The position numbers and the translations under genes are program-made. A DNA stretch of 37,726 bases, taken from NCBI GenBank assembly GCA_945957245.1, contig CAMFLD010000001.1, forward strand, positions 1-37,726, given 5' to 3'. How positions within the stretch are numbered: the first letter of the stretch is position 1; each line of letters starts with the position of its first letter. Of this stretch, positions 1 to 37,726 are shown piece after piece. The stretch comes from an uncultured Flavobacterium sp. (GTDB taxonomy: Bacteria; Bacteroidota; Bacteroidia; Flavobacteriales; Flavobacteriaceae). A model generated the notes under the pieces. That model was not told where the DNA came from, did not search any database, and worked only from the letters and a program-made list of their open reading frames with translations.

Positions 1-125
1 GAGTAAGGCTTAGCATTGATGGCAAAGTAATTTCAAAAGCCCGTGCAACCTCAAAAAAGAAAGCTGAAGAAAAAGCATCTCAACGCGCTTTTTTTGCACT
101 TCAGGAAAAAATTAACAATAAATAA
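1..125 (+). CDS. rnc: Ribonuclease III, C-terminal dsRNA-binding domain (5'-truncated by window edge)
   Basis: Hand translation from nt 3: VRLSIDGKVISKARATSKKKAEEKASQRAFFALQEKINNK*. The xSKKxAExxAxxxA helix is the dsRBD signature. The order rnc-IPExxxVDY-pyk is familiar from Flavobacteria. Confidence 0.85.
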   Translation, partial: VRLSIDGKVISKARATSKKKAEEKASQRAFFALQEKINNK

Positions 126-141
126 TTCAAATTCTCAAAAA

Positions 142-155
142 CTATAACGTTTTCG
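142..155. promoter_or_regulatory. Candidate LacI-family operator CTATAACGTTTTCG
   Basis: CG-centred imperfect palindrome (12/14 to CGAAAACGTTTTCG) upstream of the IPExxxVDY-pyk unit. A second AACGTT core lies at 166-171. Confidence 0.4.
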
Positions 156-223
156 TTCATAAAATAACGTTAAGCTAAAACTTTGTATGCTAATATCTGT
201 TTAAGATAAACTATATTTACCAC

Positions 224-231
224 TAATTTTG
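224..231 (+). promoter_or_regulatory. Bacteroidota housekeeping -7 box TAATTTTG
   Basis: Matches TAnnTTTG, 6 nt before the ATG at 238. Confidence 0.5.
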
Positions 232-237
232 CAATAT

Positions 238-725
238 ATGGCGGTTTACAAATTGCATATAGAAGAATATGATGAGATAGATTATCAGCTGATTGCTATC
301 CATACGTCATTGGAAGATTACCGTTTAGCGTATTACATTAATCAAAACCTGCCAATTGTACTTAAAAAAAGCAACTGTAACATCCAGATTAGCAATAAGG
401 ACGGAGAAACGCAGTTTACAAGGTTTAATTTTGAAGATGAAAAGGCCAACATATCCTGGAATCTGGTTCAGAACCAAAATGAAATTCCAGTTCATCACCA
501 AGGGTAAACGACGGCTTATTTGCGGATATCAGCAATAACTTTTCAACTAAAGTGTATTTGCTACCGGAGTATAAAAAAGTGGATTATTTCCTTAAGATAG
601 AAAATGCTGCCGATAGCCTTGATGTTTCGGAAATAACAACACAAATAAAAAATATTGAACGAATCACTACCGTGTATACGGTAGATGTAGAAAATATAAA
701 GTCAAAAAATAATTTAATTTTTTAA
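238..725 (+). pseudogene. IPExxxVDY family protein, split by a single-base frameshift at ~483-505 (real lesion or sequencing error)
   Basis: Frame 1 gives MAVYKLHIEEYDEIDYQLIAIHTSLEDYRLAY...HHQG* (stop 505-507). The -1 frame continues VNDGLFADISNNFSTKVYLLPEYKKVDYFLKIE...KSKNNLIF* (stop 723-725) and carries the family motif LPEYKKVDY. Confidence 0.85.
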
Positions 726-730
726 ATAGA

Positions 731-2161
731 ATGCCAACTAGAAAAAAAACTAAAATTGTAGCGACCCTTGGTCCTGCATGTAGTTCAAGGGAAGTGATTA
801 AGAAGATGATTGAAGCCGGAGTAAATGTATTCCGAATCAACTTTTCCCATGCCGATTATGCCGATGTTAAGGAAAGAATAGATATTATCCGTGGACTGAA
901 TGATGAATTTGGATACAACACAGCCATTTTAGCCGATTTACAGGGCCCTAAACTCCGTGTTGGTGTTATGAAGGAAGATGTAGTAGTTAATCCGGGTGAT
1001 ATCATTACGTTCCAGACTGCCGAAGACGTTCCCGGGACTAAGGAGCGTGTTTACATGAATTATATTGAGTTTCCAAAAGATGTGAATCCCGGAGAACGCA
1101 TTCTCCTTGATGACGGAAAACTGATTTTTGAAGCTATCGAAACCAACGGAAGTACTGAGGTAGTATGTAAAGTAATTCAGGGTGGGCCTTTAAAATCCAA
1201 AAAAGGAGTAAACCTTCCTCAGACTAAAGTTTCTTTACCTGCACTGACAAAAAAAGACATTAAAGATGCCATTTTTGCCATTAGTGAAAAAGTGGACTGG
1301 ATTGCTCTTTCCTTTGTACGTACTCCAAAAGATTTAGAGGAATTACAGGATTTGATTGCAAAACATTCTGACCATAAAATTCCAATCGTTGCCAAAATAG
1401 AAAAACCTGAAGCGGTAGAAAACATTGATAAAATTGTGGCTTTCTGTGATGGTTTGATGGTTGCCCGTGGTGATTTGGGAGTAGAAATGCCTGCACACGA
1501 AGTGCCTTTAATCCAGAAAAAATTAATCCACAGAGCTAAAACTGCCCGTATACCTGTAATTGTTGCTACACAGATGATGGAAACGATGATTACGAGCCTT
1601 ACGCCTACCCGTGCTGAAGTAAACGATGTAGCAAATTCGGTTATGGATGGTGCTGATGCTGTAATGCTTTCCGGAGAAACTTCTGTGGGTAATTATCCTG
1701 TTGAAGTAATTGAAAAAATGACGCAGATTATTGAAGCTGTTGAAGATTCACCGCTGATTGTGGTTCCACAAAATCCGCCTCACGTAAGAACTAAGCGTTT
1801 TATTACCAAATCAATCTGTTACCATGCAGCCATTATGGCGAACGAAATTAAGGCGAAAGCCATTTCAACGCTTACTAACAGTGGTTATACTGCCTTCCAG
1901 ATTTCGGCCTGGAGACCTAAAGCCCATATTCTGGTTTATACTTCAAACGAAAGAATACTGACGCAGTTGAGTTTGCTTTGGGGTGTAAATGCTTTCTTTT
2001 ATGACAAATTCGTAAGCACCGATGACACTGTTGAGGATGTAAACGAAATTGCCAAACAAAAAGGCTATGTGAAAAAAGGCGATATGCTTATCAATCTGGC
2101 AGCAATGCCTGTTGCCGATAAAGGAATGGTAAATACTTTGAGAGTTTCTGAGATAGAATAG
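731..2161 (+). CDS. pyk: Pyruvate kinase
   Basis: KTKIVATLGPA, RINFSH, DLQGPKLR, MVARGDLGVE, ATQMMETM, DAVMLSGETSVG motifs. Confidence 0.98.
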   Translation: MPTRKKTKIVATLGPACSSREVIKKMIEAGVNVFRINFSHADYADVKERIDIIRGLNDEFGYNTAILADLQGPKLRVGVMKEDVVVNPGDIITFQTAEDVPGTKERVYMNYIEFPKDVNPGERILLDDGKLIFEAIETNGSTEVVCKVIQGGPLKSKKGVNLPQTKVSLPALTKKDIKDAIFAISEKVDWIALSFVRTPKDLEELQDLIAKHSDHKIPIVAKIEKPEAVENIDKIVAFCDGLMVARGDLGVEMPAHEVPLIQKKLIHRAKTARIPVIVATQMMETMITSLTPTRAEVNDVANSVMDGADAVMLSGETSVGNYPVEVIEKMTQIIEAVEDSPLIVVPQNPPHVRTKRFITKSICYHAAIMANEIKAKAISTLTNSGYTAFQISAWRPKAHILVYTSNERILTQLSLLWGVNAFFYDKFVSTDDTVEDVNEIAKQKGYVKKGDMLINLAAMPVADKGMVNTLRVSEIE

Positions 2162-2190
2162 TTATATTTACTTTTTTAAATACTATTATT

Positions 2191-2946
2191 ATGAATTCAA
2201 ACAATCCTTTTTTTAAAACAAAAGCCTTCAAGGAAAATGATAATGATGTGACCCATAATGCTGTTGTTATTGATTACAATCAGAACATGACGGTTTCGGG
2301 TACAATTAACAAAAGTTTCCTGATGCTATTATTATTGATAGCTAGTGCTGCGATAACCTGGACCATGGTTTTTAATGGTCAAAATCCAATAATTTTTATT
2401 GCTGGTGGTGCAATCGTGGCATTCGTTTTAGTCTTAATTGCAACTTTTAAACCTCAAAATTCAAGCTTTTTAGCTCCCGGCTATGCCATTTTTGAAGGGC
2501 TTTTCATAGGAGGTATATCAGCTATTTTTGATTCTATGTATCCTGGAATTGTGATTCAGGCTGTTAGTTGCACCTTTGTCACCTTTTTTGTTTGTTTTGC
2601 ATTATATAAATATGAAGTTGTAAAAGTTACAGAACAATTCAAATCGGTTGTCCTTGCCGCCACTCTGGCAATAGCTACTTATTATTTGATTTCCTGGTTA
2701 TTGTCAATGTTTACAAGCTTCCAGCCGGTTCATTACGGTAATTCTATGATGAGTATCGGAATTAGTGTTTTTGTAATTATTATTGCAGCGTTGAACCTAT
2801 TTCTTGATTTTGATCAGATTGAAAAAGGTGTACAAAACAAATTACCAAAGTACATGGAATGGTATGGCGCTATGGGATTGATGATTACATTAGTTTGGCT
2901 TTACATTGAGTTTTTAAGACTATTATCAAAACTAAACAGAAAATAA
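2191..2946 (+). CDS. Bax inhibitor-1/YccA family membrane protein
   Basis: About 7 hydrophobic segments; NLFLDFDQIEKG and MEWYGAMGLMITLVWLYIEFLRLL C-terminal signature. Confidence 0.9.
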   Translation: MNSNNPFFKTKAFKENDNDVTHNAVVIDYNQNMTVSGTINKSFLMLLLLIASAAITWTMVFNGQNPIIFIAGGAIVAFVLVLIATFKPQNSSFLAPGYAIFEGLFIGGISAIFDSMYPGIVIQAVSCTFVTFFVCFALYKYEVVKVTEQFKSVVLAATLAIATYYLISWLLSMFTSFQPVHYGNSMMSIGISVFVIIIAALNLFLDFDQIEKGVQNKLPKYMEWYGAMGLMITLVWLYIEFLRLLSKLNRK

Positions 2947-2965
2947 ACATTATCTCAATAACAAG

Positions 2966-2990
2966 AAAAGCTGCCAAGGCAGCTTTTTTT
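2966..2990. terminator. Bidirectional intrinsic terminator between convergent yccA-like gene and dinB
   Basis: AAAAGCTGCC-AA-GGCAGCTTTTTTT inverted repeat flanked by A and T tracts. Confidence 0.85.
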
Positions 2991-2994
2991 ATGT

Positions 2995-4077
2995 TTAAAA
3001 CTCAAACTTAAGCTGGACGACAACCGTCTTTTTTATTTCGGTATTGAGGTTGTTTAGGGAAATACCCAATAGCCTGACTGAGTCTTTCATTCTTTCCTGA
3101 AAAAGAAGCTCTTTTGCGGCCTCCAGAAGCAATCCTTTATCAGAAATGAAGTAAGGGAGTGTCTTACTCCTTGTTTGTGTCGTAAAATCGCTGTATTTAA
3201 TTTTAAGTGTTACCGTTTTCCCGGAAATGTTATGCCGTTTGAGTCTATTTTCGAGTTCTGAGGCGATACGCTCCAGTTTTTCTATCATGAAAATCTCCGA
3301 AGTCAGGTTTTCATTGAAGGTATGTTCGGCGGCTACTGATTTTGCTGTTCTGTGGGGTTTCACCTGACTGTTGTGGATTCCTCTAACGATGTTGTAAAAG
3401 TATAGGCCGCTTTTATGGAAATGTTCTTCGAGGAACTCCGCTGATTTTGATTTCAAATCCTTTCCGGTAAAGATCCCGAGATGGTACATTCTTTCGGTGG
3501 TGACTTTTCCAATGCCATAGAATCTTTTGATGTCGAGGTTTTCCAGGAATTCCTCTACTTCTTCAGGGTTTACGGTTTTTTGTCCGTTGGGCTTATTATA
3601 ATCGCTGGCTACCTTTGCTACAAATTTGTTGACCGAAATTCCTGCTGAGGCGGTCAGTCCGACTTCTTCAAATATTCTTTTCCGGATTTCCTGTGCGATG
3701 AGTGTAGCACTTGGATTTCCTTTTTTGTTTTGGGTTACATCAAGGTATGCTTCGTCGAGGGATAAAGGTTCTACTAAATCGGTGTATTCGTGGAAAATGG
3801 TTCTGATTTTTTTGGAGATTTCCTTATAACGGTCAAAGCGCGGCCTCACAAAAATGAGGTCGGGACAGTTTCTTTTTGCCTGTATTCCGCTCATGGCAGA
3901 GCGAACGCCAAATTTCCGGGCTTCATAACTGGCTGCTGAAACCACTCCACGGACTTCACTTCCTCCTACTGCCAGAGGTTTTCCTTTTAATTCCGGATTG
4001 TCCATCTGCTCGACTGATGCATAGAAAGCATCCATGTCAATGTGGATAATTTTTCGGTATGGAATGGACTCTGACAT
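2995..4077 (-). CDS. dinB: DNA polymerase IV (Y-family)
   Basis: IIHIDMDAFYASVE, ASYEARKFGVRSAM, SLDEAYLD, KVASDYNKPNG motifs. Confidence 0.97.
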   Translation of the reverse strand: MSESIPYRKIIHIDMDAFYASVEQMDNPELKGKPLAVGGSEVRGVVSAASYEARKFGVRSAMSGIQAKRNCPDLIFVRPRFDRYKEISKKIRTIFHEYTDLVEPLSLDEAYLDVTQNKKGNPSATLIAQEIRKRIFEEVGLTASAGISVNKFVAKVASDYNKPNGQKTVNPEEVEEFLENLDIKRFYGIGKVTTERMYHLGIFTGKDLKSKSAEFLEEHFHKSGLYFYNIVRGIHNSQVKPHRTAKSVAAEHTFNENLTSEIFMIEKLERIASELENRLKRHNISGKTVTLKIKYSDFTTQTRSKTLPYFISDKGLLLEAAKELLFQERMKDSVRLLGISLNNLNTEIKKTVVVQLKFEF

Positions 4078-4081
4078 ATCA

Positions 4082-4089
4082 CAAATTTA
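4082..4089 (-). promoter_or_regulatory. -7 box TAAATTTG for dinB (probably leaderless mRNA)
   Basis: Reverse complement of caaattta. Only 4 nt separate it from the dinB ATG. Confidence 0.6.
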
Positions 4090-4176
4090 TAATATATTTA
4101 CCTCACAAAGTGTTTATTTGTTGTTAGTGTTTGGCGAATACAGATACTAGTGGCAGCACAAAATTACAATATAAAT

Positions 4177-4250
4177 AGCCCCGATTGCAACGGCATCCTT
4201 TTTGGGTTTTGAAACCCAAAAAGATACAGTGGAAAGCGGGAAACAGCTTC
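4177..4250 (+). ncRNA. Flavobacterial structured intergenic repeat/RNA, resembling the Flavo-1 motif as I recall it
   Basis: AGCCCCGATTGCAACGGCATC-CTTTTTGGGTTT-TG-AAACCCAAAAAG-ATACAGTGGAAAGCGGGAAACAGCTTC. Perfect inner inverted repeat plus an outer CCCG/CGGG stem. The family name is from memory and needs an Rfam check. Confidence 0.55.
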
Positions 4251-4256
4251 TAAAAA

Positions 4257-4724
4257 ATGGTAGAAATAGAACGTAAATTTTTAGTGCTTTCGAATGATTT
4301 TGTTAATGAGGCTTTCTCCAGCAAACGGATTGTTCAGGCGTATCTGAATTCGAATCCCGAGCGCACGGTGCGTGTCAGGATTAAGGAAGACAAGGCTTTT
4401 TTGACGATAAAAGGCGAAGGAAATTCAAGTGGAACGACAAGGCTTGAATGGGAAACACAAATTGCGGTAGCTGATGCGGAAAAGCTTTTACTGATTTGCG
4501 AGGAGGGTGTTATTGACAAAACCCGTTATGAGGTAAAGGTGGGAAAACACGTTTACGAAGTTGATATTTTTACAGGTGCTAATGAAGGGCTTATTATGGC
4601 CGAAATAGAGCTGCAATCGGAAGATGAGGCTTTTGAAAAACCCAGTTGGCTTGGTGCAGAAGTGACGCAGGACAAGCGTTATTACAATGCTTATCTGAGT
4701 AAAAATCAGTTTAAAAACTGGTAA
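4257..4724 (+). CDS. CYTH domain protein (triphosphate tunnel metalloenzyme)
   Basis: N-terminal EIERKFLV (ExExK), VRVRI, LTIKG, KTRY, EVD, AEIEL motifs. Confidence 0.93.
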   Translation: MVEIERKFLVLSNDFVNEAFSSKRIVQAYLNSNPERTVRVRIKEDKAFLTIKGEGNSSGTTRLEWETQIAVADAEKLLLICEEGVIDKTRYEVKVGKHVYEVDIFTGANEGLIMAEIELQSEDEAFEKPSWLGAEVTQDKRYYNAYLSKNQFKNW

Positions 4725-5351
4725 TTATTTTTTAGGCTCGATTACTTCAATCGTAACGATTGCCATTCCTGAATTTTTGTTGGAAACGATTTCCATAAAG
4801 GCTCTTTTGCTCAAGTCAATTTCACGGACTTTGGAGAACGGTCCACGGTCGGTAATTTCCACTACTACCCATTTCCCATTAGCTTCATTGGTGATTTTTA
4901 CTTTAGTTCCAAACGGCAGGCTTTTGTGGGCTGCTGTATAACCATTGTTACTAAATCGTTTCCCACTGGCAGTTCTTCTTCCGTCAAACCTGCTGTGATA
5001 ATAGGATGCGTGAGCGTTTTTCTTAAGAAACTTTAATTTTGAATTTGCTAAGTATAATTCAATAGAATCGGTTTGGGTTAAAGCTGTATTTTGTTTGGCT
5101 TTAACTGTATCTACCTTAGTTACGGCTGCTGTTTTCTCCTGTTCTTTGGTTGTCCCGTTTTTTGCTTCTTTTGATTTTGGGTCTGTTATTTTAACTTCGG
5201 CTGTTTTGGGCTGTTCTGAAGATTTTGTATCGACAGTTTTAGTTGTTTTCGCTTTGTTTTTATGCTTTTTTTTATGTCTGGCCGCAAAAGCTTCGCTGTT
5301 AAAAGCAGAAGTTATTATGACCAAAAGAAGTATCAATATCCTATTTTTCAT
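4725..5351 (-). CDS. rlpA: Septal ring lytic transglycosylase RlpA family protein (DPBB domain; Lys/Thr-rich N-terminal linker; no SPOR domain)
   Basis: ASYY...GRRTASG...TAAHKSLPFGTKVKITN...ITDRGPF...REIDLS motifs; N-terminal signal peptide. Confidence 0.92.
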   Translation of the reverse strand: MKNRILILLLVIITSAFNSEAFAARHKKKHKNKAKTTKTVDTKSSEQPKTAEVKITDPKSKEAKNGTTKEQEKTAAVTKVDTVKAKQNTALTQTDSIELYLANSKLKFLKKNAHASYYHSRFDGRRTASGKRFSNNGYTAAHKSLPFGTKVKITNEANGKWVVVEITDRGPFSKVREIDLSKRAFMEIVSNKNSGMAIVTIEVIEPKK

Positions 5352-5380
5352 GAAATGCTGTTTTAAGATGATGGTTGCTC

Positions 5381-5396
5381 TGCAAAAAGCATACCT
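5381..5396 (-). promoter_or_regulatory. Candidate sigma-54 (-24/-12) promoter for rlpA
   Basis: Minus strand reads AGGTATGCTTTTTGCA, i.e. GG-N10-GC with TTGCA. It lies about 30 nt before the ATG and right after the upstream gene's terminator. Confidence 0.55.
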
Positions 5397-5399
5397 GAC

Positions 5400-5422
5400 A
5401 AAAAAAGCCCTTTTCAGGACTT
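5400..5422 (-). terminator. Intrinsic terminator after the 5428-5850 gene
   Basis: Minus strand AAGTCCT-GAAA-AGGGCTT followed by a U tract. Confidence 0.7.
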
Positions 5423-5427
5423 CTGTT

Positions 5428-5850
5428 CTAGAACCATAAATGCCATGGAATCCGGATTAAGATAAGTACTAATCCTATAGAGTATAGAAAACTTAGAGGT
5501 TTGAATTTTAACTCGCTAGTCTGTGCTCTTTTGTGTTTAGACCAGCCTATCGTGATTAGTGTAATTGCTATAAGATTGAGCACAGGATGTTCTAAAGAGG
5601 TTAATCTTAAATCGGCATCTTTCATCAGCCCAAAAGCCGCTGAACCTAATGGTGACAGAAAATACAAAACCAAACCTATTACGAACTGAACATGAACTCC
5701 TATTAATCCGAATAAAGCAATTTTTCGGTCTCTGGCAGTAAATTCTTTTTTGGTGAGATATCCTATAAGTGAATTCAATGCGGCTGCAAAAAGTAAAACA
5801 AGTGCTATATAAGCCCAGCCGGAATGCATTTTTTGTATAAAGTGGTACAT
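5428..5850 (-). CDS. Conserved 4-TM membrane protein of unknown function (His residues in or near helices; cytochrome b-like appearance)
   Basis: MYHFIQKMHSGWAY...GVHVQ...LEHP...GWSKHK...RIPW. Start placed at ATG 5850 because the TTG at 5874 is part of the -7 box TATATTTG (5872-5879). Confidence 0.8.
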   Translation of the reverse strand: MYHFIQKMHSGWAYIALVLLFAAALNSLIGYLTKKEFTARDRKIALFGLIGVHVQFVIGLVLYFLSPLGSAAFGLMKDADLRLTSLEHPVLNLIAITLITIGWSKHKRAQTSELKFKPLSFLYSIGLVLILIRIPWHLWF

Positions 5851-5893
5851 ATCGTTATTTTTTAAGAGTAACAAATATAAGCAAAAAACCCAT

Positions 5894-5932
5894 AAAAAAA
5901 CGGTCTCATTATAAACTAACGAGACCGTTTTT
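5894..5932 (-). terminator. Intrinsic terminator after pgi
   Basis: AAAAACGGTCTC...GAGACCGTTTTT inverted repeat with a 7-U tail on the minus strand. Confidence 0.85.
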
Positions 5933-5937
5933 GATAT

Positions 5938-7581
5938 TTATTTATTTTCCAGAAAGTGTTTCAGCAAAAATTCGGTTGAGGAATCATGCTTATTTACTGT
6001 TCCTGAATTTATTTCATCCAAAATGGAATTGGCCAGCTGTTTTCCTAATTCAACGCCCCATTGGTCGTAACTGAAAATGTTCCAGATGATTCCCTGCACA
6101 AAAATCTTGTGTTCATAAAGTGCAATCAAGCTTCCCAAACTTGCCGGAGTAAGTTGTTGAATCAGGAATGTGTTTGTTGGCTTATTGCCTTTAAATACCT
6201 TGAACGGAAGCAGGAATGCTGCCTTTTCTCCGGTTATATTTTGTTTTTCAAACTCGGCTTTAACCTGCGCTTCGGTTTTTCCGTTAAGCAGTGCTTCGGT
6301 TTGGGCAAAAAAGTTGGACATCAGCTTATCATGGTGATCCTGATTTCCGTGTAATGGTTTTACAAATCCAATGAAATCTGTAGGGATAAGCTTAGTTCCC
6401 TGATGGATTAACTGAAAAAAGGCGTGTTGCGAATTGGTTCCGGGTTCGCCCCAAATAATGGTTCCGGTTTGGTAATTTACGGCATTGCCATCACGTCCGA
6501 TGCTTTTTCCGTTACTTTCCATAATGCCCTGTTGCAGGTAAGGAGCCAGTTTTTGCAGGTATTGCGTATACGGAATCAAAGCTTCGCTTTCTGCTCCGAA
6601 AAAGTTGTTGTACCAAATGCTCAGCAGTGCCAAAACGACCGGAATATTTTTATCATGTGGAGTGGTTCTGAAATGCTCGTCCATTTGGTTAGCCCCTTTG
6701 AGCAAATCATCAAAATTATCGAACCCTACTGCTAAACTTATGGATAATCCAACAGCACTCCAAAGCGAGAATCTTCCTCCAACCCAATCCCACATTGGGA
6801 AAATATTTTCGGGATGTATTCCGAATTCTGTTACTTTTTGGATGTTAGTTGAAACAGCTACGAAATGTTTGGCAACGTCTTCAGGTTGAGCTGATTTCAA
6901 AAACCAGGAACGAATGGTTTCGGCATTGGAAAGTGTTTCCTGAGTTGTAAATGTTTTTGATGCTACAACAAAGAGTGTAGTTTCGGGGTTTAGGCTTTTG
7001 ATAATTTCATTTACGTGATCACCATCAACGTTGGAAACAAAATGAACATTCAGATGATTTTTATAGAATTGCAATGCTTCCACTACCATGGCCGGGCCAA
7101 GGTCTGAACCACCAATTCCAATGTTTACTACATCTGTAAAAGCTTTGCCTGTAAATCCTTTTCTTTGTCCCTGAATGACTTCATTACAAAAATTCCTGAT
7201 TTTGTTTTTTACTTCGAAAACTTCAGGAAGTACATTTTTCCCATCAACAAGGACTGAAGCATCCTGAGGAGCACGCAAAGCGGTGTGAAGTACTGCTCTG
7301 TCTTCAGTCTGGTTTATATTTTTACCGGAAAAATAACTTTCGATGGCTTCTTTGAGATTTACTTCTTCTGCTAATTCCTGAAGCAGGTTAAGTGTTTCCT
7401 GATTGATTATGTTTTTGGAATAATCCACCAGAAAGTCATTCCATTGAATACTAAACTTTGATGCTCTTGAGGAATCGTCGGCAAACATTTCCTGCATGGA
7501 ACTATTTTTCATCTGTGCGTAATGTTCCTCTAATTTTTTCCAAGCCTTGGTTGTGGTCGGATTTATAATTGGTAATGCCAT
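5938..7581 (-). CDS. pgi: Glucose-6-phosphate isomerase
   Basis: [64 protein letters not shown] motifs. Start at MALPIINPT (7581) after an A-rich leader; -7 box TAAATTTG at 7664-7671. Confidence 0.98.
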
Positions 7582-7737
7582 TTTTTTTAAGATTTTATTT
7601 AGCGCTGCTTCGTTTGCTTCGCCAAGGTTCATACAATTCGGCTTGTCTGCCTTGTGTGAAAGGCAAATTTACAAATATGATTGATAAAAAAACGGGCAAT
7701 ATTTTACGCTAACGTTGTAGTTGTGAAAAAATAATGA

Positions 7738-8976
7738 TTATTTGATGTTGGCTGTGGCAACACTGTCCAGTTCTTTTTTTAACGGAGCCATATAAGCCAT
7801 ATATTTTTGTCTGTATCTGCCTTCCATAGGGGTTGATGTTGGCAGTTTCAGTTTTAAGGCGTCAACCTGAACTCCATTTTTCCAAAAGCGGTAGCAAACA
7901 TGTGGGCCTGTGGCTAATCCGGTGCTTCCTACTTTACCGATTACTTGTCCTTGTGTTACTCTTTGTCCCCGTTTTACTAATATTTTAGACATATGCAGGT
8001 ATTGAGTAGAATAGGTTTTGTCGTGTTTCACCTTAACAAAATTCCCATTCCCGGCTGTATATCCTGCCTGTTCTACAACTCCTGATGCTGTAGTCATGAT
8101 AGGTGTTCCGGTTGGTGCGGCATAATCTGTTCCTTTGTGGGCCTTCCAGATTAGCTGTACAGGATGAAATCTGTTGCTGGAATAGTGTGATGTAATATTG
8201 ATGAATTTCAATGGTGCTTTTAAGAAAAAGCTTTTAAGGGTTTTACCTTCTTCATCATAATATTGTTGTTTTCCCGAGCTTCCATCAGGTGTGTATGGGA
8301 AAGCGTAAACTTTTTTCCCTTTGTATTCAAAGAAGCAGGCTTTTAAGCTATCTACTCCATCATAAATGGTATCGTTGATATATCTTTCGGTAAATTTCAG
8401 TCCAAATTTATCGCCTTTCTGAAGTTTAAAGAAGTCAATTGACCATGCATAAATCTTAGCTATTTTTGGTGCCAATGCCGGGTCAACTTTGAGATTTTGC
8501 AGTGTTTCTGATAAAGAACCGTTCAATGCTCCGGCAATAGTTCGGGTTTTGAAGGTTAGCGGTCTTATTTTTTTGTGTGCCGTTATGGAATCCCTAAAGT
8601 CAATTACATAATAGTTCAGACGGTCAGGCTGGTAAATGAATAGTTCTATTTTGTTGGTTTTGCCCTTGCTTCTAAGGATAGTAAACGGCTTTCCTTTTCT
8701 GATGCTTCTCACATCGAAGGAATCCTTTACTTTCTCTACTATTTCATGGACTTGAGCACCGTTTAGGTTTTGGTGACCCAAAATGCTTCCAAAAGTATCG
8801 CCAGACTGGATGGTATCGTGAACCACATTAAAATCATGCAGGTTGAACCCAAACTCTACTGTTTTAGGTTTGGCTTTGGCAACTATAATTTCTTCTTCCT
8901 GAGTTTTATTACAAGAACTAAAAACCGAAATAAGAAGCGTAATCAGGATAGCTTTTTGGAAGATTTTTGACATCAT
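7738..8976 (-). CDS. M23 family peptidoglycan DD-metalloendopeptidase-like lipoprotein (MepM/Csd3-like architecture)
   Basis: Lipobox VFSSC; HKGTDYAAPTGTPI (HxxxD), YLHMS, VGSTGLATGPHVC (HxH replaced by HxC). Confidence 0.92.
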   Translation of the reverse strand: MMSKIFQKAILITLLISVFSSCNKTQEEEIIVAKAKPKTVEFGFNLHDFNVVHDTIQSGDTFGSILGHQNLNGAQVHEIVEKVKDSFDVRSIRKGKPFTILRSKGKTNKIELFIYQPDRLNYYVIDFRDSITAHKKIRPLTFKTRTIAGALNGSLSETLQNLKVDPALAPKIAKIYAWSIDFFKLQKGDKFGLKFTERYINDTIYDGVDSLKACFFEYKGKKVYAFPYTPDGSSGKQQYYDEEGKTLKSFFLKAPLKFINITSHYSSNRFHPVQLIWKAHKGTDYAAPTGTPIMTTASGVVEQAGYTAGNGNFVKVKHDKTYSTQYLHMSKILVKRGQRVTQGQVIGKVGSTGLATGPHVCYRFWKNGVQVDALKLKLPTSTPMEGRYRQKYMAYMAPLKKELDSVATANIK

Positions 8977-8977
8977 T

Positions 8978-9910
8978 TTAGTATCCTTCTCCCCAGTTTT
9001 TTAATTCTTCTTCGCTCCATAATTCCGGAAAAAATATACGGCGTTGGTATTTTGGATGCATGTATTTTTTCCAATCACTTCCGCCTGTTGCTTCTCCCGA
9101 GCCTTTGCCGCTTTCAATGTATTTCCTGGCTGCATTTAAATGGCCCATGACCCAAGTAATATTTACGGTATGGTCGTAGTGACGCATGGCTTTTACTAAT
9201 TCAGGATTTTTCTGGTCTGCTTCAGGCAATTGTTTGAATTTCTGCCAAATATTAATCGTGTTGTATTCCTCCATGTAACGCAGGAACTCTTCTCTGTATT
9301 TTCTTTCGAATTCAAGGATTAAATATGATTTCTCTCCGGTATGGTAATCTTTTCCTGCCGCCTGCCAGTATAAATGCTCAAAAGCATGCGAATAAGGCGT
9401 ATTACGGTCGATTGTTGCCCTGAATCGGTAATCTATCAGATTTATCAAATCAGTAGAAGAGAACTCAATTAAACGGTATTGTGCGCTTTGGAAACCACTT
9501 GCCGGAGTCAGTGTATTTCTGAATTTCATATACTGTTCCACTTCCATTCCGTCTCCCATGATATCGAATGAGGTAGTAAGCATGTCAAAATAGCGGCTAA
9601 TTCTTCTCAGTTTTTCAGTAAAAAAATCCGTCTTGGGTTTTTCCGTATGGCACAGCTGCTTTATTTCCCAAAGCGTCATCTTAAATAAAAGCTCATTTAC
9701 CTGATGGTACATGATAAAGACCATTTCATCCGGCAATACAGTTCTTTGAGTCTGCAGATTGAGCAGGGCATCGGTTTGAATGTAGTCCCAGTAGGTAATT
9801 GGTTTTGACCAAAGTAATCCTTCTAAGTGTGTTTCTGTTTTTTGATTTATTGCATCAAACTTTTCATCTAATGCCTCGAGTAGTATGTCTGTGTTAGTTT
9901 TAGTAGTCAT
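8978..9910 (-). CDS. kynA: Tryptophan 2,3-dioxygenase family protein
   Basis: YWDYI..DALL, DEMVFIMYHQVNELLFK, FRNTLTPASGFQSAQYRLIE, ATGGS, FFPELW motifs. Confidence 0.9.
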   Translation of the reverse strand: MTTKTNTDILLEALDEKFDAINQKTETHLEGLLWSKPITYWDYIQTDALLNLQTQRTVLPDEMVFIMYHQVNELLFKMTLWEIKQLCHTEKPKTDFFTEKLRRISRYFDMLTTSFDIMGDGMEVEQYMKFRNTLTPASGFQSAQYRLIEFSSTDLINLIDYRFRATIDRNTPYSHAFEHLYWQAAGKDYHTGEKSYLILEFERKYREEFLRYMEEYNTINIWQKFKQLPEADQKNPELVKAMRHYDHTVNITWVMGHLNAARKYIESGKGSGEATGGSDWKKYMHPKYQRRIFFPELWSEEELKNWGEGY

Positions 9911-10686
9911 TAATCATCTATTTTAACCATAAAAGGACTTTTCAATCCTTTGAAGCCTTCAAGGTCGGCTTTTAATGAGCCAACAGCAAGACTTGCTTTT
10001 ATTCTTAGTGGAATTTTGTTGTCGTCATCGGATATCCAAACCGTCAAACTTTCTTCTTCTTTGAAGACTCTTCCTGATTGTACAATAGGTCTGAAAATCA
10101 TTGCTGGAGCGATGCCAAATTTAGTTTTTAAATTTTCCCTTCCTATGAATTTTAACTTAAACTTATAAATTTCGTCATCAAAGAACATATCAACTACAAC
10201 CGATTCTCCAACTTTAAGTTTGTCAATGTTTGGATGGTTTCTTAGGTAATAAAACGTGGAAACAATATCCTGAACGTTTTCGGTTACAGAAAAAGATTTT
10301 TCTGTTTTGTTTTTATAATCCTTTACAAGGACTTTGTTATTGTCCTGATTGAAGAACCCTTCCTGATTTTTGGTATAGCCTCCTTCATCAATTTTCCTTA
10401 CGTATTGATATGGTTTGTTGGTGACTTTATCAAAATAACTTTCGTAGGTATCGTCAACTTTAAAGAAAAAGCGTGACATTCCGACAGTATAGCCTTTACC
10501 AATGGCGTGGTATACTTTTTTGTTATCGCGAACTGCTTCTTTAATTTCCAGCGTGGCATAGCCGGCATTTACAAATCCATAATGTATTCTGAATTTGAAC
10601 CATTCTCCCGAATCATAGGCATCTGGTTTGGGAGAATCAAAACTTACAGTTATAAAAACCAATAATAATAAAAAATATTTTTTCAT
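9910..10686 (-). CDS. DUF3108 domain secreted protein
   Basis: Signal peptide; GEWFKFRIHYG, FFKVDDTYESY, QDIVSTFYYLR, VWISDDDNKIPLRI pattern typical of Bacteroidota DUF3108. TAATG overlap with kynA. Confidence 0.85.
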   Translation of the reverse strand: MKKYFLLLLVFITVSFDSPKPDAYDSGEWFKFRIHYGFVNAGYATLEIKEAVRDNKKVYHAIGKGYTVGMSRFFFKVDDTYESYFDKVTNKPYQYVRKIDEGGYTKNQEGFFNQDNNKVLVKDYKNKTEKSFSVTENVQDIVSTFYYLRNHPNIDKLKVGESVVVDMFFDDEIYKFKLKFIGRENLKTKFGIAPAMIFRPIVQSGRVFKEEESLTVWISDDDNKIPLRIKASLAVGSLKADLEGFKGLKSPFMVKIDD

Positions 10687-10714
10687 GTTTTTGAGTTTGC
10701 TTTTATACTGTTAG

Positions 10715-10730
10715 TGCAATATCTGTTCCA
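10715..10730 (-). promoter_or_regulatory. Candidate sigma-54 promoter for the DUF3108-kynA-M23 operon
   Basis: Minus strand TGGAACAGATATTGCA, i.e. TGG-N10-GC, close to the TGGCAC-N5-TTGCA consensus. It lies 28 nt before the ATG and just downstream of a terminator. Confidence 0.65.
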
Positions 10731-10743
10731 AAAGTACCAAAAC

Positions 10744-10859
10744 AAAAAAACCCAGTCAAATTAATGACTGAGTTTTTATGCTATTAACTAACCAAAAAAC
10801 TATAAATTATGAAAATTTATCCAAAAAATATAGAGGAAACCACTCCTCGATTTTTTGAT
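10744..10859 (-). ncRNA. Putative ~115-nt small RNA
   Basis: -7 box TATCTTTG (10864-10871) with TTG 21 nt upstream; 5' hairpin GAGGAG-UGGU-UUCCUC; U-rich core; terminator CUCAGUCA/UGACUGGG + U7. Both stems use G-U pairs that form only on the minus strand. Confidence 0.7.
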
Positions 10860-11027
10860 GGTGCAAAGATAGGGCATGTAATTGCATAATTACAAGCGAT
10901 TTGTCAACTTTAACAGTTATTTAGTAAAAAACAGGTTGTTTAATGGTTGATTTTTGAATTATCTTTAAAAATATTGTGCTTTTTTTAATATTTAAGTGAA
11001 ATTACAGACTTATAACCCTTTAATAAC

Positions 11028-11057
11028 AAAAAAAGCCGAACAATTAGTTCGGCTTTT
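11028..11057 (-). terminator. Intrinsic terminator ending the T9SS cargo-porP-ompA operon
   Basis: AAAAGCCGAAC-AATTA-GTTCGGCTTTT inverted repeat with a U7 tail on the minus strand. Confidence 0.85.
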
Positions 11058-11076
11058 ATATTTTTAAGAATCAGAA

Positions 11077-12939
11077 TTACTGAACAATCAGGAATTCAGA
11101 ACGACGGTTAAGTGCATGTTGTTCTTCAGTACAATCTTTACCGCAATCAACTTTCGGTTCCAGTTCCCCCATACCTTTTCCTGATATTCTGCTGGCAGGG
11201 ATACCTTTTGAAATAACATATTGAACTGTTGCTTTTGCTCTTCTGTCAGATAATGCTAAGTTATATTTATCACTTCCTCTATTATCTGTATGAGATTTAG
11301 CAAGGATAACCATTTTTTCATTATTTTTCATCACCTGAACAAGTTTATCCAATTCAAATGCACCTTCCTGTGTGATATTGCTCTTATCGAACTCAAAGTA
11401 GATCGGTTTAAGAATAACTTCTGTAGGTGTTACGATGACATCGATTGGTTGCAATGCAGCATCAACTTTGGCTGTTGGGCCTTTGCTTTTGCCAACTGCA
11501 AATGTATTTCCTTCGAAACCATCTTTTGAAGCCTGAACTACATAAGGTTTGTCGCATTCAACTCTGTATTTAACTTCACCTTTTGCATTTGACATTTCTG
11601 TAGCGATAACATTTTTCTTGTCATCAAGAATTGAAACACTTGCATTAGATAAAATCTCGCCTGTTTTAGCATTGGTAACAACAATTAAAACATCAACTCC
11701 GCAGATTGGACTTACAGCAAAGATATCATCATTTCCATTTCTGTTACTTGATAAAAATCCTGCTCCTTTAGTACCGTTGAAAGTAAATGCGAAATCGTCT
11801 TTTTCAGTATTAACCGGCTTACCTAAGTTGGTTGCTTCTCCACCTGATAAATCAATTTGATAAACATCCAATCCTCCTAAACCTTGTTTCCCGCTTGATG
11901 CAAAAAATAGGGTTTTGTTATCATCAGAAATGAATGGGAAGCTTTCGTTTCCTTCTGTATTAACTTTATTACCTAAGTTCTGAGGCTCTCCGTAAGTTCC
12001 ATCATCGTTAATAGCAACTTTCCAGATATCGGTACCACCAATACTTCCGGGTCTGTTTGAAGAGAAGTATAATGTTTTTCCGTCACGGCTTAAGCTTGGG
12101 TTACTGTTGGAAAATGTTTTATCATTGAAAGGTACTTCAACAATATTACCCCATTTATCACCAGTTTTTGTAGCTTTGAATAAGTAAACCTGACTAACTT
12201 TAGCATTGGCTTTCTTATTCTTTTCAGATTCTTTTTCTTTGAAACTTTCGCTTGCAAAATAAGCTGTGTTACCATCCGCACTAATGGTTATAGGGCCATC
12301 ATGCCATTTTGAGTTTAAATCTCTTACCGGTACTGCATTTGTAACCTTTCCGTTATCATAATCTGCGCGATAGATATCCAAATAAGGCTCGTCTGTCCAA
12401 CCGTAAGTTTTGCGGGCACCATTCCTGGCGCTGGCAAAATATACTGCATTGTCATAAAGCACTGCTCCGAAATCTGATTTATCACTGCTTATGTCTGATG
12501 CATCAACATTATACAATTTGGTTTTATCCAAAAGTTTTGGAACATAATTAGGATTTTGCTTGAATGCAATAGCTCTTGAATCTGAAGGAACTGCGGCTGC
12601 AAATTTTTGCATTTGTCTGTTAGCTTCCTCATATTTTCCATTAGCTTTCAACATTTGAGCATAACGATAATAGGTTTCTGCATCCTGATTTGTTTCTGTT
12701 GCTTTCGCATACCATTTAGCGGCTTCTTCAGTATTGAATACGTTATAGTAACTATCAGCTAATTGTTTGTATACATAAGCATCTCCTTTACCGTTTTCAA
12801 CCAGTTTAAGATATTCCTTTGCGGCATCAACATATTCAAAACGGGCAAATAACTTATCCGCTGCTTTTGTGTCTTTGTTTTGAGCAGAAACTGTAAAGCT
12901 AATAGCTACAAAACTTAATACTATATATAGATTTTTCAT
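11077..12939 (-). CDS. PorE-like OmpA family protein (TPR + PD40 beta-propeller + carboxypeptidase-regulatory-like + OmpA_C)
   Basis: TPR-like N-terminus; PD40 repeats (DGKTLYFSSNRPGSIGGTDIW); IYFEFDKSNI, SHTDNRG..YNLALSDRRA, NRRSEF motifs. Confidence 0.92.
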   Translation of the reverse strand: MKNLYIVLSFVAISFTVSAQNKDTKAADKLFARFEYVDAAKEYLKLVENGKGDAYVYKQLADSYYNVFNTEEAAKWYAKATETNQDAETYYRYAQMLKANGKYEEANRQMQKFAAAVPSDSRAIAFKQNPNYVPKLLDKTKLYNVDASDISSDKSDFGAVLYDNAVYFASARNGARKTYGWTDEPYLDIYRADYDNGKVTNAVPVRDLNSKWHDGPITISADGNTAYFASESFKEKESEKNKKANAKVSQVYLFKATKTGDKWGNIVEVPFNDKTFSNSNPSLSRDGKTLYFSSNRPGSIGGTDIWKVAINDDGTYGEPQNLGNKVNTEGNESFPFISDDNKTLFFASSGKQGLGGLDVYQIDLSGGEATNLGKPVNTEKDDFAFTFNGTKGAGFLSSNRNGNDDIFAVSPICGVDVLIVVTNAKTGEILSNASVSILDDKKNVIATEMSNAKGEVKYRVECDKPYVVQASKDGFEGNTFAVGKSKGPTAKVDAALQPIDVIVTPTEVILKPIYFEFDKSNITQEGAFELDKLVQVMKNNEKMVILAKSHTDNRGSDKYNLALSDRRAKATVQYVISKGIPASRISGKGMGELEPKVDCGKDCTEEQHALNRRSEFLIVQ

Positions 12940-12958
12940 TTTTAGGATTGCTTTTAGG

Positions 12959-13879
12959 TTAGAAATATCTTGGTGAACGTGATACTTTTTTCGGGAAATT
13001 CAAATCAAATAACAGCATTACCTCATGAGAAGCCGGTGTATCGATTTTTAAATCCGAAACAATATGATCATAAGCATATCCAATTTTCAGACTTGGAGTG
13101 ATGGCAAAATTTACCATCGCTCCAAAGGAATCTTGTAATCTATAAGTTGCTCCAAGCTCTAACTTATCATACATTAAGAAGTTAGTAGAAACATCAACAG
13201 ATGTAGGCGCTTTAACCGCTGATTTAATCATCGCAAACGGTTTAAATTTAAGGTTAGGATTAATATCAAACACATAACCTCCGGTTAAGAAGTAGTGAAT
13301 AACATCTGTACCATACTGTCTACCATTGAAATCTAAATATTTAGATTTTAACATATTTGGGACAGAAAAAGCCAAATAGTATTTGTTTGTATAATAAAAT
13401 ACCCCTGAACCAATATTTAAGAAAGTACTGTTTGGATTAGCTGCATAAAACGGATCGCTGGTTGAAGGTTGAGGCAATGTAGGATAAATTGTTGCAAAAT
13501 CTATCTTATGCATCGTAGCCCCAGCCTTTAATCCAAAAGCCAGTTTATGTTCTCCTCCTAAATTCAAAGTATAAGAGAAATCTCCGTAAACATTGGTTTC
13601 GTCTACAGGACCAATCTTATCTGAAATTATAGAAAGACCTAATCCTACATTCCTTCCAACCGGACTGTGTAAAAAGAATGTACCGGTTGTAGGAGCACCT
13701 TCCAAACCTACCCATTGGGCACGGTAAAGCAAACCTCCGGACACTGTTTCCTTCGAACCTGCATAAGCTGGGTTCATTACACTCATATTGTACATGTATT
13801 GCGTGTAATGTGGATCTTGCTGAGCTCTTAACTCGTTAATCGCTAAAGCCAATATCGCAATGAAATATATTTTCTTCAT
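12959..13879 (-). CDS. Type IX secretion system membrane protein, PorP/SprF family
   Basis: AQQDPHYTQYMYN...NPAYAG, YRAQWVGLEGAP, IGYAYD, SHEVML, SPRYF C-terminus. Confidence 0.95.
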   Translation of the reverse strand: MKKIYFIAILALAINELRAQQDPHYTQYMYNMSVMNPAYAGSKETVSGGLLYRAQWVGLEGAPTTGTFFLHSPVGRNVGLGLSIISDKIGPVDETNVYGDFSYTLNLGGEHKLAFGLKAGATMHKIDFATIYPTLPQPSTSDPFYAANPNSTFLNIGSGVFYYTNKYYLAFSVPNMLKSKYLDFNGRQYGTDVIHYFLTGGYVFDINPNLKFKPFAMIKSAVKAPTSVDVSTNFLMYDKLELGATYRLQDSFGAMVNFAITPSLKIGYAYDHIVSDLKIDTPASHEVMLLFDLNFPKKVSRSPRYF

Positions 13880-13912
13880 CTTGTTTAGTTTTTTTTAATG
13901 CAAATTATAAGT

Positions 13913-16900
13913 TTATTGTGCTCTATTGATGTAAATCCATCCTGTAATCGAATCCCCAACGTTTCTATCAATTACATAGAAATAAGTTCCATCCGGAAGT
14001 TCATCTCCATTATCAGATTTTCCACCCCATTCTTTAACGTAATTAGCTTTAGAATAAACTTTCATACCGTATCTGTTAAAGATAGTAAGTTTTTTAACAT
14101 CAAAACCTGTCAAATCAAACACATCATTGAAACCATCATTATTTACCGAGATACCTTTCTGGATCTGACAAGCAATGGTAGTTACTTCAAATGGTGCTGA
14201 CTCAGTCGAACAACCATCAACAGTTACTGTAACGGTGTACGTTCCAACTGCCGGCACATTCAAACTTTGGGCAGTTCCCACTTCAACATGAGAGGCATTC
14301 TGCCATGAGAACGTTGCTGTTTCAGGGTTAAATGAACCGTTAACCGGAGCTGCATTTAAAACATAAACACTTTGACATCCACCATTAAGTTCTACTAGAA
14401 CTGGTGGAATTATTGTGATTTGAGCAGTTCCTGATGCTGCCACCTGACAAATTGAAGGATCTGCATTAACTGTATAAGTAATCGTGTAATTACCAGCCGG
14501 GCTTGATAAATCAATTGCACCTGTATTAGGGTTGATGATTAATGAACCGGTAGCACTGAATGTTCCACCTGTTGTAAATCCGGCACCCAAGTTTGGCAAC
14601 TCTATGGTAGAGCTGTTAGCCGAACAGAATGGAGTATCATAACTAAAGGTTGTAACCGGTGTAACTACAGGGTTTATTACAATACTAAACGTACCGCTAT
14701 TAGCTACCTGACAAGTTGCAGCATTGGCAGCAACAGAATAGGTAATGGTATACGGTCCAGCATTACTGTTAGCTAAATCGATAACACCTGTAGCTCCATT
14801 GATTACCAAACCTGGTGTTGAACTGAAGGTTCCACCTGAGGTAAATCCGGCAGACAATGTTGGCGTCAATGTAGCCTGAGCATTTTTACAAATTGGAGTA
14901 GTATAACTAAATCCAACTACTGGTGTAATAACCGGATTAATTGTTATTACAAAGTCTGTCGAACCTGCTACTCTACATGTTGTAGCGTCAGCCGTCGTAG
15001 TATACGTTATGGTGTAAACACCAGGTGTAGTTGAGGCCAGATTAATTTCACCTGTTACCGGATCTAAAGCAATTCCGGTAGAAGGATTCGATGTAAATGT
15101 TCCTCCTGTTGTGAATCCGGTAGCAAAAGTTGGCGTTGGATTAGAAGTTGCATTTTGGCAAACTGGTGTTGTATACGTAAATGACGTTACTGGAGTAATA
15201 ACCGGATTGATAACAATATCAAATGTATTGCTGGTTGCTGATAAACAGCTATTTCCTGCTAAAGCATAAGTTATTGTGTATGGTCCGGCTGTACTGGCTG
15301 CCAAATCAATGACTCCTGTCGTACCATCTATAACTAATCCTGCTGTTGAACTAAATACACCGCCGCCAGTAAATCCGGTTGCCAATGTTGGTGACAATGT
15401 GGCCTGAGCATTTTGACAAATAGGTGTTGTATAAGTAAACCCTACAACTGGTACTATAACATTGGTAATTACTACCGTAAAAGTTGTTGACCCAAAAGAC
15501 TGACAAGTAACCGGATCAAAAGGAACTGTATACGTTATATCATAAGTTCCTGAAGTCGTACCCGAAAGCGTAATCTCTCCAGTACTTGCATTAAGTGCAA
15601 TTCCAGTAGAAGGATTTGACGTCCATGTTCCTCCGGTTGTAAATCCTGTCGCAGAAGTATCTGGTAGTGGATTTACTCCTGAGTTTTGACAAACAGGAGT
15701 TGTATAAGTAAATGTTGTTTCCGTAGGAATAGCATTTACAGCATCAATAATTACCTGTACTCCATCAGACACACATCCTGTTGATAGGTCTTTAACAACT
15801 AAAGTATGTTGACCCGGAGCTACACCACTAAATGTAACACCTGATTGGTAAGGGCCATTATCAAGGCTATACTGGTAGTTAGATACGGTCATAGCATAAG
15901 TACCTACATTACTGTAATCTTCAGGGTCTGTTGTAGTCCAGTCAGAAGGATTCCATGTAGTGCTTGGAAGCGTTGCTGTATTTAATCTTCTGTATGTATA
16001 TCCTGTTTGACCAGCCGGAGTAAATGTTGAACCATCTGTTGGACCCCATTGATCTACAAGTACATCTGCAGAAGTAGTTAATCTAATGTTATCATTATTA
16101 TTCACACCTGCACATCCTGTAAAGGTCTGGTTAGGTGTAACTCCCGGTGCATTGGCGCTATTACTTACTTTAATAACATTAGTAGCGTTGTTTAATATCG
16201 TTCCTGATAAAACTAAATCACATTGTAAGTTTTCTGTTGTAGGTGGTGAACCCCAAGTATAGAATTTCAATTTGTAATTAGCTAAATTAACAGGAACTCC
16301 TGTTGCATTGTAAAGCTCAACATAAGTTAATGATCCGGTATCAGCATCAGTAACCTCAGAAATAAACAGGTTACTTGGCACAGGTAATCCTGTAGAAACT
16401 GGTGAAGTTACAGTTACCGAACCAGTAGGAGTAGTACAAGACGACTGTGTTACAGTAAACGTCGGATCTTCAACAGTATTAATAACAACATTAAACTGTC
16501 TTTCACTAACACATCCATTGGTTCCCTGAGCATAAATATAAATTGGATTAACTCCCGGGTTAGTAATGGTGTAATTAGAACTGTCAATTAGTGTACCTGA
16601 TCCTCCAGGTCCGCCAGTGGCAGTATAATAATTTCCAACAGTTAAAGCAGGCAATGTAAATGTATCACAAGCAGCTACTGAAGCTTGAGTAAGCACTGGT
16701 GAAGCAAGAATCTCAACTTGAGTAGTCGTTGTAAATGCTGCACAACCACCAGTTGCGGCAATTGTATAAGTTACTGTATAAACTCCAGGTGTACTTGCTA
16801 CCGGAATAATATCTCCTGAAGTACCATTAATTACTAAACCTGCAGGTGAAGCAGAGAATGTTCCTCCATTAGTTCCTGTACGTATTATAGCTTGAGGAAC

Positions 16901-19900
16901 TGTTATATTATTACAATAAGTAGCATTTGGATAAGAAATAGTCGCATTAGCCGGAGCAGTAATGATAACAGTTCTTGTAGTTGTAATAAATGGAATTGTG
17001 CTACAAGTTCCTCCTATCGTAGTTGCTGAAGTACTAGTAACAACATAAGCGCCAGGAGTACTTGCCAAAAGGTTAATAGTACCTGTTGCACTGTCAATTA
17101 CCAATCCCGGTGTAGAAGTGTAAACTCCAGCTGTTGCTCCAGGTGCTAATACCGGAGTTGGATTTGGCTGTCCTTGACAATAGTATGTCTGCGGATAGTT
17201 GAATGTATTGATTGGGAAACATGCGGTTGTACCCCCTCCAGTATTTGTTTGTGTAAATGTTACTGTACCAGCTTGATTAGAGAAGTTGGTAATCATAATT
17301 ACATATACATCACATAACTGAGCATTAGGAATACACATGATTTCCTGAGGAGCGATTGAATAACTACAAGCATGCAGTGTTCCCGGACAACCTGATGCAG
17401 GTGTTGGAATTGGCACCGTTTGTCCAAGTGGGTTTGCAGGTACACCAGTACAAGCAGTGTTCAAGTCTGTAAACGGACCCCATGCAACATAATCCACGTC
17501 TCTAGGCGTTCCATTAGTATCGACCTGAGAAATTAAATAACTCAACGGACCTGCCTGATTTACCTGTAAGAAGAAAAATGCAGGGTTAGGAGAAGTAAAT
17601 AAACATCCTATCTGACCTAAACTAGGTACGTTAGTAGAGTTAGCATAAGTTACTGTCTGACCCGTACAGAAAGCCGGAGCTTCAGTACATGGTAATGTTC
17701 CGATACACATATCAAAATTGGTAAGTGATGGACTTGTACCTGTTGAGAACACTCTAATATAATAAGTAGTTCCTGCAACTAAGTTCGCTCCTGAGTTACA
17801 TCCAACCTCTGTTAAACCAGTACATGTACCTGAGTAAATAGCATAGTTTATAGTTGTTGTATTCGGAACAACGTTGTTGAACGATATAATATGAGTTGGA
17901 GCTGTAGCAGTGAATGTAAACCATACGTCATCATCCGCACCGCCGCCGCCGCAAGATGTTGCAGGCGTTGAAGCAGTTGCACCTGCCAAAGTACCGTGTG
18001 TAGTTTGAACACAGTTTAGATTTTGATTAACAATAGCAAAAGAAGCATTGATACATTCATCATTAACCGGTTTTGTAACAAAGTTAAATGCTGACCAGGT
18101 ACTTGAAGAAGTAGGAGAACAAACCGCTCTGATGTAAACTACATAAGCCGTTCCCGGTAATAAGTTATTGGCAACATAACTAGGAGTACCTGAAACTGGG
18201 AATCCTCCATTTGTTGGTATAGGTGAGCCAGCAGGTAATACCAGTACCTCCCATTGATTTGCTACTGAGCCATCCGGATTAGGTAATTGTGACCATTGAA
18301 TAGTAGCGCTGTTTTGCGAAATCTGTCCTGGTGGAATATTGATTAATGTTGGTCTCGCACATTGAGGTGCAGGCGCACAGGTTACGTTTGCAACCCATCC
18401 TGCCGCTGTGGTAGTACCGTCACTTCTAAATACAAATGTTAAACATCCGTCAGGTGTTGTAGAAGTAAATGGCCCTGGAAGATTACCTCCGGTCAAGTTA
18501 CCCCAATAAGCTCCTGCAATACCTCCTGGTACATTTCCTGCACCATTGATACTAGGTATTTGAGATGCCGGATCAATACCGTTTCCGTCATAAACATACA
18601 ATCCATCACGGGTAGCTTCTGTGTTGAATGAAGTAAAAGTTACTGTAACAACCTCACCTGCGTTAGTAGGACATATGTAAGTTGGAATATTGGAGTTGTT
18701 AGCATAAGCTCCTGTTGTTCCTCCAGCATCTGTAAATACTCCTCCACACAATGGTGGTGCAGCCAAAGTAGTAATAGTTACAGGGATACAACTCCAAGCA
18801 CTTGTAGTTGTTCCACAATTAGCTCTTATATAAATGTCATAACATGTAGATGGGTTTAATCCAGTTAGTGTATATGGCGGAGCCACAGTTGGTGGGTTAA
18901 CACTGATGTAACCTGTTGACGCAGCTGTTGGAGCCGGAGACCCACATGGCAATGGTAATATCTGCCATGCCGTTGCTACAGAACCATCAGCATTAGCAGG
19001 CTGAGTCCAGTTTAAGTTAACTAAATTATGTCTCACTGAACCCGGTACTGCAGCGAATGATGTAGGTACATTACATGCTGGTGGTGGTCCACAAGTAACG
19101 TTAGCTAACCATCCTGCATTTTGTACTGAACCATCACTTCTAAACACGAAAGTTAAACATCCGTCAGGAGTACTTGAAGTAAACGGACATGGAATAGCGG
19201 TTCCCCAATATCCTCCTGCTAATCCACCTGGTACGTTACCGGCCGGGTTGTTACTAGCAAAAAGGTTTGCAGGAACTACCGCATTACCGTTGTATACATA
19301 TAAGGCATCCCATGTAGCTTCAGTATTAAATGAAGTAAACGTTACCGTTACTACATCTCCAGGGTTAGTTGGACAGATGGTAGTAGTAACATTTGAGTTA
19401 GGGTTATAAGCTGCTGAAACACCTCCCTCATCTACGAAGTTCCCACCACAAACTGGTGGTGCTACAGCTGTTGTTATAGTTGTTGGAGTACATGGCCAAG
19501 CGCTAACGTTACCGCTACCGCAATTAGCCCGAACATAAATATCATAACATGTACCGGAGTTTAGTCCTGTATTTAATACAAAAGGTGGAGCCGTTGTAAC
19601 ATCTACAAATCCTGTCGTAGCAGCAGTTGGAGCTGGTGAACCACATGGAAGTGCCAACACCTGCCATGCAGAAGCCACACTTGAGTTAGGGTTCGCAGGT
19701 TGTGTCCAGTTCAATGTAACTGAATTATAGGTAACCGCACTTGATGTTATTGCTGTAGGCACGCTACATGTTGGTGCAGGACCGCAGGTTACATTAGCAA
19801 CCCATCCCGGATTTTGTACTGAACCATCACTTCTGAAAACAAATGTCAAACATCCGTCTGCAGTACTTGAAGTAAATGGACACGGAATTGTTGTCCCCCA

Positions 19901-22357
19901 ATATCCACCAGCTAACCCTCCAGGTACATTTCCTGCCGGATTATTACTTGCAATCATATTAGCAGGAACTACAGCATTACCATTATAAACATATAATGCA
20001 TCCCAGGTAGCTTCAGTATTAAATGAAGTAAAAGTCACAGTTACTACATCACCAGGATTATTTGGACAAATTGTAGTAGTAACGTTTGAATTTGGAGCAT
20101 AAGCACCTGTTGTTCCTCCTGCATCCACAAAGTTTCCTCCACATTCTGGCGGAGCGGCTAATGTTGTTATCGAAACTGGTCCAACAATAGTACTTCCTCC
20201 AGAACCACATACAGCTCTAACATAAATGTTATAACAAGTAAGTGGTGTTAATCCTGTGATTGTGTATGGAGCAGCCGGTGGTGCATTAAAAGTAGCCCAT
20301 GGAGTTGAAGAAGCTGTTGGAGCCGGAGCTGTACAAGCTACTGCATATACATTCCATGTAGTAGGCACTGAACTGTCAGGATTAGCAGGCTGGTTCCAGT
20401 TAAGAACAGCTGAATTATGCAATACTGTAGAAGCCGTAAGTACAGTTGGTGCTGCACATGTTGCTTTTGGTGCACAAGTAACATTTGCTATCCACCCTGC
20501 GGCATTTCCTGTTGCATTAGATGTGAATACTGCATAAAGACATCCCGAAGCAGCTGATGAAGTAAATGACGGTGGTAATGTTGTTCCTGATAAGGTTGCC
20601 AACAGAGTAGCTGAAGCGTTATCACCATCATATATTTGTAAAGTATCTCCAGCCGCTACGTTAAATGAAGTAAACGTTAATGTTACTGCATCTGTTGAAG
20701 AACCAGGACATATTAAAACAGGCTGAGTAACTCCGTTAGGGTAGTTACCTGTTGTTCCTCCTGTATCAACATAATTTCCGCCACAAACAGGTGGTGCTAC
20801 TAAAGTACAAACTCTTGTAGGTATAGCACTCCATCCGCTATTGGCAGCACAAACTGCCCTTACATATATGTCATAGCAGGTAGCCGGAGTCAAACCACTA
20901 AGCACGAAAGAAGGTCCTGCAGCTGCAGTAACATCATTAAATGTTGGTACTGAAGCTCCGTTAGGGGCAGGTGATCCTTGAGGTAATGCAATGATATCAA
21001 AAACCGTTGCTACTGATGAATCAGGGTTAGTCGGTTGCGTCCATGTTATGGTTGTTCCTGTAGTTGTAGTTCCTGATGCTATTACAGCATGAGGAATTCT
21101 ACATGCTGGAGCAGCAGCACAAGTGATACTAGCTACATATCCCGATGAAACAGTTGTAGCATCTGAAGTAAACACAAACGTTAATTCTCCACCCGGTGCT
21201 GTTGAAGTATAAGAACCCGGTAAAGTTGTACCTGATAAAGTTGCTAATACTGGTGAAGAAGTATTTGGTCCGTTATAAATTGTTAAAATATCAGCACCAG
21301 CCTGCGTATTAAAGGCAGTAAAAGTAACAGTCGCTACATCTCCCGGATTTGGAGTAACGGTTGTACTTATATTTTCATTGTTTCCATAATTACCCGTTGG
21401 CCCTCCGGAATCTACAAGGTTTCCTCCACAGACTGGCGGTGCCGTTTGTGTTGTGAATGGAGCAGATGGAGCCGAAGGTGGGCTTGAAAAGCCTGTTGAT
21501 GGACATACTCCTGAAACAGTATAAGTATATTGCGTATTAGGAGTTAAGCCTGTAATTTGGTATGGTCCGGTTCCATTAGCCGGAAAGGTAAATGGACTTC
21601 CTGGTACCGAAGGAGTAACTACAACTGTATAAGAAGTTGCTCCTGTATTTGTCCAGCTTAAGTTGGCAGAATTATAAGTCACATTCGTTGTTGCCTGAGT
21701 CGTTGGCGCAGTACATTGTAAATTAATTCCAATATCATCTAAAAACCAACGATCACCATTAAGGTTGCCATCAGGTTGTGTGTAGACTTTCACAAAAGCA
21801 ATGTAAACATCAAAACCTGCGTAAGCAGATAAATCAACTGTTTTTTCTGTCCAAATATTAAAATTGGTAGTTGGAACAATCAATTCTGATTCTGTCCATG
21901 TTACAACAGGGCTGTAAGCAGCAGGATCAATTTGAAAAGATGGGTCAACCGCAGGTGCTACCATCACTTTGAAAACAGTTCCCTGATCCCCACTTGTAAA
22001 CATCCTTGTCCAGAAATGCAGCTCAGTGGTTCCGCTATCATTGATGTGAACCGCTGGAGTTGCAAGGTAGTCTTCTGAGGTATTCCCTGCTCCGATTTGC
22101 TCCCTGTTGACAGAAGCATAATTAACACCCTGATGTGGTGTTACCGGAACGGTATTAATACCCCAGCTTTGTCCGGTACCGACTGTACTAGGCGTGTTGT
22201 TTTCAAAAACAGCCCACTCTCCTGAGGATCCACCTAAATTCCAAAGTGATGGAAGCGGCCCTATAGTACCCGGAGTTTCAAATCCTTGTGTAGCCAACTG
22301 AGAGTAGCCGCTTACACTAATGATAAGAAACAATAGTAGTAAAGTAATTTTTTTCAT
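13913..22357 (-). CDS. Large T9SS type-B-CTD surface protein/adhesin: cleaved-adhesin-like N-domain, alternating FN3 and CUB modules, lamin-tail domain, Ig-like repeats, gliding-motility-associated C-terminal domain
   Basis: Signal peptide (GYSQ); C-terminal ISVNNDGFNDVF...LTIFNRYGMKVY...WGG...LPDGTYFY...GWIYINR; five CGG.F.D.GG..G.Y CUB repeats; FN3 repeats (L.WT...GLTP.T.YDIYVRA.C). -7 box TAAATTTG at 22408-22415. Confidence 0.93.
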   Translation of the reverse strand: MKKITLLLLFLIISVSGYSQLATQGFETPGTIGPLPSLWNLGGSSGEWAVFENNTPSTVGTGQSWGINTVPVTPHQGVNYASVNREQIGAGNTSEDYLATPAVHINDSGTTELHFWTRMFTSGDQGTVFKVMVAPAVDPSFQIDPAAYSPVVTWTESELIVPTTNFNIWTEKTVDLSAYAGFDVYIAFVKVYTQPDGNLNGDRWFLDDIGINLQCTAPTTQATTNVTYNSANLSWTNTGATSYTVVVTPSVPGSPFTFPANGTGPYQITGLTPNTQYTYTVSGVCPSTGFSSPPSAPSAPFTTQTAPPVCGGNLVDSGGPTGNYGNNENISTTVTPNPGDVATVTFTAFNTQAGADILTIYNGPNTSSPVLATLSGTTLPGSYTSTAPGGELTFVFTSDATTVSSGYVASITCAAAPACRIPHAVIASGTTTTGTTITWTQPTNPDSSVATVFDIIALPQGSPAPNGASVPTFNDVTAAAGPSFVLSGLTPATCYDIYVRAVCAANSGWSAIPTRVCTLVAPPVCGGNYVDTGGTTGNYPNGVTQPVLICPGSSTDAVTLTFTSFNVAAGDTLQIYDGDNASATLLATLSGTTLPPSFTSSAASGCLYAVFTSNATGNAAGWIANVTCAPKATCAAPTVLTASTVLHNSAVLNWNQPANPDSSVPTTWNVYAVACTAPAPTASSTPWATFNAPPAAPYTITGLTPLTCYNIYVRAVCGSGGSTIVGPVSITTLAAPPECGGNFVDAGGTTGAYAPNSNVTTTICPNNPGDVVTVTFTSFNTEATWDALYVYNGNAVVPANMIASNNPAGNVPGGLAGGYWGTTIPCPFTSSTADGCLTFVFRSDGSVQNPGWVANVTCGPAPTCSVPTAITSSAVTYNSVTLNWTQPANPNSSVASAWQVLALPCGSPAPTAATTGFVDVTTAPPFVLNTGLNSGTCYDIYVRANCGSGNVSAWPCTPTTITTAVAPPVCGGNFVDEGGVSAAYNPNSNVTTTICPTNPGDVVTVTFTSFNTEATWDALYVYNGNAVVPANLFASNNPAGNVPGGLAGGYWGTAIPCPFTSSTPDGCLTFVFRSDGSVQNAGWLANVTCGPPPACNVPTSFAAVPGSVRHNLVNLNWTQPANADGSVATAWQILPLPCGSPAPTAASTGYISVNPPTVAPPYTLTGLNPSTCYDIYIRANCGTTTSAWSCIPVTITTLAAPPLCGGVFTDAGGTTGAYANNSNIPTYICPTNAGEVVTVTFTSFNTEATRDGLYVYDGNGIDPASQIPSINGAGNVPGGIAGAYWGNLTGGNLPGPFTSTTPDGCLTFVFRSDGTTTAAGWVANVTCAPAPQCARPTLINIPPGQISQNSATIQWSQLPNPDGSVANQWEVLVLPAGSPIPTNGGFPVSGTPSYVANNLLPGTAYVVYIRAVCSPTSSSTWSAFNFVTKPVNDECINASFAIVNQNLNCVQTTHGTLAGATASTPATSCGGGGADDDVWFTFTATAPTHIISFNNVVPNTTTINYAIYSGTCTGLTEVGCNSGANLVAGTTYYIRVFSTGTSPSLTNFDMCIGTLPCTEAPAFCTGQTVTYANSTNVPSLGQIGCLFTSPNPAFFFLQVNQAGPLSYLISQVDTNGTPRDVDYVAWGPFTDLNTACTGVPANPLGQTVPIPTPASGCPGTLHACSYSIAPQEIMCIPNAQLCDVYVIMITNFSNQAGTVTFTQTNTGGGTTACFPINTFNYPQTYYCQGQPNPTPVLAPGATAGVYTSTPGLVIDSATGTINLLASTPGAYVVTSTSATTIGGTCSTIPFITTTRTVIITAPANATISYPNATYCNNITVPQAIIRTGTNGGTFSASPAGLVINGTSGDIIPVASTPGVYTVTYTIAATGGCAAFTTTTQVEILASPVLTQASVAACDTFTLPALTVGNYYTATGGPGGSGTLIDSSNYTITNPGVNPIYIYAQGTNGCVSERQFNVVINTVEDPTFTVTQSSCTTPTGSVTVTSPVSTGLPVPSNLFISEVTDADTGSLTYVELYNATGVPVNLANYKLKFYTWGSPPTTENLQCDLVLSGTILNNATNVIKVSNSANAPGVTPNQTFTGCAGVNNNDNIRLTTSADVLVDQWGPTDGSTFTPAGQTGYTYRRLNTATLPSTTWNPSDWTTTDPEDYSNVGTYAMTVSNYQYSLDNGPYQSGVTFSGVAPGQHTLVVKDLSTGCVSDGVQVIIDAVNAIPTETTFTYTTPVCQNSGVNPLPDTSATGFTTGGTWTSNPSTGIALNASTGEITLSGTTSGTYDITYTVPFDPVTCQSFGSTTFTVVITNVIVPVVGFTYTTPICQNAQATLSPTLATGFTGGGVFSSTAGLVIDGTTGVIDLAASTAGPYTITYALAGNSCLSATSNTFDIVINPVITPVTSFTYTTPVCQNATSNPTPTFATGFTTGGTFTSNPSTGIALDPVTGEINLASTTPGVYTITYTTTADATTCRVAGSTDFVITINPVITPVVGFSYTTPICKNAQATLTPTLSAGFTSGGTFSSTPGLVINGATGVIDLANSNAGPYTITYSVAANAATCQVANSGTFSIVINPVVTPVTTFSYDTPFCSANSSTIELPNLGAGFTTGGTFSATGSLIINPNTGAIDLSSPAGNYTITYTVNADPSICQVAASGTAQITIIPPVLVELNGGCQSVYVLNAAPVNGSFNPETATFSWQNASHVEVGTAQSLNVPAVGTYTVTVTVDGCSTESAPFEVTTIACQIQKGISVNNDGFNDVFDLTGFDVKKLTIFNRYGMKVYSKANYVKEWGGKSDNGDELPDGTYFYVIDRNVGDSITGWIYINRAQ
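14400..15720 (-). repeat. Five tandem ~88-aa Ig-like repeats (F[TS]YTTP[VI]CQN...TGFTxGGTF)
   Basis: Repeat starts near 15715, 15445, 15185, 14915 and 14650 (period about 265 nt). Boundaries are approximate. Confidence 0.8.
18060..21720 (-). repeat. (FN3-CUB)x5-FN3 tandem array
   Basis: CUB starts near 21435, 20790, 20145, 19450 and 18750. Copies 3 and 4 share DNA-level identity (e.g. TTGTACTGAACCATCACTTCT). Boundaries are approximate. Confidence 0.8.
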
Positions 22358-22549
22358 GAAATGAAAATTTTGAGTTGTTGGATAAAAGTTTTTAGAATTT
22401 TGAAGTCCAAATTTAGTAAAATTTATGAAATAATTAAGATTATTAATTTTTTAACTAAAAAACTACTGCTTTTATTACATAAATCATGGAGTATTTATAT
22501 GTATTTTTTAATTTTCATTTGAGTATTTTTGCCAAAGAATAAAATAACA

Positions 22550-23773
22550 ATGTTAGAAAAAGAGACCATAAATTTTGAACGAACTGTAATTGTCGGTATT
22601 GTTACTCAAAACCAGAGTGAAGAAAAATTAGCCGAATATCTTGACGAATTGGAGTTCTTAACCTTTACTGCGGGAGGCGAAGTTATTAAGCGTTTTTCTC
22701 AAAAACTGGAACGTCCTAATCCCAAAACATTTTTGGGAACCGGTAAGATGGATGAAATAAGTGTTTACATAAAAAACCACAATATATCTACCGTTATATT
22801 TGATGATGTATTATCGCCATCACAGCAAAAGAACATTTCAAAAATTCTGGACTGTAAAGTCCTTGACCGAACCAATTTAATACTCGATATTTTTGCTCAA
22901 AGAGCCGAAACCTCTTACGCAAGAACTCAGGTTGAATTAGCGCAATGCCAATACTTACTCCCAAGGCTTTCGGGAATGTGGACTCACTTAGAGCGGCAAA
23001 AAGGAGGTATCGGGCTTCGTGGTCCCGGTGAAACTGAAATTGAAACCGACCGAAGAATTGTTAGAGACAGAATCGCTTTATTAAAGGAAAAAATCAAGAC
23101 AATTGACAAGCAAATGTCTGTTCAAAGAGGGAATCGTGGTGCAATGGTACGGGTAGCTTTGGTTGGTTATACTAATGTGGGAAAATCTACTTTGATGAAT
23201 GTTATCAGTAAAAGTGAGGTTTTTGTGGAAAACAAATTATTTGCCACTCTTGACACAACTGTTCGTAAAGTTGTCATTAAAAATCTTCCTTTTTTATTAT
23301 CCGATACCGTAGGTTTCATTAGAAAATTGCCAACCCAGCTCATTGAATCGTTCAAAAGTACACTTGACGAAGTCCGTGAAGCAGATTTATTACTTCACGT
23401 TGTTGATATTTCACATCCTGATTTTGAAGAACATATTGCTTCAGTTAATCAAATTCTGCAGGATATCAAAAGTGAGGATAAACCAACTATCATGGTTTTT
23501 AACAAAATTGATGCTTACAAAAGCCATGTTATTGAAGAAGATGATCTAATGACCGAAAGAACTTCTAAACATTATTCACTTGAGGAATGGAAATCAACCT
23601 GGATGAGTAATGTAGGTGAGAAAAATACTTTATTCATTTCCGCAACAAATAAGGAAAATTTTGAGGAATTCCGTGAAAAAGTTTACGAAGCAGTAAGAAG
23701 TATTCACATAACCAGATTCCCGTATAACAAATTTTTGTATCCGGACTATAAGGATGCTGTAGAAAAAGAATAG
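22550..23773 (+). CDS. hflX: GTPase HflX
   Basis: RGPGETEIETDRR, GYTNVGKST, LFATLDTT, DTVGFI, NKID motifs. Start at ATG 22550; the TTG at 22529 is within the -7 box TATTTTTG (22524-22531). Confidence 0.97.
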   Translation: MLEKETINFERTVIVGIVTQNQSEEKLAEYLDELEFLTFTAGGEVIKRFSQKLERPNPKTFLGTGKMDEISVYIKNHNISTVIFDDVLSPSQQKNISKILDCKVLDRTNLILDIFAQRAETSYARTQVELAQCQYLLPRLSGMWTHLERQKGGIGLRGPGETEIETDRRIVRDRIALLKEKIKTIDKQMSVQRGNRGAMVRVALVGYTNVGKSTLMNVISKSEVFVENKLFATLDTTVRKVVIKNLPFLLSDTVGFIRKLPTQLIESFKSTLDEVREADLLLHVVDISHPDFEEHIASVNQILQDIKSEDKPTIMVFNKIDAYKSHVIEEDDLMTERTSKHYSLEEWKSTWMSNVGEKNTLFISATNKENFEEFREKVYEAVRSIHITRFPYNKFLYPDYKDAVEKE

Positions 23774-23776
23774 CTA

Positions 23777-24559
23777 TTAATTAAGGTAGTAGATATAACC
23801 AAAATTCAACCAAACGTTCCAGTCGTTTGCTTTGTTTTCGGTATATATCTTTTCATCCGGATTCAAACCATCAACCCAGTTGGAGAAATAATACTGCCAT
23901 CTTAAGTCGACCATTAAATCGCCAACATCATTAAGTCTGTAACGACAACCTACGCTGGAAACAATAGACCATACTGTTCCGCCCTGATTAGTTGTTGCGT
24001 TGTAGTATTTGATAGGTGTTGAAATCGGTGTATTTAAAGGACCTAGTTCTGACCATGCTTTAGGATTGTAAAAACTGAATTGGCCTCCTAAACTTATAAA
24101 TGGTGCTAACGCACCTTTAGTGGAAGTAAACTCTCTGATACTTAATGGAAAAAACTCAAGTTGCATTCCAATATTAGTAACAGCGGTACTTCCTCTCATG
24201 GCTCTTAATTGGTCGGCAATCAATCCGGTTCTGCTTGGATCAACCCATTTACCATAATGCCGCAGATCCGTTTTATTATAAGACAACTCACTTCTCAATT
24301 TGAAGTGATCGTTAAAATAGGTTTCAGGAGTATAACAGTTACATTCTGCTCTGTACGAAAAATTCAGGTAGTGGATAATCCCTATTCCATACCCTGTGTT
24401 ACCTACATTGGTAGAAAAATCGTGACGCTGACCATAATCCGATTGAAAAGCAACAGGACCAACGATAGCTCCGATTTCGTGGGAAAAACCAAACTGAGCA
24501 TCTGCGTTGTTTGACAAGGCAAACAACATCAGTAGGGATAGGATAAGTTTTTTAGGCAT
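23777..24559 (-). CDS. Outer-membrane beta-barrel-like protein (THC0290_0291 family-like)
   Basis: Signal peptide (ADA-Q); HEIGAIVGPVAFQSDYG; alternating aromatic strands; C-terminal VWLNFGYIYYLN. Start is 24559 or 24565; the -7 box TATATTTG at 24587-24594 overlaps the ORF-track TTG. Confidence 0.7.
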   Translation of the reverse strand: MPKKLILSLLMLFALSNNADAQFGFSHEIGAIVGPVAFQSDYGQRHDFSTNVGNTGYGIGIIHYLNFSYRAECNCYTPETYFNDHFKLRSELSYNKTDLRHYGKWVDPSRTGLIADQLRAMRGSTAVTNIGMQLEFFPLSIREFTSTKGALAPFISLGGQFSFYNPKAWSELGPLNTPISTPIKYYNATTNQGGTVWSIVSSVGCRYRLNDVGDLMVDLRWQYYFSNWVDGLNPDEKIYTENKANDWNVWLNFGYIYYLN

Positions 24560-24913
24560 TTGCATACTAATTAGTTCAAATCTCGACAAATATATAAAAA
24601 CATCAATCAGTTATAAAATAAAATAAAAAATTGTTGGATTATATACGGAAAAAATAATATTCGGTTTCATCTGGCTTCTTATTATTACCTTATTTCTATC
24701 ATTGGCCACCTATTACCGAACAAAAGAATCATTTTGACAAGCCATCAAAATCTTTTTTGAAATTTTTTAAGGTTGAGTTCTAAATATTTTTTACAAAAAA
24801 GAAATTTATCAAATATATTCTCCAGTAAAAGAGACAGATAACCAAACTATAACCCTATAAGTTAAAACAATCAGAATTAAAAAAAATATGTACTGCTGTT
24901 TTTGAATAAAATG

Positions 24914-24944
24914 TATATTTGTCCGATTTTAAGAAATCGATTTC
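24914..24944 (+). promoter_or_regulatory. gdhA -7 box (TATATTTG) and downstream perfect palindrome GAAATCGATTTC
   Basis: Box at 24914-24921; 12-bp palindrome at 24933-24944 in a repressor-like position. Confidence 0.6.
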
Positions 24945-24968
24945 GTAAAAATATAAATAGCTAATTTT

Positions 24969-26312
24969 ATGTCACAAAGTATCAACGCATTTATGGACAT
25001 GGTTGCTCAAAGAAACGGCCATGAAACAGAATTTATGCAAGCAGTTATGGAAGTAGCGGAAACCGTAATTCCATTTATCGAACAAAATAAAAAATACCAA
25101 AACAAAATGCTCTTGGAGCGCATGGTAGAACCTGAAAGAGTAATCATGTTCCGCGTAAGCTGGATTGATGATGCAGGCAATACTCAGGTTAACCGTGGAT
25201 ACAGAATCCAAATGAACTCTGCAATTGGGCCATACAAAGGAGGAATCCGTTTCCACCCTTCTGTAAACCTGAGCATCCTTAAATTCCTGGCATTTGAACA
25301 AACATTTAAAAATAGTTTGACCACATTACCAATGGGTGGTGGAAAAGGAGGTTCTGATTTTGACCCTAAAGGTAAATCGGAAAATGAAATTATGAAATTC
25401 TGCCAGGCATTCATGACTGAATTGTCAAAACATATTGGTGCTGATACTGACGTTCCTGCCGGAGATATTGGTGTTGGAGGAAGAGAAGTTGGCTATATGT
25501 TTGGTCAGTACAAAAGACTAAGAAATGAATTTACGGGTGTATTAACCGGAAAAGGAATCACTTTTGGAGGTTCGTTAATCCGTCCTGAAGCTACAGGATA
25601 TGGTGATGTGTACTTTGCACAAAGTATGTTGGCCACCAAAGGACAAAGCTTTGAAGGAAAAACAGTTGTAATTTCAGGTTCCGGTAACGTAGCTCAATAC
25701 GCTTGTGAAAAAGCAACCCAATTAGGAGGAAAAGTAGTTACACTTTCTGACTCTGCCGGTTATATCTACGATGAAGAAGGAATCACTGCTGAAAAACTGG
25801 CTCACGTAATGCAGATTAAAAATGTGGATTATGCCCGTATTAGTGAATATGTAAAAAAATACCCTAATGCTAAATATGTTGCAGGAAAACGTCCTTGGGA
25901 AGTTAAATGCGACGTAGCATTGCCTTGCGCAACTCAAAACGAATTAAATGGAGACGAAGCTAAAATGCTTATCGCTAACGGATGTATCTGTGTAGCCGAA
26001 GGAGCGAATATGCCATCTACTCCTGAAGCAGTAGCTGAATTTTTAAAAGCAAAAATTCTTTTTGCTCCGGGTAAAGCTTCTAATGCCGGTGGAGTTGCTA
26101 CTTCTGGTCTCGAAATGTCTCAAAACTCTTTACGTTTGAGCTGGACTTCAGAAGAAGTTGACCAACGTTTGAAAAACATTATGGCCAATATCCATGAAGC
26201 TTGCGTAAAATATGGTACAGACGCAAACGGATATACTGATTATGTAAAAGGTGCCAACATTGCCGGATTCGTAAAAGTTGCCGACGCCATGCTTGCACAA
26301 GGAATCGTATAA
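24969..26312 (+). CDS. gdhA: Glutamate dehydrogenase (NADP-specific GdhA type)
   Basis: [58 protein letters not shown] motifs. Confidence 0.98.
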
Positions 26313-26336
26313 TAAATACAACCAACCTAAACCCTT

Positions 26337-26366
26337 AAAATGCCGTCATTAATGATGGCATTTTTT
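26337..26366 (+). terminator. Intrinsic terminator after gdhA
   Basis: AAAATGCCGTCA-TTAA-TGATGGCATTTTTT. Confidence 0.85.
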
Positions 26367-26431
26367 GTTTGACATACAACAAATTGTCAGTTTTTGCGTT
26401 TATGTTATATTTGTATACTAATTGCTATCAG

Positions 26432-28714
26432 ATGAAAAAGTGCTTTTTGTGGATTACAGTATTACTATTCCAAATTGGATATGCACAACTATATCCCAAT
26501 TGGAAAGGGTACTCTTCTTATAACAGCATCAAAGACATCTCAGAATCAAGCACCAAACTTTATGCTGCAGCTGAAAATGCACTTTTTACAGAAGACATAA
26601 ACAGCGGCGAACTTAAAACCTACAATACCGTTGACGGACTTTCAGGTCAAACCATCTCTGCCATGTATCATAGTGAAACCTTTAACCGAACCATTATTGG
26701 TTATCAAAATGGATTAATGGTTGTAATCAATGATACTGATGGAACTACACTCAATGTAGTTGACATCATAAACAAAAATATCCCGTCCAACATCAAGAGA
26801 ATCAATCATTTCATGGAATATAATGGTATACTTTATATTTCTTGCGATTTTGGAATTGTTCAATACAAATTAAATACTTTAGAATTTGGCGACACTTATT
26901 TTATAGGTCCAAGCGGACAGGAAATAAGAGTATTTCAAACCACTGTTTATAACAACGAAATCTATGCTGTAACCCAATATTACGGAATTAGAAAAGCTGC
27001 TGTCAACAATCCTAACTTAATCGATTTTGCTCAATGGCAGGTATTTGATGCCGGTTATTGGCTAGGCATTGTTACTTTTGGCAACCAATTGGTTATTTTA
27101 AATTCAAACAACAATATATACAAAAATAATGGTTCCGGCTTTCAACAGGTTGGAGCTCTTGGTGAAACCGGACTGGATATCCGTTCGGGTCAAAACTACA
27201 TGACTGTTACCGGGGCAGGAAAAACATTGATTTTTAATTCCTCATTAAATCTGGTTACTACAATACTTAATTCTCAGGTTACCTCTATTCCGGTTACCTT
27301 TAACTGTGCTTCAGTTATTGGCTCAACTATTTTTATAGGTACCAATGAAAATGGAATCCTGTCATCGACAATAAGTTCTCCAACCAGCTTCCAGTTCATA
27401 ATGCCAAGCGGCCCTATGATGAATAATATGTTTTCAATCAATAATTCCTCTTCGAACCTCTGGGCCGTATATGGTGGTTATGATGTTACGTACAATCCAT
27501 ATACATATATTGGCTTTAATCTAAACGAATTTGGTGTAAGCAAGTACAACGAAACCAACGGCTGGCTTAACATCCCTTACAGTGCCGTGCTTGGAGCAAA
27601 AGCCATTGTACGTATTGCTGTAAATCCTAATGATGAAAACAAGGTTTACATGGCTTCTTATAACAATGGTTTACTTGAAATACTAAATGATATCCCTACC
27701 ACTCTTTATGATAACTCAGCAAACAGTACTTTTGAAGGTTCCGGTCCAAGAGCAAACAGTACAGCATTTGATAAAAATGGAAATCTATGGCTTACCGAAA
27801 GCAGGGTTAAGCATGGACTTCATGTAAAAAAGGCCGGTGGTGGTTGGCAAAGCTATGATATGGAATCCATCCTAACGGATTATGCCAGTAATGACTTTTG
27901 TAAAATTGCCATCGATAGAAACGGCACAAAATGGATTGCCAGTTACAAGAACGGAGTAATTGCCTTTAATGAAACAGGCAACATCGGCTTCAGGAAATTA
28001 TCAGAAGGCAGTGATTTAGGAAACCTTCCCTCCATTGATGTACGTGCTATTGCTGTGGATAACCGAAGTCAGGTTTGGATAGGAACTAACAGAGGATTAA
28101 GAGTACTTTCGAGCACCGGAGCCTACAACAACACTGATCAGATGAAGGCTAATCCAATTATCATTTCGGAAAATGGTGTAGGACAGGAACTTTTATATGA
28201 GCAATTTATTACAGACATAGCTGTCAACGGTTCCAACCAGAAATGGATTTCTACTGCTGACTCAGGTGTTTTTCTTTTTTCATCGGATGGACAGCAGACT
28301 ATCTATCATTTTACAACAGATAATTCGCCTCTACCGAGCAATGTAGTGAACGATATTGAAATCAATGCTGCTTCCGGAGAAGTTTTTTTTGCAACTGATA
28401 AAGGTTTGGTTTCTTTTAAGGGAACTTCAACAAAACCTGCAGAAAACCTTGATGCTGTTTATGTTTATCCTAATCCCGTAAGGCCCGGTTTTGAGGGAAC
28501 CGTAAAGATAGCCGGACTGATTTCTAAAGCCAATATCAAAATCACCGATATCGAAGGTAATCTTGTTTACGAAACTACTTCAGAAGGTGGTACAATCGAA
28601 TGGGACACTACTGCATTTGGAAAGTATAAAGTAGCTTCAGGAGTTTACATGATATTTGTTGCAGCCGAAGATGCTTCGGAAACTGCTGTGAAGAAAGTAA
28701 TGATTGTCCGATAA
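26432..28714 (+). CDS. porZ: T9SS PorZ-like beta-propeller protein with type-A CTD
   Basis: W..Y.SY N-terminus, GLSGQTIS, FGDTYFIG, propeller blades (D.NG.KWI), NSPLPSN, CTD VYVYPNPV...ASGVY..KKVMIVR; sits before recO. Start at ATG 26432 after -7 box TATATTTG (26406-26413). Confidence 0.88.
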   Translation: MKKCFLWITVLLFQIGYAQLYPNWKGYSSYNSIKDISESSTKLYAAAENALFTEDINSGELKTYNTVDGLSGQTISAMYHSETFNRTIIGYQNGLMVVINDTDGTTLNVVDIINKNIPSNIKRINHFMEYNGILYISCDFGIVQYKLNTLEFGDTYFIGPSGQEIRVFQTTVYNNEIYAVTQYYGIRKAAVNNPNLIDFAQWQVFDAGYWLGIVTFGNQLVILNSNNNIYKNNGSGFQQVGALGETGLDIRSGQNYMTVTGAGKTLIFNSSLNLVTTILNSQVTSIPVTFNCASVIGSTIFIGTNENGILSSTISSPTSFQFIMPSGPMMNNMFSINNSSSNLWAVYGGYDVTYNPYTYIGFNLNEFGVSKYNETNGWLNIPYSAVLGAKAIVRIAVNPNDENKVYMASYNNGLLEILNDIPTTLYDNSANSTFEGSGPRANSTAFDKNGNLWLTESRVKHGLHVKKAGGGWQSYDMESILTDYASNDFCKIAIDRNGTKWIASYKNGVIAFNETGNIGFRKLSEGSDLGNLPSIDVRAIAVDNRSQVWIGTNRGLRVLSSTGAYNNTDQMKANPIIISENGVGQELLYEQFITDIAVNGSNQKWISTADSGVFLFSSDGQQTIYHFTTDNSPLPSNVVNDIEINAASGEVFFATDKGLVSFKGTSTKPAENLDAVYVYPNPVRPGFEGTVKIAGLISKANIKITDIEGNLVYETTSEGGTIEWDTTAFGKYKVASGVYMIFVAAEDASETAVKKVMIVR

Positions 28715-28744
28715 TTGTGAATTTCATTTATATTCACTTTTCAA

Positions 28745-29458
28745 ATGTTAGTCAAAACCAAAGCCATAGTCATTTCATCATTAAAATATCACGAAAAAAG
28801 CCTGATAGTGAAATGCCTGACGCAATCTGACGGACTCAAAAGCTATTTTGTCCCCAATGCTTTTTCGGCCAGGAAATCAAATCAAAAAATTGCCTATTTT
28901 CAGCCGCTTTCCATTCTTGAAATAGAGGCAAATCACAAAAACAAAGGCACTTTAGAACATTTTAAGGAAATCCGCTTGGCTCATGCCTATCAAACCGTTT
29001 CCAGTAACATTGCTAAGAGCAGCATTGCGATATTCCTGTCGGAAATCATCCATCATTGTCTTCATGAAGAAGAAAAAAATGAAGCTCTTTTTGAGTTTTT
29101 GGAATCTGCCTTATTATGGTTTGATGCGCATGATGAAATGTCCAATTTCCATTTAATTTTAATGCTTGAAATGACAAAATTTCTTGGCTTTTATCCTGAC
29201 ACTTCTGAAATCAGCCTTGGTTTCTTTGATAGTAAAGAAGGTGTTTTTTCAACCTTTCAGGGCACTAATTGCTTTAGCGAACATGAAACATTTCTCTTCA
29301 AAAAATTAATCGCTTTAAAATTTGATTCCGACCAAAAGGTTTTTTCAGGAAGCGAAAGACAAATGCTTCTTAAAATACTGCTTCAATACTACGCTGCTCA
29401 TTTGGATGGATTTAAAAAACCAAAATCTTTGGAGGTATTAAGGGAGATTTTTGCCTAA
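28745..29458 (+). CDS. recO: DNA repair protein RecO
   Basis: KTKAIVI..LKY.EKSLIV, FQPLSILE, LGFYP, KSLEVLREIF pattern of Bacteroidota RecO. Confidence 0.93.
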   Translation: MLVKTKAIVISSLKYHEKSLIVKCLTQSDGLKSYFVPNAFSARKSNQKIAYFQPLSILEIEANHKNKGTLEHFKEIRLAHAYQTVSSNIAKSSIAIFLSEIIHHCLHEEEKNEALFEFLESALLWFDAHDEMSNFHLILMLEMTKFLGFYPDTSEISLGFFDSKEGVFSTFQGTNCFSEHETFLFKKLIALKFDSDQKVFSGSERQMLLKILLQYYAAHLDGFKKPKSLEVLREIFA

Positions 29459-29540
29459 GCTATTTTTTTTAAAAGGATTTTTATTGTTAATTAGCACCTT
29501 TAGCCAAAACAGTCTCAACCCTATTTTTAAGTGTTCACTT

Positions 29541-31415
29541 ATGAATAAATTAATTATTGTTGCTCTTCTCTGTATCGGTTTTAGTGGAAAGAGTCAAAGC
29601 ACTAAACAGAAACCCTACGTCATATACAAGGAAGATTACTATACTATTGATGTAAAAAGCAACAAACTTTCGGTCGTGTTATTTTCCCAGGAGCGAAAAT
29701 TTGTCGGCGACAAAGACAATCCGTTTGTGAACCAAAATACTATAAATTATACCGCTTCCTTTGAAGAGGTAAGTGATATTGATGCGTTTACCATTTCATC
29801 AAAAAAAGATAGGGAGAAAGTACATTCTATCCGTACTGATGACCGTGAAATCGATGGCGTTTTTTACCATGATATGAAATCAAAAATTTATGGATTTCCA
29901 AATTTAAAGGATGATTCCGAAACGTACACTTCATTTAAAAAGACCTTCAAAGTTCCACAATTACTAGACACTTATTATTTCAAGGATAACATTGATTGTA
30001 AGGATTCAAAAGTAACACTCAAGGTTTCTAACAAAGTGAACGTTGGTTACCTGCTTCATGGTGATGACACTGATTTAATACAATTTACCACCAAAAAAGA
30101 AGGCGACTATACCCTATATACCTGGCAATTGCTCAACAGTACTAAGGTTGATTACTTTGAAGATGCCCCTAATCCTTCATATTTTCTGCCTCACCTGATT
30201 TTTTATATCAAAAATTACACTAATGATTCAGGGCAACAGGAAGTATTGGGTTCAGTAGATAATTTGTATAAATATTATTATCAGACTTTAAAAGACATCA
30301 ACAAAACAGATCAGTCAGCTCTTAAAATGCAAACTGATAACCTAACAAAAGGGCTTACCACCGATTCCGAAAAAGCCAAAGCCATTTTTGATTACGTACA
30401 GACCAAAGTACATTATGTAGCTTTTGAAGACGGAATGGGCGGTTTTATTCCCAGAGATGCTGCAGAAGTTTTCCAGAAAAAATATGGCGACTGCAAAGAC
30501 ATGGCCAACATTTTGAATGAAATGCTTCATTATGCCGGCATAGAATCCCATACTGCCTGGATTGGAACACGTCATAATAATTACTCTTATAAAGATGTAC
30601 CAACGCCTATTGTGGACAACCACATGATTGCTGTGGCCAAAATTGAGGGTAAAAACATTTTCCTTGATGCCACAGGCCAGTTTGTTATTTTCCCGGGCTT
30701 TACACCATTTATTCAGGGAAAAGAAGCTTTGCTTAAAATAGATGAAAATAACTATACCATTTTACAGGTACCTGTAATTGCTGCCGAAGAAAATAGTACT
30801 CATGCCAAGATTCAGTATCATTTTGATGGCAATAAGATTGTTGGGAATTCCTTTTTTGAACTTAAAGGATTTTCAAAAATGCGGTTTGTAGGTTCTTATA
30901 AGTATGCTCTGGAAAAAGAAAAAAGAGTAAAAGAATACCTGTCCCGTTTCATCGAAAGTATCAACACTTCAGGTATCGAAGTCAAAAATGATGATTCAAG
31001 TCAGAATCCTTTGGAACTAAAAAACAGTTTTGATCTTGAAAAATGGTCGAAAACTGTTGATAACCAAATCATCTTCAAACCCATTTTGCTTTTTCCTTAT
31101 TCCAATCAACGTATTGATACTGAAAAACGTAAAATTCCGGTGGAATTCGAATTTAAACAATCTTATGATTTTGAATATGAAATCACGATTCCTGATGGAT
31201 ATAAACTCGAGTTCAAACCGGAGAATTATGAATTCAGCAATGACCTGCTTTTTGCTAAGATTACTTATACACAGAACAACAACAAACTGCTGATAAATCA
31301 AAAGATAAAAATGAACACTCTTTTAATCGAAAGAAGCCAATTTACAGATTGGAACACCGCTGTAAAAAATATTACCAAACAATACAATCAGAACATTATA
31401 CTGTCTAAATCATGA
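29541..31415 (+). CDS. DUF3857 + transglutaminase-like domain secreted protein (catalytic triad present)
   Basis: Signal peptide from ATG 29541; IFDYVQ..VHYVAFEDG.GG.IP, YGDCKDMA (Cys), NHMI (His), FLDAT (Asp). Confidence 0.9.
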   Translation: MNKLIIVALLCIGFSGKSQSTKQKPYVIYKEDYYTIDVKSNKLSVVLFSQERKFVGDKDNPFVNQNTINYTASFEEVSDIDAFTISSKKDREKVHSIRTDDREIDGVFYHDMKSKIYGFPNLKDDSETYTSFKKTFKVPQLLDTYYFKDNIDCKDSKVTLKVSNKVNVGYLLHGDDTDLIQFTTKKEGDYTLYTWQLLNSTKVDYFEDAPNPSYFLPHLIFYIKNYTNDSGQQEVLGSVDNLYKYYYQTLKDINKTDQSALKMQTDNLTKGLTTDSEKAKAIFDYVQTKVHYVAFEDGMGGFIPRDAAEVFQKKYGDCKDMANILNEMLHYAGIESHTAWIGTRHNNYSYKDVPTPIVDNHMIAVAKIEGKNIFLDATGQFVIFPGFTPFIQGKEALLKIDENNYTILQVPVIAAEENSTHAKIQYHFDGNKIVGNSFFELKGFSKMRFVGSYKYALEKEKRVKEYLSRFIESINTSGIEVKNDDSSQNPLELKNSFDLEKWSKTVDNQIIFKPILLFPYSNQRIDTEKRKIPVEFEFKQSYDFEYEITIPDGYKLEFKPENYEFSNDLLFAKITYTQNNNKLLINQKIKMNTLLIERSQFTDWNTAVKNITKQYNQNIILSKS

Positions 31416-33313
31416 TAAAGAAAAGCACTCTTTTTTTACTTTTATTCCTATGTCAATTTGCTTTTTCGCAAGTTGAAGAAGTCAAAAACTACGAATGGGA
31501 TGCCGTACCTAAATTTGCCGAAATACCTAACGAATTTCTTAGCTACCCTGCCGTGGTTTTAAAAGATGACCGGTTTTACGATAATCGTGTAGGTTATTAT
31601 GCTTATAAAGGTTTTGTGGTGAAACACTGCGCCATCAAACTGCTTACAGATGAAGGTGTAAATAATTTCAACAAGGTTAATATCAATAAGAAATATGTTC
31701 GTGATTACCGTGATATAAGAGCCCGGGTAATTAAGCCTAATGGCAAAATCAATGAACTTCCGCAAGATAAAATCATTGAAAAAGATAATTCTGATGAACG
31801 GCAGTTTGTTTTTGAAGGAGTTGAAAAAGGCGATATTATTGAATACTATTATGTAATCAAAGATTATCCAGATTTTTCAGGGGTGGAGTATTTTCAACGC
31901 ACCATTCCGGTTGTAGAATGTAAGTTCCAAATCAATGTAATCCCACAAACTATTACCTATGCCTATGGATATAATGGTATGATGGAAGCATCGACAAACC
32001 GTCAAAAAATATTTAAGGCAACAAATCTGCCGGCATATAAATTTGAGCTTAATGCAACCAATTACGCTAATCTGGCTAAGGTTTATTATTTCACACGCAC
32101 ATTCAGTTATGATTTTGAGAACTTCTATCGCGATCTGGTTTCTTATGCAGATGGTACGAATGCTAAATCTATGGTAAAAGGATTAATCAACGACCTTAAA
32201 TTAGATGATACTTCAATACCCTTAGATGAAAGACTCAAAAAGATGGATATTTATCTGAAAACCAACGTCGAACTAGATAATCAAACCAATTATAAAAAGG
32301 TTTTTGAAGACAAAAAAATTACGCCTAAAATGGTTTTAAACCTCTACAAGGATGTACTTGATTATCTTCAGGTCAAATACAAATTAATCGCTTCTACAGA
32401 CAAGTTTGAAGATCATTTAGATCAAAAACATGTAGTTCCGGGTTCACTTTCAGAAATTATGATTTTTATTCCGGAAACCAAAAAGCTATTATCGCCTTTT
32501 TACTACTGGATGCCTTACGGTCCGGCAAGCAATAATTGTGTAAATAACGAAGCTGTGATGTTTTATACTGAAGGAAAATATACTGCAACAACTAATGTTT
32601 ATTATGATTTTATTATTGTAGACAGCCCTTCTGTAGATGATAACCTTGTACGAACCACAAGTGATATTACCATTGACGATGATATGGAAACCGTTACCGT
32701 AAATAAAAAAATGGAAACAACAGGCTATCGTTCCTTCTATTCAAGATATTACATAAAACATGTCCCTGAAGACAAAGTGAAAAAGTATGTCCAAAACAAT
32801 GTTTTTGAGGACGTTGATGTTGAAATTAAAGACTATAAAATATCCAACAAGGAATACGAAAACAATTATGATAATGCTAAGCCATTTACCTTTGACACCA
32901 AAGTTCAGGTAAAAGAAGCGTGGCTGGAAAATGCCGGAAAAAATTATCTGTTTTCTATTGGAAAAGTTCTTGGAAAACAAACCGACCTGTATCAGGAAAA
33001 AGAAAGAAAATATCCAGTCGATTTATACTATCCGAAAAAATATATTCATTTCATAAATCTGACCATTCCAAAAGGTTATACAGTTAAAAGCACTGACAAT
33101 TTAGTATTCAGCAGGCAGATGAAAGATGATAAAAATGAGGAAGTTATCGGCAGTTTTATATCCTCTGCGAAAGTTGAAGGCAACATACTGAAAATATCCA
33201 TTGAAGAGTTCTATAATTTCACGCATCTTGAGGTAAACCGATATAATGAATACCGTGATTTAATCAATACTGCCTTTGATTTTTACAAATCATCATTGAT
33301 TTTGTCAAAATAG
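31412..33313 (+). CDS. DUF3857 domain secreted protein (transglutaminase-like fold, triad apparently absent)
   Basis: Signal peptide; YPAVVL, RARVIKPNG, GVEKGDIIEYYY, R..PVDL.YP...I.IPKGY motifs; ATGA overlap with the upstream paralogue. Confidence 0.85.
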   Translation: MIKKSTLFLLLFLCQFAFSQVEEVKNYEWDAVPKFAEIPNEFLSYPAVVLKDDRFYDNRVGYYAYKGFVVKHCAIKLLTDEGVNNFNKVNINKKYVRDYRDIRARVIKPNGKINELPQDKIIEKDNSDERQFVFEGVEKGDIIEYYYVIKDYPDFSGVEYFQRTIPVVECKFQINVIPQTITYAYGYNGMMEASTNRQKIFKATNLPAYKFELNATNYANLAKVYYFTRTFSYDFENFYRDLVSYADGTNAKSMVKGLINDLKLDDTSIPLDERLKKMDIYLKTNVELDNQTNYKKVFEDKKITPKMVLNLYKDVLDYLQVKYKLIASTDKFEDHLDQKHVVPGSLSEIMIFIPETKKLLSPFYYWMPYGPASNNCVNNEAVMFYTEGKYTATTNVYYDFIIVDSPSVDDNLVRTTSDITIDDDMETVTVNKKMETTGYRSFYSRYYIKHVPEDKVKKYVQNNVFEDVDVEIKDYKISNKEYENNYDNAKPFTFDTKVQVKEAWLENAGKNYLFSIGKVLGKQTDLYQEKERKYPVDLYYPKKYIHFINLTIPKGYTVKSTDNLVFSRQMKDDKNEEVIGSFISSAKVEGNILKISIEEFYNFTHLEVNRYNEYRDLINTAFDFYKSSLILSK

Positions 33314-33403
33314 ACTCTTAACGCCTGTAACTTTTGCCTTCCTTCTTTTGCCTTTTTACTTATAATCACTACTTTCGCAGACTGATTTAAGAAAACGACA
33401 AAA

Positions 33404-36400
33404 ATGAGTACTAAGTTTACTGAATACAAAGGACTTGACCTGCCTACCGTAGCATCGGAAGTTCTTGCATTTTGGAAAGAAAATAATGTTTTTGAACAAA
33501 GCGTTACTTCACGTGAAGGCGCCACTCCGTATGTGTTTTTTGAAGGGCCACCGTCTGCAAACGGTCTGCCCGGAATTCACCATGTAATGGCACGTGCCAT
33601 CAAGGACATTTTTTGTCGCTACAAAACCCAGAAAGGTTTTCAGGTAAAGAGAAAAGCCGGATGGGACACTCACGGTCTACCTGTTGAATTAGGTACCGAA
33701 AAAGAATTAGGCATCACCAAAGAAGATATCGGGAAAACCATTTCGGTAGAAGAATATAATGAAGCGTGTAAAAGAACCGTTATGCGCTACACGGATGTTT
33801 GGAATGACCTAACCGAAAAAATGGGGTATTGGGTTGATATGGAAGACCCTTATGTAACCTACAAATCCAAATATATGGAATCGGTTTGGTGGTTACTAAA
33901 ACAGATTTACGATAAAGATTTATTATACAAAGGCTACACCATACAGCCTTATTCGCCAAAAGCCGGAACAGGATTATCTTCACATGAGGTAAACCAACCC
34001 GGTTCCTACCGTGATGTTACAGATACAACTGTTGTAGCCCAATTCAAAACTAAACTAGAAACTTTACCGAACTTCCTTCAGGGATTCGGAACAGTTCATA
34101 TACTGGCATGGACGACTACACCATGGACACTGCCGAGTAACACTGCACTTACGGTTGGACCGAAAATAGATTATGTGCTGGTTAAAACTTTCAACCAATA
34201 TACTTTTGAGCCAATCAATGTCGTTTTGGCTAAAAACTTAGTTGGGAAACAATTCGGTAAAGGCTTTTTTACCAGTGAAAATGAGGATGATTTTGCCAAT
34301 TTCAAATCCGGAGACAAAAACATTCCATTCAAAATATTGACCGAATTCAAAGGAAAAGACTTGGTTGGAATCCGTTATGAGCAGTTGATGCCATTGGTAT
34401 TACCTTACCAAACTCCGGAAAATGCTTTTCGTGTAATCTCTGGAGATTTTGTTACCACAGAAGACGGAACCGGAGTAGTTCATACTGCTCCGACATTTGG
34501 TGCTGATGATGCTAAAGTTGCCAAAGAAGCAACTCCCGAAGTTCCGCCAATGCTTGTTTTGGATACCAATGGAAATCCTGTGCCTCTGGTTGATTTACAG
34601 GGTAAATTCATTCAGGGACTCGGGGATTTATCGGGCAAATATGTGAAAAACGAATACTACGATGCCGGAACGGCACCGGAAAAATCAGTAGATGTTGAAA
34701 TTGCCATCCGCCTAAAAGAAGAAAACAAAGCTTTCAAGGTTGAGAAATATGTCCACAGTTACCCGCACAGCTGGAGAACTGATGAGCCTTTGTTATATTA
34801 CCCACTGGATTCCTGGTTCATCAAAGTAACCGAGGTAAAAGACCGGATGTTTGACCTCAACGAGACCATCAACTGGAAACCAAAAGCAACCGGAGAAGGT
34901 CGTTTTGGAAACTGGCTTAAAAATGCCAACGACTGGAACCTGTCCCGTTCAAGATATTGGGGAATTCCATTACCAATCTGGAGAACTGAAGACAAGCAGG
35001 AAGAAATCTGCATTGGTTCTGTTGAAGAACTTTACAATGAGATAGAAAAAGCCATTGCAGCCGGAGTACAGACTGCTAATCCGTTCAAAGGTTTTGAAAT
35101 AGGCAATATGAATGAGTCCAATTACGAATTGGTTGATTTGCATAAAAATGTTGTCGATAACCTGACTCTGATTTCCCCGTCTGGCAAACCAATGAAGCGG
35201 GAGGCCGATTTGATTGATGTTTGGTTTGATAGTGGCGCCATGCCTTATGCACAATGGCATTACCCTTTTGAAAACAAAGACAAAATTGACCAAAACAAAG
35301 ACTTCCCTGCCGATTTTATCGCAGAAGGAGTTGACCAGACCCGTGGCTGGTTTTACACTTTGCATGCTATTGGAACTTTGGTATTTGATAAAATTGCCTA
35401 TAAAAATGTTGTCTCAAATGGTCTTGTTTTGGATAAAAACGGACAAAAAATGTCCAAACGTTTAGGAAATGCTGTCGACCCATTCGAAACATTAGCCGAA
35501 TACGGTCCTGATGCTACTCGTTGGTACATGATTTCCAATGCCAATCCATGGGATAACCTGAAATTTGACAGTGAGGGAGTTGCCGAAGTACGCCGTAAGT
35601 TTTTCGGAACATTATACAACACCTACTCTTTCTTTGCGCTATATGCCAATATTGATGGTTTCAAATATGCTGAAGCTGAAATCCCGTTAAATGAGAGACC
35701 GGAAATAGACCGTTGGATCTTATCAGAACTGCATACATTAATCAAAACAGTTGATGAAGCTTATGCCGACTACGAACCAACGAAAGCGGCAAGAGCCATT
35801 TCCGACTTCGTTCAGGAAAATCTCAGCAACTGGTATGTTCGTTTGTGCAGAAGAAGATTCTGGAAAGGGGAATATGAAAAAGATAAAATTGCAGCGTACC
35901 AAACCTTGTTTACCTGCCTTCTAAATGTAGCTAAACTCTCCGCACCGATTGCTCCGTTCTTTATGGAACAGCTATACCGAAATTTAGTTAACACTACTAA
36001 ACATGAGGAATTTACAAGTGTTCACCTGGCAAAATTCCCTGTTTCGGTTGAAAACTTTGTTGATAAATCGCTGGAAAGTAAAATGATGAAAGCCCAAACT
36101 GTTTCATCACTGGTTTTGTCACTTCGTAAAAAGGAAATGATTAAAGTACGCCAGCCTTTGCAAAAGGTTATTATACCTGCATTTGATGACCATTTTAAAG
36201 CAGAAATCAATGCGGTTTCCGACCTAATAAAAGCCGAGGTAAACGTAAAAGAAATTGAACTTTTAGACGATGCATCAGGGGTTTTAGTGAAGCAGATTAA
36301 GCCTAATTTCAAAGCCTTAGGCCCTCGTTTTGGCAAAGACATGGGGCTGATAGCCAAAGAGATACAAAATTTTTCTCCAGAACAGATAACTGAAATCGAA

Positions 36401-36805
36401 CGCAACGGTGAGTTAACGCTTGTTATTTCAGGAAATAGTATAACTTTAACATCCGATGATGTGGAAATTTCTTCACAGGATATTCCGGGTTGGTTGGTTG
36501 CTAATGCAAATGGCATAACTGTTGCACTAGACATTACCTTAACTGAAGAATTGAAAAATGAAGGAATTGCAAGAGAGTTGGTAAACCGGATTCAAAACAT
36601 CCGAAAAGACAGTGGATTCGAAGTTACAGACAAGATAAAAGTTAGGCTACTGCAGGATGCCGAATTAGAAAAAGCCGTAAATGCAAACATAACTTACATC
36701 AAATCTGAAACCTTAACTGAAACACTTGATTTTACAGCTGATTTGAGTGAAGGAACAGAAATTGAATTTGACAATATAAAAACCAAAATATTAATCTCAA
36801 AATAG
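33404..36805 (+). CDS. ileS: Isoleucine--tRNA ligase, type 2 (IleRS2) with GIHH signature
   Basis: FEGPPSANGLPGIHH, GWDTHGLPVE, WTTTPWTLPSN, DWNLSRSRYWGIPLP, EGVDQTRGWF, KMSKR motifs; long IleRS2-type C-terminus (EGIARELVNRIQ..RK). Confidence 0.98.
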   Translation: MSTKFTEYKGLDLPTVASEVLAFWKENNVFEQSVTSREGATPYVFFEGPPSANGLPGIHHVMARAIKDIFCRYKTQKGFQVKRKAGWDTHGLPVELGTEKELGITKEDIGKTISVEEYNEACKRTVMRYTDVWNDLTEKMGYWVDMEDPYVTYKSKYMESVWWLLKQIYDKDLLYKGYTIQPYSPKAGTGLSSHEVNQPGSYRDVTDTTVVAQFKTKLETLPNFLQGFGTVHILAWTTTPWTLPSNTALTVGPKIDYVLVKTFNQYTFEPINVVLAKNLVGKQFGKGFFTSENEDDFANFKSGDKNIPFKILTEFKGKDLVGIRYEQLMPLVLPYQTPENAFRVISGDFVTTEDGTGVVHTAPTFGADDAKVAKEATPEVPPMLVLDTNGNPVPLVDLQGKFIQGLGDLSGKYVKNEYYDAGTAPEKSVDVEIAIRLKEENKAFKVEKYVHSYPHSWRTDEPLLYYPLDSWFIKVTEVKDRMFDLNETINWKPKATGEGRFGNWLKNANDWNLSRSRYWGIPLPIWRTEDKQEEICIGSVEELYNEIEKAIAAGVQTANPFKGFEIGNMNESNYELVDLHKNVVDNLTLISPSGKPMKREADLIDVWFDSGAMPYAQWHYPFENKDKIDQNKDFPADFIAEGVDQTRGWFYTLHAIGTLVFDKIAYKNVVSNGLVLDKNGQKMSKRLGNAVDPFETLAEYGPDATRWYMISNANPWDNLKFDSEGVAEVRRKFFGTLYNTYSFFALYANIDGFKYAEAEIPLNERPEIDRWILSELHTLIKTVDEAYADYEPTKAARAISDFVQENLSNWYVRLCRRRFWKGEYEKDKIAAYQTLFTCLLNVAKLSAPIAPFFMEQLYRNLVNTTKHEEFTSVHLAKFPVSVENFVDKSLESKMMKAQTVSSLVLSLRKKEMIKVRQPLQKVIIPAFDDHFKAEINAVSDLIKAEVNVKEIELLDDASGVLVKQIKPNFKALGPRFGKDMGLIAKEIQNFSPEQITEIERNGELTLVISGNSITLTSDDVEISSQDIPGWLVANANGITVALDITLTEELKNEGIARELVNRIQNIRKDSGFEVTDKIKVRLLQDAELEKAVNANITYIKSETLTETLDFTADLSEGTEIEFDNIKTKILISK

Positions 36806-36811
36806 ACAAAG

Positions 36812-37192
36812 ATGGTAGAAGAAAAAATGAGATACTCAGATGCTGATTTGGCAGAGTTCAAAGAAATAATACTGGTAAAAATTGAAAAGGCTAAAGCCGA
36901 CCTGGAATTAATAAAAAGCGCTTACATGAATGACCTGAACAACGGGACTGACGACACTTCTCCTACTTTTAAGGCATTTGAAGAAGGAAGCGAAACTATG
37001 TCTAAAGAAGCTAACTCGCAGTTGGCTATCCGTCAGGAAAAGTTTATCCGTGATTTGAAAAACGCTTTATTCCGTGTGGAAAATAAGACGTATGGCGTAT
37101 GTAAAGTTACCGGAAAACTTATCAGCAAGGAAAGGTTAAAAATCGTTCCTCATGCTACTATGAGCATTGAAGCTAAAAACCTGCAGCGATAA
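36812..37192 (+). CDS. TraR/DksA family transcriptional regulator
   Basis: Coiled coil followed by ALFRVENKTYGVCKVTGKLISKERL..VPHATMSIEAK. Confidence 0.9.
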   Translation: MVEEKMRYSDADLAEFKEIILVKIEKAKADLELIKSAYMNDLNNGTDDTSPTFKAFEEGSETMSKEANSQLAIRQEKFIRDLKNALFRVENKTYGVCKVTGKLISKERLKIVPHATMSIEAKNLQR

Positions 37193-37239
37193 ATAAAAAA
37201 TACAATCATTACATCTTATAAAGGAAATTTCCCGAAACG

Positions 37240-37726
37240 ATGATTTTACACCTTGTTCATGATGAAAAAATCATCAATAGAACTATTGACATCTTTGAGG
37301 AAGTAGCTCCCGGAGCAAATCTTTTTGTTGTCTTTACAAGGCACGAACTCAAATATGTAAAACGTCACAACAACGTAATTACATTTCAGGAGTTTGTAAA
37401 CTATAAAGACAACAAAACGTTTTCTTCGGTAATAATCCATTACCTGAATTCAAGGAAAATTCGTTTTGTCCAAAAGTATGTGAAAACCGACATCCCTGTC
37501 TACTGGATTATCTGGGGTAATGATCTTTATAACAAATTGCTTTATCCTAAAGGCTTTGAATTATGGGATAAACAAAGTTCTTACTATAAAAAACACCACA
37601 AATCCTTTATTGGACAGCTTGTTGAAAAGATAAAAGATCGTTTTAAAACTAAAAAAATAGAATCTTTTGTTGCCAATCGCATTAGTGCTATAGTTACTGA
37701 TACCACTGAAGTCGATTATGATATGC
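37240..37726 (+). CDS. WecF-like (TDP-Fuc4NAc transferase, GT56-like) glycosyltransferase, 3'-truncated by window edge
   Basis: Hand translation MILHLVHDEKIINRTIDIFEEVAPGAN...VIIHYL...PVYWIIWGNDLYN..., open to the window end. WxxWGxDLY is the WecF-type motif. The ORF track misses it because it has no stop in the window. Confidence 0.72.
   Translation, partial: MILHLVHDEKIINRTIDIFEEVAPGANLFVVFTRHELKYVKRHNNVITFQEFVNYKDNKTFSSVIIHYLNSRKIRFVQKYVKTDIPVYWIIWGNDLYNKLLYPKGFELWDKQSSYYKKHHKSFIGQLVEKIKDRFKTKKIESFVANRISAIVTDTTEVDYDM

What the first reader, a model, noticed from the sequence alone, without database searches (positions are those of the whole stretch)
10744..10895. Unannotated sRNA whose core is the antisense of a Bacteroidota translation-start region
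Seen: a complete minus-strand transcription unit between two operons, with a TTG-N21-TATCTTTG promoter, a 5' hairpin, a single-stranded U-rich core UUUUCAUAAUUUAUAGUUUUUUGGUUAGUUAAUAG and an intrinsic terminator. G-U pairs in both stems fix the strand. The core's complement (AACTAACCAAAAAACTATAAATTATGAAAA) looks like a typical A-rich Flavobacterium leader plus ATGAAAA. Established: Bacteroidota mostly initiate translation without Shine-Dalgarno pairing and lack Hfq. Inference: the RNA could repress many mRNAs by masking AUGAAAA starts, which are enriched in MKK/MKN signal-peptide genes. In this window rlpA, DUF3108, the OmpA protein, the adhesin and porZ all begin ATGAAAA.
Basis: partly seen in the sequence, partly recalled or inferred. 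Interest (0 to 1): 0.75.

Follow-up and report, generated by a model that had tools for sequence, protein, structure and literature searches.

The report
Known anti-start-codon small RNA Rfp18
This is a real, strongly conserved small RNA gene, the counterpart of the already published Flavobacterium RNA Rfp18, whose core is the mirror image of a near-ideal protein start site of these bacteria and likely pairs over the start codon of a few dozen mRNAs, mostly for exported proteins.

Summary
In detail: promoter box, 5' hairpin, core and terminator are at the stated place on the minus strand. But the RNA is already annotated. It is the ortholog of Rfp18 of Flavobacterium psychrophilum (PMC9723704): 67 of 71 nt are identical over core and terminator (by eye), the downstream genes are the same, the start site is mapped, start-codon pairing was predicted and a deletion mutant was made. 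This scan also noted Rfp18 before on other DNA (e1-5271934).

Added here: orthologs occur in 33 of 36 same-genus genomes, and strong matches in 41 of 140 other Flavobacteriaceae genera; all 43 syntenic copies examined there keep UUCAU. The core's complement scores at the 99.8th percentile of this genome's start-site profile. The plus-strand ORF is not conserved.

The published deletion lowered two target mRNAs, against simple repression, though one effect could be polar. A secreted AhpC/TSA redoxin is the best conserved candidate target.

The parts
10744..10858 (-). sRNA gene, Rfp18 ortholog, about 115 nt; 5' end inferred from the ortholog's mapped start
   Evidence: homolog lengths 101-116 nt
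10864..10871 (-). Primary-sigma -7 promoter box (TAnnTTTG)
   Evidence: present 45-66 nt before the core in 137 of 138 distinct matches; ortholog promoter assigned to SigA
10893..10895 (-). TTG, possible -33 element; weakly conserved
   Evidence: 46 of 150 matches
10907..10915 (-). Conserved TGTTAA box upstream of the promoter; possible regulator site, untested
   Evidence: invariant in 30 of 30 aligned loci; 138 of 150 matches
10833..10848 (-). 5' hairpin with a conserved GUGGU apex (extended stem about 10821-10858)
   Evidence: hairpin of -3 kcal/mol or better in 78 of 85 homologs, GUGGU in 70 of 85
10781..10820 (-). Conserved U-rich core, complement of a near-ideal start region; CAU at 10809-10811
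10744..10777 (-). Intrinsic terminator with U tail
   Evidence: 8 of 10 pairs with compensatory changes in 42 sequences
10809..10889 (+). 26-codon antisense ORF; rejected as the functional product
   Evidence: 2-105 codons across 138 distinct matches, median 16; 2-40 in 43 syntenic copies from other genera
10715..10731 (-). Sigma-54-like -24/-12 motif just after the terminator, likely promoter of the downstream operon (context)
   Evidence: 125 of 137 loci; consensus recalled, family described
7738..10686 (-). Downstream operon DUF3108 - tryptophan 2,3-dioxygenase - probable M23 peptidase (synteny marker)
   Evidence: Pfam for the first two; M23 name from the same order in F. psychrophilum

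Best explanation
This is the ortholog of the Flavobacterium small RNA Rfp18, an independently transcribed non-coding RNA of about 115 nt whose core is complementary to a near-ideal start region and likely pairs from about -25 to +7 around the AUG of a limited set (tens) of mRNAs, mostly for exported proteins, where it would block ribosome loading. Shown here: the gene, its conservation, the lack of a conserved ORF, the complementarity. Shown in print for the ortholog: start site, expression, lower mRNA of two metalloproteases on deletion. Inferred: direct pairing, the targets in this genome, and the block of translation. To fit the published result, the duplex would also have to shield the A/U-rich leader from nucleases, or the published drop is indirect or polar. 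Identity with Rfp18 about 0.97; pairing over start regions about 0.8; blocking translation as the main outcome about 0.5.
For: Identity: 67 of 71 nt identical over core plus terminator, with a 32-nt identical run (by eye); same three downstream genes; start site at the same distance from the -7 box. Start-region fit: 99.8th percentile of the genome's own start-site profile; mean duplex with 450 sampled start regions -10.3 kcal/mol vs -8.5 +/- 0.36 for 24 shuffled cores, none as good, with only a small excess on coding controls, -8.9 vs -8.3. CAU kept in 29 of 30 BLAST-chosen loci and 43 of 43 syntenic copies in other genera. The paper's three top predictions pair at mRNA 176-207 of a window in which the start should lie near 201 (the numbering is my inference from CopraRNA defaults). 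Conserved candidate target: a secreted AhpC/TSA redoxin, -15 kcal/mol or better in 12 of 14 close orthologs, against 20 of 100 DUF3108 and 4 of 89 TDO leaders. Precedent in the phylum: FopS and GibS bind start regions and repress (PMC11697453, passages). Structure over the start region lowers initiation in F. johnsoniae (PMC6847099, passages).
Against: Deleting rfp18 lowered fpp1 and THC0290_0300 mRNA, the opposite of what a repressor that triggers decay gives. The paper's top target family is not a conserved strong target: 5 of 31 M43 genes reach -15, this genome's only -8.6. The signal-peptide enrichment vanishes among ATGAAAA genes (p = 0.72). A test for compensation between the core's A/G position and leader motifs gave only a trend (50:32 vs 9:15, p = 0.06, kin not independent). 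Six of the 14 redoxin orthologs have near-identical leaders, and the gene was picked as the top hit here. Across 64 arrays Rfp18 does not track fpp1 (rho -0.07) and tracks THC0290_0300 only weakly and negatively (rho -0.29). Gene starts and signal peptides come from my own simple scripts.
Confidence: 0.5

Rival explanations
1. Positive regulator: the RNA pairs over the same leaders but stabilises them and raises protein output, as the authors' deletion result suggests.
For: Two target mRNAs fell in the deletion in stationary phase, and fpp2 in the same operon did not. THC0290_0300 lies about 77 kb away, so its drop cannot be a local effect.
Against: A duplex across the AUG should hinder initiation (inference). 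In F. psychrophilum fpp1 ends 25 bp from the end of the convergent operon that follows rfp18, and hppD transcription runs up to rfp18, so loss of the terminator could lower fpp1 but not fpp2 by read-through. The word 'complement' occurs in the main text only for host complement; the SI Appendix with the mutant design could not be read. The M36 prediction is weak (rank 102, -8.1 kcal/mol; matching it to THC0290_0300 is my inference).
Confidence: 0.25
2. Broad damper: because the core mirrors the generic start region, it weakly represses hundreds of ATGAAAA-type mRNAs at once.
For: 99.8th percentile fit and a genome-wide shift against shuffles; an almost invariant core across the family while individual leaders vary.
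Against: Only 107 of 2249 start regions reach -16 kcal/mol, 39 of 433 ATGAAAA genes. After opening costs the median net energy of 150 random genes is -0.7. A deletion mutant could be made and grown.
Confidence: 0.12
3. Protein-binding RNA: the repeated UGGU/GGUU motifs (hairpin apex and twice in the core) bind or titrate an RNA-binding protein, and start-site complementarity is secondary.
For: GUGGU at the 5' hairpin in 70 of 85 homologs; GUUGGUUA-like motifs before terminators in non-syntenic elements without CAU; one RRM-domain protein in this genome.
Against: It does not explain the conserved UUCAU in register with the A-rich leader complement. No binding data. It may act together with pairing.
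Confidence: 0.08
4. The conserved sequence is the leader and start of a plus-strand small protein, or only a 5' leader of the DUF3108 operon.
For: The plus strand reads as an excellent start site. The paper's start site is listed upstream of both Rfp18 and the next gene. DUF3108 follows in 124 of 138 matches.
Against: ORF length 2-105 codons; a covarying minus-strand terminator; tandem copies and copies without DUF3108 in the fetched flank, as in Kordia; classed as an independent transcript with no predicted CDS; a separate sigma-54-like motif follows the terminator.
Confidence: 0.03

Closest known systems
Rfp18 (THC0290_N_0179) of Flavobacterium psychrophilum, Guerin et al. 2021, PMC9723704
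   Same: Core and terminator 67 of 71 nt identical (by eye); same promoter type and spacing; same three downstream genes; same predicted pairing region.
   Different: 5' hairpin about 10 nt longer and of different sequence; A instead of G at the variable core position; upstream neighbour is a PD40/OmpA gene with its own terminator, not hppD. The paper lists homologs from Flavobacterium only in the part of Table S9 read.
FopS family and GibS of Bacteroides thetaiotaomicron (PMC11697453)
   Same: Bacteroidota sRNAs that pair at translation-initiation regions of envelope-protein mRNAs; shown there to block translation.
   Different: FopS uses a 5'-end seed and has 14 copies; this RNA has an internal seed and one copy in this genome. 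No sequence comparison was run, so homology is not claimed.
Rfam families (release 15)
   Same: None at threshold; Flavo-1 occurs elsewhere in the window (4173-4247).
   Different: No match over 10744-10895 at gathering score; best overlap pntA 20.6 bits against a cut-off of 54.

Membership tests
Rfp18 | Sequence homology of core and terminator | tested here: met
   67 of 71 nt, compared by eye between the supplement row and the window; no alignment program was run on the published sequence
Rfp18 | Position before an unknown exported protein, tryptophan 2,3-dioxygenase and an M23 peptidase | tested here: met
   (771 vs 777 bp; 927 vs 933 bp; 1233 vs 1239 bp)
Rfp18 | Own primary-sigma promoter and intrinsic terminator | tested here: met
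   (sequence features)
Rfp18 | No conserved coding potential | tested here: met
   plus-strand ORF length varies 2-105 codons; ortholog has no predicted CDS
Rfp18 | Expressed as a discrete RNA in this organism | tested here: inconclusive
   only contigs of relatives in 4 of 24 listed runs were laid; expression is published for F. psychrophilum and F. columnare
Rfp18 | Affects metalloprotease mRNAs | tested here: inconclusive
   this genome's M43 leader pairs weakly (-8.6); an M13 peptidase leader pairs well (-18.2); the effect itself cannot be measured here
FopS/GibS-like start-region repressors | Complementarity spanning the translation-initiation region | tested here: met
FopS/GibS-like start-region repressors | Demonstrated translational repression with compensatory rescue | not testable with these tools
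   needs a reporter or in vitro translation; the published deletion points the other way at mRNA level
FopS/GibS-like start-region repressors | Sequence homology to the FopS R1' or GibS seeds | not tested
   no comparison run; works-like claim only
Rfam RNA families | Score at or above the gathering threshold | tested here: not met

The most novel reading that the evidence does not exclude
Rfp18 is the founding member of a Flavobacteriaceae-wide class of anti-start-codon sRNAs, with tandem duplicates and paralog-like relatives, whose seed is the complement of the lineage's optimal Shine-Dalgarno-free start region. It silences translation of a ranked set of exported-protein mRNAs, such as a secreted AhpC/TSA redoxin, while protecting them from decay, and the published positive effect on fpp1 is partly a read-through artefact.
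Probability: 0.25. Interest if true: 0.55.

Novelty: already known. Interest (0 to 1): 0.22.

Why it matters
As a discovery it is not new. What remains useful: (1) a published sRNA with no Rfam model is shown to reach across Flavobacteriaceae; (2) its mode of action is open, since the anatomy suggests a block of initiation and the one experiment suggests stabilisation; (3) a strongly pairing, conserved candidate target (secreted AhpC/TSA redoxin) makes this directly testable in F. johnsoniae, the model for translation without Shine-Dalgarno pairing.

Tried and rejected
Rfam: nothing at threshold. Phage collection: no match. Paralogs in this genome: none convincing; next model hit 32 bits against 111. 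Other families of the order: no strong BLAST match in 24 genomes, best E 4.7e-6; not searched with the model. Expression: 24 runs listed, all with small shares; the 4 laid gave only contigs of relatives, so nothing on transcription here. Plus-strand peptide: rejected. tRNA-Met anticodon mimic: UUCAUAA resembles an anticodon loop (recalled), but no conserved 5-bp stem frames it (by eye). M43 proteases as conserved targets: 5 of 31, one locus dropped because its 5' end was cut. DUF4350-like lipoprotein: strong site in 3 of 3 close orthologs, none in 5 distant ones; too few. Compensation test: inconclusive. Basic small proteins as a stand-in for ribosomal proteins: only 8 genes, uninformative. 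Literature: a whole-word search for Rfp18 gave 6 papers, only one on this RNA; five further searches listed no follow-up study by title or abstract start; most subscription journals are not in the library.

Full report
1. Observation. The 115-nt minus strand folds at -32.1 kcal/mol, z -6.3. The plus strand folds at -24.3 with a similar z, so folding alone does not fix the strand. No Rfam family reaches its threshold.

2. Conservation. BLAST found the element at E <= 1e-22 in 33 of 36 same-genus genomes and at no such level in 24 genomes of other families. In the 30 loci aligned, the core is nearly invariant and 29 keep CAU. A pattern scan of named genomes stopped at 120 stretches, among them Flavobacterium, Myroides, Paenimyroides, Capnocytophaga, Kordia, Robertkochia, Galbibacter and Joostella. 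Of 138 distinct matches, 137 have the -7 box at the right distance, all have a terminator-like hairpin and 124 are followed by DUF3108. The exact pattern occurs in 10 of 150 other genera of the family. A covariance model scored 60 bits or more in 41 of 140 other genera. I examined 71 of its hits: 40 of 41 strong ones and 3 of 30 weaker ones lie next to DUF3108, and all 43 keep UUCAU. The model was built mostly from CAU-selected sequences, so this count leans towards CAU. The terminator covaries in 8 of 10 pairs and the consensus leaves the core unpaired. The plus-strand ORF runs from 2 to 105 codons and is rejected.

3. Identity. Guerin et al. 2021 (PMC9723704; I read the abstract, section 20, the first part of section 15, word-search passages and rows of four supplementary tables; the SI Appendix was too large to read) describe Rfp18, a 97-nt independent transcript. 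By eye it matches the window at 67 of 71 nt over core and terminator, with a 32-nt identical run. It is followed by a 771-bp unknown precursor, tryptophan 2,3-dioxygenase and an M23 peptidase, the order seen here. Its start is mapped 6 nt after the -7 box, which places the start here near 10858. The authors confirmed expression in F. columnare, predicted pairing with four metalloprotease mRNAs and an adhesin, and deleted the gene: fpp1 and THC0290_0300 mRNA fell in stationary phase.

4. What the core pairs with. A simple gene caller gave 2249 genes with usable starts and reproduced the known A enrichment at -3, -6 and -11 to -13 (PMC6847099, passages). The core's complement scores above 99.8% of real ATG starts. 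The real core pairs better with 450 sampled start regions than any of 24 shuffles (-10.3 vs -8.5 +/- 0.36), with only a small excess on coding controls. Strong pairing is rare, however: 107 genes reach -16 kcal/mol and 9 reach -20, and only 39 of 433 ATGAAAA genes reach -16. The top 5% are enriched in signal-peptide-like proteins (50 of 112 vs 566 of 2137), but among ATGAAAA genes alone there is no difference (p = 0.72). Top hits include a secreted AhpC/TSA redoxin, gldL, an M13 peptidase and two type IX cargo proteins (17 top-ranked or motif-bearing genes scanned, plus one MFS gene). The redoxin site is -15 or better in 12 of 14 close orthologs, -29 in one, and in 2 of 4 distant ones; one locus had no usable start. 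Controls: 20 of 100 DUF3108 and 4 of 89 TDO leaders, 5 of 31 M43 leaders. A compensation test gave a trend only (p = 0.06).

5. Mechanism. Most likely the RNA pairs in trans over the A-rich leader and AUG of tens of mRNAs. A duplex there should exclude the 30S subunit, as shown for FopS in Bacteroides (PMC11697453, passages); this step is inferred. No Hfq was found in this 79%-complete genome; one RRM-domain protein was. The published deletion argues against repression with decay. Two points weaken it without removing it. First, fpp1 is convergent with the operon behind rfp18, 3.7 kb away, and hppD transcription runs up to the sRNA, so read-through is possible. Second, the main text reports no complementation, though the unread appendix may. 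The second mRNA is about 77 kb away and needs a trans or indirect effect. I put translation block, with possible mRNA protection, at 0.5, net activation at 0.25, broad damping at 0.12, protein binding at 0.08 and a coding or leader role at 0.03.

6. Verdict. A real and well-spotted sRNA, but already known as Rfp18, with start-region pairing already predicted for it and start-region repression already shown for other sRNAs of the phylum. The family-wide range, the fit to the optimal start site, the redoxin candidate and the doubt about the sign are modest additions. I found no follow-up paper in six searches of the held library. Interest 0.22.

Noticed in passing
window 10715-10731 (-): Sigma-54-like -24/-12 motif between the sRNA terminator and DUF3108, in 125 of 137 loci; this operon is not in the paper's printed selection of such promoters, full table not checked.
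   Followed up: partly
window 10907-10915 (-): TGTTAA box about 50 nt before the start site, better conserved than the -33 TTG (138 vs 46 of 150); possible site of an unknown regulator.
   Followed up: partly
L045, L065, L138 (Kordia); L250: Tandem duplicates of the whole sRNA gene, each with promoter and terminator, 280-530 bp apart.
   Followed up: partly
L260, L261, L262, L269, L270, L287, L291, L292, L295: Non-syntenic paralog-like elements in other Flavobacteriaceae genera: GUGGUU hairpin, UUCAU or AUCAU, U run, GGUUGGUUAG, terminator; a shorter variant of the same design.
   Followed up: partly
L259, L265, L268, L271, L288, L293: Another recurring element without CAU: a GUUGGUUAAUAGC-like motif right before a terminator, most with a CGTCT motif upstream (possible ECF-type promoter); may be a second sRNA family. 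Published Rfp11, Rfp13 and Rfp15 carry similar GUUA motifs (by eye).
   Followed up: no
PMC9723704 Table S4 rows: Rfp18 signal correlates with a tRNA-Met row across 64 arrays (r = 0.83), so its reported stationary-phase rise may partly reflect recovery of short RNAs.
   Followed up: partly
F. psychrophilum 284741-288547: fpp1, one of the two responding mRNAs, lies 3.7 kb downstream of rfp18, convergent with the operon behind it; a polar effect of the deletion is possible.
   Followed up: partly
L157 (G000:C216:4032, +): The gldL leader is among the ten strongest predicted sites in this genome (-20.0 kcal/mol); in the paper gldL is rank 76 at a different position.
   Followed up: no
window 11077-22357 (-): A 2814-aa adhesin-like gene, a PorP/SprF gene and a TPR-PD40-OmpA gene upstream of the sRNA, with a two-way terminator at 11031-11057; looks like a type IX secretion cargo cluster (recalled).
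   Followed up: no
window 4173-4247 (+): Flavo-1 RNA, 73.8 bits.
   Followed up: no
L076: A contig labelled Pseudanabaena carries a Flavobacterium-type sRNA-DUF3108-TDO locus; likely a misbinned contig.
   Followed up: no
L019 (G011): The one homolog of 30 that has lost CAU (reads UAAU) while keeping the rest of the core; a natural variant.
   Followed up: no
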